In this document: piece after piece, positions 1-64,000 of the stretch | How the letters are laid out: every line of letters starts with the position of its first letter | Numbering within the stretch: position 1 is the stretch's first letter | DNA from: Candidatus Saccharimonadales bacterium | GTDB taxonomy: Bacteria; Patescibacteriota; Saccharimonadia; Saccharimonadales; DATKHC01 | Assembly (NCBI GenBank): GCA_035510465.1 | Contig: DATKHC010000010.1 | Coordinates: 22,036-86,035, forward strand | DNA: 64,000 nucleotides | Reading direction: 5' to 3' | Made by a program: the position numbers and the translations under genes | Notes under the pieces: generated by a model | The model's input: the letters and a program-made list of their open reading frames with translations, nothing else | Databases searched by the model: none | What the model was told of the DNA's origin: nothing

Positions 1-1
1 T

Positions 2-487
2 AAGGTTAAACTAACTGAACTACTCGAGTTAACTGCGGCAGCTTACGGAGAAAAAGTTGACGCGCTAGCACTACTCAAAGACGTCAATCTTGAAGACAAG
101 GCTTCTAGCTATATTGAGCAGCTTTCTGGTGGACAAAAACAACGTTTTTCAATTGCCGCCGCACTAGTTCACAAACCGAAGATTCTATTCATGGATGAGC
201 CGACCACCGGACTCGACCCTCAAGCCAGACACAATCTATGGGATTTAACCAAGAAAATTAAAGATAGAGGCATTACGGTAATACTGACCACTCACTACAT
301 GGAAGAAGCTGAACTACTCTGCGACCGAGTGGCCATCATGGACAAGGGGCGGATTATCTCTTTAGATTCACCTGATAATTTAGTTACTCAGCTACTTAAA
401 AAGGGGTTTAAAAAACACGAGAAAGTTAAAGAAGCTGACCTAGAAGATGTCTTTTTGGATTTAACTGGGAAGGCGCTGAGGGATTAA
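2..487 (+). CDS. ABC transporter ATP-binding protein, C-terminal part; 5' end lies before the window
   Basis: Frame 2 is open from position 2. It carries the ABC signature LSGGQKQR, Walker B ILFMDEPTTGLD and an H-loop TTHYMEEA. The permease gene follows immediately. Confidence 0.85.
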   Translation, partial: KVKLTELLELTAAAYGEKVDALALLKDVNLEDKASSYIEQLSGGQKQRFSIAAALVHKPKILFMDEPTTGLDPQARHNLWDLTKKIKDRGITVILTTHYMEEAELLCDRVAIMDKGRIISLDSPDNLVTQLLKKGFKKHEKVKEADLEDVFLDLTGKALRD

Positions 488-490
488 CTC

Positions 491-1594
491 ATGCCTAAAT
501 CAATCTTCACAATACTCGTATTCGCCAAAATCAACATTAGGCGATTTTTCCGCGATAAGACCGCTTTGTTCTTTACGATTATATTTCCTCTAATCTTCCT
601 GTTTATTTTCGGCGGTATTTTCGGGCGTAGCAGTAATGTCAGTTTTAGTATTGGTTTGATCAATCAGTCTGGCTCCAGCCTTGCCAAACAGCTCCAGCAC
701 GGGATATCATCTAATAAAGATTTTAAGATAAACGACACCGTTAACAATTTGTCAGAGGGCACTGACTTAATGGGCAAAAGCCAGATCGATGCAACCATTA
801 TCCTGCCTCCAAGTTTCGGGCAGGTTAGCAATGGCCACCCTAGCGGACAAATTAAGGTTTATTATGACGAGAACAACGCCTCAGCAGCCCAAACAATTGC
901 CACGATTTTGCAGGCAACAACCGCAGCTATCAATGCCAAGATCGAAATTAGCCCACAGCCACTGAGCGTTACGACTATTTCAACTAACCAGGCCGGATTA
1001 ACTCAATTTGACTATGTTTTCTCAGGTTTACTTGGCTTCACAATTATCGGGCTCGGTATTTTCGGCCCAGTTAATGTTTTCCCCGAACTAAAAAAACAAG
1101 GCGTACTGAGACGTTGGCACGTAACGCCCATTAGGGTCTGGCAGTATTTTTTGTCTAACGTAATATCGCAAGCCGTGGTTGGCTTAATCTCAGTGGCTAT
1201 AATGTTTTTAGTCGCCATAACGGTCTTCCATTTGAAAATGCACGGTAGCTACTTCACTTTATCGGTCTTTCTTATACTGGGTATATTTACAATCTATGGC
1301 ATCGGACTTGCGATCGGCGGTTGGGCAAAGAATCAAAATCAAGCAGCACCGCTGTCGAATATTATTGTCTTCCCGCTAATGTTTCTAACTGGAGTATTCT
1401 TCCCAACCTACCTAATGCCAGTTTGGCTGCAAAACGTCTCTACTTTCTTGCCGCTTACGCCCATAATTAACGGACTCAGGTTAATAATAACCGAGAATAA
1501 AAGCTTGCTTCAGCTGGGCCCACAAATAGGTCTAACCATAGCTTGGGCAATTATTATCTATGCCATAGCCTTTCGGGTTTTTAGGTGGGAGTAA
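491..1594 (+). CDS. ABC-2 family transporter permease
   Basis: 367 aa with about 6 predicted TM helices and a large extracytoplasmic loop after TM1, typical of the ABC-2 family. Start is 3 bp after the ATPase stop. Confidence 0.75.
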   Translation: MPKSIFTILVFAKINIRRFFRDKTALFFTIIFPLIFLFIFGGIFGRSSNVSFSIGLINQSGSSLAKQLQHGISSNKDFKINDTVNNLSEGTDLMGKSQIDATIILPPSFGQVSNGHPSGQIKVYYDENNASAAQTIATILQATTAAINAKIEISPQPLSVTTISTNQAGLTQFDYVFSGLLGFTIIGLGIFGPVNVFPELKKQGVLRRWHVTPIRVWQYFLSNVISQAVVGLISVAIMFLVAITVFHLKMHGSYFTLSVFLILGIFTIYGIGLAIGGWAKNQNQAAPLSNIIVFPLMFLTGVFFPTYLMPVWLQNVSTFLPLTPIINGLRLIITENKSLLQLGPQIGLTIAWAIIIYAIAFRVFRWE

Positions 1595-1605
1595 GCCAAC
1601 TTCAT

Positions 1606-1650
1606 AAGCTGGCTAAGCTTAAGCTTGGTTAGGTTAAGCCTTTTTGTTAA
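1606..1650 (+). terminator. Putative intrinsic terminator after the ABC operon
   Basis: A palindromic AAGCTTAAGCTT/GGTTAAGCC-rich segment is followed by CTTTTTG. Confidence 0.3.
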
Positions 1651-1869
1651 TATGTAATCTGTGAATAACTAGTGGTTGTCTAAGTATTTCTACTAAACTC
1701 ACTCCAGACAATCAAAATTATCGTGATAAGAATATTAATCCTGCCCAGCGAGAATATGGCAGGAAACACACGGGACAATAGTCATTATTGATATCAGAAA
1801 CACAAACCTTAATCTGATTTTATCTAAAGCAGATCTTAAGATTACATCTTTAATCTTTTAACACGTGCC

Positions 1870-3567
1870 ATGGACAGATCAAAACCTCACAGGCACTTAA
1901 AAGCTAATCAGCAATTAAATCGTCGCGCGACCAGCCTCGATGGTTTTATACCTAATCGTCGAGGACGGCTTATTCAACCCAATTTCCATAAGCTACCGGA
2001 CACCGGAGGATTGCAGACAGACGACAAGATAATCGGAGACATGCCAAAGATTATGAAAGCAGGAGCCAAGTTACCAGCTGGCGCAGCCCCCCAACAATCC
2101 TTAGGGGTTACTTGGGCTTCTTCGAGACTTAAAGATCCCGGAGCGGTTGATTTAACGCGCCCACCGCGCAAAGGTAGAGCTAGGCGCAAACTTGGCAGCA
2201 AAGTACCTACCGGTTTCCCTTGGAAAAAAGTTCTTAAACGAGGTGGCATAGGCCTTGCTAGCGTGCTAATTGTTGTTGGGGGTTACGTTGGATACAAATT
2301 TGCTCACAACATTGATAAAGTTTTTGGCGGCAACATCTTTAGTGATTTAAGTGGTCTGTTTGGCAAAACAACCCTAAAGGGCGAAGCCGAAGGTAGAGTT
2401 AACGTTCTCCTCGCGGGTGACTCTTCGGACCAACAAGGGCACGGAGGAGCAAATTTAACAGACTCCATCTTAATTTTAAGTATCGACACCAATAACCACA
2501 CAGCGTTTTTACTTAGCATACCCAGAGACCTATGGGTAGACCAGCCTGGCGTAGGTTGGGAGAAGATCAATGCAGCTAATGACGATCTTGGGACAAATAT
2601 CCCAGGCTATCCGCAAAACGGCATGGGTCAGTTAGAGAATTTAGTTTCAACGGATCTAGGAATACCAATAGATTACTATGCGCTTTCAGATTATGGTGCT
2701 TTTCAAGACGCGGTTAATGCCGTAGGAGGAGTTAAAGTCGACATACAAAGCCCAGACCCGCGCGGTCTTTACGACCCCAACGTAAAACTTAAGTTGCCAA
2801 ACGGCGTTGTTAGCTTAAACGGACAGACGGCCTTAAACCTAGCCAGGGCTAGAGGCGACGGTTACGGCTCATATGGTTTTCCGGATTCCGATTTTGATAG
2901 AACAGAGCATCAGAGACAAATATTCACAGCTATTGTTCAAAAAGCCCAGACCTTAGGTTTCTTGGATAACCCAATTAAGATCGGTAACTTATTCGATGCA
3001 TTCGGCAACAACGTCCAGACCGATTTAAGCCTGAAAGACGTTCTTGCTCTTGTGCAGCTTACTAAGGGCTTAAACTTATCGAATATAAAGTCGTATGCTT
3101 ACTGTTCCACTCTAACGGTTGGTCAGGATGGTTGCACGACCCCACTTCTAACTGATTACACCGACCCAGCCTCTGGTCAGGAAGCACTTATACCAACTGC
3201 TGGTATCAGCAATTACGATCAGTTGCAGTATTACTATCAAACGTTATCTAGCAATAACCCGGTAGTTCAAGAAGCAGCCGGCGTAGTCGTATTAAACGGT
3301 GGTAATACGGTTGGGTTAGCAGGGAAGTATCAATCTCAACTTATCGGTAAAGGTGTGAACGTCACTTCCGTAGGCGATGCCGCCCAGCCCTACAGCCAAA
3401 CTGTTATTATGGATAATTCTGAGGGTAAGAAACCTGCTACGCTTCATTTACTTGAAAGCATATTTGGGGGCAGCACTATAAGTAATAACGCATCCATTAA
3501 CACCTCGAACGCTAGTTTTGTTGTTATACTCGGCGCCAACCAAGGGCCGCCTGCATCTTCTCAATAA
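1870..3567 (+). CDS. LCP family (LytR-CpsA-Psr) cell-envelope phosphotransferase with a long basic cytoplasmic N-tail
   Basis: Carries the LCP core VNVLLAGDSSD...LTDSILILSIDTNNHTAFLLSIPRDLWV. A single TM (IGLASVLIVVGGYVGYKF) follows about 120 basic residues. The C-terminal region is LytR_C-like. Confidence 0.8.
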   Translation: MDRSKPHRHLKANQQLNRRATSLDGFIPNRRGRLIQPNFHKLPDTGGLQTDDKIIGDMPKIMKAGAKLPAGAAPQQSLGVTWASSRLKDPGAVDLTRPPRKGRARRKLGSKVPTGFPWKKVLKRGGIGLASVLIVVGGYVGYKFAHNIDKVFGGNIFSDLSGLFGKTTLKGEAEGRVNVLLAGDSSDQQGHGGANLTDSILILSIDTNNHTAFLLSIPRDLWVDQPGVGWEKINAANDDLGTNIPGYPQNGMGQLENLVSTDLGIPIDYYALSDYGAFQDAVNAVGGVKVDIQSPDPRGLYDPNVKLKLPNGVVSLNGQTALNLARARGDGYGSYGFPDSDFDRTEHQRQIFTAIVQKAQTLGFLDNPIKIGNLFDAFGNNVQTDLSLKDVLALVQLTKGLNLSNIKSYAYCSTLTVGQDGCTTPLLTDYTDPASGQEALIPTAGISNYDQLQYYYQTLSSNNPVVQEAAGVVVLNGGNTVGLAGKYQSQLIGKGVNVTSVGDAAQPYSQTVIMDNSEGKKPATLHLLESIFGGSTISNNASINTSNASFVVILGANQGPPASSQ

Positions 3568-3569
3568 AA

Positions 3570-3836
3570 CTATCCAGAATGCAGCCTGAGCCAGGTTGAA
3601 ATATCACTGACACCTAACTTATCAACTGCTATCTTTACTGCGAAGTCTTCAATTTCACCATTATTGGCTTTCATTTTGTAGCCATTCCTCTTTAGAAACA
3701 TCGCTAACGTAGTTATACCTGTCCTCTTATTCCCATCATGAAAAGGGTGGTCAGAAATTAAGTTTCGGGATTTGGGATAGTTTTTATGCAGGTTTGCATG
3801 TAGTCCACTTAAGCTTACGACGAGCTGAGCTTGCAA
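3570..3836 (-). pseudogene. Doc/Fic-family toxin fragment (N-terminally truncated, no phd partner)
   Basis: HPFHDGNKRTG matches the Fic/Doc motif HxFx(D/N)GNKR. The ORF has no ATG; the annotated M is TTG, and an in-frame TAG lies 12 codons upstream. Only about 30 aa precede the motif, versus about 65 in P1 Doc. It is wedged between the LCP stop and the uvrD start. Confidence 0.5.
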
Positions 3837-3874
3837 AATTAAGGTTTTACAGCCTAAGCCGATAAAATAGAGCT

Positions 3875-6800
3875 ATGGCAGAGCGTTTTAGTAGGGAATA
3901 TGCTCGGTTAAACCCGAAACAAAAACAGGCCGTTGATCAAATCGACGGGCCCTTGTTAGTACTTGCTGGCCCCGGAACTGGTAAAACCCAACTTCTGAGC
4001 ATGCGTGTAGCTAACGTCTTAAAAGCTACCGACATTGGCCCGGGTAACATCCTATGTCTAACATTTACTGAGGCTGCCGCTTTTAATATGCGCGAGAGGC
4101 TACTTAAGTTAATCGGACCCGATGCTCACAAAGTCGGAGTTTTTACTTTCCATAGTTTTGGCACATACGTTATTCAAAATTTCCCAGAATACTTTTACGA
4201 CGCTCCGCTTACTGAGTCAATCGATACTCTAAGAGAATACGAGATACTGGCTACTATTTTAGATGATCTACCTCATACAAATCCTTTTTCAAAAAAGCTC
4301 GGCGACAGTTTTTTTCATAATAATTCACTCATTAGAACTATCAGCTGGGCTAAGAAAGCTGGGTTGAGTCCGAGTGACTTAGCTAAGCAGATCAAAGAAA
4401 ATTTGCGTGTTCTTGAGACTTTGAATCCCAGTCTGGCTAATAGCTTCGAGGATACACCTAGTAAGAAGATGCTGAGCACATACCAAGCGCTTGCTAAAAA
4501 AATTCATACGAAAGCCAAATCCGAGGGTAGCCAACTAATCGGCTTAGCGGGTGAAGAGTTATTCGGGGCAATAGCTTCGATAAAGCCCGGTTCAAGCAGA
4601 GTAAGTTCAATTACAGCCTGGCGAAACAAGTGGTTGACCCAAGTTAGACCTGGTAGGTGGCAATTTGCAGATACAAATCCATCAAAATTGCTTCTTAAGT
4701 TTTGTGAGATTTACGAAAAATACCAGCGGGAGCTTACCAGCAGAGGCTTATACAGCTTCGATGACATGATCCTAAGAACAAACCAAGCAATAAGAGATAA
4801 CGATGAACTTCGCCTAAACCTCCAGGAACAATATCAATATATTTTGGTAGACGAATATCAAGATACCAATGGGGCGCAAAACCAATTACTTTACTCTCTC
4901 GTAGACAACCAAGTAAACGAAGACCGACCAAACTTAATGGTAGTAGGCGATGATGACCAGGCCATCTACCGGTTCCAAGGAGCTGACAGCTCTGTTTTAG
5001 GGGATTTTATAAACCGATTTAGGGATGTTTCTGTTGTCATACTGGAACGTAGTTATAGAAGCGGCCAAGAGCTACTGGATTTGTCAGGCAAAGTCATCTC
5101 AAACGCTAGCGGCCGGCTTGATAAGTTACTTGAAGGTAACAAGCAACTTGATTCCGTTCCGGGAGTCTCTACTAAAATCCAACAAATTCAAGCTAGCAGT
5201 AAGACAGGTTTGTATCATCATCTAGCTAAAATTATCAAAGAAACGATTGATAAAGGAACAAAACCTGGTCAGATAGCAGTTCTTGCCCCCAAACACAGCT
5301 ATTTAGAGGCGTTTGTACCCTATTTACAGGCCAAAGGTGTATCAGTTAGCTACGAACGCAGAGAAAGAGTCCTGCAACAACCGAGAATCGTTGAAATACT
5401 TGATCTTTTTGACCTGATCTGGGCACTAACTAAAACTCAGATTCACGTAGCTAACTCGTTACTGCCCAAAATTTTGGCAGCGGACTACTTTGAGCTATCA
5501 CCAAATGAGTGGTTTGGTTTGGCTCTCTCTGCCAGAGAGCACCAACTTGGCTGGCTGGGTCTTACATCCGAGCATGACAATCAAAAACTTAACGATTTTG
5601 CGACAGCTATCAGAGGGATCGCCAAAGCTAGTCTTAACCAGCCTTTTGAGTACACTTTTTACCAGTTAATCGGCATGGCGCCAGTTAGACTGGTCGGTAC
5701 CCGTGAGTGGTATTCACCTTGGCGGGCTTACTATTTCAGCGACCCAAAAATTAAAGCCGACCCAGAGGCATATCTGAGATTTACTGGCCAATATAGCACA
5801 TTGCTCTTGAAGTTTCGCGCATATAGCCCTGGTGGCAGTGTAGGCCTAGAAGATTTCAGAAAGTTCATTGATTTATACAAACAAAGTGATAGCCCACTAC
5901 TCTATAGCGGCGTGGAAGTCGAAAATGAGCTAGCTGTTAACGTCCAAACTGTTTACAAGGCTAAAGGCCTAGAGTGGGACGTCGCAATTCTACTTAACTG
6001 CCTGGATGACGTTTGGGGACCAAAAACCAGGGTTAGACACCCCAGCTTTAGACTACCGACCTACCTGAGATGGATAGAACCGGTCGGAGCAAGTTCTGAG
6101 GACTTAATTCGACTATTCTACGTAGGTCTAACCAGAGCCAGAAAACAGCTCTATCTAACCAGCTATGAATTTAAAGAAAATGGTCAACCAGCCGAGCAAC
6201 TACGCTACTTGGAGGAAATCAGTGACCACCTACCGAAAGTTAGACAATTAGCCAGCCTAAGTACGCCAGCGATAATCGCCGACCACGCGGACCGTATAGC
6301 ACAGATAATCGGGAACCGGAGTAGCGAGCTTGATGAACTGCTAAAACCATATCTATCAACGTATAAGTTAAGTGCCACCCACTTGAACGATTTCCTTGGC
6401 CTTGACCGTGGCGGACCTGAGCATTTTTTCAGAAGACATCTACTTAGAGTGCCTGAACTTATTAACCCTCTAACCATGTACGGCAATGCAATACATAGAA
6501 CACTAGAGTATATCCACCGCCAGGTGAAACTAACGGCTAAGTTGCCCAAACTCAGTCTAGTCTCAGAACATTTCGAGCAACAGTTAGCTAGTTTCCCGCT
6601 GCCTCCCGCAGAAATGAAAAGGTTAAAGCAAAGGGGAATTGAAAATTTAAGCGGATGGCTTGCCAAACACAAAGCTGACTTCAAACCTAGTGACCTAGCT
6701 GAGCATAATTTTATGCACGAAGGAGCAGTGTCTGGTGAGGCTCGTTTAACCGGAGCAATAGACGTGCTCCGGCAAGACGGTAATAAGACTCTGCAAGTTA

Positions 6801-7168
6801 TAGATTACAAAACGAGCCGACCACTTTATGGGTGGCAGGGAACTAACTCATCTCAGGCGATTAGCGGCTATGGCTACTTAAGGCAGCTCTACTTTTACAA
6901 GATACTTGTCGAGAACTCTCGCAGTTTTGGTAATAAATTCTCTGTAAATAGCGGACGGATTGATTTCATTACGCCAGAAGAGGGGACCGACAACTTTACT
7001 AGTCTGACAACTGAACTTGACGGTGAGCAGACAACTAGACTTTCTAAGTTAATAGCTCAAGTCTGGCAGCACATAGTCAATTTGAGTTTGCCGGACACAA
7101 GCTCTTATCCACCAACCCTAGCTGGTATCAAGCAGTTCGAAGAAGATCTAATAAATAAACGGATCTAA
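3875..7168 (+). CDS. UvrD/PcrA-like SF1 helicase fused to a C-terminal RecB-type PD-(D/E)xK nuclease domain (AddA-like, single subunit)
   Basis: Motif I is LVLAGPGTGKTQ and motif II is ILVDEYQDTN. The C-terminus carries IDVLRQDG...LQVIDYKTSRP, the (I/V)DYK nuclease motif. No Cys cluster. Confidence 0.8.
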   Translation: MAERFSREYARLNPKQKQAVDQIDGPLLVLAGPGTGKTQLLSMRVANVLKATDIGPGNILCLTFTEAAAFNMRERLLKLIGPDAHKVGVFTFHSFGTYVIQNFPEYFYDAPLTESIDTLREYEILATILDDLPHTNPFSKKLGDSFFHNNSLIRTISWAKKAGLSPSDLAKQIKENLRVLETLNPSLANSFEDTPSKKMLSTYQALAKKIHTKAKSEGSQLIGLAGEELFGAIASIKPGSSRVSSITAWRNKWLTQVRPGRWQFADTNPSKLLLKFCEIYEKYQRELTSRGLYSFDDMILRTNQAIRDNDELRLNLQEQYQYILVDEYQDTNGAQNQLLYSLVDNQVNEDRPNLMVVGDDDQAIYRFQGADSSVLGDFINRFRDVSVVILERSYRSGQELLDLSGKVISNASGRLDKLLEGNKQLDSVPGVSTKIQQIQASSKTGLYHHLAKIIKETIDKGTKPGQIAVLAPKHSYLEAFVPYLQAKGVSVSYERRERVLQQPRIVEILDLFDLIWALTKTQIHVANSLLPKILAADYFELSPNEWFGLALSAREHQLGWLGLTSEHDNQKLNDFATAIRGIAKASLNQPFEYTFYQLIGMAPVRLVGTREWYSPWRAYYFSDPKIKADPEAYLRFTGQYSTLLLKFRAYSPGGSVGLEDFRKFIDLYKQSDSPLLYSGVEVENELAVNVQTVYKAKGLEWDVAILLNCLDDVWGPKTRVRHPSFRLPTYLRWIEPVGASSEDLIRLFYVGLTRARKQLYLTSYEFKENGQPAEQLRYLEEISDHLPKVRQLASLSTPAIIADHADRIAQIIGNRSSELDELLKPYLSTYKLSATHLNDFLGLDRGGPEHFFRRHLLRVPELINPLTMYGNAIHRTLEYIHRQVKLTAKLPKLSLVSEHFEQQLASFPLPPAEMKRLKQRGIENLSGWLAKHKADFKPSDLAEHNFMHEGAVSGEARLTGAIDVLRQDGNKTLQVIDYKTSRPLYGWQGTNSSQAISGYGYLRQLYFYKILVENSRSFGNKFSVNSGRIDFITPEEGTDNFTSLTTELDGEQTTRLSKLIAQVWQHIVNLSLPDTSSYPPTLAGIKQFEEDLINKRI

Positions 7169-7199
7169 AAAAGGACCGTTTTCCTCGGCCCTTTTTTTA
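7167..7199. terminator. Putative bidirectional terminator between convergent uvrD-like and aquaporin genes
   Basis: AAAAAAGGACCGTTTTCCTCGGCCCTTTTTTT: an imperfect GC hairpin flanked by an A-run and a T-run. Confidence 0.35.
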
Positions 7200-7236
7200 A
7201 GAGAACTGAGCTTTTAGCCCAGTTACCTGGTGGAGT

Positions 7237-7878
7237 TTATTTTGATTTTGCTTTAGAAACAGAGCCAGTAAATAACATGGTATATAGATTCATACCAACG
7301 ACTGCGCCAACGATTGGGCCGACCGTGTATGCCCAGCTCCATGATTTAACGCCCAAAGCTACGGCTGGGTTTAACAAAGCATTACTGCCAACTGAGGCTA
7401 CCATGATTCCGATAACTAGCGCGAAACCAACAATTAATACTTGTTTGCCAGTATCAATATTTTTGTTTACAACCGCGGCTGCTATGCCGAAGCCAAATAT
7501 TAGCGCGCCGATACCTTCAGCAACCATTGCTCGGGTATCAACACCGCCTGTTGCTAGAGGACTAAGTGTTTGCTTCAAGAGATACTCACCAACTCTGAAA
7601 GCCACAAATCCACCTAGAGCTTGCGCTATTATGTATACAACAGCGTCGAGTGTCTTGATCTTTCTTAAGGTCCAAAGACCGATTGTTACAGCTGGGTTCA
7701 GGTGTGAACCACTAATGCCGCCAAATATGACTAGCATTAAGGCGTAAACCAAACCCGCCGCCACAGCAGAGAAAAAAGCAAAGTTAGTACGCACCAACAT
7801 CGACAACATAGCTGTTGCCAGAACATAGGTACCTAAGAACTCTGCCACCACCATGGCAAATTTTTGTCGTCCAAACAT
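7237..7878 (-). CDS. MIP-family channel (aquaporin/glycerol facilitator)
   Basis: Two NPA boxes: SGSHLNPAVTIG and ALLNPAVALG. 213 aa with 6 TM helices. Confidence 0.85.
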   Translation of the reverse strand: MFGRQKFAMVVAEFLGTYVLATAMLSMLVRTNFAFFSAVAAGLVYALMLVIFGGISGSHLNPAVTIGLWTLRKIKTLDAVVYIIAQALGGFVAFRVGEYLLKQTLSPLATGGVDTRAMVAEGIGALIFGFGIAAAVVNKNIDTGKQVLIVGFALVIGIMVASVGSNALLNPAVALGVKSWSWAYTVGPIVGAVVGMNLYTMLFTGSVSKAKSK

Positions 7879-7987
7879 AAATTAGACTCCCTTCTTTATT
7901 TAATGACTATAGAATAAAACAGCTTATGTCAGTTTTGCAAATCGCCTGTGTATAAGTGTAGCTTCTGAGGCCACCATCTTTAATGAA

Positions 7988-8272
7988 TTAATCTGGTAGT
8001 TGCCCACCTGGGATTGAAGATACAAATAACATTTCTGGTCGAATTGTAGACTCTACGCTGACACTATCACTTACGATCCCGGTACTGGCCACTGCCACTG
8101 CCGTACCATGACGAATCATTTCTGAGAATTGATGAGCACTCAGATCAGGAGTATAAATCCTCATGGACTCAACCACTCCTTGCCCGAGGCAATTTGGGGG
8201 ATAGTGGTCGCTTGTTCCATCTCCAGCAGAGGTTTCAGGAGGTCGCCTTTGGTCGAAAGTTCTAGTTACCAT
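7988..8272 (-). CDS. Hypothetical protein
   Basis: 94 aa ORF with no recognisable motif. Weak call. Confidence 0.25.
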   Translation of the reverse strand: MVTRTFDQRRPPETSAGDGTSDHYPPNCLGQGVVESMRIYTPDLSAHQFSEMIRHGTAVAVASTGIVSDSVSVESTIRPEMLFVSSIPGGQLPD

Positions 8273-8449
8273 TTTTTTGTTTTTACTACTTATTTAATTG
8301 TACTCCTATTGTAAAGGCTTGTGCTTAATTGGGTCAGAAAGTTTCTTAAGGTTCGAGCACGCTCGTTACTAGATCGCACAGGTTTATTAATCTATCCTTA
8401 GGGTACTAATAGGGGCAAATTATGCTAGCTCATGATGGCGATGTGACGA

Positions 8450-8806
8450 TTATAGGATATCGTCTAGTTTACTAAGTAGTTCGTGCTGCTCCGGGTATTT
8501 TGCAGAATGCTTTTTACTGATTGCTTTGTGGTTAGCAAGAGTAGAGTGTTTGTGGCAGGTTTTATAAGGAGTGCCATCTACTTTAATACGACCTATCCTC
8601 CAGCAATTAACGCATTTATGGTGCTTATATACGGCAATAATTGAACCCAGTATTGCAAATTCGGCTAAATCACTACCAAATCCAGACCAAAAGTTGTACC
8701 ACATGCTTCCCGTAGGAGGTATGTGAGTACCAGTTACGTTTAATAACCAGTGCCAAATATCCATGGGTTCATCTCCTTTTTTGAAGTAATAAACTAATGA
8801 TACCAA
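8450..8806 (-). CDS. Hypothetical small protein with hydrophobic N-part and C-terminal Cys/His cluster
   Basis: Contains YKHHKCVNCWRIGRIKVDGTPYKTCHKH, zinc-ribbon-like. The true start may be the internal Met (MDIWHW). Confidence 0.4.
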   Translation of the reverse strand: MVSLVYYFKKGDEPMDIWHWLLNVTGTHIPPTGSMWYNFWSGFGSDLAEFAILGSIIAVYKHHKCVNCWRIGRIKVDGTPYKTCHKHSTLANHKAISKKHSAKYPEQHELLSKLDDIL

Positions 8807-9306
8807 ATGCCGTTAACTGGCTGGGGGTCGTCTCCAGACCGATTTCAGAACTTTTTAGCACCTAAATTTGTAAATATCAATAACCCCTTTCAACGTATGA
8901 CTATGAGTAGATATTTAGAGTGTCTGATAGCGCAAAAGAACTTCCGATTGATATGAGAGAAAGAATAGACGTAGAGGCCGTAGAGACAGAATGGCGTAAG
9001 GTTATTGAAAGTGGAGTACTAATTCACCACGTGAAGATGGTTATACGCCAAGGCCTAGCCTCATAGAACAAATTGATATTACTCTTCGAAGATCTGGTTG
9101 GCTTAAGGGGAAAGCCACTAAGTTTTGCACTCGGTCAACTTACTATCAATGTATTTATATTAACCATTAATTACTGAAATGGTTTTAATTAATTTTCACT
9201 TCAATCCGTAAGCATAATAACTTTCTTATATAATATACTTGCTTAAAACACATATATAGTGTACTCTATTTATCATTAAATAAATTAATTTTTTGGAGAA
9301 GTCTAG

Positions 9307-9492
9307 ATGAGTGGTTCAAACTCACCAGTAACTCAGGTAGCCGCTACAGGGACAACTATCGCAAGTACATCATTACTTCCGTTTACGCATGGAAATAAGA
9401 CTGGTACATATGTACTGATTGTTGCGATATCTTGCGCGCTTATTGTCTTGTTAAGCAAGCTGATTAAACACCTTGCCGCAAAGTCTCTTTAG
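9307..9492 (+). CDS. Small tail-anchored membrane peptide (61 aa) with sorting-signal-like C-terminus
   Basis: No signal peptide. The C-terminus reads LLPFTHG, then a TM segment (TYVLIVAISCALIVLL), then a KLIKHLAAKSL basic tail. A TAG stop sits immediately upstream of the ATG. First gene of the sortase-EPS operon. Confidence 0.45.
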   Translation: MSGSNSPVTQVAATGTTIASTSLLPFTHGNKTGTYVLIVAISCALIVLLSKLIKHLAAKSL

Positions 9493-9535
9493 AGAAGACT
9501 TAAAGCAAAGTTAACCTTGTCTAGGTAGATTAATT

Positions 9536-10186
9536 ATGCATCGACCATCTATAAGTATTGCTAATTGGCGAATTTGGACAGTCACGGGGATCATTTATAT
9601 CGGATTCACGATGCTATTCCTGTTACCGGTTTTTGAGCAGCACCTTGCTACGATAACCGTAAATAAAGATCTAACAAGCTACCTGGGGTCTATTAAGCAA
9701 GATAAAAAGCCGATTTCTAGCCCCAGTCTCATTAGTGGTACACCAATCTCCATCTCAATTAATCGGTTAGGCGTTAATTTGCCGATAGAGAAGGGTTATT
9801 ACGATAATCTAGACGGTACTTGGACACTTAATAATTATCATGCATTCGTTGATGCTTCAACGGTTGCTAATCCAGTTGTAAGCAATGCGACTACCGGTAA
9901 TGCATTTATTTACGCTCACGACTTTGAAAACCTATTCGAAAAAACTAGTCAGTTAATCCCTGGAGACCTTGTAAACATAACTACATCGAACGACTATATA
10001 TTTACTTATGAATATCAATCAGGCGCAATAGTTGAACCATCAAGTACTTATATTCTTACCCAACAAGGTAATAAGGATCAACTTACCTTAATGACTTGTA
10101 GCGGGGCATGGTATCAAAATCGTCATGTTATGTACTTTTCGTTTCTAAATGTACAACCGCTAAAAAGTAAGACGGCTCAAACATGA
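9536..10186 (+). CDS. Sortase-family transpeptidase
   Basis: N-terminal TM. Sortase motifs ISINRLGVNLPIEKG, GNAFIYAHDF (His), LIPGDLVNI, LTLMTCSG (TLxTC with catalytic Cys) and a downstream NRH Arg. Confidence 0.7.
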   Translation: MHRPSISIANWRIWTVTGIIYIGFTMLFLLPVFEQHLATITVNKDLTSYLGSIKQDKKPISSPSLISGTPISISINRLGVNLPIEKGYYDNLDGTWTLNNYHAFVDASTVANPVVSNATTGNAFIYAHDFENLFEKTSQLIPGDLVNITTSNDYIFTYEYQSGAIVEPSSTYILTQQGNKDQLTLMTCSGAWYQNRHVMYFSFLNVQPLKSKTAQT

Positions 10187-11460
10187 TTGAAGACTCTGTA
10201 ACATTTATTTGCATTCTGGCCATTTTCAACTTGGTCCGGATGATGCTATATCTTGTTGGAAGCGACGTTTATAGCTATAAAAACCTAAAGCGAAAAAGTC
10301 AGAAAAAGCATAGCTTTAGGCCAACTGTCAGTTTAGTTGTCCCATGCCACAATGAAGAAGGCTTAATTGGAACTACGCTTGATTGCCTGAGTCGAATAGA
10401 CTATCCGAGAAATAAACTCCAAGTAATTATTGCCGACGACGGTTCGACAGATTCAACTCTTAAAATAGTTAAATCCTTCATCAGAAAAAATAAAGCTGGC
10501 GTCCAAATGGAAGTCTATAGCCAAAAAAATAACCATGGCAAGGCCGAAGCATTAAATAATGCCATGAAGCGTCGTGCGACCGGTAGTTTAATCATGTGCT
10601 TGGACGCCGATTCGCTTATAGCGGCTGACGGTATTAAAAAGGCCGTTGAATATTTCCGTGACCGTAATGCTGTGGCCATGGCCAGTAACGTTAACATTAT
10701 CGAAAACGGAACTATTATAGGACTTGCCCAACGGATTGAATATCTTATCTCCTATCATATGAAAAAGGCTCAAACTATTTACAATATCGAATATATCATC
10801 GGCGGGATAGGATCTATGTTTCGCCGAAGTATCTTAGAAAAAGTTTCATATTACGATACCAACACAATGACAGAAGACATTGATCTGACAATGAAAATAA
10901 TAAGCCTCGGTAACAAGAAAAACCGAGTTGTTTATGCTGCGGACTGTATTACATTCTCCGAAGCCGTTCCTTCGTTTAAGTCATTGATCAAGCAGAGGTA
11001 TCGGTGGAAATACGGTCGTCTACAAACGTTTATTAAAAACTATCACTTATTCTTTTCGACAGATAAAAGGTACACAAAAGCGCTATCCTGGTTTATTTTG
11101 CCATATGCCATTATTCAGGAACTGCTGTTTATCTTAGAACCTCTTGTCGTAACTCTTGTAATTGGATCAGCTATTTACTTCAAGCAACCAAGGATAATTC
11201 TTTTTGCAATTGCTATTATTAGTTCTTATATATGGGTTAATATTTGGTCAACCGTTCATCTATCAATTAAAGAACGAGCCCGACTTAGTATATTTGCTCC
11301 GGCAATGTATGTAATTTTATATACCCTCTCAGTAGTTGAGTATATAGCTTTGATTCAAACAATTATTAGAATACCGTTCATTAAAGATAGTATTTCAAAC
11401 AAAAAAACATCTTGGGTTTCACCTGAGAGAAGCGGGACAGCCAAGGAGGCTTTAATATGA
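10183..11460 (+). CDS. Membrane-integrated processive family-2 glycosyltransferase (PgaC/IcaA/cellulose-synthase-like)
   Basis: VVPCHNEE, IIADDGSTDST, DxD in CLDADS, and QRYRWKYG, the QxxRW processivity motif. C-terminal TM helices. 4-bp overlaps (ATGA) with both neighbours. Confidence 0.8.
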   Translation: MIEDSVTFICILAIFNLVRMMLYLVGSDVYSYKNLKRKSQKKHSFRPTVSLVVPCHNEEGLIGTTLDCLSRIDYPRNKLQVIIADDGSTDSTLKIVKSFIRKNKAGVQMEVYSQKNNHGKAEALNNAMKRRATGSLIMCLDADSLIAADGIKKAVEYFRDRNAVAMASNVNIIENGTIIGLAQRIEYLISYHMKKAQTIYNIEYIIGGIGSMFRRSILEKVSYYDTNTMTEDIDLTMKIISLGNKKNRVVYAADCITFSEAVPSFKSLIKQRYRWKYGRLQTFIKNYHLFFSTDKRYTKALSWFILPYAIIQELLFILEPLVVTLVIGSAIYFKQPRIILFAIAIISSYIWVNIWSTVHLSIKERARLSIFAPAMYVILYTLSVVEYIALIQTIIRIPFIKDSISNKKTSWVSPERSGTAKEALI

Positions 11461-13211
11461 GATCACTTAAAAATAGAATAGCTTACGTTGTCGTGGGTTT
11501 AGTTTATGCCAGTGTATTATTTTTTATTCCAGTACCGAGCGCTAAAGCTGACTCATCCAGTAATATAGTTGCCAATGGCAACCTTGAACAGAGTAGCGGA
11601 TCACCAGCAGAGCCAGTTGACTGGTCGCCTGAAAGTTGGGGAGTAAACAGCAGCACATTTAATTATTTAACTACCGGATACAATAGCTCTAACTCCGTAC
11701 AAACAATAGTTTCAGGGTATTCTAGCGGCGATGCGAAGTGGATATTTAACCCTGTAAGTATAACCGGAGGGAATAGTCACCAATATACAGACTGGTATGA
11801 GTCAAGTGCTGTAACTAATATTTGGGCAGAGTACACATTAAATGATGGTACAACTCAGTATGTTTGGTTAGGAGCTGATCAGGCTGCTTCAAGCTGGACA
11901 GAAACATCCGAAACATTTACTGCACCCTCCAATGCAGTAAGTGTTAGCGTCCTTCATGTTATAAATGCTAATGGGCAGCTTACACTAGATGATGTTTATT
12001 TATCAGTTCCTTGTACACCTACTTACGTTAATGGATTAGCTAATGGCAGTTTTGATCAAACTTGCCCTAATAGCCCCAATGTACCGTCCGGGTGGTTTAC
12101 ACAAACCTACGGTCCGGACCCTGCAGACTATGGCTACAGCACTACTGATTACAATGGCTCACCAGCAGTTACAATTACTAATAGTTCAGCCAATGACGAA
12201 GCCGGCTGGACGACTAATATACTTTCTCCGCTAAGTAATCAACGCTACCAATTGAGTTTCTGGCAAGAAGGGACTACCTATGTCTACGCATATGTTAATG
12301 AAACTCTAACGAATGGTTCTACGCAATCTGTATCGTTAATGTCGGCACCTTCTACCGCAGGTATATTTGGTACGAATCCTCCTACTTGGTCACAGTATAC
12401 AGATGCATTCGTAACACCTACCAATCTCCAGTCGATGCAGATAGTCATTGCTACAAGTGGAGAAGGAACCTTAGCATTAGCTAACGTAACTTTAAACCTT
12501 TTGACTAACCAAAACCCAACAATATTTAATAGCGGTATGGTTAGCGTAACACTCGATGACAATTTTGTTGATCAATATACAAACGGAGTTAAAACATTAA
12601 ATGAGGATGGATTAAAGGGAACATTTTACGTAGTCGGTGGAACAATAGGTACTAAAGGTTATATGACCCGATCTCAGCTAATCCAAACTGCCAACGATGG
12701 AAACGAAATAGCATCACATCAATATCATTTATCTGATGAGGTAGAGTTAAGCACTTCAACTTTGGTTAGTGAAATAACAGGCAATATTGCCTATCTGCAA
12801 CAAATGTTGGGTTCACAATATCCAATCACAGATTTTGCTAGTCCATACGGCTCGTACACATCCTCTGACACTGATACAGTTATGCAATATGAGCAATCCG
12901 ACCGAACAACAGATGGAGAAATGAACACGAAAGCTAATCTTGACCTTAGCCAAATACATGCTCGTTTGGTATTGCCTACCACCACGCCAGCTGAAGTTGA
13001 ATCGTGGATAGCTCAAGCTCAGACGGAGCATGACTGGTTAGTACTGGTCTATCACGGCATTACTAGATCCCCACTTAACTCCGAGGAAGCTCAATATGCT
13101 ACTAAGCCAGGAAATTTTATAAAAGAAATGTCTTACTTGGAAGCTAGCGGTATTACCGTCGACCCAGTTAATCAAGCACTCACTTCGCTTGAAGCTCAAA
13201 TTAATCAATAA
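11457..13211 (+). CDS. Secreted polysaccharide deacetylase (CE4/NodB domain) with two N-terminal CBM4/9-like modules
   Basis: Signal peptide present. Two roughly 150 aa W/Y-rich repeats each begin NGNLEQ / NGSFDQ. The C-terminal CE4 motifs are VTLDDNF (TFDD-type) and SHQYH (HxxH). PgaB/IcaB-like. Confidence 0.75.
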   Translation: MRSLKNRIAYVVVGLVYASVLFFIPVPSAKADSSSNIVANGNLEQSSGSPAEPVDWSPESWGVNSSTFNYLTTGYNSSNSVQTIVSGYSSGDAKWIFNPVSITGGNSHQYTDWYESSAVTNIWAEYTLNDGTTQYVWLGADQAASSWTETSETFTAPSNAVSVSVLHVINANGQLTLDDVYLSVPCTPTYVNGLANGSFDQTCPNSPNVPSGWFTQTYGPDPADYGYSTTDYNGSPAVTITNSSANDEAGWTTNILSPLSNQRYQLSFWQEGTTYVYAYVNETLTNGSTQSVSLMSAPSTAGIFGTNPPTWSQYTDAFVTPTNLQSMQIVIATSGEGTLALANVTLNLLTNQNPTIFNSGMVSVTLDDNFVDQYTNGVKTLNEDGLKGTFYVVGGTIGTKGYMTRSQLIQTANDGNEIASHQYHLSDEVELSTSTLVSEITGNIAYLQQMLGSQYPITDFASPYGSYTSSDTDTVMQYEQSDRTTDGEMNTKANLDLSQIHARLVLPTTTPAEVESWIAQAQTEHDWLVLVYHGITRSPLNSEEAQYATKPGNFIKEMSYLEASGITVDPVNQALTSLEAQINQ

Positions 13212-13333
13212 TAATCATCGCTGTGTCACTTTGAAAATGTAGTGATATTATCTGTCGTTTTGAGTTTGAGGGATTTTGTAATATCATGCGGTTTCTAATT
13301 TATACGTAATCTTGATTCGGATAAAATGCGAAA

Positions 13334-13366
13334 CCGCTTATAGGAATCGAGTCGGAATTCCGTACC
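13334..13366 (-). repeat. Dispersed intergenic repeat, copy A (diverged; CGGAATTCCG palindrome)
   Basis: CCGCTTATAGGAATCGAGTCGGAATTCCGTACC. Reverse orientation of consensus GGTACGGAAYTCAACCTCGATTCCCAGCCAWAAGCGG. Confidence 0.5.
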
Positions 13367-13372
13367 ACTTAA

Positions 13373-13777
13373 TTGACAGTAGAACACATATGTTATAATC
13401 AATACATGAGTGATGTTTTTGAGATACAGACACCAGCAGAACCTGATGTAAGGTTTTATGAAGCTTTCAAAGCTATTGGGAGTGAACATGGCTACCAAGT
13501 AGAATGTGTAGGAGACACAATAGACGGGCAAACTATTTACCACGCCTTGATAATGACCCGTACTGAATACGACACTCTACTTGCTGAAGTCAACGAAAAA
13601 GAGCGAAGAGATTTTGAAAGTATCACTTTAATGCCAGGTGAAAGACGGGAGCCCTTCAGGCCTCACGAAGTTCTTCCATGGGAATTCTTTATTGAGCAAG
13701 AGGGTCTAGTTAGCGGATATCCAACCCGGAAGTCTGCATTACTTGCCTCACTGAAAAAAGTATTTTATCCGAATTAA
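13373..13777 (+). CDS. Hypothetical protein (possible start at internal MSDVFE)
   Basis: 134 aa ORF bracketed by repeat copies A and B. No recognisable motif. Confidence 0.45.
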   Translation: MTVEHICYNQYMSDVFEIQTPAEPDVRFYEAFKAIGSEHGYQVECVGDTIDGQTIYHALIMTRTEYDTLLAEVNEKERRDFESITLMPGERREPFRPHEVLPWEFFIEQEGLVSGYPTRKSALLASLKKVFYPN

Positions 13778-13784
13778 CGCCAAG

Positions 13785-13820
13785 CCGCTTATGGCTGGGG
13801 ATCGAGGTTCAACTCCGTAC
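13785..13820 (-). repeat. Dispersed intergenic repeat, copy B
   Basis: CCGCTTATGGCTGGGGATCGAGGTTCAACTCCGTAC, between convergent gene ends. Confidence 0.6.
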
Positions 13821-13821
13821 T

Positions 13822-14277
13822 CTATGACTGTGAATTACCAACCACAATCATTGCACAAGCGAATGCTTTTTCGTCTCGAGTTCTAACGAAAAGAGTATTC
13901 TGTGCTCTTTCTACGGGATTGTTAACTAGGTCATAGAACCCAACTCCACTAGGATTATCCTTGCCGTATCTCGTAAGCCAATCTGTCTCGTACTCATCGC
14001 CCAAAGCTTCCTCGAATTCAGATACGGCTTCATGAGGATGTTGGCCGGTATCGGGCATCATTAATAGAACGTGGCTTTCGTCTTCAATTGGCACCAAGGC
14101 TAATATTCCTTTAAGTGCTCTTGCAGAGGAATTGCCCTGGTAATCGACGATTCTAGCCCCCTCAGGAATGCTATAACTAGGGTCAACAATCGCTATGTGA
14201 TCGCCGTGCCCTGTTTCTTCTAGAGCTTTGAGCAGGACGCCGTTTATTCCTCTATCAATTCCTTTAAGTGGTGGCAT
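13822..14277 (-). CDS. RbsD/FucU-family sugar mutarotase-like protein
   Basis: 151 aa. The N-terminus GINGVLLKALEETGHGDHIAIVDPSYSIP resembles the RbsD/FucU GH(G/T)D core. Confidence 0.5.
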   Translation of the reverse strand: MPPLKGIDRGINGVLLKALEETGHGDHIAIVDPSYSIPEGARIVDYQGNSSARALKGILALVPIEDESHVLLMMPDTGQHPHEAVSEFEEALGDEYETDWLTRYGKDNPSGVGFYDLVNNPVERAQNTLFVRTRDEKAFACAMIVVGNSQS

Positions 14278-14364
14278 AATTTCTCCTTCTTAAGATATAT
14301 TTAAGACCTAACAGATAGGAATTGCAAGCTTGAGCAGTAAGTAGATTTACCAATAGATAAAGAT

Positions 14365-14399
14365 GCTTATGGCTGGGATTTGAGGTTGAATTCTGTACC
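14365..14399 (-). repeat. Dispersed intergenic repeat, copy C
   Basis: GCTTATGGCTGGGATTTGAGGTTGAATTCTGTACC. Confidence 0.6.
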
Positions 14400-14417
14400 A
14401 TTTAATCAAGAGCTTTC

Positions 14418-15344
14418 TTAAATCAAAGAACCATATATAACTATATTGTTGCTATAGTGGTGGGTTTGTTCACTAAATACCCCACCACAAGTAATCAATC
14501 TAAGACCAGCGTAGTCAACGTTCCCATATACAAGTTGGGTTGGGAAACTATTTTGCGGATACTCTCTAAGAGCATCGACTTTAAACCTGGCAGTAGTCCC
14601 ATCAGCCCTAACTACATCAATTTCATCGCCTGGCTGAAGCAACCTTAAGTCCCAAAAGACACCAATACCACCTACGTGATCTACGTGACCAACTATAACT
14701 GAAGCCCCAATTGAACCTGGAGTTGGTGAACCTGTGTACCAGCCGGTGGTTGTATAGTCACTTGGCGGAGTTAAACTCCCGTCTGGTTGCAGACCATCGG
14801 GAAATACCGAAGCGTCAACTTCAATGCTCGGAATTTGAATTTCGACTGGCGTAGAACTAGGCATCGAAAGGGGTACAGCCGGTGTAACAATAGTACTAGA
14901 TTTTATAGCACCGGTGTCTGCCGTATTAATATTTATTCGGGCTACACCATAAACACTAGGTCCAAAAACAAACATCCCCGCAACTCCGGCCATGATAATA
15001 ATTAGACTGGCTGGATTTATTTGAGAGAAGTATTTCGAATTATTAACAGATTGCTGAATTATATTGAGTCGTGATCTGCGCTTTATGCCAGAGAAAGAGA
15101 TTTCCCTAAACGGCATGAAGTACAGAGGCAAGACTATCTGAGCCAGCAGTTTCGAACGATTGTTAGGTTTAGTTCGGAAACGTCTAACCGAGACAGAAAA
15201 ACGAATCTTGGAAAACCGTACTTGCCAACGACGAGCTCGAGTGTGATCTTTCCTAGCTGAACTCCTATTAAAATAGGAAATTGACCGCTTGGCGAGCACC
15301 TTTGCTTTATCAGCGAGGGGCTTTTTGATGCCTAACACGGTCAA
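14418..15344 (-). CDS. Class F (actinobacterial-type) sortase with long basic cytoplasmic N-extension
   Basis: IQIPSIEVDASVFPDG...GWYTGSPTPGSIGASVIVGHVDH...LLQPGDEIDV...FPTQLVYGNVDYAGLRLITCGG. About 130 basic residues precede the TM. Confidence 0.7.
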   Translation of the reverse strand: MTVLGIKKPLADKAKVLAKRSISYFNRSSARKDHTRARRWQVRFSKIRFSVSVRRFRTKPNNRSKLLAQIVLPLYFMPFREISFSGIKRRSRLNIIQQSVNNSKYFSQINPASLIIIMAGVAGMFVFGPSVYGVARININTADTGAIKSSTIVTPAVPLSMPSSTPVEIQIPSIEVDASVFPDGLQPDGSLTPPSDYTTTGWYTGSPTPGSIGASVIVGHVDHVGGIGVFWDLRLLQPGDEIDVVRADGTTARFKVDALREYPQNSFPTQLVYGNVDYAGLRLITCGGVFSEQTHHYSNNIVIYGSLI

Positions 15345-15376
15345 TCTCCTTATCTAAATCTATACGAAAACCAGGG

Positions 15377-15970
15377 TTACTGGTTTTTACTCAGGCGTCG
15401 TACGCCCAAGAAAGCTATAGCAGCAGAACCGACTAGTCCGAGAGCTGCAGCAACGTCTAGAGTTTTTACACCACCGAAACCAGCGTTAACTGGACCGACA
15501 GGCGCAGCAACGGGTGCTGGGGCCGGGGCTTGGGCTGTAGCAGCTACAGGTGGAGTAGGTGTTGGGGTTGTTGTTACAGGAGGAATAACGACTGGCTGAG
15601 CACATGCTGTGGCCAGAGTTACGGTAGCAGTACGGCTACGCATTGTACTATCGCTAGGGAAGTTACCCTCAAGCATTAATGTGTCGCTACCTGCTTTTGT
15701 GCCATCAGCAACCTGAGTAAAATCCTCAGTGCTTTTTGCAGCTACAGTTGTTCCGACAGGAACAACAGCAGTGTCACTTGAACCTGTGATTGTTAGTGCT
15801 TCATTTTCGACAGAGTTATCTACAACCCATGTAATTTTAAAAGAACCATCAGTTTGACACTGTCCGGTTCCTGTTAATCCGTAAGTCCAGGCAAGAGCTG
15901 AACCACTCATAAATGCTACTGTTGCTAGGGTTGTTATTCCGCTCGCAGCTGTTAATAAAACTCGTTTCAT
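15377..15970 (-). CDS. Secreted Pro/Thr/Ala-rich surface protein with C-terminal hydrophobic anchor and RR tail (candidate sortase substrate, no canonical LPXTG)
   Basis: Signal peptide MKRVLLTAASGITTLATVAFMSGSALA. PTPTPP/APAPAP linker. C-terminus VNAGFGGVKTLDVAAALGLVGSAAIAFLGVRRLSKNQ. Lies immediately upstream of the class F sortase on the same strand. Confidence 0.6.
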   Translation of the reverse strand: MKRVLLTAASGITTLATVAFMSGSALAWTYGLTGTGQCQTDGSFKITWVVDNSVENEALTITGSSDTAVVPVGTTVAAKSTEDFTQVADGTKAGSDTLMLEGNFPSDSTMRSRTATVTLATACAQPVVIPPVTTTPTPTPPVAATAQAPAPAPVAAPVGPVNAGFGGVKTLDVAAALGLVGSAAIAFLGVRRLSKNQ

Positions 15971-16148
15971 CTGACTTCTCCCAGTTAGATTAGATTATTG
16001 CTAGTAATATTACACTTAGATTACAACTTGTCAACTATATTGTTTTATTCTTATGTTTATTGGGGTGGTAAGAAGTTATGGATTTTTAGCTATTTTAAAC
16101 TGGATTTATCCTTAATTTTTTTGCCATCTCTGTGGCAGAATAAAGAAT

Positions 16149-16499
16149 TTGTACTATACTTCTATGCTGATGGAAAAAGATTCAGATCGTGAGAGAATTC
16201 CGAAGAAGGCATTGTGGCTGACCCTAGGCACTATATGCGTAGGGTCAGCGTTTAATGATCCATTGGTTGTTTCTGCAGGGTTTATGTCTGGTGGTTACTG
16301 GATGCTGAGGTATGGGGTTCGAGTTGCAAACTCGATTGAGCGTTGGATGGATTCATTCTCCCCCCAAGAAGCTGGTTTTGAGCTTAGTCCGGAGGTAAGT
16401 GAATACTTAAAGACGTACGACGCTATTAGCCCAGAAGATAGCGATATATTATTGGCTACGGCAGAAGCAATAGTCAATAATCCTGATAAGCTAATTTAG
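16149..16499 (+). CDS. Hypothetical protein
   Basis: 116 aa ORF with no recognisable motif. Confidence 0.4.
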   Translation: MYYTSMLMEKDSDRERIPKKALWLTLGTICVGSAFNDPLVVSAGFMSGGYWMLRYGVRVANSIERWMDSFSPQEAGFELSPEVSEYLKTYDAISPEDSDILLATAEAIVNNPDKLI

Positions 16500-16531
16500 G
16501 CTTTTATAAGCTTATAGATCAACGTTTACTA

Positions 16532-17208
16532 ACCTAGGGCTGATTGTAATTTAGCTAGGTTTACTACGATAAAAGAATGGTCTTTCTGTGATAGCAAGCC
16601 TTCTTTGAAAAGAAGCTCAATCGCCCTGCTGGCGGTCTCTCGGTTCATGCTAATAGAATCAGCGATATCCTGATGGGTGATTAGGAACGTCAATGAATAC
16701 TCCTGCCCCTAGGTGTTTGCCAAACCTTTTAGCCAGGTATATTATTTCTGCAATAATTCTTTCTCTGGCTCTGGCTGATCTAAACTCTAAGGTTTGGATC
16801 CTCTGTGTATACAGAGCAATGATGTTTACGGTCTGATTTAACACTTCCTGAGCCAACCATTGATTATTCCCCGTGTCTTCGCGCAACCTATCTTTGGATG
16901 CTTTTATAACGGTAACTTGACATTGCTTGGTAAGACAAGCCTGTTATATTTGTCCCGTCTAGCGCCCAAGGAAGCGGAATAAACTCGCCTGCTTGATGGA
17001 TTAGCAAAAGGTTCCCATTTCCGTTTCGTGATACAGAATACGCTTTAACAAAACCAAGCTTTATAAGATAAACTCCATCAGGCTCTTCAAGGCCATTAAT
17101 AATAGTCTCTTCTTTAGAGAACTCCATAATTAAACCATCATTGAAATGAGATATTATGCTTTTATCTTTGGTCTCCGAAGCTAGTGCAGCCCGTAAACTA
17201 GTATCCAT
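16532..17208 (-). pseudogene. Crp/Fnr-family regulator pseudogene (two frameshifts)
   Basis: Three consecutive minus-strand segments in three different frames. The cNMP-binding domain is 17208..16888. The middle segment, 16886..16659, reads RSARARERIIAEIIYLAKRFGK. The HTH, about 16680..16532, reads ITHQDIADSISMNRETASRAIELLFKEGLL. The intact paralog at 36936..37586 aligns with them collinearly. Confidence 0.7.
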
Positions 17209-17371
17209 ATACTAAAGTACATACTCCTTACGATTTAAATAACGTGACCTTGCGCACATACATATTAAAAAAAGCCATCTACTATGAGTATGGAAAGCTT
17301 AAACAATTACGCACATCAATTGGAAGGGGGGTGTTAACTAAACTGCTAGGCTTTGTTCATAAACACAGATA

Positions 17372-17605
17372 ATGAAAGGTAAAAGAATGCCCAACTTAAT
17401 TAGTGCATCGAACAACAAACAGCAAAAACACCCAAAAGTAAGCTCAAATCAGTATTTATATGACGTCAGTGATCCAGAGGATATTAGCTCAGATCTTTCC
17501 GAAACATTTAAGGCTCAACTTGAAGAACGTGCCGATAGGTACTACATGACTATGAGACGACAATTCAGGCGGGAAGCTCAGAAACTCAGGAGAGACTACT
17601 CCTGA
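17372..17605 (+). CDS. Hypothetical small basic protein
   Basis: 77 aa. A terminator hairpin lies directly downstream. Confidence 0.35.
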   Translation: MKGKRMPNLISASNNKQQKHPKVSSNQYLYDVSDPEDISSDLSETFKAQLEERADRYYMTMRRQFRREAQKLRRDYS

Positions 17606-17616
17606 ACTATAGAAAA

Positions 17617-17643
17617 GGCCTCCAAATTATCGGAGGTCTTTTT
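17617..17643. terminator. Bidirectional rho-independent terminator (shared with atpC)
   Basis: GGCCTCC-aaattatc-GGAGGTC hairpin followed by TTTTT, with AAAA on the other side. Confidence 0.55.
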
Positions 17644-17649
17644 AATAGT

Positions 17650-18078
17650 TTATGTACGTTTTCCGTGTCTTTTTAGCTCGGCAACCCTAAGTCTCACAGC
17701 TTGACGGTCAACCATAGCTTGCGCATTCTCTAAGCTTGTCTGATCTTTAGCTTCACTCTTCAGCTTCATTGCACGCTCAAATGCCTTTTGGGCTTCAGCT
17801 TCGTTGATTTCATCTCCGTTATCGGCTTCATCAACCAAAACCTTAAGTACATTATCGGCAATGTCAATGACACCTCCGTTGGTAGCGAAGAATTCACGAG
17901 CCGAGTCCGGATCATTGCTCCTTCTTCTAACCATCACGATACCGTTATTTACGACGCTGATTAGCGGCATATGGTGCTCCAGTACGCCTATTTGACCGTC
18001 AAGCGTCGGTAAAACAACCTCATAAACATCATCGTCAAACTTACTGCCCGTTATGCTAACCAGCTGGAACCTAAACAT
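17650..18078 (-). CDS. atpC: F1 ATP synthase epsilon subunit
   Basis: 142 aa. Last gene of the operon. Epsilon-like beta-sandwich N-part plus helical C-part. Confidence 0.75.
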   Translation of the reverse strand: MFRFQLVSITGSKFDDDVYEVVLPTLDGQIGVLEHHMPLISVVNNGIVMVRRRSNDPDSAREFFATNGGVIDIADNVLKVLVDEADNGDEINEAEAQKAFERAMKLKSEAKDQTSLENAQAMVDRQAVRLRVAELKRHGKRT

Positions 18079-20375
<2,297 letters not shown>

Positions 20376-20380
20376 GTTAA

Positions 20381-21940
20381 CTACCCCTCAGCCTTATCTA
20401 CTTTTTTAGTTTCGCTCTTATAGCTAGCACAGACCGCTTTGGCAACTTCTAGTAACGAGGCGTTTTGGGCGTCTGTTGGCTTATCGCCACTATTAAGGTC
20501 GCTAACTAATTTAGCGTGCTTGGCTTTTAGCTCACGGTGAAGGGCGGACTCAGCCAACTTAACCTTGTCTAGAGGCACAGCATCAAAACAGCCGTTATTA
20601 GCAGCGTATAGACTGGAGTACATTTCCCAAATAGAGTAGGGCGTAAATTGGGGTTGTTTCAAAAGTTCGGTTAGTCGCTGCCCTCGCTCAATAGTCTGGC
20701 GGGTCTCAGTATCAAGATCGGTCGAGAATTGAGAAAAAGCCGCTAGCTCTCGGAATTGAGCCAGGTCAAGTTTTAAGCCTCCGCCAACGCTTTTAATAGA
20801 TTTGTACTGGGCGTCACCACCGACTCTAGACACGCTTAAGCCTACAGATATGGCTGGACGAATACCCTGGTAGAACAAATCAGTCTCAAGGAATATTTGA
20901 CCATCAGTAATAGAAATAACATTGGTTGGTATGTATGCGCTAATATCACCGGCCTGGGTCTCAATTATTGGCAGAGCAGTTAAGCTGCCTGAGCCCAGCT
21001 TATCGCTAAGCTTAGCTGAGCGTTCCAAAAGCCGCGAATGCAGATAGAAAACGTCACCAGGATAGGCTTCACGGCCAGGTGGACGGCGAAGTAGTAGTGA
21101 CATTTGGCGGTAAGCCGCGGCATGCTTCGTCAAATCATCATAGATAATCAAGGCATGTTTACCGTTATCCCGGAAGTACTCTCCCATAGAGGAACCAGTG
21201 TAGGGTGCCAAGTACAGCAGGGCTGCTGGGTCAGAAGGGCCAGTCGCTACAATTATAGTCTGGTCCATAACTCCTTCACGCTGCAGTCTTTCCTTCAGAG
21301 CGGCTACTTTAGACAGTTTCTGGCCAATTGCCACGTAAACGTTAATAACTCCGGTTTTCTGTTTAGCCTGATTAACCATAGTATCAACCGCCACGGCCGT
21401 TTTACCGGTCTGTCTATCCCCAATAATTAGCTCTCGCTGGCCTCTTCCAATCGGCACCGTAGCATCGACAGCCATTATGCCGCTCATTAAAGGTTCATAG
21501 ACATGCTTACGATCAAGTACTCCTGGGGCCGGACGTTCCACTCTGTAGTTTTGCTTGGTTTTAATCGGCCCGCCACCATCCAGGGGCTTACCTAAAGGAT
21601 CAACGACTCGGCCGACTAGCTCTGGCCCTACTGGAACTTCTAGAACATGGCCGCTCAAACGAACCTTAGCGCCCGCTTTAACAGCTGTGTCTTCACCAAT
21701 TAGCACTGCGCCTATCTCGTCTTCGCCAAGATTAAAGGCAAAGGCCATAACTTTTTGACCACTTACGCCTTCAACTTCGAGCATTTCATTGAAGCCAGCG
21801 TTGGCTAACCCATAAACCCACGCCACACCATCTCCAACTCGAGTGACAACCCCGACGTCTTCAATCTGGGGACGTTGTTTTAACTCGGCAATTGCTGCGC
21901 GAATGTCGTCTGATAGTTCTGTAATTGATAACTCTGGCAC
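20381..21940 (-). CDS. atpA: F1 ATP synthase alpha subunit
   Basis: P-loop GDRQTGKTAVAVDTM. 519 aa. Confidence 0.95.
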   Translation of the reverse strand: MPELSITELSDDIRAAIAELKQRPQIEDVGVVTRVGDGVAWVYGLANAGFNEMLEVEGVSGQKVMAFAFNLGEDEIGAVLIGEDTAVKAGAKVRLSGHVLEVPVGPELVGRVVDPLGKPLDGGGPIKTKQNYRVERPAPGVLDRKHVYEPLMSGIMAVDATVPIGRGQRELIIGDRQTGKTAVAVDTMVNQAKQKTGVINVYVAIGQKLSKVAALKERLQREGVMDQTIIVATGPSDPAALLYLAPYTGSSMGEYFRDNGKHALIIYDDLTKHAAAYRQMSLLLRRPPGREAYPGDVFYLHSRLLERSAKLSDKLGSGSLTALPIIETQAGDISAYIPTNVISITDGQIFLETDLFYQGIRPAISVGLSVSRVGGDAQYKSIKSVGGGLKLDLAQFRELAAFSQFSTDLDTETRQTIERGQRLTELLKQPQFTPYSIWEMYSSLYAANNGCFDAVPLDKVKLAESALHRELKAKHAKLVSDLNSGDKPTDAQNASLLEVAKAVCASYKSETKKVDKAEG

Positions 21941-21943
21941 TTC

Positions 21944-22348
21944 TTAATCCTTTCCGGCAATCGTCAACTGTTTAAACTTGTTTAATTTGGCCTCAAAGCT
22001 TAGATCGAGCTGTTGGTTCGCTAAGTTGAGCCTGACTCCACCAATAATATTAGGGTCTCTAATTTCACCAACAATAATTCGCTTAGCATGCGGGTAGAGC
22101 TTCTTGATCTGCTTTTTAATATCCTCTACGGCGCCAGCAGACAAAGGATGAGCACTAGTAGCTAGCACTTCAACGTATCCAGCGTCCGCCCAATCAGCTT
22201 GAACGTCACGAAGCAGCGAGGCAAGTTCGGAAATACGCCCTTCACTTAGCAGGTATGCGGCAACTTCACGACTCAGCCTCTTAGTCGAAACGCCCGCCAT
22301 AGCATCGTCTGCTACAATCTGGGCAATTTGGGTACGTGGTGTTTTCAT
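21944..22348 (-). CDS. atpH: F1 ATP synthase delta subunit (short, 134 aa)
   Basis: Operon position between b and alpha, and an OSCP-like C-terminal region. About 40 aa shorter than the typical 175-180 aa. Confidence 0.65.
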   Translation of the reverse strand: MKTPRTQIAQIVADDAMAGVSTKRLSREVAAYLLSEGRISELASLLRDVQADWADAGYVEVLATSAHPLSAGAVEDIKKQIKKLYPHAKRIIVGEIRDPNIIGGVRLNLANQQLDLSFEAKLNKFKQLTIAGKD

Positions 22349-22884
22349 CGACTAACCTGGCGCTCTCTTAAGGCCCGCTCGATTAGCTGACCATCCTTCT
22401 TAGCATCAACTTTCTCTTCAATAATTGCTTCGGTGGTGTCTGCGATCAGGCCGATTAGTTCCTTCTCCAGTTTCTGCCTAACCCTTTGGGTGTTCTGAAC
22501 TATTTGAGCTTCAGCTTCGCTTAAAATGTTGGCCGCTTTCTGGCGGGATTTCTCTTCAGCATCGCGAATGGCTTGGCGACCAGCGTCTTGGGCCTGAGCA
22601 ATAATGCCATCAGCCTCACGACGGGCTTGGTGCAACAACTTTTCAACCTTTTCTTCCATTTCAACTTGTTCAGCTTGGAGCTTTTCTGCCAGTTTAACGT
22701 TGCCCTCGATGGTGTCGCGGCGTTGCTTCATCATTTTCAGAATCGGGCCAAAGGCATAGTGACGCAGCACCAGATATGCAAGAATGAAAGTAACCAACTG
22801 GATCAAGAAGGCCTGCCCACTGAAACCGAGCGCGCCAATACCTGACGAGTTCGCAGCAAAATGATTTAGTAACGCGCTATTCAT
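22345..22884 (-). CDS. atpF: Fo ATP synthase subunit b
   Basis: N-terminal TM followed by a long charged coiled-coil (EEK/AEQ repeats). 4-bp overlap with atpH. Confidence 0.8.
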   Translation of the reverse strand: MNSALLNHFAANSSGIGALGFSGQAFLIQLVTFILAYLVLRHYAFGPILKMMKQRRDTIEGNVKLAEKLQAEQVEMEEKVEKLLHQARREADGIIAQAQDAGRQAIRDAEEKSRQKAANILSEAEAQIVQNTQRVRQKLEKELIGLIADTTEAIIEEKVDAKKDGQLIERALRERQVSR

Positions 22885-22972
22885 AGTGCTCGGCGTCCAT
22901 TCCGTCTATCCGTATATCTTGAACTTCTCTCATTGTCTTAATCTAAGATTCTCCTATGTGTCTCTTTTGTTT

Positions 22973-23203
22973 TTATGCAAAGATAAATACTGACGCGAAG
23001 GCCAGTAAGCCGAAAAGCTCAACAATAGCCACGAAGATCAGGGCTTGACCCAACAGTGATCGAGCTGCTCCTGGGTTACGACCAACGGCCTGTAAATAAT
23101 TACCGCCAATCAGACCAATACCAATACCCGGACCAATAAAACCTCCACCGATCATTAAACCTTTGGCAATAATAGTTGTGTTAATAGTGTCTGCAACTGT
23201 CAT
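22973..23203 (-). CDS. atpE: Fo ATP synthase subunit c
   Basis: 76 aa two-helix hairpin. GLMIGGGFIGPGIGIGLIGG loop and a conserved acidic residue in IVELFGLLAFA. Confidence 0.9.
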   Translation of the reverse strand: MTVADTINTTIIAKGLMIGGGFIGPGIGIGLIGGNYLQAVGRNPGAARSLLGQALIFVAIVELFGLLAFASVFIFA

Positions 23204-23262
23204 ACTATTTCACTTTCTCCTCTTTATTAATACTAATGTTTGTACTTAAACTCATTATAAAA

Positions 23263-24114
23263 CTAGCCACCCTCAGCCTCACCGTGCGTTACCTGTATTG
23301 TTTCAGGAACCTCTCTCTCGGTCAAGTCATGCTCGTGCCCGTGAGCTGAATTTACTGCAATCGCCAAATAGTTAACTGCCAGAATTACGAATATGTAGGC
23401 CTGAAGTGCCGCTACAGCCACTTCTAACAGGGTAAATGGCAGAGCAGTCAACGGAGCAGCAATATGACCAAGGTATGAGAAGACGGCAATCAGAATTTCA
23501 CCAATAGTGATGTTCAGGAAAAGTCGTAAACTTAAACTGATCACCCTACTTAGGTCAGTTACCATTTCTAGCATGCCAATAACTAGATAAAGCGGATTTA
23601 GCGGATTGCCAACAAAAAAATGTTTAAGGTATCGCCTGAAGCCACCCGACTCCCGAATTGAGGCTACGTAAACTAGTAGCATGGTGACCACACCCAAAGC
23701 TAAAGTTCCACTTAAATCACCAGTGAAGGGCCTAAGCAGCGGGAAGCCGTTACCCTTGATACCTTCACCAACAATCGGCAATAAGCCTAACCAGTTATTG
23801 AATAGAATGAAGAAGAAGAGGGTTACGAAGTAGGGAGTATAGCGCCTACCCGTTTCCTGATTATCAAAAGCACCCTCTACTAGGTTAGTAATAAACTCTA
23901 CGCCGACTTCGACATATTGAATAAATCCACCCTTAGGCTTAACTGTCACTTTTCGAGCAACAAGTATTAGAGCAACAGCAATTGCTATCACGCAAATCCA
24001 GCCATAGAACATTGAGTTGGTTATTGCGATACCATGGAATGCAAACACTTCATGCGGTGCAATGTGAACGACCGGCCCAGAAGTTGCCATCATTTTTATT
24101 AGTCCGCTAATCAT
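23263..24114 (-). CDS. atpB: Fo ATP synthase subunit a
   Basis: 283 aa polytopic protein with the conserved Arg in LSLRLFLNITIGE. Confidence 0.9.
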   Translation of the reverse strand: MISGLIKMMATSGPVVHIAPHEVFAFHGIAITNSMFYGWICVIAIAVALILVARKVTVKPKGGFIQYVEVGVEFITNLVEGAFDNQETGRRYTPYFVTLFFFILFNNWLGLLPIVGEGIKGNGFPLLRPFTGDLSGTLALGVVTMLLVYVASIRESGGFRRYLKHFFVGNPLNPLYLVIGMLEMVTDLSRVISLSLRLFLNITIGEILIAVFSYLGHIAAPLTALPFTLLEVAVAALQAYIFVILAVNYLAIAVNSAHGHEHDLTEREVPETIQVTHGEAEGG

Positions 24115-24401
24115 CAGGTTTCACCCCAGTCGCTTACTATTTTTAGCGTTCGTCTAAGTATGGCGACAACTCCAACAACCGCCCCAGCAAAACCAACAAT
24201 CGTCCAAAGCGGTTGGGTGTGCGAATGTTTGTCTAGACTGTAGCCACCCAGCACCGGCAACAGGACAACGATTGCTAACTGCCAGCTCATAGATACAACC
24301 GTAGCTAAAAACTGCTTTTTAAGCATATCTTGTTTGTTCTTGGACTTCAGCTCGGACTTCGGGAAAGCCTCGTCGGTACCAGTTGAGGCAACGTTCTTCA
24401 T
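24114..24401 (-). CDS. atpI: AtpI/AtpZ-like small membrane protein (first gene of the atp operon)
   Basis: 95 aa with two TM helices. 1-bp overlap with the atpB start. Confidence 0.5.
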   Translation of the reverse strand: MKNVASTGTDEAFPKSELKSKNKQDMLKKQFLATVVSMSWQLAIVVLLPVLGGYSLDKHSHTQPLWTIVGFAGAVVGVVAILRRTLKIVSDWGET

Positions 24402-24491
24402 CTGTTTTTATTATATCAATTAGTGGGGCTCAGGGAAAATACCTATTTCTTGCTTAAAAAGGTTAGCGAAATTGTTTATGATTAATGCTTA

Positions 24492-24719
24492 GTGAAGTTC
24501 TCCGAAACAAAACAACGATCAATCTTCAAGTCAATAACGTTTCGTATTCTAATTGTCTGCGCAGACTTGGTTGTTATCTATTTGATAACCAAGAAAGTTA
24601 GCGCAACAATCGCTATCACAATTATCACCAACTTGGTTAGTACAACTCTGTACTTCTTGCACGAGAGACTCTGGAACGGAGTCAGTTGGGGTAGGCGAAA
24701 ATCTGTGGGGCCAAAATGA
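24492..24719 (+). CDS. Small membrane protein, DUF2061-like
   Basis: KSITFRIL...TLYFLHERLWN pattern. Confidence 0.4.
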   Translation: MKFSETKQRSIFKSITFRILIVCADLVVIYLITKKVSATIAITIITNLVSTTLYFLHERLWNGVSWGRRKSVGPK

Positions 24720-25045
24720 GAAACTTAAGTAGGCGAAGAGTCGTTACAACTGGGCTTAATCTATCTCAAGACGTTAGGTTACGCTTAAACAAAAGAATCT
24801 TTCTGCTTGTAGTCATTTGCAGCGTTATATGTGCTGTGTCTGTACGATTTTACGATAGTCTGAGTTATAACAACCAGCTTTCACAAGCTAATTCTCAGAT
24901 AAGTTCTGACAAGTCATCATTGAATACTGAGCAAACAGATGCCCAGTTTATTATTGATAACGACAACTCTCAGCTCAATTGTTACCAACTTGCGTCGTCC
25001 TACGACCGCAATCTCTGCTTTACTCACAACCAGAAGAACCCTTAA
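24716..25045 (+). CDS. Hypothetical membrane-anchored protein
   Basis: TM segment IFLLVVICSVICAV. Q/S/N-rich. Confidence 0.35.
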   Translation: MRNLSRRRVVTTGLNLSQDVRLRLNKRIFLLVVICSVICAVSVRFYDSLSYNNQLSQANSQISSDKSSLNTEQTDAQFIIDNDNSQLNCYQLASSYDRNLCFTHNQKNP

Positions 25046-25119
25046 GGGAAATGGCCACTTGCACTTAAAGTGTTAAGGAGGCAATTTACCACTGTTCAAA
25101 CTAATGTTAAAATTAAGGT

Positions 25120-25359
25120 ATGATAACTATTTATTCAGCAGATTGGTGCGCGTTTTGCCGAGCAGCTAAAGACTACCTTACTAAATTAGATATTAAATTT
25201 ATTGAAAAGAATGTCGAACAAGACCCCGCAGCTGGCCAAGAGGCAGTTTCAAAATCTGGCCAAATGGGCATTCCAGTCATAGACGTCGACGGCAAAGTTA
25301 TTATTGGCTTCAATAAGCCAAGCCTAGATTCTGCTCTAAAACAAGCTGGCTTGATTTAA
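25120..25359 (+). CDS. Glutaredoxin-like protein (NrdH/YruB type)
   Basis: 79 aa with a CAFC active site after beta1 (ITIYSADWCAFC). A GIPVI loop is present. Confidence 0.75.
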   Translation: MITIYSADWCAFCRAAKDYLTKLDIKFIEKNVEQDPAAGQEAVSKSGQMGIPVIDVDGKVIIGFNKPSLDSALKQAGLI

Positions 25360-25388
25360 CCAAACATTTTAAATAAGCTGGGCTAACA

Positions 25389-25958
25389 ATGAAGCTGGAT
25401 GAATATAAGTCCAAGCCATCGGTAGTCTTGGTATACACTGGTGAAGGCAAGGGCAAGACAAGCGCTGCACTCGGTCTAATGGTGAGAGCCCTTGGCAACC
25501 GGTCAAAAGTAGCTTTTATACAGTTCATTAAATACTGGGGTGTCAGTGAACATATATTTATACGAGATATCATGCCGGTTTTCAAAGGACAGCTTTTTTT
25601 CTATAAAGGCGGCAAAGGTTTTTACAAAGCAGGGGATTTAAGTCAGCCAAATATTTCCGAATCTCAGCACAGACAAGCAGCGCTGGAAACTTATGCGCAG
25701 GCTTACGGCAAAGCAACTTCAGGAAAATATGATTTGGTTGTCTGCGACGAGATTAACAACGCGGTGCATGATGGGCTGCTCAAAACAATCGATCTTGAAA
25801 ATCTAATCAAGAATAGGCATCCATCAACTAACCTGTGTCTAACGGGCCGAAATTTTCCAAAGAGTCTTATTAAATATGCCGACATCGTCACAGACATGAG
25901 CAAAATAAAACACCATTTTGACGATAAATTCATTGCCCAAAAAGGGATCGACTACTAG
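25389..25958 (+). CDS. Cob(I)yrinic acid a,c-diamide / corrinoid adenosyltransferase (CobO/BtuR family)
   Basis: P-loop VYTGEGKGKTSAALG, VAFIQFIKY, VVCDEIN, and a C-terminal KGIDY as in BtuR. Confidence 0.75.
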   Translation: MKLDEYKSKPSVVLVYTGEGKGKTSAALGLMVRALGNRSKVAFIQFIKYWGVSEHIFIRDIMPVFKGQLFFYKGGKGFYKAGDLSQPNISESQHRQAALETYAQAYGKATSGKYDLVVCDEINNAVHDGLLKTIDLENLIKNRHPSTNLCLTGRNFPKSLIKYADIVTDMSKIKHHFDDKFIAQKGIDY

Positions 25959-26797
25959 TCCGAGGAACGATCAAGCCGAAGCCAATGCCATATATAACTA
26001 CTTATAACAAACGTTAGGGAGGGGATAGCGCATATTACTACTCCTAAAGCCCAAAGGCTAAAAGGGTAGCTCAGTGCAGATTCTTTTTTCAGAGTACCTT
26101 TTGAATCGTGGAGTTTCTTTGTATTTTGTGAACGCTTAATATATTGTTTGAATTTTGAGATCTTATGGTAGGAGCTGGCCCTTGATTCTGTGTCAATCAA
26201 AAGCTTAAAGTCCTGTTTTACCTTATAACCATGCCCAGCAAGTAGTAATGAGAGATCTTGGTCCTCGTGGACCAACTTGTCGTCCGTTGATGTCTCGCTT
26301 CTAATTGATTGCCATATTTGATTCCTAATTGCCATGTTGGCCCCCCAAAGTATCCTGGCATGGAAGAAACTGTTACTAGCCATTAAATAGACTATCGACC
26401 AGGCCCTTGAACGAAGTCCAAAATTTTCTGAAAAAGTGAACGCCAAACCCGGTCCAGTAACAGCCTTCAGCTCTTTGTCGATAAAATCAGCCTTAACCCT
26501 ACCAGCCCAATCGGGGGCTATTCTCGAATCAGCATCAACTCTTCCTATTAGATCACTCTTGGCCGCATTAAACCCTCGGTTTCTAGCTGAAGTTATGCCA
26601 GGTTTTGGCTCATTGATTACTCTTACGAAAGGGAACTGTGCTGCCTTTTTTGCAGTGTCATCGGTCGAGCCATTATCAACGACAATAACCTCGTCGGGCA
26701 TAACTTCCTGGCCGGCAATTGCGCTTAAGCAACCCTCGATATAGCGTGATTCATTGTATGCTGGTATAACTATTGATAACGTTAATGGTTTTTTCAT
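25955..26797 (-). CDS. Family-2 glycosyltransferase
   Basis: LSIVIPAYNESRYI...VIVVDNGSTDDT. DAD motif. Confidence 0.8.
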   Translation of the reverse strand: MKKPLTLSIVIPAYNESRYIEGCLSAIAGQEVMPDEVIVVDNGSTDDTAKKAAQFPFVRVINEPKPGITSARNRGFNAAKSDLIGRVDADSRIAPDWAGRVKADFIDKELKAVTGPGLAFTFSENFGLRSRAWSIVYLMASNSFFHARILWGANMAIRNQIWQSIRSETSTDDKLVHEDQDLSLLLAGHGYKVKQDFKLLIDTESRASSYHKISKFKQYIKRSQNTKKLHDSKGTLKKESALSYPFSLWALGVVICAIPSLTFVISSYIWHWLRLDRSSD

Positions 26798-26823
26798 GCG
26801 GGATTAGTTTAGTCTAAATAATT

Positions 26824-27942
26824 ATGTCACAGCCAAAAAAGCATAAAGTTAAAATTGTTAGATACATCTTGGATTCGTCTCTTGGTTGGTGGCGAAAAAA
26901 TTGGTGGCATAAAGTTTTGACCATTTTTGTCGCTATTGTTTTTGCTTGTGTTGGAGTTATGTACGGTATAGCTGAGTGGTATATAAATTCTCAGAAAAAC
27001 GTGCCTTACAATCTTGGGGTCACTTATATACCAGATTACGCCCAATACTACGGTCTCGACCCAGTCGCCACACTGCACGCAATACTTACGCAACTCGGTA
27101 TCACGAACATTCGTTTCGTTAGCTACTGGAGCGACATTGAACCATCACCGGGTGTTTTTGATTTTAGTGAATTAGACAATGAGTTCGCCCAGGCTCAAGC
27201 TGCCGACATGCCAGTTAGTCTGAGTATTGGACTCAGACAACCACGCTGGCCGGAGTGTCATATGCCAAGTTGGGCAGCCAATGAAACCGAAGCCCAGTGG
27301 TACCCCCAGCTAAAGACCTTTATGGCAGCGGTTATAAATAGGTATAAAAACTCTCCAGTACTTCAAAGCTATCAATTAGAAAATGAATATTTCCTAAAGG
27401 CTTTTGGGGAGTGTACGAATTTCTCACGGAGTCGCCTAATTGATGAATACAATTTTGTTAAAAAACTTGATCCCAAACACCCAATCATAATTAGTAGATC
27501 TAATAACGCAGTAGGTTTACCCATAGGCAAGCCAACCCCCGACGAATTTGGGGTATCAGTTTACAAACGAGTCTGGGACAAAAGCATAACTCACCGCTAT
27601 TTCGAATATCCTATACCAGCTTGGTTTTATGGCTTCCTGGCGGGCGCAGGTAAGCTATTAACGGGTAAGAACATGATCATTCATGAGTTGCAGGCCGAAC
27701 CTTGGCCTCCTAACGGTGACATATTATCGACTTCTATTGCTGAGCAAAACCTGTCAATGAACGCTCAAATTCTAGCAAGTCGTTTCAAATATGGTGAAGC
27801 AACGGGTATAAAAACAATTGATCTCTGGGGAGTGGAATGGTGGTACTGGCGAATGGTCGACCAACACGACCCTAGTCTCTGGAACACTGCCAAGGCTCAG
27901 TTTGCCTGGGCGAAAGCTCAAAATGCCAAACTCAACCATTAG
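26824..27942 (+). CDS. Membrane-anchored clan GH-A glycoside hydrolase (GH35/42/5-like TIM barrel)
   Basis: N-terminal TM. NIRFVSYWSDIEPSPGVFDFSELD. QLENEY acid/base motif. Confidence 0.55.
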   Translation: MSQPKKHKVKIVRYILDSSLGWWRKNWWHKVLTIFVAIVFACVGVMYGIAEWYINSQKNVPYNLGVTYIPDYAQYYGLDPVATLHAILTQLGITNIRFVSYWSDIEPSPGVFDFSELDNEFAQAQAADMPVSLSIGLRQPRWPECHMPSWAANETEAQWYPQLKTFMAAVINRYKNSPVLQSYQLENEYFLKAFGECTNFSRSRLIDEYNFVKKLDPKHPIIISRSNNAVGLPIGKPTPDEFGVSVYKRVWDKSITHRYFEYPIPAWFYGFLAGAGKLLTGKNMIIHELQAEPWPPNGDILSTSIAEQNLSMNAQILASRFKYGEATGIKTIDLWGVEWWYWRMVDQHDPSLWNTAKAQFAWAKAQNAKLNH

Positions 27943-28024
27943 CACTTCGTAGACTATAGTTATAGGTTGGTTAATTTTCTAGTTTGAATTTTCTCAAACC
28001 TGAGAGTATAAATACACACAAGTT

Positions 28025-28432
28025 ATGGAAGAACCAAATCAAGCCGGAGATTTGGGTGGAGATTTCGATCGGTTAATAAACGATGAAGCTGCAATAAGAG
28101 CGTTAACCGTCGACATGTCAGGCCGATTCGGTGTAGGTTTTGAGACTGCCGAAATAGCAGTTGCATGGGGCTTAAAGTGGGTAGAACACTACAATCTACT
28201 TGATGAATTATTCCTAGAGTTAGAGGGTGGCGACAGAGAGGCTAGACACACTAGATCTACTAGCGCTATGACTGATTTCGCATTCGAGCAATCTTTGGAG
28301 CGTGTAGGTGGGATTGGGGTCGGACCAAAAGGCGAGATATATGTGCCCTCCGTTAGCATCGCAGAAGAAGTCTTCAAAAGGTTCAAGGGCCGGTCCGCAG
28401 AGATAATCAAACACGGGTGGTTTGCCTCATAA
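28025..28432 (+). CDS. Hypothetical protein
   Basis: 135 aa acidic ORF with no recognisable motif. Confidence 0.35.
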   Translation: MEEPNQAGDLGGDFDRLINDEAAIRALTVDMSGRFGVGFETAEIAVAWGLKWVEHYNLLDELFLELEGGDREARHTRSTSAMTDFAFEQSLERVGGIGVGPKGEIYVPSVSIAEEVFKRFKGRSAEIIKHGWFAS

Positions 28433-28596
28433 TCAAGGTTAAATAGTACGGTAAAAACAGAAAATGGCCACAGTCTAGTGCTTGAAACATATAGAACAAT
28501 ACCCCACACGCTGTCCGAGGAAGAGCTGGAGGTGTATTTTGAGCTTCTAGGCCAAGAGCCCCAGGTGCTGCGGAAGTCATAGGCACAGTCAGTGAT

Positions 28597-29328
28597 TTGA
28601 GCTTGCCTAAGCTGGCCGTTAAACAAGTCGTTGAAGCTGGTCAAGACTGGAGAGTTAGGGAGGGCCTAAGTTTAATTGAAGCACATGATCCCGCAACTCT
28701 CAGACACGTCGTCAGGGTTAGCGCTCTTGCTGTTCATCTTGCGCTTATGGAAGGGTACAACGAGTCAGAAACACCACCACTTGCAATGGGAGCAATGCTT
28801 CATGATGTTGGTAAGATTGGGGTCCGTATTGATATCATTCACCCAACTGACGTGAAAACCTCTAAAGTAGATTACACCGAGGCAAGTCCGGATAGGCGTT
28901 TTGCGGCGATAAAAGTACATCCTGAAATTGGCTATTTACTTGCATGGAATATGTTTCGGGATGAACAAGACGTAGTCTTACGTAGACTGGTACCGGGCTT
29001 AGTCCTAACACACCACTGCCATAATGCCGACCGTGAAAATTATCCAACTGACGAAACTATGAGCAGAATGGAAGACGAAGGAGTGCTTAAAAAAGACGAC
29101 TTTTTGGACGCATTTTTACTAGATTTTGGTGGAATTCTCGCGATCTCGGATGTTTACGAGGCTATTACCGCTAACAGGACATATACGCACGGGATTGGCT
29201 TTGAAGATCCGGCGAAGGTTCGGCAATGTTTAGTCGATTCTCACCCGAAAATGGGTAGACGTATTGAAGAATTGATGCGTCTTCATCTTATAAGATTCCC
29301 TAATAATGGATGGATGGGAAAGGCCTAG
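28597..29328 (+). CDS. HD-domain phosphohydrolase with degenerate HD-GYP-like signature
   Basis: H...MLHDVGK (HD). LTHHCHNADRENYP sits where canonical HD-GYP has HHExxDGxGYP. Confidence 0.6.
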   Translation: MSLPKLAVKQVVEAGQDWRVREGLSLIEAHDPATLRHVVRVSALAVHLALMEGYNESETPPLAMGAMLHDVGKIGVRIDIIHPTDVKTSKVDYTEASPDRRFAAIKVHPEIGYLLAWNMFRDEQDVVLRRLVPGLVLTHHCHNADRENYPTDETMSRMEDEGVLKKDDFLDAFLLDFGGILAISDVYEAITANRTYTHGIGFEDPAKVRQCLVDSHPKMGRRIEELMRLHLIRFPNNGWMGKA

Positions 29329-29410
29329 CCATAAAAATAGGCAACGACAAATGGTTTATTAAAGCCTAGCGGTTTTGTCTTAAGAATTTATTTGGTTCAT
29401 AATATTCGCC

Positions 29411-29863
29411 ATGACTAAGTCAAAGCGAAAAAGCGGTGTTATAAGCAACCGCAGAGTCAGATATGACTACAGTGTCAAAGATGAGCTCGAAGTAGGTATC
29501 GTTTTAACCGGTGCTGAAACTAAAGCCTTAAGAAACCACCAGGGAAACTTGACGGGCGCTTATGTAATAGTTAAGGACGATGAGCTCTTCTTAGTTAATG
29601 CCAAAATTACTGGCAGTAGTTCGTCCTCAATAGACGAGAATGAACAGACCAGAACCAGAAAATTATTAGCTAAAAAGCGTGAAATAGGAGTGCTCGATAA
29701 GGCTAGGGTCCAAGGCCTAAGCATTCTCCCCAGTGAAATATTAACTGGTAGAAAATATATTAAATTAAGAATAGTAATAGGTCAGGGTAAAAAGCGCTAT
29801 GACAAAAGGGCAACCCTAAAAGCACGTGACGATTCAAGAAGGATTAAAACGTATAAACACTAG
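29411..29863 (+). CDS. smpB: SsrA-binding protein SmpB
   Basis: NRRVRYDYSV, GIVLTGAETKAL, and a C-terminal basic tail. Confidence 0.85.
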   Translation: MTKSKRKSGVISNRRVRYDYSVKDELEVGIVLTGAETKALRNHQGNLTGAYVIVKDDELFLVNAKITGSSSSSIDENEQTRTRKLLAKKREIGVLDKARVQGLSILPSEILTGRKYIKLRIVIGQGKKRYDKRATLKARDDSRRIKTYKH

Positions 29864-29879
29864 TCGCTTGCTTTAAGCG

Positions 29880-30974
29880 CTAAATTTTTTTGGAAGAACC
29901 AAGCTGATCAACAATTTCCTGAGATTTCTCAATCAATACCTTGTTGGAAAATTGTTTTTTGTAAAGACCATGTCCTTTTCGGCCAATTGATTTTAGAGAA
30001 CTCCGATTTTCATATGCCCAAAGAATTTGTTTCGCTAGAGCCTGTGAGCTAGCTTGAGTAACAACTAAACTGTTAACTCGGTCGATGAACATCGTGCTAA
30101 CTTTATTTTTACCCACGATAGTTGGTATCCCAGTGGCCAGGAACTGCGCTGTTTTGCCGGTTACTACCATTTTGGCTTGAACAGAATTGCCAAATGGTCC
30201 ACCCAGCGCTAGATCGGCTCTCCGGATAGCCCTGGGTAGTTGAGCGGACTTTATCTCGTCACGATATTTGATGTTAGCGCCTCTGGCTTTAGTTTTTTCT
30301 GCAAGCGCCTTGGCTTCGGCACTGCCACCAACCAGCTGGAATTCAATTTTAGTAAAATACCTTAGTCTAAACGCTGTTTCTAAAATAATATTAAGCCCAT
30401 ATAGTGGGGTCATTCCTTCGCCGTAATTAAAAACCCTGAATACGCTATTTTTATTTAGTCTCGGTTGAGGTTTCTTGGAAGGGTAAAAGAGTTTTTCGTC
30501 TGCACTAATCGGAACCACGCGGTAGTGATTAGGCCTAAGCCCTGTCAGCTTTGATGAATAGTCCGCATGGGATTGAGTATCAGACAATATAAAACGGCAG
30601 TGTCTCGATAACCATAAATAATACTTATGCAGAAGCCGAGCTAGCATCCCGTTACGTTTTATAATGTGATGCTCGTAAACAGCCCACTCAATCGGATTAA
30701 TAAATTCATCGTAAATTACAGGTTTTTTGCCTGCTATTAAAAGAACCAAAAAAAGCATCTCATAGCCTCGAAAGGTTAGAACGTAAGCATCTGGCTTTTG
30801 GGTTATACGAGTTTTTATCAACCTGAAGGTTGTCTCGGCATACCTGGTCAAACCTTTGTTGGTATTCTTGACTACTATCGTCTCAACGCCCCTACAACCG
30901 CCAAAGCCTGTTCTAAGATTTTTAGCCCTAATGTAATCAGGGTCACTCTTGCAAGTGACTATTGCAATCCTCAT
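29880..30974 (-). CDS. GT-B fold glycosyltransferase (GT1/GT4-like)
   Basis: 364 aa. A C-terminal Rossmann half with a KxxGxxxxE-like region. Weak family assignment. Confidence 0.5.
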   Translation of the reverse strand: MRIAIVTCKSDPDYIRAKNLRTGFGGCRGVETIVVKNTNKGLTRYAETTFRLIKTRITQKPDAYVLTFRGYEMLFLVLLIAGKKPVIYDEFINPIEWAVYEHHIIKRNGMLARLLHKYYLWLSRHCRFILSDTQSHADYSSKLTGLRPNHYRVVPISADEKLFYPSKKPQPRLNKNSVFRVFNYGEGMTPLYGLNIILETAFRLRYFTKIEFQLVGGSAEAKALAEKTKARGANIKYRDEIKSAQLPRAIRRADLALGGPFGNSVQAKMVVTGKTAQFLATGIPTIVGKNKVSTMFIDRVNSLVVTQASSQALAKQILWAYENRSSLKSIGRKGHGLYKKQFSNKVLIEKSQEIVDQLGSSKKI

Positions 30975-31134
30975 AAACCTATTTATAACAGGTTTTCAGA
31001 TAAAAACAACTGCGGATATTATTACCGTTTGGTTAACGTGCAGGATATTTTAAGTCTTTAGGGTTTATTTAATCGATACTATCAAGCGACTGTCTCATCT
31101 ATACTGATAATAGTTATTTCTAGAAATCATAGGC

Positions 31135-32370
31135 ATGAGCAAGCGAGCACCAGCAAAGAAGCATAAAAAAAAGAAGTATCCAGCTTTATTGGTGGCCGTC
31201 TTAATAATCCTGGTGATCGCAGGCCCAATTTTCTTCTTGTTCGTTCGTTTCAGCTCAATAGGTCAGATCCACCCCAGCATCTCAGGGCCAAATCAAATAT
31301 CTACGGGCAGTTTAAATATAAGCTGGCCTGCATCAACAGAGGACGCCATAGGCGTTAGTGGGTATGGTCTGCTTAGCGAAAGCTCCAACCAGGCCGCCTC
31401 CCCAACAGCAAGTATCGCCAAAATTTTAACCGCACTATCTGTATTAAGGGTAAAACCATTGGTTCTTGGGGAGCAGGGACCAGTCATTACTATCTCTTCT
31501 GCCGACGTTAATTCATACTTAACTTACCAGGCTGAAGGCGGTTCAGTTGTTAAGGTTTCTCAGGGTGAACAAATTACGGAGTATCAAGCACTTGAAGCTA
31601 TGCTGCTTCCTTCGGCTAATAACATGGCAGACACTCTCGTCAATTGGGCTTTTGGATCTATGGATAACTACACTAGCTATGCAAACAATTACGCCAAGTT
31701 AATAGGAATGAGCTCAACACATATAGCGGATGCCAGCGGATTCTCACCTCAAACCGTCAGTAGTCCGACAGATCTTATAGTGCTCGGACAGACTGCTCTA
31801 AACAATCAGACAATTGCTCAAATTATTGCCCAAAAATCTGCCGTTATTCCAGTTGCTGGTACGGTTTCAAACGTGAATTGGTTACTTGGACAGAACGGAG
31901 TAATCGGGATAAAGACTGGTAACACAGACCAGGCTGGTGGATGTTATTTATTCGCGGCCAATTACGACGAAGGTAAGCAGGTTATCACAATCATCGGCGA
32001 TGTGAGCAAGGCAAGCACACTACAGAATGCCATAGACGACGGGGCAAATCTAATAGACCAAGTAAGGCCACAGATCCAAACGATTAACTTAAGTGCGACC
32101 AGTCTTGAGAACGTAGAATACAAATCTACCTGGGGCCAGAACAGTTCCGCAACTGCCACAGACCAGGAGACTCTATCTTATATCCCAGGAATGATTTTAA
32201 AAGAGCAGGTTAGCACTAAATCCATCAGGGTCCCTTCCATGCAAGGTAAGATTGTCGGACAAATAACCATATCTTCTGGCGCAGACTCCATATCATCAGC
32301 CTTAGCGCTAAAAAACAGCATAAACAAACCTGGCTGGCTATGGGTCCTGGAACACCCAAGTAAAATTTAA
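31135..32370 (+). CDS. D-alanyl-D-alanine carboxypeptidase (peptidase S11, PBP5/6-like)
   Basis: SxxK (ASIAKI), SxN (PSANN) and KTG (IKTGNT) motifs. N-terminal TM/signal. Confidence 0.8.
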   Translation: MSKRAPAKKHKKKKYPALLVAVLIILVIAGPIFFLFVRFSSIGQIHPSISGPNQISTGSLNISWPASTEDAIGVSGYGLLSESSNQAASPTASIAKILTALSVLRVKPLVLGEQGPVITISSADVNSYLTYQAEGGSVVKVSQGEQITEYQALEAMLLPSANNMADTLVNWAFGSMDNYTSYANNYAKLIGMSSTHIADASGFSPQTVSSPTDLIVLGQTALNNQTIAQIIAQKSAVIPVAGTVSNVNWLLGQNGVIGIKTGNTDQAGGCYLFAANYDEGKQVITIIGDVSKASTLQNAIDDGANLIDQVRPQIQTINLSATSLENVEYKSTWGQNSSATATDQETLSYIPGMILKEQVSTKSIRVPSMQGKIVGQITISSGADSISSALALKNSINKPGWLWVLEHPSKI

Positions 32371-32939
32371 GTAATCAACTCTGTGACCGCTGATGGTTCC
32401 ATGTCTGGATAGTCAGTGTACCTTGTGAACTTTTGGTGTTTTTTCCATAAGCCTTCGAGTTCGCCTTTTGAGACAGCTTTTTTAGATAAATACCACGCTA
32501 GCTTAGCTGTGCCTTTTTTATTATCCTTAAGCTCAAGTTCAAAAAGTTTTGTGACTTTTATTGGCTTTCTGTACGAAACCCGATAAAGCACTAAGTTGTT
32601 GGAGTTAGTAATCACAACCCAATTTAGGCCTAGACCAAGAGCGTAAGCAAGTGCCTGCGAAAGGTGTTGAGGTGACAACTTAGTATTAAGCGGTTTAACC
32701 TCGATCACAAATATCTGCTTACCCATTATTTCGACTAGATAGTCGGCAAAACCTCCGCCAATATGTGGTTCAATTTTTATATCTACAAGCTCTTTGTAGC
32801 CTAGCACATCTGTTAATAGATGGTTTACAAGTATCCTGGTCGATGATTCAGATAGATTATCTAGCTGTTTGTTTAAATAAAAACGTCGGTAGCGATTTAG
32901 TTTTCCTGTTATACCCGCATCTGTGGGTGATAGGATCAT
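32367..32939 (-). CDS. Stand-alone PD-(D/E)xK nuclease-fold protein (HsdR N-terminal domain-like)
   Basis: GGGFADYLVE...IFVIEVKP (D...ExK). 190 aa. Directly abuts the IS30 element. Confidence 0.5.
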   Translation of the reverse strand: MILSPTDAGITGKLNRYRRFYLNKQLDNLSESSTRILVNHLLTDVLGYKELVDIKIEPHIGGGFADYLVEIMGKQIFVIEVKPLNTKLSPQHLSQALAYALGLGLNWVVITNSNNLVLYRVSYRKPIKVTKLFELELKDNKKGTAKLAWYLSKKAVSKGELEGLWKKHQKFTRYTDYPDMEPSAVTELIT

Positions 32940-33079
32940 AACTTGCGCCTCTTAACCGAGTTTTATTCGGTCTAAAAAGATACGTTAACATGCTTTTGCT
33001 CAAATTGCAAGTTATAAACCTTGCAATCTAGCCCGAAGTGCAACGTAAACACTAACAACTAAAAAGCACCTCTGCTCAG

Positions 33080-34145
33080 ATCTTGTAGACTAGTGGTTGT
33101 AACACAACTAAATACAAGGAGAACAGAGATGCACTTTCATCTTACACAACAACAACGTATAGAGCTAAGCCTTTTGCTTAAGCTCGGTCACACGCAACAT
33201 AATATTGCACTGGTACTAGGAGTTAACCCAAGTACCATAAGCCGGGAGCTAGGTCGGAATCGTAGAGCTAGCGGCATATACCATCCGGCTTCGGCTAGAT
33301 TGAGAGCTGGCACACGACGAGCAAATGCCAATGCTCTACGTACTAAGCTACTGGCAAATATACAGCTAGCAGAAGCTGTAGAGCGTAAACTCATTCGTAA
33401 TGATTCACCAGACCAAATAGCTGGTTGGATGCGCGACACCAAACGGAGAGTCAGGGTTTGTGCTCAAACTATCTATGACTGGGTATACTTGCATGCTCGG
33501 CATTTACTGAAACACCTTCATTGCCGTAAAGGTAAGTACCGTCTAACTAGAGAAACTGCTCTTAAGAAAGCTTTTAGGGATAAGCTGAAAGAAGCTAGGC
33601 GTATTAGCGCTAGACCAGCCCATATCCAACGACGAAGTCGGTATGGCCATTGGGAAGGAGATACGGTTGTTGGCAAAGGCCATAGTGGCTGTATTGCTAC
33701 ATTCGTGGAACGCAAGAGTGGTTATCTAATGGCGGTTAAGTTGGCTCGAGGGACAGCCAAGAATTTTGAGGTAGCTGCAGAGCGTAGTTTTGCTGTCATT
33801 ACCAAAAGCTACCGCAAAACCCTAACCCTAGACAATGGCGCTGAGATGAGCAACTACGAGGAAATTGAACTAAGTACTGGTTTACGGATTTACTTTGCTC
33901 AACCCTATCATTCGTGGGAGAGAGGTACTAACGAGAATACCAATGGATTACTTAGGTTCTACTTCCCAAAGCAAATGAGGCTTGAAAGTATTACTCAAGA
34001 AATGCTTGACGTAGCCGTCAAGCAGCTAAATACTAGACCAAGGAAACGACTAGGCTACAAGACACCAGAGCAAGTCTTTAAGTTAAAAAGGTAATGTTAC
34101 GATTCGGGTTGGAATCTAAGGTTTAGTCGGAACCTAGTAACTCAG
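33080..34145 (+). mobile_element. IS30-family insertion sequence (boundaries approximate)
   Basis: Single DDE transposase ORF. The left end TGTAGACTAGTGGTTGTAACACAAC (33084-) resembles IS30 IRL TGTAGATTCAATTGG... The right end, around GGAATCTAAGG...AACCTAGTAA, is only loosely inverted-repeat-like. I could not delimit a target-site duplication. Confidence 0.55.
33130..34094 (+). CDS. IS30-family DDE transposase
   Basis: N-terminal HTH IALVLGVNPSTISRELGRN. HWEGDTVVGKGHSGCIATFVERKSGY, the IS30 catalytic region. An alternative upstream start at 33093 is possible. Confidence 0.85.
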
Positions 34146-34153
34146 ATGTAAAA

Positions 34154-34810
34154 TTATTTTTTGTTTTTAAGCATATCTTCCACATATCCACTAAAGAGTT
34201 CCTCCAAAGAACGACTCCTAAATGTCCTCTGGCTCTGATCACCAAAACCACCAATGTACTCACCGATTGAAATATACTTTCCATTAGGAACATGAGGGCC
34301 ACTTGGGATCGTCCCAGCACCATGAGCAAAACTATGGCCGGCAGGGAAGATGAGGCTACTTCTAAAACAGCGTAGCTTGCCGTCATTACAGATATATACA
34401 GTGACACCACCAAATGCGCGATTTGATGCGTTTTGTATGTTTGTTAATTCACCTATTGGATAGCCTGTGCCTTGCCACAGAGTGAACCATCTGGATCTTT
34501 TTAGAAAATGTCTAACCGGACCTGGCGCCCAAGATCCTGATCTTATAGCTTGTTCATTTAAAGAACGCCCGGATTTAGGTTTCTCTAACTTAAGATTCTT
34601 AGCTCCATAAAAACCATGCTTGGACATGAAATCTATAAATTCCTGTGCTATCTTGGCATTTTCGGCACCCAGAAGATCCTTTGGTTGATTACCCCTGAAA
34701 TCATCACTAACTGATTGCAAGTATTTCTTGCGTTTTTTATTCAACTCTTTTTGTTCTTGTTGCGATTTTTTGAAATTAGCTTTAAATTCATCAAATCGAT
34801 TTCGAGCCAT
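34154..34810 (-). CDS. Hypothetical protein (K-rich N-terminus, Gly-rich C-part)
   Basis: 218 aa with no recognisable motif. Lies between the IS30 element and the high-GC gene. Confidence 0.4.
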   Translation of the reverse strand: MARNRFDEFKANFKKSQQEQKELNKKRKKYLQSVSDDFRGNQPKDLLGAENAKIAQEFIDFMSKHGFYGAKNLKLEKPKSGRSLNEQAIRSGSWAPGPVRHFLKRSRWFTLWQGTGYPIGELTNIQNASNRAFGGVTVYICNDGKLRCFRSSLIFPAGHSFAHGAGTIPSGPHVPNGKYISIGEYIGGFGDQSQRTFRSRSLEELFSGYVEDMLKNKK

Positions 34811-35082
34811 CTTTAGTAACCTCGTTAATGGCTACATTACACCTTATTATCGGGAATTCTACAAGTGTTTAAAAAAAGGATTTAACATTCTATATAATAA
34901 CCTTGATGTTGGTAGTATATTATGGTATAAATATTATGCTATAGAGCACCCTTTATGGGTGTTTTTTAAGCGCTCATTAACAAAGGAAATCTGTAATGTC
35001 CAGTAAAGCTTACCCGGTTTGTGCATCCTACGAACCAAGTGAGCTTTACTGGAAATAAAAACTACAACGGGAGGTACATAAA

Positions 35083-36024
35083 GTGCCAGGGTTATTCGTT
35101 TTCGCGATAGTGATCTTCATCATCGCGGTCATTCTGTTTCTCATCGGCAAGGGTCTCAGAAAACGGGGTTCAAGCGATGACACCAAGGACGCTGCCCCGA
35201 TGCTTTACATAGTCGGAGCTGCCGTTCTTGCCTTCGGGCTTTTGCTTACGTTTTTCTCGTCGTATACCACGGTATCGACTAAGAACGTCGGCATTACAAC
35301 TGCCTTCGGGAGAACGGTCGGGCACCTGTCCAACGGGCTTCATTTCATAGCCCCATGGGAGCAGGTGACGGAAATGGACGCCGCGATTCAGGCAGACTCC
35401 TATACGGGAGACAACTGCCTGAACGTACGCATCGCCAATCAGCAGAACGCCTGCGTCAACGTGTCAATCCGTTGGAGGATCAAGTTCGCTCAGGCCGACG
35501 ACCTGTTCCAGAACTACCGAACCTTCGAAAACGTGAGAGACTCACTGGTCACGAGAGAGCTGACGGCGGCGGTCAACAATCAGTTGTCCAACTACAATCC
35601 GCTCAACTCGATCTTGATCCAGGTCCCGACGGGCAATAACTACCCGACGAATCCGAGCCTCACCAAGGTCGCGCACGCTGTCACCCGGCAGATGCGATCT
35701 GAAATTGGCTCCGATATCGACGTCATCAACACGATCATTCCGATCATGACGTTCGACCCGGCTACCCAGGCAAGGCTCAACCAGCTGCAACAGCAGGAAG
35801 CTTTGACACGGGTTGCCATCGCATCGGATCAGACCAACGAAGCTCAGGCCGCAGCTAACCAGGCCCTGGCTCAGTCGGTCAACGACAGCCCAAATGTCCT
35901 GGTGGCGCAATGCATGTCAATTCTGTCGGAAATGGTCAAGAATGGCCAGTCGGTTCCGGCGGGATTCTCGTGTTGGCCGGGTGGTGGCGTCACTGGCGTT
36001 ATTGCCAACGCAACCACGAAGTAG
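35083..36024 (+). CDS. SPFH/band-7 (prohibitin/HflK-like) membrane protein, GTG start, markedly higher GC than its surroundings
   Basis: N-terminal TM. SPFH core VGITTAFGRTVGHLSNGLHFIAPWEQV. GGGAGG RBS 7 nt upstream of GTG. Local GC is visibly about 55-58% against about 43% elsewhere. Confidence 0.75.
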   Translation: MPGLFVFAIVIFIIAVILFLIGKGLRKRGSSDDTKDAAPMLYIVGAAVLAFGLLLTFFSSYTTVSTKNVGITTAFGRTVGHLSNGLHFIAPWEQVTEMDAAIQADSYTGDNCLNVRIANQQNACVNVSIRWRIKFAQADDLFQNYRTFENVRDSLVTRELTAAVNNQLSNYNPLNSILIQVPTGNNYPTNPSLTKVAHAVTRQMRSEIGSDIDVINTIIPIMTFDPATQARLNQLQQQEALTRVAIASDQTNEAQAAANQALAQSVNDSPNVLVAQCMSILSEMVKNGQSVPAGFSCWPGGGVTGVIANATTK

Positions 36025-36192
36025 CTCTGGGTGAGGGAAATGACCGTGGGGCGGTTCCAGATTCTGGGCCGTCCTACAGTCTACCCTCCCAGCTACAGCA
36101 TTTCCCTTTGTTTAATTCACTCAATAACTGTTCGGTTATTCTGATGAGTCCAATAGGACGAAAGTGAATATCGATATCCAAGATGTCTAGGC

Positions 36193-36795
36193 TCACACCG
36201 ATTGATCGCTATTCAAGAGTGGAGATCCTTCATGAAGGAAGGGCTGCTCATATGGCAGGTTGAGAGGAGAGTTAGGACTTATATTACCGTTTGGCAGACT
36301 GGACACTGGAGTCGAGTGGATGGCTTGGTGTGGTTGGGGCACTGTCGGAACGGACATTGGTTGAGGCTGTGGTGCGTAACCCTGTGGGTTCATATAGCCC
36401 TGGTACGCGCGTACTTCTAAAACTTTCTGTTGTGTGTGATTAAGAATCATCCTTAGCCTGTGGTGATTCCATGAGCTGAAGATTAAAACTTTATTGGACG
36501 TATAAATATGGATTGTCGAGTTGAGTAGGCGGTAGTTTAACAGCACCTCTTGGATCATGCTGTAGGAAATGGCGTCCAGAGTCAGGAACATTGGCTTTCT
36601 GTCCACCAGAAGGAGTCTCTGGTCTGTCGCGACGAGTAGAGCGAAACCATTATCGTAATAGCCATTCAAGGCCTGTACGATGGTCTCACCGGGGGTTAAT
36701 ATATTACAAAGTTCTTTGACTTCAGCTCGGCCCCAAGAGCTAATCCTGCAACCTGCCTTCGCCAACTGGGCTTCGATATTTGATAAAGCTATCAT
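36193..36795 (-). CDS. Hypothetical protein (bacterial PH-like domain, Q/P-rich C-terminal tail)
   Basis: 200 aa. The C-terminal YQGYMNPQGYAPQPQPMSVPTVPQPHQ is low-complexity. Confidence 0.4.
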   Translation of the reverse strand: MIALSNIEAQLAKAGCRISSWGRAEVKELCNILTPGETIVQALNGYYDNGFALLVATDQRLLLVDRKPMFLTLDAISYSMIQEVLLNYRLLNSTIHIYTSNKVLIFSSWNHHRLRMILNHTQQKVLEVRAYQGYMNPQGYAPQPQPMSVPTVPQPHQAIHSTPVSSLPNGNISPNSPLNLPYEQPFLHEGSPLLNSDQSV

Positions 36796-36935
36796 ATACT
36801 TTTCCTCCCCTTAACAACTTAATCATAGGCTTCAAGAGAGAGCTTGTCCGTATTTTTACTCACCCAGACAATGCGATTATTATCACACGCCGTCAGAAAT
36901 TAGCCAGAATTTACATCTTGTGACATAATAAATAT

Positions 36936-37586
36936 ATGTTGGCTTCCGAAGCCCAAAATTCTGCTTTGGTTGACTTGTTCAGAAGAGAAGGGAATAAGTT
37001 AACCTACAAAAAGGGAGAATTTGTAATTCGCCCGGGACAAGCTCCTACGGGCGTTTTTTATATCTCAAGTGGGATCGTAAAGGCATTTGATATCACAAAG
37101 TACGGTGAAGATAACATGCTGATCATCCGAAAAGAAAAAGAAATATTCCCGCTAATATGGGCTGTAACAGGGGAAGAGCGGCACATCATCTACGAGACTC
37201 TGTCCGATACTATTCTGTACCAGATTAGTAGAGACAAATTCGTAAAACATATGAGGAATAACCCTGAGATTCTGACTCCACTGCTTGATATGGTCACAGA
37301 AATGTATCGAATCCATTCAGAAAGAATTCTAAACCTTGAGTATAGAAGCGTAAGAGAACGAGTGATATCGTTCCTAATCGCAATGTCCAACCGTTTTTCT
37401 AGACCAGCTGCTAAGGGTGTGACTATAGACGTTCCTTTGCGGAGGCAAGATATAGCCAGCTCAATAAACGCCACAAGAGAAACGACCAGTCGTGAAATGG
37501 TCTACCTTGAAAAGCATGGGCTTGTTTCAAATAAAAACACCTACATCACGCTCATTGATATAGATAAGCTTCAATCTTTCTTGTAA
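36936..37586 (+). CDS. Crp/Fnr-family transcriptional regulator (intact)
   Basis: cNMP-binding beta-barrel (GEFVIRPGQAPTGVFYISSGIVK) plus a C-terminal HTH (RQDIASSINATRETTSREMVYLEKHGLV). Confidence 0.8.
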   Translation: MLASEAQNSALVDLFRREGNKLTYKKGEFVIRPGQAPTGVFYISSGIVKAFDITKYGEDNMLIIRKEKEIFPLIWAVTGEERHIIYETLSDTILYQISRDKFVKHMRNNPEILTPLLDMVTEMYRIHSERILNLEYRSVRERVISFLIAMSNRFSRPAAKGVTIDVPLRRQDIASSINATRETTSREMVYLEKHGLVSNKNTYITLIDIDKLQSFL

Positions 37587-37663
37587 TAAAGCTACGCTAA
37601 GTTAGGTTTCCGGGCTCAGAAATGGCAAAATAATGTTAGTGTTTTTAATAGCAAAATTACCTG

Positions 37664-40180
37664 ATGCAAGCTAAATCTATCCTTAATTTATCAGCAGAAG
37701 AAGTAATAACAGAGCTTAAGACTTCTCATGACGGATTAACTTCATCTGAAGCTAGAATTCGCCTGGAGAAAAATGGGCCCAATTTACTAAAATCCAGTTC
37801 TACCACTGGACCTGGCAAGCTCTTACTTAGGCAATTCAAAAGTTCTCTTATTTATTTACTCGTCGTAGCATGCTTAATCTCTTTTGGCCTGCGTGATTTC
37901 AGTGACGGTTTCATAATCCTGTCAATCTTAATAATCAATACTGGGCTTGGATTTTACCAGGAATTCCGATCTGAAAACGCTGTCGCTAAACTACAGAAAC
38001 TTATCATGAGGGAAATACTGGTTAAACGCGACGGTCGGGAGGCATTAACGAATGAGGCTGACCTAGTAATAGGTGATCTGGTTGTTTTAAGGGAAGGGGA
38101 TATTGTACCAGCTGACATTAGACTAGTTGAAGTTAACGAGCTAAGCGTAAACGAATCACAAATTACTGGCGAGTCTTTACCTGTATCCAAGACAAGGTCT
38201 GGCAAAGATTCAATTTTATACACCGGAAGCACAGTTGAGGGCGGCGAGGGTTTTGGCTATGTTTTCGCTACTGCATCACAAACCGAGCTCGGGAAAATAG
38301 CCAAGCTCGCGTCCTCAACAAAACGAACTACTCAATACGAAAAATCACTTTCATCGTTTAGTTCATTTCTTGTAAAAGTTACTTTTCTGATTTTGGCAGC
38401 AGTTTTTGTCCTTAAAGTCGTGGTAGACAGAGACGGCACTAGCATTGCTTCACTTGGTTTGTTCGTGATAGCTTTGTCGGTTGCTGTTGTCCCTGAGGTC
38501 ATGCCTGTTATCGCAACCGTTACGCTTTCAACAGGAGCAATGCGTTTAGCTCGCGCCCATGTTATCGCCAAGACTCTAACGGCTGTTGAAGATTTGGGTA
38601 ACATAACTGTGCTTTGCAGTGACAAAACAGGTACGTTAACAGAGAATAAGCAGAGAATTACACGGTTAGAGTCGGATAACCCAGAACTTTTCCAAACCGT
38701 TGCCATAGCGTCTCTTGAAACTTTAGATGAAAAACGTAAAAAATTTCAAAGCGCATTCGATCGAGCTTTTATAGATTTTGTACCCGAGAACATAAAGACT
38801 ACAGCTAACGGCTTCGAACGAGTTGAAGAACTTCCGTTTGATCCACGCTCCCGGAGGAGGGCAGTAATATACAAAAATGGCGATAAGTACTATCTAGCAG
38901 TCATTGGGGCGGTTGAAACTCTGTTAGAACTAACTAAAGATCACCGCACCAAAAACTACCGTAAGATCATAAAAAATGATGGTCAACAAGGCTTAAGACA
39001 CCTAGCAATCGCTTACAAGGCTATAAAATTCGAGTCTCACGATTTCGATATCGCAAAGCACGAAAAAGACCTTGAATTCTTAGGTTTTGTCGCCTTAGAA
39101 GACCCTCTTAGACCGACCGCTAAACACACTATCGAACTAGCAGAACAACTTGGCCTTAAAATTAAAATACTCTCCGGCGACAGTGTCGAAGTAACTAACT
39201 ACGTTGCCAGCAGGGTAGGATTGATTAAGCCAGGGCAGTTGGTTTACAGCGGCCCAGAGGTAGAAACATTCTCGGATGAGAAGCTTGGGGAAATACTCAA
39301 AACTAACAATGTCTTCGCAAGACTTAACCCTGAGCAGAAATTCCGAATTATTAAAATCTTAAAAGAACACGGCAATATTGTCGGTTACCAGGGCGATGGC
39401 ATAAACGATGCTCCAGCACTAAAACTGGCCGATGTTGCTGTTGCAGTTAGTGGCGCCACGGATGTCGCACAGGACAGTGCAGATATCTTACTGATTCGCA
39501 ACGATCTGGAAGTTCTAGTTAACGGTATTAGATATGGCAGAGTAATCTTCTCGAACATCAATAAATATATACGCTTCACTATGATTGCCAACTTTGGTAA
39601 CTTTTTCGCGTTGTCCGCCATTTATTTGGGTACATCAGCAGCCTTACCGCTCGTACCTATACAGTTAATCCTTACAAACCTACTCACCGATCTACCGACC
39701 ATCACTATTGCTACCGACAACGTCGGTCTGGAAGAGCTAACCCGGCCTAGTGTCTATAACATACGTGCACTTATGTTTGTGCCGATATTCCTTGGGATGA
39801 TAACTGCAATTTACGAGCTAATGTTCTTTACTTCGGTCTTCCACCAATCGACGTCAATTAAGCAAACTTGTCTTTATTTGTTCTTATCCCTTACGGGACT
39901 AATTGTTATCTTAGTTGTCCGAAATCGTGGACATTTTTGGCTGGCGCCAAAGCTTTCTACTCAACTTAAGTTGGCATTTACTATAGTCTTGTTTATAAGT
40001 GTAGCGATTATTTATATTTCAATCACTCGCAAGTTGTTCTATTTCGACCCAGTTAGTATTGCGATGCTTTCCTACACTGTTTTAGTTTCTGTGGCTTATT
40101 TATTTATCTTGGATGGTATCAAGGTCTGGTTTTTCCGAACCCGCTTAGGAGACAGCACCCGAGAAAATGCGTTAGCTTAA
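37664..40180 (+). CDS. Cation-transporting P-type ATPase (P2/P3 type)
   Basis: TGES (ITGESLPV), DKTGTLT (CSDKTGTLTENKQ), GDGINDAPAL. About 10 TM helices. Confidence 0.85.
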   Translation: MQAKSILNLSAEEVITELKTSHDGLTSSEARIRLEKNGPNLLKSSSTTGPGKLLLRQFKSSLIYLLVVACLISFGLRDFSDGFIILSILIINTGLGFYQEFRSENAVAKLQKLIMREILVKRDGREALTNEADLVIGDLVVLREGDIVPADIRLVEVNELSVNESQITGESLPVSKTRSGKDSILYTGSTVEGGEGFGYVFATASQTELGKIAKLASSTKRTTQYEKSLSSFSSFLVKVTFLILAAVFVLKVVVDRDGTSIASLGLFVIALSVAVVPEVMPVIATVTLSTGAMRLARAHVIAKTLTAVEDLGNITVLCSDKTGTLTENKQRITRLESDNPELFQTVAIASLETLDEKRKKFQSAFDRAFIDFVPENIKTTANGFERVEELPFDPRSRRRAVIYKNGDKYYLAVIGAVETLLELTKDHRTKNYRKIIKNDGQQGLRHLAIAYKAIKFESHDFDIAKHEKDLEFLGFVALEDPLRPTAKHTIELAEQLGLKIKILSGDSVEVTNYVASRVGLIKPGQLVYSGPEVETFSDEKLGEILKTNNVFARLNPEQKFRIIKILKEHGNIVGYQGDGINDAPALKLADVAVAVSGATDVAQDSADILLIRNDLEVLVNGIRYGRVIFSNINKYIRFTMIANFGNFFALSAIYLGTSAALPLVPIQLILTNLLTDLPTITIATDNVGLEELTRPSVYNIRALMFVPIFLGMITAIYELMFFTSVFHQSTSIKQTCLYLFLSLTGLIVILVVRNRGHFWLAPKLSTQLKLAFTIVLFISVAIIYISITRKLFYFDPVSIAMLSYTVLVSVAYLFILDGIKVWFFRTRLGDSTRENALA

Positions 40181-40198
40181 GCTATATGACGTCTGGGT

Positions 40199-42007
40199 TT
40201 AGCTACAAGCACGTGGATCCCAAGCGGATAGAGGTTGCATTGGGGCGCTTGCTGGTTCTAGCCCAGTGACGGCTATTGGCGCTGCGGGAGCGGCAGGAGT
40301 GGATGGAGTTGAAGAACTTGAGCTCGAAGCTGCTTTGCCGGGAGGAGCATTAACCGCAAGTCCAGTTCCTGTAAGTACTGTGACCTCCGAACTACTCGTA
40401 ACCTGGCCAGCATTTTCTGATAGTATAACTGGCCCCGTTAGCTGTCTAGCCACTGCTTCTGCGTCCGCTTCGGTACTCGGACCGGCGTAGTTAACAACGG
40501 TCTCTACGGCTTCTGAGCTCAGAGGCGTAGCAGTTTGAGGCTGCCCAACCACGTTAAATCCTAGAGCCTGTAGAGCTGTAGATGTCTGAGTAGCTTGACC
40601 TGATATACCACTGCCGTTTACTACACTAACACTGAATGATGCTGGAGTAGGCAGGGACTTGCCGGTCATAGTATCCGTAGAATTAGTTACCCCCAGAAAT
40701 TCGTTAATAACCTGTCGATCAACTGCCTCAGACGGGAAAACAACGTCACCATAGTCTGTGCCTCCGTATTCGTAGTCTCCGAAACTGGTGGTTGAAATTG
40801 GCAGGGTATACTGTGGTACGCTGTTTATATTTACGGTGTGGAATTCTAACCCAAGCTGTAACATTGCTGATGTTGAAAAGCCTGAGTCAACCTGGACTTG
40901 GGGTGCAATAGCATCAACTATTTTCTGGACCGTAAAAGGATTGCTTAGATTTTGAGCAGCAACCGTGCTAGCAAGTACCCGTAGGAACTCGTGAGTTCTA
41001 GCAATTCTTGCAATGTCACTTTCTGGCTCTTGTGGCCAAAGGTACTGCAGATTGGTGGTTACTCCTGGTGGTTTGTACTGCAAATGACGAGACCTAACGA
41101 CTTGCAGAGCTTCGACACCGTTAAGTAACTGACAACCTGCTGTCTTTACGTTAAGATACGAGTCAGAGTCATAAACTGGCATCGGAAAGTCCATTTTTAT
41201 CCCACCGACAGCATTTACGATATTGACGAAGCCGTCAAAGCCTACCTCGGCATAATGTTGAATAGGTATGCCAAAGTCTTCCTCTACTGCTTTAACAAGT
41301 TGCGTGGGTCCCTCGTAGAGTGCAGCATCAATTTTAAATGCTTGGTCACCAGACCGGGCGTTAGGCACAAATGTGTCACGCGGGATAGATAATAAACTTA
41401 TGCTATTTGTTTTTGGCACAATATGGACAATAAAAATAATGTCACTATTAACCCCGGTTACGCCTTGAGAACAGAAACCCCACTGAGCATTTTGGACTTT
41501 AAGGTTGCAACGGTTAGTCGAACCAGCAACTAAAATATTCTCAGCTCCGCCAACCGAAGTTGAAAGATTGCCAACGGCAAGGTGATTTACTTTGTGGTCT
41601 AACTGCCAAGCGTCCCAAGCCCCAAAACCAATCAGGCCAGCAATCAGAACTACCGCTCCCGTAACAATTCTTCTTCTCAAACTCCACTTATTTCTATCAC
41701 GCCCCCAGAAACGCAATAGTTTATTCTTTTTCTTACCTGGAGTTCTTTCACCACTAGACCTTTGCGCATATCTTGGGTTAGGAAGTGCCGTGTGGAGTAG
41801 AGAGTTTGACTGTTGATCAATCGCTTCAGCATGAGTTAGCGGTTTTTTTTCTGGCATACTGGCGAGACTATCATCTGAAACTGGAGTTTGACTTGAGTGA
41901 GCGGCATGAGGGTGAGATCCGCTATGTTTTACGGGAGACCTCAAAATCCCATCAACACTAGCATAGTGCGGCCGTCTTATTGGTCTGTCGTCTTTGTTGT
42001 CATTCAC
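40199..42007 (-). CDS. LCP family (LytR-CpsA-Psr) protein, second paralog, with a Ser/Pro/Ala-rich C-terminal tail
   Basis: IVHIVPKTNSISLLSIPRDTFV core. A basic N-tail precedes the TM. The C-terminus reads ...AASSSSSSTPSTPAAPAAP.... Confidence 0.8.
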   Translation of the reverse strand: MNDNKDDRPIRRPHYASVDGILRSPVKHSGSHPHAAHSSQTPVSDDSLASMPEKKPLTHAEAIDQQSNSLLHTALPNPRYAQRSSGERTPGKKKNKLLRFWGRDRNKWSLRRRIVTGAVVLIAGLIGFGAWDAWQLDHKVNHLAVGNLSTSVGGAENILVAGSTNRCNLKVQNAQWGFCSQGVTGVNSDIIFIVHIVPKTNSISLLSIPRDTFVPNARSGDQAFKIDAALYEGPTQLVKAVEEDFGIPIQHYAEVGFDGFVNIVNAVGGIKMDFPMPVYDSDSYLNVKTAGCQLLNGVEALQVVRSRHLQYKPPGVTTNLQYLWPQEPESDIARIARTHEFLRVLASTVAAQNLSNPFTVQKIVDAIAPQVQVDSGFSTSAMLQLGLEFHTVNINSVPQYTLPISTTSFGDYEYGGTDYGDVVFPSEAVDRQVINEFLGVTNSTDTMTGKSLPTPASFSVSVVNGSGISGQATQTSTALQALGFNVVGQPQTATPLSSEAVETVVNYAGPSTEADAEAVARQLTGPVILSENAGQVTSSSEVTVLTGTGLAVNAPPGKAASSSSSSTPSTPAAPAAPIAVTGLEPASAPMQPLSAWDPRACS

Positions 42008-42051
42008 GGTTAAGTTTTATTATTCTATCACCGCAAACTTTCTGTGGCCAG

Positions 42052-43305
42052 CTAGGCTCTATTTAGCAACAGCTCGAAATAACGCGTACTGCCAAATGGT
42101 ATTTTTTGTCTGATAATTTCTTTAGAGGTAAGCGAATTGGCGTAAGTTACGGTAAATTCACCGAAGTCTTCGTTAATCCTATCGACCGCCTGCGTCAGCC
42201 AATTCTGCTTATTTACTTCTTCAAGCAGACTCATTTGTGAACGGTTAGACGGGACCAGGTTATAGCAGGTGACTCCAATCTCCTTAGGTTTAGCGTCAAG
42301 TGGTCGGTGATTAAAAAGTAGTAGTGCCCGGCGGTAAACTTCAGCGTTGGTGAAGAAACTGCTCTTGAAGGTTTTTCGCTCATACCAGTAATCTCCCGTT
42401 TCGTATCTCACGTAGACCATGACTCCACGGGCACAGAAGTTTTTATAGCGCAGTTTCATGCCAGTTGTCTCGCAAAGGTAGCTAAGGCGGGACAACAGAT
42501 CCATTTGACTAATATTGGAGCTACCTAGTACATACTGGCGACCAATTGATTTGGTGTCATAGTCATTATCATCAACCTCGAAACCATGCAAACGCTTGAA
42601 CCAATCCTCCCCGCAAACACTCCTAAAAACAAACCGCTTTAAAAGATCAGACGAAGAATCTAAAAACTGCAAGGGGGTAAATATACCATAAGCGTTGAGT
42701 CTAGCCTGGTTACGCTCAGCAATACCAAATAAGTCTGTCAGCTTAAGGCTAGACAAGGTTTGCCTAAGATTTTTGTAGTCAATTACGTCGAGACCATCGG
42801 GTTTATGTAGCGAGGCAGCTTGTTTAGCTAGGAAACGATTTGGCGCAATACCAACATTGCAGCGCATCCAAGAACCCACCTCCGCTCTAAGACGCCTTTT
42901 GATTTCATAGCCAATGTCTTCGAGTGGGCGGGGATTAACCACTTTTCTAGTACCGTGAAAATCGATAACGCCTTCATCGATACTCTTCATAGTTACATCA
43001 GGAGAATAGGATCGCATGATGGACACCAGTTTCTTATATACATGGTGGTATTTGGGAGGATCAGTTTCGAGCATGATTAAACTCGGCAGCAAAACTCTAG
43101 CCTCGTCGAGTCTCATGCCTACCTTAATGCCATATGCCTTGGCTTCGTAAGAAGCAGCTATCACACAGCAATGCTTGCTAATACGATTAGTTACTCCTAT
43201 TGGTTTGCCGCGCAGTAGGGGACGAGCCTGTTGCTCAACTGTCGCGAAACAGGAATTAAGATCAATATGCATGATCTGAGAAAGCTCAGGGTTAATATCG
43301 TACAT
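42052..43305 (-). CDS. Y-family (DinB/UmuC-like) translesion DNA polymerase
   Basis: IMHIDLNSCFATVEQ (DxD...FATVE) and CVIAASYEAKAYGIKVGM. 417 aa. Confidence 0.85.
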   Translation of the reverse strand: MYDINPELSQIMHIDLNSCFATVEQQARPLLRGKPIGVTNRISKHCCVIAASYEAKAYGIKVGMRLDEARVLLPSLIMLETDPPKYHHVYKKLVSIMRSYSPDVTMKSIDEGVIDFHGTRKVVNPRPLEDIGYEIKRRLRAEVGSWMRCNVGIAPNRFLAKQAASLHKPDGLDVIDYKNLRQTLSSLKLTDLFGIAERNQARLNAYGIFTPLQFLDSSSDLLKRFVFRSVCGEDWFKRLHGFEVDDNDYDTKSIGRQYVLGSSNISQMDLLSRLSYLCETTGMKLRYKNFCARGVMVYVRYETGDYWYERKTFKSSFFTNAEVYRRALLLFNHRPLDAKPKEIGVTCYNLVPSNRSQMSLLEEVNKQNWLTQAVDRINEDFGEFTVTYANSLTSKEIIRQKIPFGSTRYFELLLNRA

Positions 43306-43567
43306 CTTGGCTATCCGAAATGGCTACTAGCATCCAAGTGAGAGCTTCAGCATCAAATTCTAGACGGTAATCGGCTGCGCCATCGCTCATATCGAAAACA
43401 TGGATCATGCGTTTGCCTTTGGAGGTAGGATGTCTAAGCCCCAATTCCGTAAAATTATAGGTACGGTTTTTGTACAGCATTCGCTTGGGTAAACAAACCT
43501 GCTCGCCATCGCCACCGTAAACTACTACTACCTTGATCTTTTGATTAATTAAAGTTTGATTTTCCAT
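43292..43567 (-). CDS. Small protein, paralog 2 of a tandem pair upstream of the Y-family polymerase (possible YolD-like accessory factor)
   Basis: 91 aa. Shares TLINxKI...Y.F.E.GL...G...I.DMSDG..YRL.FD...W.L..I with the upstream ORF. Overlaps the polymerase start. Confidence 0.5.
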   Translation of the reverse strand: MENQTLINQKIKVVVVYGGDGEQVCLPKRMLYKNRTYNFTELGLRHPTSKGKRMIHVFDMSDGAADYRLEFDAEALTWMLVAISDSQDVRY

Positions 43568-43859
43568 TTTTTATATTTCCTTTAGGTGAGGTTATACTAA
43601 TCAGTTTCCAACTTGCATGATCAACGTCAAACTGTAGTCGATAGCTACTTTCACCATCACTCATGTCATAGATCTGCAGACTCCCGCGTGGTTTTTTGAT
43701 TCGGTAAGCTAGACCTGATTCAATGAAACTATATTCACGACCCTCCAGCTCTATTCGTCTTGGGAAAATCCTAAGACCAAAGCTATTTTTAAAATATAGA
43801 GACGTAACATTAATCTTTTTATTTATAAGCGTTTTGGATTCCATAGCATTTACCCCCAC
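43545..43859 (-). CDS. Small protein, paralog 1 of the tandem pair
   Basis: 104 aa with the same conserved pattern. Overlaps paralog 2 by 23 nt. Confidence 0.5.
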   Translation of the reverse strand: MGVNAMESKTLINKKINVTSLYFKNSFGLRIFPRRIELEGREYSFIESGLAYRIKKPRGSLQIYDMSDGESSYRLQFDVDHASWKLISITSPKGNIKNGKSNFN

Positions 43860-44210
43860 AACTAATTAAGTGTTTCAAAAATTAACAAAACTGGCGTCTG
43901 GATAGACTTTTAGGTAACTACCAGTAACGGACTTTAAATGGTACTGCTTTACGAGGAGGGAAGTGACAACCGTCAATGCCACTGCCTTTTAACCTTGCAG
44001 TATTGGGACTTAAATGTAGGAGGTTTCAGCGGTGACGCTTAGCTTAAAATAAGCCAGTGAGTACGCCAATCCTTCATAAAGAAATGCTTTTGTAAGCCTG
44101 TGTGTAGGAAAGCCTAAGCAGCTAGCACACACATTGCTGGTTTCCATTATAAACCTTAGGGGGATGGCCTCGCAAACTAGTTTTGTGCCTGTACCAATAG
44201 TTCGCGGTGC

Positions 44211-44531
44211 CTAAGTCTCGGGATCCTCGATCGGAGAAAATTCGGGGCCAGGCTTAAGTGTCCAATCGCAATCAGCAACAAGTTGGCCAGAACTCCACAT
44301 ATCACTAAGAGCAGCTCGATGAACCTGAATAGTTCTTTTCTCTTCATCGGTAAGTTGCTTAACACCGATCACTTCTTCAATAACGTCATAGGCCCTAAGT
44401 GGAAGCTCTTGTCCATCATGGCCTAGCCTTCCAGTAAACAACGTCCTGATAGCTAGTGCAGCTTTTTGTTTATCGATTTCCCAAGCATCATCCGCTGCTT
44501 GTCTACCTGAAGCCTCGTGTTGAACTGTCAT
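44211..44531 (-). CDS. Hypothetical protein
   Basis: 106 aa ORF with no recognisable motif. Confidence 0.35.
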   Translation of the reverse strand: MTVQHEASGRQAADDAWEIDKQKAALAIRTLFTGRLGHDGQELPLRAYDVIEEVIGVKQLTDEEKRTIQVHRAALSDMWSSGQLVADCDWTLKPGPEFSPIEDPET

Positions 44532-44671
44532 GTGCTTTATTAAACACTTGATTTAGCTGCCAGGCAACTATAAATAACTTCACTCTGTAAGTGCTTACGT
44601 TATATTATCCAACCTATTTGACAAGCTAATAAATAAAGAGCATCATATGGGCATATTAATAAATAGGGGAG

Positions 44672-45235
44672 TTGTATATGTACACGACAGCTATTGCAAA
44701 GGATAGTTGGTGGGCCTTGTCTGTGCGCGGGTTGGTAACCGTTTTGCTTGGTGTGGCGTTGGTCTTTTGGCCATTTCTAACACTGCTAACGGTAATTTAC
44801 CTATTCAGTGCATACATAATATTAAGCGGCCTTTTTGGTGTCGTGAGTGGCATCATGAGCGTCGATAAAAGCACTTGGTGGTCATTGCAAGTTCTACTTG
44901 GGGTAGTTGAGCTTGGGTTTGGAGTCTACTTAGTTAGACACCTATCTGTCAAGTTCACCACATTGCTTCTTCTAGTCGGCTTTGTGCTGGTTATTAGGGG
45001 TTTGGTTGAAATTATCGGAACCTTCATAGAAGGTCAGGTAGCTTCAACGGTTAGGACGCTAAGTTCTATAACAGGTCTAGCAGCAATAGTAGCTGGAGTT
45101 GTTATATTGCTCCAACCAAAAACTGTCGGTGTAGGCTTTGTTTGGATACTTGGTCTTTACGCCCTAATAGTTGGTTCGTTGTACGTTGCTATGTCTGTTG
45201 ACGGCAAGAGACAGATGGACGGCGGAAAACGCTAA
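44672..45235 (+). CDS. HdeD/DUF308-family membrane protein
   Basis: Repeated short TM units: WWALSVRGLVTVLLGVALVFWP, then WWSLQVLLGVVELGFGVYLV. Confidence 0.6.
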   Translation: MYMYTTAIAKDSWWALSVRGLVTVLLGVALVFWPFLTLLTVIYLFSAYIILSGLFGVVSGIMSVDKSTWWSLQVLLGVVELGFGVYLVRHLSVKFTTLLLLVGFVLVIRGLVEIIGTFIEGQVASTVRTLSSITGLAAIVAGVVILLQPKTVGVGFVWILGLYALIVGSLYVAMSVDGKRQMDGGKR

Positions 45236-45251
45236 TATAGTCTCTTTAGTT

Positions 45252-45288
45252 CAAAAAAACCGCTATTTTTTAAGTAGCGGTTTTTTAT
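45252..45288. terminator. Bidirectional rho-independent terminator
   Basis: AAACCGCTA-ttttttaag-TAGCGGTTT perfect 9-bp stem, followed by TTTTT and preceded by AAAAAAA. Confidence 0.55.
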
Positions 45289-46781
45289 GTTTCATGCGAC
45301 GTTAGACTAATCTTTTGTAGGTTCTCCAGCAGAGACTTCTCGTCTGCACCTGCCCCCATTTTTTCATACCGATGACGAGTGTTTAATATTCTCAGCACAG
45401 CAGATATGGTCCAGGCTTGACCTGGTTCTGGTACGGGCAAGTCCCCGCCGGGGGAGATTGAATTAAAATGAGTCATTGCAGCTTTGTGGTCATACCAAAC
45501 TTTGCCATCTGTGTCGGCATAGTGAAATTCATAAAATTCTCCAGAGTTTAAAATGGCATCGACTAGACGGTTCTCAAATTGCATAGCCAAAGCGTGTAGG
45601 CCGTGGTTATGTAAGCCCTTGGCTGCCGCATTCGTTTCTTTAGGCCAAACAGTATACGAACCGTGATAATCAATAAAACCAGGGAATTTCGCAAGCTTTA
45701 GTGATCTGGAGCGTATTCCAGCATTTGTCATAAACTGTTTTTTCGTGACTACCTTGGCCACATTATGCACATAGTAATGCCTACGTTGTTCGGGCAAAGC
45801 ATGGAGTAACTTAGAATCAAGTATCAGCGCTGCGTTAGAAGTAAGGCTGTCAATTTGTCTTGTCTTGCCGTTACTATCGACGTATAAACCTTGGGCAAAA
45901 AACGCCTCATCCTTCATCCAGAGCAGCTCAAGTGTAAGGTCTTTAATTTGTGCGGCTAGTTTTAGAAGCAGCTCAACTCGTTCTACGCTTTGGCCCGGTA
46001 GATGCGCAAGACTCGTTAGTGCATCAAATGCATATCCCTGTAACTCAACAGAAGCTATACCACGGTCAAAGTCCGGCAAACTACCATCTTTATTTATGTA
46101 GGCCGTGGCTGAATCCTTCCAGGCCTGATTGGCTAGCCCGTTTGGATTTAGACGCTTATACTCCAGCAGTCCGCTATTGGAGTTTCTGATCTTACCAACT
46201 ATCCAATCACCAGCAGCCCTTACACTGTCGGATACTACTTTTTTCTGCCCGTCCTTTGTGATGTATGCTTCATCTAAAATTTCCGCCCCGTATCTCCTAA
46301 CATAATTACAGAGCAACCTAACATACAACAGAGTCGCATCATGACTACCATAATAGGTCATTGAATCAGTACCGGCACCGCCCCAAACTCGCTGGAGCTC
46401 AGACAGTACCTTAATCGAATGCTCAGCCACAGCTATGCCATCAAAAGTTTTTGCCCGAAATTCATGATGAATTTTACCGGGTTCTTCCTCGGATATATTG
46501 TTCAAGCTAACACCTTGCAGTCTGGCAAGTGTAAGTAAAATGTCGCGGACTAATGCTTGGTGAGTATTTAGTAAGTCTTCCCCTACGACAAGTGAATCTC
46601 GCCCGAAGATTGCGGAATGAAAATGAGGCCCATTACTTGCGTAAACCCCCCAGTGTCCTACCGCTCGGACAATATCAATATAATCGGGTGGCTGGTCATT
46701 TGAGCCAAGATTTATCAGTTGGGCAAGACTTTTTTTCTTAGATTCTAATGTCTTTTCAGCCCACTCGCTAGTAAACGACAT
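45285..46781 (-). CDS. (alpha/alpha)6-barrel glycoside hydrolase, GDE_C/GH63-like (amylo-alpha-1,6-glucosidase family)
   Basis: HFHSAIFGRDSLVVGEDLL, a GDE_C-type FGRD motif. 498 aa. Confidence 0.5.
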   Translation of the reverse strand: MSFTSEWAEKTLESKKKSLAQLINLGSNDQPPDYIDIVRAVGHWGVYASNGPHFHSAIFGRDSLVVGEDLLNTHQALVRDILLTLARLQGVSLNNISEEEPGKIHHEFRAKTFDGIAVAEHSIKVLSELQRVWGGAGTDSMTYYGSHDATLLYVRLLCNYVRRYGAEILDEAYITKDGQKKVVSDSVRAAGDWIVGKIRNSNSGLLEYKRLNPNGLANQAWKDSATAYINKDGSLPDFDRGIASVELQGYAFDALTSLAHLPGQSVERVELLLKLAAQIKDLTLELLWMKDEAFFAQGLYVDSNGKTRQIDSLTSNAALILDSKLLHALPEQRRHYYVHNVAKVVTKKQFMTNAGIRSRSLKLAKFPGFIDYHGSYTVWPKETNAAAKGLHNHGLHALAMQFENRLVDAILNSGEFYEFHYADTDGKVWYDHKAAMTHFNSISPGGDLPVPEPGQAWTISAVLRILNTRHRYEKMGAGADEKSLLENLQKISLTSHET

Positions 46782-46823
46782 ATTGTACTTTACTTTAGCA
46801 TAAGAGTTTATATACAGGATCGG

Positions 46824-47849
46824 TTAAGCTGCAATTGCTTTTTCGTAAACCTTTACGTAACGCTTGGCCATTAAGCTGGCACTGAAGCGCTTAGCCACAT
46901 CGGCACGGCAGAATTGGCGATCAATTTTTCCAATTTTAGTAATGGCCCTCAGCATATCCGATTCATTCTCGCAGAGAAAGCCGTTTTTCCCGTCTGAAAT
47001 AATCTCAGACATAGAGCCTCGCTTATAGGTGAGCACCGGCGTGCCGCAGGACAAAGCTTCTACTGTTGCCAACCCAAACGGTTCATCCCATTGAATTGGG
47101 GAGAGTAGGGCTTTAGCATTTTTTAGTAAATCGTTCTTGGCTTTAGCGTCAACCTCTCCGAGGAAGACGACGTTCTTATTATTGACGAGAGGTTTGATTA
47201 CTTTTCTGTAATAGGCTCGGTCTACTGGGTCAACCTTGGCACCCATGATTAATCTGTGGCCGCTTTTCTTGGCAATCTCAATAGCTTGCTTGGGGCCTTT
47301 ATCTGGGCTAATCCGCCCCAAGAAAGCCAGATAGTTCTTGGGTTTATCGTTGAAAACAAATTCGTCGACATTGATACCGTTATGGACTGTTGCTAGGTAG
47401 TTAAGATCGGGGGCGTAACGTCTTTGAGCCCGACTAATACTGACAAAATTCTGAGAAAGATAAGAGTTCTTTAATGAATAATCTACTGGGTTATGAATTG
47501 TAGTGACAATTGGAACTTTTACTAGTTTTCGGAATATGAGAAGTGGCGCATCTAGGTGATTATGAATAATGTCAAAACGGTTTTTGCCAATTAATTCTAG
47601 GGCTATGTGAAGAGCTTTGATCTGTTCGTCCAACCAAACTCGTGGATTGGTCGTCATGTACTTTCTTATTGAACGATTAGCGACAGGTATTAACTTTGCT
47701 GAAGTTTTGGAATCAGCGCTGGCAAATAGACTCACTTCGTGACCTAACTTAACCAGTTCTTCGGCCAGATTAAAGACGACTCGTTCCGTCCCGCCATATT
47801 TTTTAGGAGGAACACTCTCCTCAATAGGGGCTAGTAATGCAATTTTCAA
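46824..47849 (-). CDS. Family-4 glycosyltransferase (GT-B)
   Basis: EPFGLATVEALSCGTPVL (E-x7-E motif) and an N-terminal GG motif region. Confidence 0.8.
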   Translation of the reverse strand: MKIALLAPIEESVPPKKYGGTERVVFNLAEELVKLGHEVSLFASADSKTSAKLIPVANRSIRKYMTTNPRVWLDEQIKALHIALELIGKNRFDIIHNHLDAPLLIFRKLVKVPIVTTIHNPVDYSLKNSYLSQNFVSISRAQRRYAPDLNYLATVHNGINVDEFVFNDKPKNYLAFLGRISPDKGPKQAIEIAKKSGHRLIMGAKVDPVDRAYYRKVIKPLVNNKNVVFLGEVDAKAKNDLLKNAKALLSPIQWDEPFGLATVEALSCGTPVLTYKRGSMSEIISDGKNGFLCENESDMLRAITKIGKIDRQFCRADVAKRFSASLMAKRYVKVYEKAIAA

Positions 47850-47986
47850 ATTTTAGCTCCGGTGCTTTAAGACAAGCTGTCCCAGTTTTCTCCGATATGC
47901 CGTTATTCGCGATCGAATTATATCACACGTAAGGGTACTCAACCCTTGAGCGGGCTAGTATTTCAGGATTGTTGCATTAGTTATAG

Positions 47987-48436
47987 TTATCGAGTGTCAG
48001 TAATGACTGCGTTGTCTTCTGCGTCAGGGGCAGTCACTGTTACTCGGTTATTCGCATCTTCATATATTTGATAGTGAGTATCAGTATCAGTACCAGTTTG
48101 TGGATCCTCGGGTAACTTGACCATATAGGTTTCGTTGTTTGTCAGGACACTTAAGTCCACCTTGCCAGAGCAGACGTTTGCTCCAGTTGCGCAAATGTCG
48201 GTTGGGGTAGTTGTAATCGAAGCAGGCAAATTGCCGTTATTATCAATGCTGTATTCATAAACAGCATTTAGAATCTGATCAATATTTGATTGTCTCACTG
48301 CGTTTCGGCTATCGCCGAGCTGTTTTCCGGGATTAATGGCTAGAATTACGACGCCTGCTAATATGGCTATGATAGCCACTACTAGCAACATTTCTATTAG
48401 TGTAAAGCCGCCTTGGCCTTTTAGCTTTATTGACAC
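47987..48436 (-). CDS. Type IV pilin (candidate major pilin)
   Basis: Prepilin leader ...GQGG/FTLIEMLLVVAIIAILAGVV with Glu5. 149 aa with C-terminal Cys residues. Confidence 0.8.
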   Translation of the reverse strand: MSIKLKGQGGFTLIEMLLVVAIIAILAGVVILAINPGKQLGDSRNAVRQSNIDQILNAVYEYSIDNNGNLPASITTTPTDICATGANVCSGKVDLSVLTNNETYMVKLPEDPQTGTDTDTHYQIYEDANNRVTVTAPDAEDNAVITDTR

Positions 48437-48575
48437 GGTGCCCTTATGTTTTTTAGTAATCTTAGCCCTACTTAATTATCAATATAGACTAAGCACAATC
48501 ATTATACAACAAATAACAGATAGCCAATTAACTATTCACTCAATGCCTAGCATCAGAGTAAGGATTTTTGCATCT

Positions 48576-48610
48576 GGTTCGAATCTCCAAACCCCAGCCA
48601 ACCATAAGCA
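48576..48610 (+). repeat. Dispersed intergenic repeat, degenerate copy H
   Basis: GGTTCGAATCTCCAAACCCCAGCCAACCATAAGCA. The 3' half matches the consensus CCCAGCCAAGCGTAAGC at 15 of 19 positions. Confidence 0.35.
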
Positions 48611-48631
48611 ATTTAACTTATTAGTAGATAT

Positions 48632-48934
48632 TTATGCCGAAACAAAGAACTTCAGGCCCCTTGACCTATCGTCATCGTAAAAATCAAGGACGTTTTCATA
48701 AGAGTCTATTCCCATAAATCCATCCGTAGTTAAGACCTCGATACATTCCGGCCTATCTTCTCCTAACCCAACTACACTATGAACTGCAGCACCTAGTCTT
48801 GTGCTTTCGTCTCTTCCACCTAAAACAGCGTGGCGCCCCAGGGCAATTGGGGGATTAATAGGATATCCTTCTTCAACAACGTGGTCGGGTGCGGGTGGAC
48901 AATCGAACTCCCTAGCTACTATTGTGCCGTTCAT
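48632..48934 (-). CDS. Hypothetical protein; in frame with the upstream ORF across a single TAA
   Basis: 100 aa ORF with no recognisable motif. Confidence 0.35.
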   Translation of the reverse strand: MNGTIVAREFDCPPAPDHVVEEGYPINPPIALGRHAVLGGRDESTRLGAAVHSVVGLGEDRPECIEVLTTDGFMGIDSYENVLDFYDDDRSRGLKFFVSA

Positions 48935-48964
48935 CCAATACCCAAAACGGTGGCAGTTTGTTAC

Positions 48965-49297
48965 TTATCTTCGTCCAGGTACCATAAGACCCGTATATTC
49001 ACTTCTGACTTGGTTAAATCGGGGTTTATCTACAAAAAATCGAGTATAAAACTCACCTAGTTTACGGGCTACATCTTCAGGCATTTCTATGACTTCAAGC
49101 TCGGCATCCTTTGGATTGTACCCTGATTCAGGAACGGTATAGTCAACTCTTGTCCAACGGGTTGGTGACATATCTTGGACAATTTCCATACCTACAACAC
49201 GCCTATATGGTTGTTTGGTTGTCCTACCGTTTAGGTGAACATAAGTCGACGGAACAGTGTATAGTTGAACTCGCTCAATACCTGTCATAATAAACAT
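48965..49297 (-). CDS. Hypothetical protein
   Basis: 110 aa. The stop TAA at 48965-48967 is followed 10 codons later, in the same frame, by the next ORF. Confidence 0.35.
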   Translation of the reverse strand: MFIMTGIERVQLYTVPSTYVHLNGRTTKQPYRRVVGMEIVQDMSPTRWTRVDYTVPESGYNPKDAELEVIEMPEDVARKLGEFYTRFFVDKPRFNQVRSEYTGLMVPGRR

Positions 49298-49357
49298 ATT
49301 ATAGCATAACTGTTATAGATTATCAACTATAACTAGTGTAGTTAGGTCGTTTTATGG

Positions 49358-49388
49358 GGTACGGAACTCAACCTCGATTCCCAGCCAA
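49358..49388 (+). repeat. Dispersed intergenic repeat, copy D
   Basis: GGTACGGAACTCAACCTCGATTCCCAGCCAA. Confidence 0.6.
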
Positions 49389-49472
49389 TATTTCACCTAT
49401 GTCAACATTTGTGCCACCTCGGTTTGAATCCTTGTTGAATATTTGCGTCTGCGCATATAAGATTATATAATA

Positions 49473-49922
49473 TTGGTCATGGCAACCCAACTCGAATTTC
49501 AAGACCCACAGGTGCAGAGTGCGCTTGAAAATTTTAGTGAGTACGTCCTGACTAGTAACTTCAGAACCAGGATAGTACATCAAATTACACGGGTTATTGA
49601 TTTAGCTGAGTACTGCGAACATCCAAAACAAAAAATAGCGAACCTAAAAGAAGCTCTTGGGGCAGAAGCTTTATTTGCAGTTTGGAGACAACCTCTCAGT
49701 AACACCGAGGGCAACTTAAACCTCATCGTGAAAGTTGACGGAGACGGACGTATTATTGATGGATCTCCAGTACACGTTGGGATTTTAGTTGATGACCATC
49801 CACAAATGACCTGTTTTGGTTTCACTCCTGATGAACTAAGGGTTGTTGAGTATTTTGCGCTTGCTCAAGATCAACTACCCTGGCAACCCAACACTAGTGG
49901 ATTAATCTATCATTCTCGTTAA
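49473..49922 (+). CDS. Hypothetical protein
   Basis: 149 aa ORF bracketed by repeat copies D and E. Confidence 0.45.
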   Translation: MVMATQLEFQDPQVQSALENFSEYVLTSNFRTRIVHQITRVIDLAEYCEHPKQKIANLKEALGAEALFAVWRQPLSNTEGNLNLIVKVDGDGRIIDGSPVHVGILVDDHPQMTCFGFTPDELRVVEYFALAQDQLPWQPNTSGLIYHSR

Positions 49923-49949
49923 AGAGCCGGATTAATTACTTATCAAACC

Positions 49950-49989
49950 GTACGGAACTCAACCTCGATTCCCAGCCAAGCGTAAGCGG
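49950..49989 (+). repeat. Dispersed intergenic repeat, copy E (longest)
   Basis: GTACGGAACTCAACCTCGATTCCCAGCCAAGCGTAAGCGG. Confidence 0.65.
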
Positions 49990-49995
49990 TTTGAC

Positions 49996-50412
49996 CTAAG
50001 TCAGTTTTAGAAACTCAGCCGGAGTTAGTATTTGAATATTCTCGTATTTCTTTATGACCGTTAAGTCTTTATCGCCGCTAATAATATAGCTGCATTTGCC
50101 AATAACCGCTGTCTCTATAATTTTATTGTCGTCTATATCTCTAGAGACATTAATTACACGACTTCCAAGAGGTACCCATATTGCATATTTTCTAAGCAAC
50201 TTCTCGTATCTTCCTATGCCAGGTATGTGTTCCGGGAACCTAGAGGTTATGATGCGCCTGAGCTCAGACATGATCTCTTCTGACATCACAGGTCTTATTA
50301 CCTTATCGGGGATTAAATTTGTAACTTTTCGAGGAGTTCCTCCGAATACCAGAGCAGAGACAAGAACATTAGTATCAACTACAGCTCTAACTGGCTTTTG
50401 ATTGCTTTTCAC
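49996..50412 (-). CDS. PIN-domain toxin (VapC-like)
   Basis: VRAVVDTNVLVSAL (first acidic Asp) and IISGDKDL, typical PIN signatures. 138 aa. Confidence 0.8.
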   Translation of the reverse strand: MKSNQKPVRAVVDTNVLVSALVFGGTPRKVTNLIPDKVIRPVMSEEIMSELRRIITSRFPEHIPGIGRYEKLLRKYAIWVPLGSRVINVSRDIDDNKIIETAVIGKCSYIISGDKDLTVIKKYENIQILTPAEFLKLT

Positions 50413-50644
50413 TCTTGTACTCTGTAATCTTGTCGTAAACTTGCTGCTCGCTAGTTATTCCTGTCTGTTGGCCCAATTTATTTCCCCAATTGAATAGGTC
50501 TTCCCATTCTTTTCGGCGATCTAGGTCATCTAATGCCAAGCGACGGAAATACTCACTTCGGCTGCCCATATCTTTTTTAACAGCTTCGTCTATTTCTTTT
50601 AAAAGTTTTTCGTCTAACGCGATATTTAGCGTCTTAGTTGCCAT
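50387..50644 (-). CDS. Ribbon-helix-helix (CopG/VapB-like) antitoxin
   Basis: MATKTLNIALDEKLLKEIDEAVKKDMGSRSEYFRRLAL. The likely start is the MATKT Met at 50644. Overlaps the PIN gene by 26 nt. Confidence 0.7.
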   Translation of the reverse strand: MATKTLNIALDEKLLKEIDEAVKKDMGSRSEYFRRLALDDLDRRKEWEDLFNWGNKLGQQTGITSEQQVYDKITEYKSEKQSKAS

Positions 50645-50703
50645 ATTATATTCTCCTTCTACACATATTGTATAGATATTGTATAGGCATGTCAACTTAA
50701 CGT

Positions 50704-50741
50704 GGTACGGAACTCAACCTCAATTCCCAACCAAGCGTAAG
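50704..50741 (+). repeat. Dispersed intergenic repeat, copy F
   Basis: GGTACGGAACTCAACCTCAATTCCCAACCAAGCGTAAG. Confidence 0.65.
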
Positions 50742-50766
50742 AATTTTAATTTGATATTATTAAATT

Positions 50767-50949
50767 ATGCCATCTCCTCGTGTAATTCACGAATTTGAAG
50801 TCGGAGTACCTCCAATAGGACACGATGACGAAAGAATATTGTCTCCAACTGAGACTAGAATACTGAAAAAGTTAATATTGGGCGGAGACGTTGATCAAGC
50901 CACTAACGACTCACTATTAAGTAAGTTTGCCGGATTTATGACAGTTTGA
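50767..50949 (+). CDS. Hypothetical small protein
   Basis: 60 aa ORF immediately after repeat copy F. Confidence 0.3.
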   Translation: MPSPRVIHEFEVGVPPIGHDDERILSPTETRILKKLILGGDVDQATNDSLLSKFAGFMTV

Positions 50950-50972
50950 ACTCTAGCAATAAATAGGATTAG

Positions 50973-51574
50973 CTATCCAGTTTTTTCAGCTAATAACGCC
51001 ATGTGACCCATGCCTGCACACAAACTAGCCCGCTGCCAACTATAATCAGCGTTATGGAAACCGTACTCTGCAAATCCATGTTCAAATTGATCGTTTATGA
51101 ATACTCCCTCAACTTCTGGGCCCATACACGCACAATTACCCATAACCTGTACTCCAATTCCACCAAGTTCTCTTCTGCCTGCTGAAAAACCCATGTGAGT
51201 TCGAGTTGATCTTTGCGGTGTCTCTTCCGGTAATTCATGCAGAGACCTATATGCATCTTGCATAACTCGCCAAGTATCGCTTAATAGCCCTGGGTTGCTA
51301 TCCACCCATTCTTGTAGCTTGGGGCTGGCTATTAGACGACCAGGATAGTCTGGTATGTAGAGGGGGTGTTTCCCGACTTCTGCTACATCTATACCTTCAT
51401 CGCGCTCAGTCCTAAATCTGAGTGACTATAATCATGGGGATCAAAAGAGTCTAAAGGGAGAGATTTATCGGCTATTAAGAAGACTTTGTCCTTGCTGTCA
51501 TAGCTAAATGGATAAAGAGTTGCTCCTGAGCCCTCTCTTGCAAGGTATTCAAAAAACTCGGGTACTTCAGCCAT
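50973..51574 (-). pseudogene. Frameshifted gene (two overlapping reading frames of one probable roughly 230 aa protein), unknown family
   Basis: ORF 51574..51389 ends in ...SAMKV. A second frame is open from 51425 to 50973 with a GTG 'start' at 51305. The two overlap over 51389..51425, so one indel would join them. Confidence 0.45.
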
Positions 51575-51627
51575 AGGTCTAATATATATTAAAATTTTAT
51601 TGAAAGCTAGTAACTTTTGTGATCTAA

Positions 51628-51656
51628 GTTACGGAATTCAACCTAGATTTCCAGCC
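51628..51656 (+). repeat. Dispersed intergenic repeat, copy G (diverged)
   Basis: GTTACGGAATTCAACCTAGATTTCCAGCC. Confidence 0.5.
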
Positions 51657-51665
51657 TTCATAAAC

Positions 51666-52094
51666 CTAATAAGGTGTGTCCTGCCAACTGCTTACCGACA
51701 CCTGAGGTGAGGTGGCATTTACGGTTATAGTAATTTGGTGATAGTAGCTGGTGTAGCCGTTAACTACGCTGCCAAGTGAGCTAATTGAATAGTTCGGGTT
51801 TGTGCCGGATATAGTGTAGTTGCAAGTCTCATTAATACTTGAGTTAAGTGTTTGGGAGCCACTGAGCGGGCTAGGGGAGCCTGGGCTCTGTTGGATAGCT
51901 AGTAGGGCAAGCTGCGCGCAACCGCCTGAAGCAGCTTTCGCCTGAACATTGCCATCTACAGCCCCGGATGAAATACTTGAATTCTGACCGCTCAGAAGCA
52001 GAAAGGCTGCAGTGGTTACCGCAATTACACCTAGCACTAAAACTGTTATCAGGACTATGTAGCCTTTTTCTTGGCTGTTATTTATTCTACTCAT
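51666..52094 (-). CDS. Minor pilin/pseudopilin-like protein (PilX/GspK-like, lacks Glu5)
   Basis: N-terminal KGYIVLITVLVLGVIAVTTAAFLL hydrophobic helix. 142 aa. Last gene of the pilus operon. Confidence 0.5.
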   Translation of the reverse strand: MSRINNSQEKGYIVLITVLVLGVIAVTTAAFLLLSGQNSSISSGAVDGNVQAKAASGGCAQLALLAIQQSPGSPSPLSGSQTLNSSINETCNYTISGTNPNYSISSLGSVVNGYTSYYHQITITVNATSPQVSVSSWQDTPY

Positions 52095-52648
52095 GGCAGT
52101 GTTGCGGCACCGTAGAAAGTTTTTACGTAGTTATACTCAGCCAAGCTTGAGCCGCTTTGGTAACTGAGAGTGAAGTGGAACAATATTGAGCCCTTAGTGT
52201 TGAATAAACCCTCATTGATAAAACTAAGCCCAGATAAATTTACATGTGAGCTTGTTAAATAGGTAACGTTAGCTGGACTGCCTTCGCTAAGCCTCAGTCG
52301 GTTGGTTGTACCGTCGTTATAGGAGTCGAAAACTGTTGGGTTATTGCCGGCGTCCACTACGGTCAGACTAAGCATAGTGTCGGAATTTGCCATTGCTGGA
52401 TCATTAATCGAGCTAGCGTTTCTGATCGTTTGGTCAATTAGGGATACATTAGACTCTCCTTGGTAATTAACTTCTGCTATGGCCTCCGATTTAACCCTTT
52501 GAAGCGAAGTTATCGCCGCCAAACCTACAATCGCTCCAATAACCAGTGAAAATATCGCAAGATACAGTAGAACTTCAGCCAAAGTAAATCCAGATTGATC
52601 GTTTGAGTTGGATAAATCTTTTAATCGGTTCATGTTGGTGCTGTCCAA
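52091..52648 (-). CDS. Type IV minor pilin
   Basis: QSG/FTLAEVLLYLAIFSLVIGAIVGL prepilin motif with Glu5. Confidence 0.7.
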   Translation of the reverse strand: MDSTNMNRLKDLSNSNDQSGFTLAEVLLYLAIFSLVIGAIVGLAAITSLQRVKSEAIAEVNYQGESNVSLIDQTIRNASSINDPAMANSDTMLSLTVVDAGNNPTVFDSYNDGTTNRLRLSEGSPANVTYLTSSHVNLSGLSFINEGLFNTKGSILFHFTLSYQSGSSLAEYNYVKTFYGAATLP

Positions 52649-53085
52649 TTACTAAAAATAGTCGTTGCGCTAACTTGAGGGGTCTCCTGAGCGCTTTCAA
52701 CCCAAGAAACTGTAACTTTGGCTTGTCTCGTTCCATCCGGGCCCTCGGAAAAAACTATGGCGGGGGTAAATATATTGTTCATCGCCGTTGGAGTAGTTAT
52801 CAGGCTCCATTGATTCGATACAGTGGTCAGGTAATATGTAGTTCCGTCAGTGTAGTCAGCCAAGTTTGAATAAGAACTTTGAGCAATGTTGGATACTGCT
52901 TCGATAGCAGCGTTGGCAATTTCTGCACCGTTATAAGCGTCACCAGCCAAGGCCGTGGCCTGACGTCCGTAAACGAAAGCCGACAAAATAATCAAACTAA
53001 TTATTCCAAAAATAGCAGTGGCCAAGATAATTTCAATTAAAAGTAAACCTGCTTGGCTTGAGTTAAACCTGCGTTTGGACTTCAT
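52630..53085 (-). CDS. Type IV minor pilin-like protein
   Basis: SQAG/LLLIEIILATAIFGIISLIIL. Confidence 0.6.
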   Translation of the reverse strand: MKSKRRFNSSQAGLLLIEIILATAIFGIISLIILSAFVYGRQATALAGDAYNGAEIANAAIEAVSNIAQSSYSNLADYTDGTTYYLTTVSNQWSLITTPTAMNNIFTPAIVFSEGPDGTRQAKVTVSWVESAQETPQVSATTIFSNWTAPT

Positions 53086-53549
53086 CAGTAATCAACCATG
53101 CCTTTAGAGTTAACGCTGATCGTAACGCTTTTATTTGACGAGCTTAGATTTATAGAAGCAGGTGATGACGGGAGCCCATAAAGAGCCGAGTAATCAATCT
53201 CGGTCGTACCTGAGGTACTTATACTAGCTGGGATTGTGTAGTTGAAGTCATATGCGGAATTTCTCGATGCGTAAGTATTGCCACAAAAAAGCGTAATAAC
53301 CGGGTTATTTATAGCTACCCCCCAACCACAGCCATGAGATTCACTGCGGCTGTAAATTTGAGCCTGGTAGAGATCCTGGACTAAAATATCCGTTGCTAAA
53401 TCAACTGCCCCATTCTTTTGAGCGCTTGCATAAAAGGGCGCCGCTATAGCGACAATAATACTTATAAGTGCAGTTACAAGTATTACTTCAATTAGAGTAA
53501 AGCCGCCCCCAGCGGCCTTTTGGTTCCCGCTCGCGCTTGAACTAGCCAC
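53085..53549 (-). CDS. Type IV pilin (GspH/FimT-like)
   Basis: GGG/FTLIEVILVTALISIIVAIAAPF. Confidence 0.7.
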   Translation of the reverse strand: MASSSASGNQKAAGGGFTLIEVILVTALISIIVAIAAPFYASAQKNGAVDLATDILVQDLYQAQIYSRSESHGCGWGVAINNPVITLFCGNTYASRNSAYDFNYTIPASISTSGTTEIDYSALYGLPSSPASINLSSSNKSVTISVNSKGMVDY

Positions 53550-54798
53550 TGGCGTTTAGGTTTCCTATTAAGCTGTAGATCGGCAAGAAAACTCCAAGCG
53601 CTACAAATAGGACCCCAACCGCAATAATCACCAAGATAATTGGCTCAAGTAGAGTTTCAAGATTATGGGCTGTGATATCCGCCTTATCCTCATATGACTC
53701 GCCAATTTTCAGCAAACTTTCTGACAGAGTACCCGATTTCTCAGCGCTGACAACTATCTGACAGATTGCTCCTGATAACATTTGACGATTCTTTTTGTTG
53801 GCCAAAATTTTAGCAAAAGAATTACCGACATCAATCTGGTTACTTAGGTCATAGGCAAATACTTGGTAACGTCTGGTGACCATTGATCCAGACAGAGATT
53901 GCAGGGCAGCCACGACCGGTAAACCCGCCTCAAGTAAAGTGCCAAATATATATCCGAAACGAGCTATCTCTGTTTGGAATAGAAGTTTCTTTATTCCGGG
54001 GATGTGAAACATGATAGCCTCCGAAAAAGCTCTAACTCTGAATGAAAGTTTGACTGCAAAAATGAAAGCCACGACCACAATAGCCACAGTGACTGCGAAA
54101 ATTACGCCCCAATGAGCGAAAAAACCACCTATAGCAATCAATCCTCGCGTGATTGGACCAACCTTAACTTGCAAGCTATTAATAACGCTAAGTAAACGGG
54201 GGAGTAAGAATACTCCGACGCCAGTGCCAACAGCGAAAAGTAGACAAACCAAGAAAGCAGGGTAGAGCATAGCTGATTTTATTTTCGAGGACATGACGTT
54301 ATTCTTGTGAACCTGATCAGCAATGACTTTTAGGTTCTGTGGCAACTTACCAGTAGATTCGCCAATTAGGATCAAAGTCACCGCGGACTGGTTGAACAAC
54401 CTGGTCTGCTCGATGGCCTGAGAAAAAGGCATACCCTCGTCAACCTGCTGACGAATTTTTAAAATTGCGCTTTTGATTTTTGGTTTCGAGAGTTCTGTCG
54501 CTATAGAATCCAGCGCTTCTCCAACCGAAACTCCCGCTGTTAACATCATGCTTAAGTTACCAATGATATACTCTGTATCCTCTCGGCTGATGCCTCCAAA
54601 TATCCGTTTTCTGGGGATTTTAGCTCTCAATTGATTAAGCTGCTGACCAAGTGAAGCATCAGGGTCTTCTACAGCTTTCGCTATGGGGTCAATTGTGGTC
54701 GGATTTTGGGCTTCAACTTCAACACTTTTTGGTAGTGGTGGTCCAGCCTGGCCAATAGGTGCGCTTTTTTCTGGTATTTTTGCTTTTTCGACATCCAT
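53542..54798 (-). CDS. pilC: Type IV pilus assembly platform protein PilC (GspF family)
   Basis: 418 aa. Two GspF repeats with 3 TM. 1-bp overlap with pilB. Confidence 0.85.
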   Translation of the reverse strand: MDVEKAKIPEKSAPIGQAGPPLPKSVEVEAQNPTTIDPIAKAVEDPDASLGQQLNQLRAKIPRKRIFGGISREDTEYIIGNLSMMLTAGVSVGEALDSIATELSKPKIKSAILKIRQQVDEGMPFSQAIEQTRLFNQSAVTLILIGESTGKLPQNLKVIADQVHKNNVMSSKIKSAMLYPAFLVCLLFAVGTGVGVFLLPRLLSVINSLQVKVGPITRGLIAIGGFFAHWGVIFAVTVAIVVVAFIFAVKLSFRVRAFSEAIMFHIPGIKKLLFQTEIARFGYIFGTLLEAGLPVVAALQSLSGSMVTRRYQVFAYDLSNQIDVGNSFAKILANKKNRQMLSGAICQIVVSAEKSGTLSESLLKIGESYEDKADITAHNLETLLEPIILVIIAVGVLFVALGVFLPIYSLIGNLNASG

Positions 54799-56495
54799 TA
54801 TCTGGGTTCCGCTACTCTAAGCAATTCTTGAAGAGTCGTCAGACCGGTTTGAATTTTCTCAATCCCATCTTCGAACAAAGTATGATCACCTTGTTTTTTA
54901 GCTAGGCGTTCAATTTCGACAGTTGAAGGATTCTTTAGGATAAGTTCCTTCATTTCTGGGTTTATACTAATTAGCTCAAAAATAGCTGTTCGACCATGAT
55001 AGCCCGTGAAGTTACAGCCATTACAGCCCTTGCCCTGATACAGCGTTACTTTGGGTGTGTGAAAGTACGTATCGGCGTTGGGTAGGTATTCTCTTATAAC
55101 TCCTATGTCCACACCAAAGCTATAGCGGCAGGCTGGGTGAATTGTCCTAACCAGTCGCTGAGCAATAACTAGGTTAAGTGTGCTGGCAAGCAGGAAAGGC
55201 TCCACGTCCATATCAAGTAAACGAGGAATAGCTGCTGCAGCTGTATTGGCATGAAAAGTAGAGAATAGGAGATGCCCAGTAAGAGCGGCATTAACGGCCA
55301 GCTCAGCCGTATCATTGTCTCTGATTTCTCCCACCAAAATAACATCGGGATCCTGCCTAAGCATTGCCCTTAGTCCTTCGGTAAAGTTTATGTGCGTTTG
55401 TTGGTTTACTTGGATTTGGTTAACCCCGACTATCTTGTATTCCACCGGATCCTCGATCGTCGTGACGTTAATTTCTGGGTTGTTAAGCATTTTGATCATT
55501 GAATAAAGTGTGGTGGTTTTGCCTGATCCTGTTGGTCCGGTAGTAATGATCATGCCATAAGGCCTGTGAATCTGTTTGTCTAAAATGGTCTTGTCGGCTT
55601 TAGAGAGCCCAAGGCTCTTAACACTTATCCCCTTAGAGTATTCAGCTAGGATCCTAAGCGCTGCTTTTTCACCGTCTAGCGTTGGTATTACAGACATACG
55701 AACGTTCACAGGTTTACCGTCGATCTTATAGCGAATAGCACCGTCTTGGCTCATGTTGTGTTCATCAATTCGCATATGTGCCTGGACTTTTAGACGGTTC
55801 AAAATATTGTCGTAATACTGCTTGGGTAGCTGACCGGCATCGTGCAGTACTCCGTCAATTCTAAAGCGGATCAGAACAATCGATTCTTGTGGCTCGAAGT
55901 GTATATCTGAGACTTTGAAAGCCGTAGCATCCTTTAAGATTTCATTAATAATCTCTGGTGCTACTCGGTTTTGCTCCTTCAAGATTTGATTGAACCTGGT
56001 AACCAGTGGCTTCCTGTAATGAATTAAAACTTCATTAAGGTCATCCGGCATGGCATAGGCGATTTCGATCGGCCGACTGTCACCGAAGATTCGTTTTAAT
56101 TCCTCAAGTAGCCCAGTTTGGCGAGGATTATCGGTTGCTACAGTTAGGATATTGGTATCACTTTTGTATACGACAACCCGATACTTCTGGCCGACTTCCG
56201 GGGAAATCATACTTATATATTCCTTGGTGGGCTGAAAGACCCCAAGATCCGCAAACTCTACGCCGTAATATCTAGCCAAAGTTTGGCCCATAAGATCATA
56301 GGCAACAATATTTTGGTTCAGTAAATAATCAAACAGACTGATATGGTGGGTAGCAATATAGCCTTCTGCCATTTGCAGCTCTTCATTACTAAGAAACTGC
56401 CCCTTAATCAGTAACGATTTTAAGAGATTGTCGTCTTCCGGCACCAACTTCGGTGCAGTTTTCAGGTTTTGTGGCTGATTTATAGACTGATCCAT
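54798..56495 (-). CDS. pilB: Type IV pilus assembly ATPase PilB (GspE family)
   Basis: Walker A ITTGPTGSGKTTTLYSM. 565 aa with an N-terminal GSPII_E_N domain. C-terminal Cys motif CNGCNFTGY. Confidence 0.9.
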   Translation of the reverse strand: MDQSINQPQNLKTAPKLVPEDDNLLKSLLIKGQFLSNEELQMAEGYIATHHISLFDYLLNQNIVAYDLMGQTLARYYGVEFADLGVFQPTKEYISMISPEVGQKYRVVVYKSDTNILTVATDNPRQTGLLEELKRIFGDSRPIEIAYAMPDDLNEVLIHYRKPLVTRFNQILKEQNRVAPEIINEILKDATAFKVSDIHFEPQESIVLIRFRIDGVLHDAGQLPKQYYDNILNRLKVQAHMRIDEHNMSQDGAIRYKIDGKPVNVRMSVIPTLDGEKAALRILAEYSKGISVKSLGLSKADKTILDKQIHRPYGMIITTGPTGSGKTTTLYSMIKMLNNPEINVTTIEDPVEYKIVGVNQIQVNQQTHINFTEGLRAMLRQDPDVILVGEIRDNDTAELAVNAALTGHLLFSTFHANTAAAAIPRLLDMDVEPFLLASTLNLVIAQRLVRTIHPACRYSFGVDIGVIREYLPNADTYFHTPKVTLYQGKGCNGCNFTGYHGRTAIFELISINPEMKELILKNPSTVEIERLAKKQGDHTLFEDGIEKIQTGLTTLQELLRVAEPR

Positions 56496-56593
56496 ACCCG
56501 TTTCAAATCATTTGGATTTTAATAAATACACCCAAACTTTTTTTCTAACATAACCATTATATCTCAAGGGCCACACCAGTCATACATTCTTTA

Positions 56594-57802
56594 ATGCAAT
56601 TAGTGCATAATGTTATGGATGAGGCAGCAAAAGTGGACAGAGTAGACCTATTAATAGTCGTTATCTTGATATTCGCAGTACTAAGAGGGGCTCGCTCAGG
56701 TTTTATACAGTTAATTTTCTCAACTACCGGCTTTTTAATTGGGCTTTTTTTGGGTTCTTGGATATCAGTCAAACTACTTAAGTCTGTGAGCGTCCCAGTG
56801 ACAAAACTTCTGCTTATTCTTGTAATTGAGGTGGCCCTAACTATAACTTTCTCTTGGTTGGGCGAACTAATTGGAGTTCATTTAAGTCGGAACCTCAATA
56901 AGATTCATCTCTCTCGGCCAAATCAAATATTTGGGAGTATTTTTGAGTTTATTGCGACCCTGGTGATCATATGGTTGGTGGCGTCTGGTTTAACACATGT
57001 CTCAGCCGATAACATCGGTTACTACACTCAGAGGTCTCTGATAGTTCGATCAATCGACAAAACCCTACCTCAAGCGCCAGATCTATTTGCAAGGGTAGAG
57101 AGAGCCCTTACGCCAAACGGTTATCCTAACGTGTTCGTTGGTCTTGAGCCCAATCACACGACGCTCCCTCCAACCAATCCTATTAATAACCAGGCTATTT
57201 CAGCCGATGAAGCCTCGGTTGTAAAAGTAGAGGGAAGGGGATGCGGCGGAACTGTCGAGGGTTCCGGCTTTGTTGCTGCAAAAGGTATCGTGGTCACTAA
57301 TGCCCATGTCATTGCAGGCATACCAAACCCCAGTGTAATTGATGGCTCTGGTAGTTTCCCGGCAACCCCTATTTGGTTTGACCCAAATTTGGATTTAGCG
57401 GTACTTAGAGTTAATGGATTAAGTGACAAATCAATTAATTTGAGCTCTTCCACGCTAGGTTACAGAGATCCTGGCGTCATAATGGGCTTTCCGGGCAACT
57501 CAAGCGCACTTGTAACGGGGAATGCGACCATAATTGATCAAGTAGACGCAATCGGGCAAAACATATATAACCAGGGCCAAGTTAGCCGACAAATTTATGA
57601 GCTTGAAGCAAACGTTGAACCAGGCAATTCAGGTGGACCTTTAATCGACTCTAACGGCGACGTTGCGGGAATAGTTTTCGCAAAATCTCAGAACCAACCG
57701 GAAGTCGGTTACGCCTTAGTAATAAACGATATTAAATCTGAACTTACGCAAGCTGAGAATCAAAATTCTCAAGTTACGGTAGGTGAGTGTACTAGCGACT
57801 AG
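56594..57802 (+). CDS. CvpA-family membrane domain fused to a trypsin-like (S1) serine protease (MarP-like)
   Basis: Four N-terminal TM helices. The protease triad is His in VVTNAHVIAG, Asp in LDLAVLRV and Ser in EPGNSGGPLIDSNG. Confidence 0.75.
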   Translation: MQLVHNVMDEAAKVDRVDLLIVVILIFAVLRGARSGFIQLIFSTTGFLIGLFLGSWISVKLLKSVSVPVTKLLLILVIEVALTITFSWLGELIGVHLSRNLNKIHLSRPNQIFGSIFEFIATLVIIWLVASGLTHVSADNIGYYTQRSLIVRSIDKTLPQAPDLFARVERALTPNGYPNVFVGLEPNHTTLPPTNPINNQAISADEASVVKVEGRGCGGTVEGSGFVAAKGIVVTNAHVIAGIPNPSVIDGSGSFPATPIWFDPNLDLAVLRVNGLSDKSINLSSSTLGYRDPGVIMGFPGNSSALVTGNATIIDQVDAIGQNIYNQGQVSRQIYELEANVEPGNSGGPLIDSNGDVAGIVFAKSQNQPEVGYALVINDIKSELTQAENQNSQVTVGECTSD

Positions 57803-57814
57803 GCGGAATAAAAC

Positions 57815-58180
57815 TTAGGCTCTAGGGAGTGGTTGGAGCATACCAAATTGATTACCTTCGGTATCAAAAGCGTAGGCAAAGTCTCCTATGCCCGGTATGT
57901 TTTGCTTTTTGCCTTTTATTTTGCCACCAGCCTCCACTACTTTTTTCATCATTTCGTCTAAGTCATCGACAGCAATCGTATTAATAACCGGTTGTTTGCT
58001 GTTGCCCCTGGGCATTATTGCTCCGTCGATGCCCATGTCTTTTTCATCTCCAGTTTTAGCTAGCCAGTACTCCATGCCCGACATACCGGAATTACTAATC
58101 GTCCAGCCAAAGACCTCGTAGAACTTTTTTGCTCTGCCAACATCATCGGCTGTTATTTCAAAGTGGACTACTCTTCCCAT
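57815..58180 (-). CDS. VOC/glyoxalase-family protein
   Basis: 121 aa. VHFEITADDVGRAKKFYEVFGW, the betaalphabetabetabeta module. Confidence 0.7.
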   Translation of the reverse strand: MGRVVHFEITADDVGRAKKFYEVFGWTISNSGMSGMEYWLAKTGDEKDMGIDGAIMPRGNSKQPVINTIAVDDLDEMMKKVVEAGGKIKGKKQNIPGIGDFAYAFDTEGNQFGMLQPLPRA

Positions 58181-58252
58181 ACTAAACTCCTTTTATTTAA
58201 TAAAGTTGATAGTTTTAGAGTTTAACGCCATTTTAAATGTTTGCAATAGAGC

Positions 58253-60430
58253 TTAAGACTGAGCGGGTAAGAGGGGAGTAGTTTGGGTAACATTTGGCCT
58301 ATTGATTGGTAGGCGGAAGCCAAAAGTCGAACCTTTATTAATCTCACTTGAGAAGATAAGGCTACCACCCTGATCTTCAACTACTCGTTTAACTAAATAA
58401 AGGCCTATGCCCGTACCGCTTGGGCGGTGTTTACGGGCATTGTCCGCTCTGAAAAATTTCGAGAACAACTTCTGCTGCTGTTCTTGTGGGACACCAATTC
58501 CATTATCGACTACTTTAAACGTTATGTACTGGTCATCAGCGTCTAGGTAAACATCAACGTTGCCCTCGGGAGTGTATTGCAGAGCATTGTTTATTAAATT
58601 CATTACTGCTTGGCCAGTTTTTTGAGCGTCAATATTTACAGTTGGGACAGTCTTATTTGGCTCGTGAAAGACAAGCTCGCTTTTTTGCGTATTAGCAAGA
58701 TTTTGCAGATTATCTACTTCTTTAGTAACCAATTCCTTAAAATTCGCTGGTGCTATCTCGAGTACAAACTTACCGGCAGTCATCCTGCTTATATCAAGCA
58801 GGTCAGTTAGCAGGCTTCTCATGACACTGGCCCGTTCCTTCGCCATCTTCAAAGGACCGCTCAGTTTCTTGGTTATTTTCCCGTAAGCACCCTGATTAGC
58901 TAGGGTTAGGTAGCCATCGATAACAGAAAGAGGAGTTCCTAGTTGGTGAGATGCCATTGATATAAAATCGTTTTTAGCAGCATCGTCTTCCTTTAATTTT
59001 TCGTTTGCAGCACGCAACTGTTCGGTCGCTTCATCAACTTTAGCTTGCAAAGACTCACTAAATTGTTGGATCTGGGTATATGATCTGCTGTTCTGAACAC
59101 CAACGGCCAGTTCGTCGGCGATAGTCTGAATTAATGCGATTTCATGTTTAGTATAACTGGCTCCACTAGTCTTATAACCCAGGATCAGATAACCTACCAC
59201 TTCCTCCTGGGCTTTCAAGACTACGAAGACACTAATACTCCTTCGAAGCATAACCTTCTTTTGCTCGCTCTCGGGGAGATCATCAACAACTAGAATATTT
59301 TGTCCGAGCAAGGCCAGGTCATTTTCAAAAGCAGGTAGATCTGCTCCGAAATAATTTTGTGATTCAAAAAAGATGTGGCCATTATCTAAAATGATAATGT
59401 CCGCCACTGTGTGTATGTTTTGATTAAGCATATTAACTACTTGGCGGCCCAAGACTTCTAGACGAATTTCCGAAGCTAGGATTCTACCTACTTTGTTTAA
59501 CAAGTCTTCCGGGTCTAAACGATCACGAAAAAAAATCTTTGAGGTGGCTTTCTCTATACCACGAGTTAGCGGACGGAAAGAAAAGGCAAGGATCACAGCG
59601 GGTATTATCAAATAAGCTTCCAGCGAGCCATTTAACTCGTGATTGGGTAACAGCAACTTGCCCAAACCTAGAATAATCAGAACATAGAGGCCTATGACTA
59701 TCGAGACCGTTAGGGCATAACCTATTGAACGTAGTAGAGCTGATCTAATATCGAACATTTTTTGACGAAAAACCGCCAGGGCCATCGCGGAAGTGAAAAT
59801 CAAACCTGCTGGAGCTGAGACAATTGAACGCAGACTATAGAAATGAAATTCTGGTAAAACTACCTGGGCAAATAGAATCACCGACAAAGCACCGCCGATA
59901 CCGTAAATCATAATCCGAACCTGCAGCTTAACCTTATTTTCAGACTGTCGGCTGTGAAATAGTAAAACTACAAAGCAAGTCGTAAAGATTGCCATTATAT
60001 AAAGCAAGTTGATCCAAAGTAGGGGACCGTAGTTAGTTACGAATCCACTCGGATTAAGAATTTCAACCGACTTCATGGTTATAGGGAATAGAGTTAGGAT
60101 CGCCAGTATCGGTGCCGTTATATAGGTGGCTTTTGGAAACCATGGCAACCTTGGTTTCCACCCCGTAAAGGCTAGCGTAAACCTATAAAAACTTGCACAC
60201 AGAATGTCACCAAAAATTAGGGCCGCTCTTATCAGCCAAATGGTTTCAGTAGCTGAATGAGAAAATTCAGCAATGTTAGATAATCCAACCGCAACGAAGA
60301 CGCAAAATCCAAATAGTAGAAAAGCTTGGTTTAGATTGGAGCGTATGCCTTTGATAGCAACCAACCCGAGAATTATTATAACTCCACCTAACGACAAAAA
60401 ATATAAGATGATTTCTAGTATTTCTGTCAC
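58253..60430 (-). CDS. Sensor histidine kinase with polytopic N-terminal sensor and GAF-like module (no cognate regulator in window)
   Basis: About 9 TM helices. H-box MASHQLGTPLSVIDGYL. HATPase_c: DNGIGVPQEQ...GTGIGLYLVKRVVEDQGG. Confidence 0.8.
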   Translation of the reverse strand: MTEILEIILYFLSLGGVIIILGLVAIKGIRSNLNQAFLLFGFCVFVAVGLSNIAEFSHSATETIWLIRAALIFGDILCASFYRFTLAFTGWKPRLPWFPKATYITAPILAILTLFPITMKSVEILNPSGFVTNYGPLLWINLLYIMAIFTTCFVVLLFHSRQSENKVKLQVRIMIYGIGGALSVILFAQVVLPEFHFYSLRSIVSAPAGLIFTSAMALAVFRQKMFDIRSALLRSIGYALTVSIVIGLYVLIILGLGKLLLPNHELNGSLEAYLIIPAVILAFSFRPLTRGIEKATSKIFFRDRLDPEDLLNKVGRILASEIRLEVLGRQVVNMLNQNIHTVADIIILDNGHIFFESQNYFGADLPAFENDLALLGQNILVVDDLPESEQKKVMLRRSISVFVVLKAQEEVVGYLILGYKTSGASYTKHEIALIQTIADELAVGVQNSRSYTQIQQFSESLQAKVDEATEQLRAANEKLKEDDAAKNDFISMASHQLGTPLSVIDGYLTLANQGAYGKITKKLSGPLKMAKERASVMRSLLTDLLDISRMTAGKFVLEIAPANFKELVTKEVDNLQNLANTQKSELVFHEPNKTVPTVNIDAQKTGQAVMNLINNALQYTPEGNVDVYLDADDQYITFKVVDNGIGVPQEQQQKLFSKFFRADNARKHRPSGTGIGLYLVKRVVEDQGGSLIFSSEINKGSTFGFRLPINRPNVTQTTPLLPAQS

Positions 60431-60686
60431 GGTAAAACTCTGTTTTGATTGTTCAATTTAGCTCGCACTCTAAATAACGCTAAAGTTTATTCTTAAAGAT
60501 CATTATATTTACACAGTCTATACTTCTCAAGCACACTTCCGCTTTCATGACTCACATTATGGGGTGACTTTATACAAATGTAGTTATGATTAGTTCGCCC
60601 TAACCTATATAATTTTTCTAAGACAGATCGTCGGTTTGTTAATATAGAAGCTGATAAACGGGTCATCTCAAAAAAGCGAAGCCTAA

Positions 60687-62813
60687 ATGATAAAAAAAAT
60701 AGCTCTGATTTCATATAAGTACCGCCTAACCGTGGTCATCATTTGGTTGTGCTTATTGGGTGGGGCTGCTGTCTGGGCGCACTTTGCAGGCAATGGATTT
60801 GCGACTAATTTTCGACTTAACGGCACGGACTCCCAGGCTGCCTCTGATCTACTCAGTAGTCGCTTCCCAAGTGAAGCTGGTAGCACGGGAGATATAGTAT
60901 TTAAGGCAAGTGGTGGTATTTACGCCCCTCAGACCCGCCAGGAAATCCAAACCTTACTGAGCCGCGTTAGTAATGTCAGTCAGGTTAGCAGTATAGAGAG
61001 CCCTTATGGCCAACAGAACCTTGATCAAGTTAGCCTGAATGGAGAGATTGCATACGCTGTGGTCCAGTTTAATTCAAGTCTTACTGCTGTTACTGATCAA
61101 ACCATAAATTCGATCCAAACATTATCAGACCAGGCTTCAAACCCCAACTTGGAGATAGAACTCGGTAGTGGAGTATTTTCTAATTTTCGACCCCAACTTA
61201 CTAGCGAGGCTATAGGCATAACAGCTGCCATTATAATTTTACTAATAGTTTTCGGATCCATAATTGCAGCTGGGTTACCGATTTTTAATGCCCTGGTTGG
61301 TATCGGGATTGGGGTCAGTTTAGTTGAATTACTAGCTCATTTAATAGCGCTGCCTAGCTTTTCCACTCAACTAGGGGCAATGCTAGGAATTGGGGTTGGG
61401 ATTGACTACACGCTGCTAATAGTAACCAGGTACCGGCAAGGACTCAGCAGGAATCTTGATCCTAAAGCTGCGGTTTTAGCAGCTATGGATACGGCAGGTA
61501 GGTCAGTTTTGTTTGCAGGGATTGCCGTAGTCATATCTTTGCTCGGAATGCTGATTAGCGGAGTAAATTTTATCCAAGGTTTAGGAATTGCTTCAGCAGT
61601 TGTCGTCTGTATAACTATGCTCGCATCTATAACCTTGCTTCCGGCAGTTCTTAGTTTCATTGGCCGAAAGATTGATCACCTTAAGCTACGCAAAATTATT
61701 GATAAACCTAGCGATAGTGAAAGGTATTGGTACAGATGGAGTATCTTTATCCAGAAACGACCGATAAGAGTTCTCGTAATAGGCTTTGCAATTTTAGTTA
61801 TTCTAGCGATTCCACTGCTGTCAATACGCCTGGGCTCATCTGATTCGAGTAACCAGCCGACTTCTAGCACAAACAGGCGAGCATATGATTTAATCTCCGA
61901 GGGTTTTGGTGTTGGAACAAACGGGCCTCTGCTAATCGCAGCTGCCATTAATCAACCAAACCCTCTTTATCGTACTTATTTACATGCACTGACTGAATCT
62001 CTGCGCGCGACCCCTGGAGTCGCGTCTGTTTCGCCAGCGCAGATTAATCGGAGCGCTGATGCGGCAATAATCCAAGTGATTCCAACGACTTCACCAGAAG
62101 CAGTTCAAACCACAGACTTAATAAACCAGATAAGGGACTCTGTAATCCCAAATACTACAAACGGAACAGGTATCACTGTTCACGTTGGAGGAGTTACTGC
62201 CACTTACAGCGATCTATCTAACTTACTCCAGAAACGCCTAGCTATCTTTATAAGTGCGGTTCTTGGATTAAGCTTTATCCTGCTTCTACTAGTATTTAGG
62301 TCTGTTGTTATACCCATTAAAGCTGTGGTTATGAATATTTTCTCGATAGGTGCAGCATACGGTGTATTGGTAGCCGTATTCCAATGGGGATGGCTCAAAT
62401 CAATAGTTGGCATAGGGCAGGGCGGTCCCATAGACAGTTACGTGCCCATGATTATGTTTGCTGTTTTATTCGGATTATCCATGGATTACGAAGTATTTCT
62501 AATATCCAGAATAAAAGAGGAATACGGCTTAACATCTAATAATTCACAAGCTGTCGCAAGGGGACTAACCCACACAGCTAGGGTTATTTCAGCAGCCGCT
62601 TTAATTATGGTCACTGTGTTTGCTAGCTTCGTGATTACAGATTTCAGGATCTTAAAAGAGTTCGGCCTAGGACTGGCAGTGGCAATTCTAATTGACGCTA
62701 CAGTAGTGCGACTGGCTATGGTTCCAGCTGCAATGGAGATTTTAGGTAAGGCAAACTGGTGGCTCCCGCGGTGGCTGGAGTGGTTACCAAAAGTTCGGAT
62801 AGGCAGAGATTAA
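60687..62813 (+). CDS. MMPL/RND-superfamily transporter
   Basis: 708 aa. Two 6-TM bundles, each following a large periplasmic domain. MMPL-like. Confidence 0.8.
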   Translation: MIKKIALISYKYRLTVVIIWLCLLGGAAVWAHFAGNGFATNFRLNGTDSQAASDLLSSRFPSEAGSTGDIVFKASGGIYAPQTRQEIQTLLSRVSNVSQVSSIESPYGQQNLDQVSLNGEIAYAVVQFNSSLTAVTDQTINSIQTLSDQASNPNLEIELGSGVFSNFRPQLTSEAIGITAAIIILLIVFGSIIAAGLPIFNALVGIGIGVSLVELLAHLIALPSFSTQLGAMLGIGVGIDYTLLIVTRYRQGLSRNLDPKAAVLAAMDTAGRSVLFAGIAVVISLLGMLISGVNFIQGLGIASAVVVCITMLASITLLPAVLSFIGRKIDHLKLRKIIDKPSDSERYWYRWSIFIQKRPIRVLVIGFAILVILAIPLLSIRLGSSDSSNQPTSSTNRRAYDLISEGFGVGTNGPLLIAAAINQPNPLYRTYLHALTESLRATPGVASVSPAQINRSADAAIIQVIPTTSPEAVQTTDLINQIRDSVIPNTTNGTGITVHVGGVTATYSDLSNLLQKRLAIFISAVLGLSFILLLLVFRSVVIPIKAVVMNIFSIGAAYGVLVAVFQWGWLKSIVGIGQGGPIDSYVPMIMFAVLFGLSMDYEVFLISRIKEEYGLTSNNSQAVARGLTHTARVISAAALIMVTVFASFVITDFRILKEFGLGLAVAILIDATVVRLAMVPAAMEILGKANWWLPRWLEWLPKVRIGRD

Positions 62814-62815
62814 GA

Positions 62816-63718
62816 TCAAATACTATCAACCGTTGATAGTATCTTATTGAAGACCGCCAGACCATCGTCCACAAGCGCTGATGCGATTTGAACTGCTTTA
62901 GCTCCAGCAGACAAATAGTCGTTGACATCATTTAGTGAACTGATGCCACCACACCCAATTATTTCTTTATGACCTGGCAATATGTCCTTTAGTTGGCGCA
63001 CCACCCCTAAGCTAATAGGCTTGAGGGATCGTCCGGCCAAACCAGCCTGGACTTCGTCACGACTTTTAGCTGAATTCGTCCCTGTAGTAGTTAGAGCGTT
63101 CGGGTAACTGTTAGTGGCGGTTATCGCCGAAACAATGCCTGACTCAACTATAACCTTGGCTACATCCCGCAAAATATCAGGAGGGAGGGGGGAGATCTTA
63201 ACGCTTATACTAATTTTCGGACTGTTTTTACTAATATATCCCAGTACTTCCTTAACAAGGGAGAAATGATAGGAAATGATCTGCTTCTGTTTACCGTTAT
63301 CCCACACATTCGGGCAACCAAAATTAAATTCTGCCATGTCAGCTTCTGCGTCTTCAGCAAGTTTTAAAAGTCTGAGGAATTCTTCTTTCGAGAATCCTAC
63401 AATATTAGCTATAAGTGGTTTATTCCGCCCATGTGCTATTTTGACCATTTTCCGTAAATGTTTTTCATAGTAGGGGATCCCTCCGTTAGGAAGGCCGTAA
63501 GAGTTTAGGGAATAGAGCCGTTCTCGATGAGTCCAATAACTTTGGCCAGGGTTACTCTTCCTAGGTTTAACAGAAATTGAGCCAACAATGATCGCTCCAC
63601 AATCTGATTTCGATAAAGCCTCTACATCCTCAGTCGTCTTACTACCTATATAAGCACCGTTAATCAGAGGATTTTTAAACTCAATGCCCGAAATACTGAT
63701 GGCTGAATTTACCTTCAT
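62816..63718 (-). CDS. pyrD: Class 1 dihydroorotate dehydrogenase-like FMN oxidoreductase
   Basis: KNPLINGAYIGSKT, NFGCPNV, IIGCGGISS, the DHOD family 1 pattern. 300 aa. Confidence 0.65.
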   Translation of the reverse strand: MKVNSAISISGIEFKNPLINGAYIGSKTTEDVEALSKSDCGAIIVGSISVKPRKSNPGQSYWTHRERLYSLNSYGLPNGGIPYYEKHLRKMVKIAHGRNKPLIANIVGFSKEEFLRLLKLAEDAEADMAEFNFGCPNVWDNGKQKQIISYHFSLVKEVLGYISKNSPKISISVKISPLPPDILRDVAKVIVESGIVSAITATNSYPNALTTTGTNSAKSRDEVQAGLAGRSLKPISLGVVRQLKDILPGHKEIIGCGGISSLNDVNDYLSAGAKAVQIASALVDDGLAVFNKILSTVDSI

Positions 63719-63739
63719 CTAACCCTAGCTTAACAAAAA

Positions 63740-64000
63740 TCAGGTTAAATGTTTTATTGCCAAATCACCAACAACAGACAACCATTCGGTCTTCTCGTCG
63801 GCCCTTGTATATAAAGGCCTTTCGACTCTTTGCCAGTAAGAATCAGCATCCGTTTCTCGGACATGTCCCGTATCTACCAAAAATCCGTTTCTAGTTTTAT
63901 ATACCCCAATTGTACTAATACCATCCATTGGTTTTGACAGGTCATAATAAGAGTAGTAGGGGTTTAACCACCTATTACCTTTCATATCAAACCACATTGC
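63740..64000 (-). CDS. Hypothetical protein, 3' part only (start lies beyond the window end)
   Basis: A minus-strand ORF is open to the window edge. Confidence 0.35.
   Translation of the reverse strand, partial: AMWFDMKGNRWLNPYYSYYDLSKPMDGISTIGVYKTRNGFLVDTGHVRETDADSYWQRVERPLYTRADEKTEWLSVVGDLAIKHLT

Follow-up and report, generated by a model that had tools for sequence, protein, structure and literature searches.

Tandem genomic islands at tRNA and tmRNA genes are bounded by direct repeats of the 3' end of the gene, for example the ssrA-GIs of Dehalococcoides (PMC3146451). Cis-mobilizable elements without an integrase (CIMEs) are built by accretion (PMC5704250). We analyzed a 64-kb stretch of DNA (in the following referred to as the window) from a MAG of Candidatus Saccharimonadales, which belong to the CPR. 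It contains a family of direct repeats, 30–45 bp in length, which is related to the 3' end of a tRNA-Gln gene. Since its right-hand module and the copy at position 48576 match the tRNA-Gln 3' end, the family is placed among the known tRNA-derived att repeats and is not wholly unprecedented.

Several features are shared with ssrA-GIs and CIMEs. The direct repeats reproduce the 3' end of a stable-RNA gene, they form a co-oriented chain downstream of a tRNA gene in a second locus (L017), and each repeat is directly preceded by a conserved motif that is not derived from the gene. Integration genes are missing from some modules, and the variable region interrupts synteny. As in tRNA-targeted islands, the module content varies with boundaries at the repeats, which is seen for the APH cassette described below and for pilus operons without the array. 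In contrast to islands of 10–30 kb, however, the modules are gene-sized (0.45–3.5 kb). The arrays contain neither an integrase nor an integration module and are therefore compatible only with the integrase-less CIME subclass. Furthermore, no tRNA gene is near the arrays in the window, one of which is embedded in a pilus operon, and the repeat includes a block of ~20 nt that does not stem from the tRNA and is identical across species.

A search of the window with the 28-nt core TACGGAAYTCAACCTCGATTCCCAGCCA, allowing for up to three mismatches, located four copies on the forward strand (49360, 49951, 50706 and 51630) and two on the reverse strand (13792 and 14370), with zero matches expected by chance (100 shuffles). 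A partial copy (13333–13371) and a degenerate one (48573–48615) were recovered by a family profile, and a profile search of the window yielded a further copy at 8806–8857 (E = 4e-4). For the coordinates and strands of all copies and modules see Table 1. The preliminary description of this DNA had counted at least eight copies, all of which we recovered; the full number in the window is nine, and the family is real. The 37-nt consensus given there, however, matches nothing at up to three mismatches when taken as written, because the stretch between CCAGCCA and TAAGC varies among copies by a 4-nt indel (AGCG/AGTA). The arrangement was described correctly: the five copies at 48.5–51.7 kb are all in forward and the four at 8.8–14.4 kb all in reverse orientation, each is intergenic or abuts a stop codon, and the copies sit at the boundaries of small accessory-gene modules.

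Table 1. Repeat copies and intervening modules in the 64-kb window.
Feature	Position	Strand	Context or basis
Array 1, site 1	48573..48615	+	tRNA-Gln 3' fragment; profile match
Array 1, module 1: two small genes (48632-48934, 48965-49297)	48616..49352	-	without Pfam matches; own promoter
Array 1, canonical copy GGTACGGAACTCAACCTCGATTCCCAGCCA	49353..49399	+	core match and profile; alternative right flank ATATTTCACCT
Array 1, module 2: single 147-aa ORFan (49479-49922)	49400..49944	+	single gene
Array 1, canonical copy with full right module AGCGTAAGCGGTTT	49945..49992	+	between convergent gene ends
Array 1, module 3: toxin-antitoxin, PIN_3 toxin (49996-50412) and RHH antitoxin (50387-50695)	49993..50700	-	Pfam; own strong promoter
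Array 1, near-canonical copy, 2 mismatches	50701..50748	+	next to the RHH-PIN promoter, directly upstream of its -35 box
Array 1, module 4: 60-aa ORF (+) 50767-50949; (-) ORFs 50973-51305 and 51389-51574	50749..51624	.	
Array 1, last site	51625..51666	+	left block near-canonical, right part degenerate
Array 2, first site (in repeat orientation)	14358..14404	-	19 nt after sortase stop codon
Array 2, module: RbsD/FucU-family gene (13822-14277)	13826..14357	-	
Array 2, middle site	13788..13825	-	abuts stop codon of RbsD/FucU-family gene
Array 2, module: single gene without Pfam match, ORF 13373-13777	13372..13787	+	
Array 2, last site, variant without CAGCCA (GGTACGGAATTCCGACTCGATTCC-TA-TAAGCGGTTT)	13333..13371	-	profile match
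Solo degenerate copy of subfamily-2 type (AGTTCTGAAATCGGTCTGGAGACGACCCCCAGCCA)	8806..8857	-	profile match

Array 1 is located inside a type IV pilus operon; the organism encodes PilB, PilC and pilins. The first canonical copy of this array separates two divergent genes, lying ahead of the leftward promoter and ~90 nt before the rightward start codon; it shares its right flank with the copy at 855 in another locus (L003). The last site abuts the stop codon of a minor-pilin gene (51666–52094). No homologue of the 147-aa ORFan other than the protein itself was found among 5.8 billion proteins. The two reverse-strand ORFs of module 4 may represent one disrupted gene. In array 2, the gene without a Pfam match probably starts at the ATG at 13407, and the deletion form of the last site is also present in L017 (8361–8406). 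Copies are confined to accessory-gene clusters, and approximately 70 other intergenic regions of the window are free of the repeat. Related pilus operons lack the array, so that array 1 is probably an insertion specific to the host lineage; the nearest relatives (64% identity for PilC, 51% for the sortase) are too distant or not syntenic for a comparison of cassettes. The 1.4 kb to the left of the window contained nothing new.

The relation to tRNA-Gln became apparent from L017. Ten copies are chained directly downstream of a tRNA-Gln(CTG) gene detected by ARAGORN at 17474–17547(−). This gene forms the head of the chain, and 10/10 copies are on its strand and within 10 kb of its 3' end. The 17-mer right-hand module CCCAGCCAAGCATAAGC consists of the last 8 nt of the tRNA gene together with a 9-nt trailer; it recurs without mismatch 489 bp downstream and in further copies with one or two mismatches, where chance would yield none. 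In the window, positions 48576–48615 align with 17459–17498 of L017, from the T-loop to the trailer, over 40 nt with 87.5% identity, including a 24-nt stretch with 96% identity. This copy comprises a T-loop-like GGTTCGAATC, followed by CCCCAGCCA and the trailer ACCATAAGCAATTT, and has no tRNA 5' half. ARAGORN found no tRNA gene in the 64-kb window, the site at 48573–48615 included, and relaxed thresholds produced only noise. As the window is free of tRNA genes and its copies form two opposed blocks, its arrays are not simply located downstream of a tRNA. The position of copies relative to a tRNA gene was judged from L017 and the window, the sequences of L002, L003, L015 and L016 being too short for this purpose. 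With a profile built without the tRNA-like copies, the tRNA 3' end was a weak match (6.7 bits, E = 0.15); the link to the tRNA, whose 3' identity is observed in one genome, is based for the most part on the right module and intermediate forms. The preliminary description had named tRNA fragments as an outcome that would speak against a new family. In part this is what we observed: the right module is the 3' end of tRNA-Gln(CTG) plus trailer in a related genome (L017), and the copy at 48576 is a tRNA-Gln 3' fragment.

The family is found in several genomes of Saccharimonadales; besides the window, we identified it in four further sequence contexts (L002, L003, L015 and L017). Together with the window these amount to 96.7 kb and contain 30 copies at E ≤ 0.01. 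Their orientation is uniform, with two forward copies in L002, three reverse in L003, six forward in L015, ten reverse in L017, and the four reverse followed by five forward copies of the window. By our own calculation, random strand choice would produce such uniformity with p ~3e-7. The copies are spaced by 450–3500 bp and separate modules of mostly one or two genes; about as many of these genes are on one strand as on the other. The modules contain toxin-antitoxin pairs, GNAT acetyltransferases, APH and ORFans; a gene pair in L017 without a recorded Pfam match is read, from its translations only, as a putative BrnT/BrnA pair. Phage, plasmid and viral-contig searches with the repeat gave nothing or matches at chance level only. 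The metagenome scan for the family was restricted to exact 24-mers. The available Logan contigs of the host strain break off at the repeats, as is to be expected with 30 identical nt and k=31, and neither an excision product nor an empty site nor a cassette polymorphism at the strain level was observed.

One cassette is shared by three arrays. It encodes a protein of the aminoglycoside-phosphotransferase family (APH, PF01636) and is found in L002, L015 and a further locus, L016, with 82–84% nucleotide identity. The left neighbors differ in all three loci and the right neighbors differ between L015 and L016, while L002 ends at the downstream repeat. The homology extends from a point within the upstream repeat, CCCAGCC|AAGCATAA, to 5–13 nt past the stop codon, immediately ahead of the GTACGG in the following repeat. 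In L016 the left block after the cassette is of another family; this is not predicted by a strict model with one site per cassette.

Based on these observations we propose, with moderate confidence, that the repeats are attachment-type (att) recombination sites which arose by serial integration (accretion) of cassettes without an integrase. Each site is composed of two parts. The right module, CCCAGCCA followed by (AGYR)TAAGCRRTTT, corresponds to the acceptor 3' strand, the CCA end and the trailer of tRNA-Gln(CTG). The left block, GTWCGGAAYTC with ~10 additional nt, is T-loop-like but ~5 nt too long for a working T arm. A site-specific recombinase encoded elsewhere would insert small circular modules, each carrying one or two genes, its own promoter and one site; both the tRNA-Gln 3' end and any repeat already present would be accepted as targets. 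Every insertion would add one module and one direct repeat, and co-oriented arrays would build up by accretion. The crossover would most likely take place at or just 5' of CCCAGCCA, in which case the right module would travel with the downstream gene. The action of a recombinase on the sites, its kind, the crossover position and present activity are what we infer here. Among the three options of the preliminary description, namely a recombinase site for module shuffling, a MITE-like element and a structured RNA, the first is favored, because the orientation is uniform per contig and three arrays share the APH cassette next to different neighbors, its homology breaking at the repeats; the other two are unlikely for the reasons given below.

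Many copies of the family are degenerate or truncated, as would be expected of inactive sites. The repeats could accordingly be inert scars, i.e. old att repeats of larger islands or prophages at tRNA-Gln, which have since decayed and been rearranged and are now immobile and without function. No integrase is found nearby, the L017 chain begins at the tRNA gene like classical islands, and decayed tandem islands of such kind have been described in the literature. We nevertheless consider this origin unlikely with regard to the conservation of the repeat. A 30-mer of the non-tRNA left block is 100% identical (30/30) in the window and in L017, whereas the orthologous Crp region shows only 69.8% DNA identity; neutral scars should have diverged. 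In L002, L003 and L015, where the genes next to the repeat are unrelated, the left block is unchanged or almost so. Two further points speak against scars: the modules measure only 0.45–0.9 kb, have their own promoters and form several independent arrays, of which some are remote from any tRNA, and the breakpoints of the APH cassette, present in three arrays, fall at the sites.

The preferred reading, recombination at attachment-type sites, would involve an enzyme encoded elsewhere. No tyrosine or serine recombinase was found in the 64-kb window, 20 kb of L017, L015 or L016, and none of the genes in these loci matched a Phage_integrase or Resolvase domain. The co-occurring recombinase suggested earlier was thus not found in any locus examined. 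This result counts against the preferred reading. It would fit an exchange by portable homology without a dedicated recombinase, in which DNA enters through type IV pili, the route of uptake in Saccharibacteria, and RecA recombination between the 30–45 bp blocks would swap or add the intervening DNA. The minimal homology length of RecA is close to that of the 30-nt identical blocks, array 1 lies within the operon for such a pilus, and exchange by flanking homology would likewise place cassette breakpoints at the repeats. However, homologous exchange replaces DNA and does not build arrays, and direct repeats under RecA favor deletion. Neither the tRNA-derived sequence with a chain starting at a tRNA gene nor the identity of the non-tRNA left block across species is explained in this way, and we judge portable homology to be decidedly unlikely.

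We analyzed the folding of the repeat as well. The GGAAT/ATTCC stem pointed out previously exists in the canonical copy, but it is lost in other subfamilies and gives no fold signal: the canonical copy has a z-score of +0.5, and 141/200 shuffles fold at least as well. Site DNA of the canonical, subfamily-2 and L016 types folds no better than shuffles on either strand (z from −0.4 to +0.9), and no Rfam match covers the repeats at the gathering score or even at E ≤ 5. The copies at 49358 and 50704 are located upstream of outward-firing promoters (11/12). The leftward promoter at 49326–49298 fires away from the copy at 49353..49399, and the RHH-PIN promoter on the reverse strand (TTGACA-17-TACAAT, 50695–50667) fires away from the other. 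Since these two copies lie upstream of such promoters, a role of the repeats at the DNA level is favored; the copy at 49358 is probably outside both neighboring transcripts.

These results bear on a signal at the RNA level, either a tRNA-like element for 3' processing or stability or an unusual terminator of accessory transcripts. The repeat has a relative in a tRNA 3' end finishing in CCA, it often follows a stop codon by 0–50 nt, and in some cassettes a terminator-like hairpin and a T-run can be read after the right module. On the other hand, the 5' acceptor strand required for a tRNA-like helix is absent, and the neighboring genes are divided roughly evenly between the two strands. The missing fold signal and Rfam match, together with the two copies upstream of outward-firing promoters, make a structured RNA unlikely, and we give very little credence to an RNA-level signal in general.

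The only transposase in the window is an IS30-like DDE enzyme (33093–34094). Like REP, BIME and MITE elements, the repeat is short, intergenic, multi-copy and lineage-specific, and it is highly conserved between genomes. It might therefore be a selfish element that is copied into intergenic DNA by a transposase located elsewhere, with the genes as bystanders. In contrast to such elements, however, it is not palindromic and has no significant hairpin, and alignments revealed neither terminal inverted repeats nor a consistent target-site duplication. Moreover, the copies share one orientation per block or contig and are restricted to accessory clusters. A MITE is unlikely because of the missing terminal inverted repeats and target-site duplications and the non-random orientation. 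In the DNA around the IS30-like gene no likeness to the repeat was seen, and a relation to this element was rejected. Taken together, a selfish element of this kind seems very improbable.

In terms of content, the arrays resemble integrons and clusters of attC sites without an integrase (CALINs): small genes, mostly of ORFan, toxin-antitoxin, acetyltransferase or resistance type, are separated by co-oriented sites. As in CALINs, no integrase adjoins the array and the same cassette is present in different arrays. Unlike those of integrons, the cassettes face either way and carry their own promoters, and the sites are tRNA-derived, without an R''/R' or L''/L' hairpin and without a fold signal. 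Sites of the attC type are imperfect hairpins of 57–141 nt with R''/R' (RYYYAAC/GTTRRRY) and L''/L' boxes. The repeat is neither a canonical attC site nor a CRISPR, as had been stated before. It folds no better than shuffles and no integron integrase is present at any locus, and CRISPR spacers are regular and 25–50 bp long, compared with intervals of 450–3500 bp that contain genes. The arrays also have a likeness to the Xer-dependent pdif modules of Acinetobacter plasmids and to Xer-integrated elements (IMEXs), in which sites of ~28–30 bp flank small accessory modules including toxin-antitoxin systems and the recombinase is host-encoded and located elsewhere. A dif site has 28 bp, with XerC and XerD arms of 11 bp on both sides of a 6-bp spacer, and pdif sites alternate, whereas the present ones are direct repeats without similarity to the dif consensus.

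A number of other candidates were rejected. An inverted repeat (CAAACCG...CGGTTTG) flanks the copy at 49949 and a long one flanks the copy at 7246 of another locus (L001), which could have been taken for attC architecture; flank pairing is seen in two copies only and is not general. GTCAA, which might pass for an R'' box, belongs to cassette promoters as their −35 element. A dif-like site is represented by a single chance overlap of ATAA-N6-TTATG at 14357. The partial symmetry of the canonical copy, reminiscent of an 11-7-11 dyad of tyrosine recombinases, is lost in subfamily 2 and in the L003 copy at 855. Of the 38-bp inverted repeat of the Tn3 family (GGGG...TAAG), GGGG occurs in one copy only. 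A replication terminator (Ter) or another replichore-polar site was considered in view of the opposed blocks, but the GC skew does not switch and the cassette boundaries would be left unexplained. Reading frames gave nothing consistent with a coding remnant.

The proposed accretion at attachment-type sites can be extended to a more far-reaching reading, which is possible but which we advance only tentatively. Saccharimonadales may own an active, integron-like gene capture, in which a trans-acting recombinase would insert and stack gene-sized cassettes with promoters of their own at sites mimicking tRNA-Gln and would allow their exchange between species, and arrays could be seeded away from the tRNA, as in the type IV pilus operon.

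CPR bacteria and Saccharibacteria have tiny genomes and depend on hosts. To our knowledge, the routes by which they gain and shuffle accessory genes are largely unknown. In practical terms, the repeats break short-read assemblies exactly at the cassettes. If the sites are active, they would constitute a route of cassette exchange in this phylum, and GTWCGGAAYTC...CCCAGCCAAGCRTAAGC would provide a tag by which accessory genes could be mined and the responsible recombinase found. If the reading as integron-like capture is true, the system would be convergent with integrons and mechanistically distinct from them.

We searched the window with a 28-nt core, TACGGAAYTCAACCTCGATTCCCAGCCA, and obtained six matches with no more than three mismatches, the expectation from 100 dinucleotide-preserving shuffles of the window being 0. 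A family profile recovered a partial and a degenerate copy, so that all eight copies of the preliminary description were found again, and added a ninth. The 37-nt consensus given there had, as written, 0 matches in the window, because our alignments show a 4-nt indel among the copies, located between CCAGCCA and TAAGC. Every window copy is either intergenic, as had been described, or directly adjoins a stop codon. The window lacks tRNA genes, and Rfam gave no match to it at the gathering threshold; the arrays had no Rfam match even at E ≤ 5. For the coordinates of all features see the table.

Positions of repeat copies and other features (window coordinates unless another contig is named)
Feature	Position	Strand	Remarks
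Core matches, array 1	49360, 49951, 50706, 51630	+	≤3 mismatches
Core matches, array 2	13792, 14370	-	≤3 mismatches
Partial copy	13333-13371	-	family profile
Degenerate copy	48573-48615	+	family profile
Ninth copy	8806-8857	-	family profile; new
Promoter match	50695-50667	-	TTGACA-17-TACAAT
Promoter match	49326-49298	-	TTGATA-17-TATAAT
Alternative right flank	49388-49437		~50 nt
Alternative right flank	L003 854-805	-	~50 nt
Two ORFs of module 4	50973-51574	-	110 aa and 61 aa
IS30-like transposase gene	33093-34094	+	rve + HTH_38
HSDR_N_2-domain gene	32367-32939	-	adjoins IS30-like gene
Split Crp/Fnr-family regulator	16529-17208	-	ORFs of 54, 75 and 106 aa
Fic/DOC ORF	3570-3836	-	88 aa
tRNA-Gln(CTG)	L017 17474-17547	same as repeats	ARAGORN
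Heliorhodopsin module	L017 12431-15967		3.5 kb; bounding copies at 12391 and 15973
L016-type repeat copies	L016 140-215, 1113-1192, 2040-2115, 2428-2510

Array 1 (48.5-51.7 kb) sits within a type IV pilus operon, with minor-pilin genes on one side and the major pilin on the other. Since the same operon carries neither array nor repeats in the closest relatives (64% PilC identity), array 1 is probably an insertion specific to the lineage of the window. Array 2 (13.3-14.4 kb) is flanked by genes for a polysaccharide deacetylase and a class F sortase. One array module holds two small genes that have no Pfam hit and another an ORFan of 147 aa, whose sole homologue in a set of 5.8 billion proteins is itself. 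The others hold a toxin-antitoxin pair (PIN_3/RHH), a 60-aa ORF accompanied by a gene that is possibly disrupted, a ~123-aa gene lacking Pfam hits, and an RbsD/FucU-family gene. The 110-aa and 61-aa ORFs of module 4 are arranged head to tail, separated by a short gap (called as 96 and 61 aa on a Logan contig), and may represent one disrupted gene. Logan contigs of the same strain terminate at repeats, as expected from 30-nt identity with k=31. Two Logan contigs from different runs (L013 and L014) end at the same base, 14312, which is 58 nt past the copy at 14370 and in the promoter region of the RbsD/FucU cassette; the protein of this cassette is not on record in assemblies. The shared end could reflect cassette polymorphism or merely low coverage.

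An alignment of all copies revealed two conserved blocks, GTWCGGAAYTC on the left and CCCAGCCA on the right, the latter usually with (AGYR)TAAGCRRTTT after it. Subfamilies are defined by the variable 10-11 nt that separate the two blocks: the canonical spacer is AACCTCGATT, that of subfamily 2 in L017, a locus of the related genome OY969420.1, is GSWCTGGATG, and contigs L003 and L015 have others. The GGAAT/ATTCC stem of the preliminary description is present in the canonical copy, together with partial dyad symmetry; both are lost in the other subfamilies. Folded as single-stranded DNA, no type on either strand was more stable than shuffled sequence (z from -0.4 to +0.9). The family is therefore conserved as sequence and not as structure, which speaks against reading it as attC, REP or structured RNA; we consider a REP/MITE-like selfish repeat very improbable. 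An alternative right flank, ATATTTCACCTMTGWCAACAT...GTTYGAATCC, replaces the usual TAAGCGGTTT module in one copy of the window and one of L003, two different genomes with unrelated downstream genes. It includes a further T-loop-like GTTYGAATCC and may be a common promoter or leader, or another tRNA-derived piece. In contig L016 the left part is longer and different, and only the right module, AGCCAAGCATAAGC..TTT, is common with the window family. This second repeat family, CAATCCTCCACATCTCCACCAGCTCA..TTAA..GGTTCCATTTCGTCAAAGGCAYGGGAGCCAAGCATAAGC, has TAA at the same position in every copy and gave no fold signal; the ORF upstream runs in frame into the 5' part of the first copy, which supplies its C-terminus.

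The motif also occurs outside the window. In a collection scan limited to exact 24-mer matches of the core, to which our picture of the spread and diversity of the family is confined, we found one species-representative genome, the 780-kb MAG OY969420.1 (L001, extended as L017), and three metagenome contigs (L002, L003 and L004, the last being the same DNA as the window). L015 and L016 were found by tracing one cassette protein through its 90% cluster. L002 and L003 have nothing in common with the window beyond the repeats. L017 belongs to a relative of the window organism: the canonical 30-mer is identical at 30/30 positions, despite only 69.8% DNA identity in the orthologous Crp region. The Crp/Fnr-family regulator, unbroken there (228 aa), is split in the window; the split copy could be a pseudogene with frameshifts or result from misassembly. 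A profile search of all sequences compared (96.7 kb) gave 30 copies at E ≤ 0.01, 11 of which had not been used to build the profile: two in L002 (+), three in L003 (-), six in L015 (+), ten in L017 (-), and four (-) then five (+) in the window. The orientation is thus the same throughout each contig, save for one switch in the window; by our own calculation the chance of such uniformity at random is ~3e-7. In every array the copies split off modules of one or two genes on either strand, among them GNAT acetyltransferases, an APH-family gene, an HSDR_N-like gene, DUF4396 genes and many family-less genes. Judged from translations only, with no Pfam hit on record, one L017 gene pair resembles BrnT/BrnA. 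Phage, plasmid and viral-contig searches were negative. A literature search of incomplete coverage turned up no earlier account of arrays like these from Saccharibacteria or Patescibacteria.

At the one tRNA-Gln locus examined, ten copies are chained on one strand of L017 (7.5-17.0 kb), with tRNA-Gln(CTG) at the head of the chain. The 17-mer CCCAGCCAAGCATAAGC, composed of the last 8 nt of this tRNA and 9 nt of trailer, recurs exactly 489 bp downstream and further on with one or two mismatches (0 expected by chance). Window positions 48576-48615 match the tRNA from T-loop through trailer (40 nt, 87.5% identical, E=1e-6) without its 5' half, and the L015 array begins with a copy of this kind. 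As read from the sequences, the left blocks GTTCGGAACTC and GTACGGAACTC of other copies resemble the T-loop GGTTCGAATCC; the repeat unit is ~5 nt longer than the tRNA 3' end and the T arm cannot form. Because a profile built without the tRNA-like copies matches the tRNA end weakly (6.7 bits, E=0.15), the evidence for the link comes from the right module, from where and on which strand the tRNA lies, and from the intermediate forms. The family is related to a tRNA 3' end, which puts it in the known class of tRNA-derived att repeats.

An APH-family cassette (PF01636) occurs in L002, L015 and L016 with 82-84% nucleotide identity, frameshifted in L016. Its left neighbours are a HAD hydrolase (L002), a 102-aa gene on the opposite strand (L015) and a methyltransferase (L016); on the right lie a GNAT gene (L015) and an 88-aa gene (L016), while L002 ends at the repeat. 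Homology begins inside the upstream repeat at CCCAGCC|AAGCATAA and stops 5-13 nt past the stop codon, just before GTACGG of the downstream repeat. The breakpoints thus coincide with the repeats, and the right module moves together with the gene that lies downstream of it. What comes after the cassette is the canonical left block in L002 and L015 and an L016-type block in L016, the latter not being expected under a strict model of cassettes that each bring their own site.

The two best promoter matches of array 1 (11/12 consensus positions) are both on the - strand and point away from the adjoining perfect copies. The copy at 49358 is upstream of the leftward promoter and ~90 nt upstream of a rightward start codon; judged from these consensus matches, it probably lies outside both neighbouring transcripts. 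On this ground, and given the absence of a fold signal and of an Rfam match and the neighbouring genes on either strand, we favour a role at the DNA level; an RNA signal seems most unlikely. Of the readings first proposed, the recombination site and the cassette layout hold, and the MITE and the structured RNA do not.

By Pfam, the window encodes neither a tyrosine nor a serine recombinase. Its only transposase-like gene is IS30-like; the DNA there showed no terminal inverted repeats and no likeness to the repeat family. The adjoining HSDR_N_2-domain gene is 47% identical to the HSDR_N-like cassette gene of L017. Elsewhere in the window, a short ORF encodes just the C-terminal portion of a Fic/DOC domain and may represent a truncated toxin gene.

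Based on these results we propose that modules were integrated serially at a tRNA att site by site-specific accretion (CIME and accretion are defined in PMC5704250). The pattern is one of co-oriented direct repeats of the tRNA 3' end, each bounding a module, with a conserved, element-derived motif just upstream. The closest parallel found is the tandem ssrA-specific islands of Dehalococcoides, some of which lack integration genes and were read as cis-mobilizable elements (PMC3146451). In contrast to these, the modules here are gene-sized, no integrase is present in any array seen, the window arrays are not at a tRNA gene and the left block, which is not tRNA-derived, is identical across species. 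This identity suggests ongoing selection or recent spread, and we regard inert scars as unlikely. We therefore favour, at about an even chance, the reading that the repeats are att-type sites, active or recently active and used by a recombinase in trans. Among its rivals we place inert scars first, then RecA-mediated exchange following natural transformation, at a low probability, then a REP/MITE-like selfish repeat and last an RNA signal. One module of L017 contains heliorhodopsin, NmrA-like, short-chain dehydrogenase and bPH_3/PNPOx genes between two copies, and a light-sensing gene may thus have been acquired as a repeat-bounded module.
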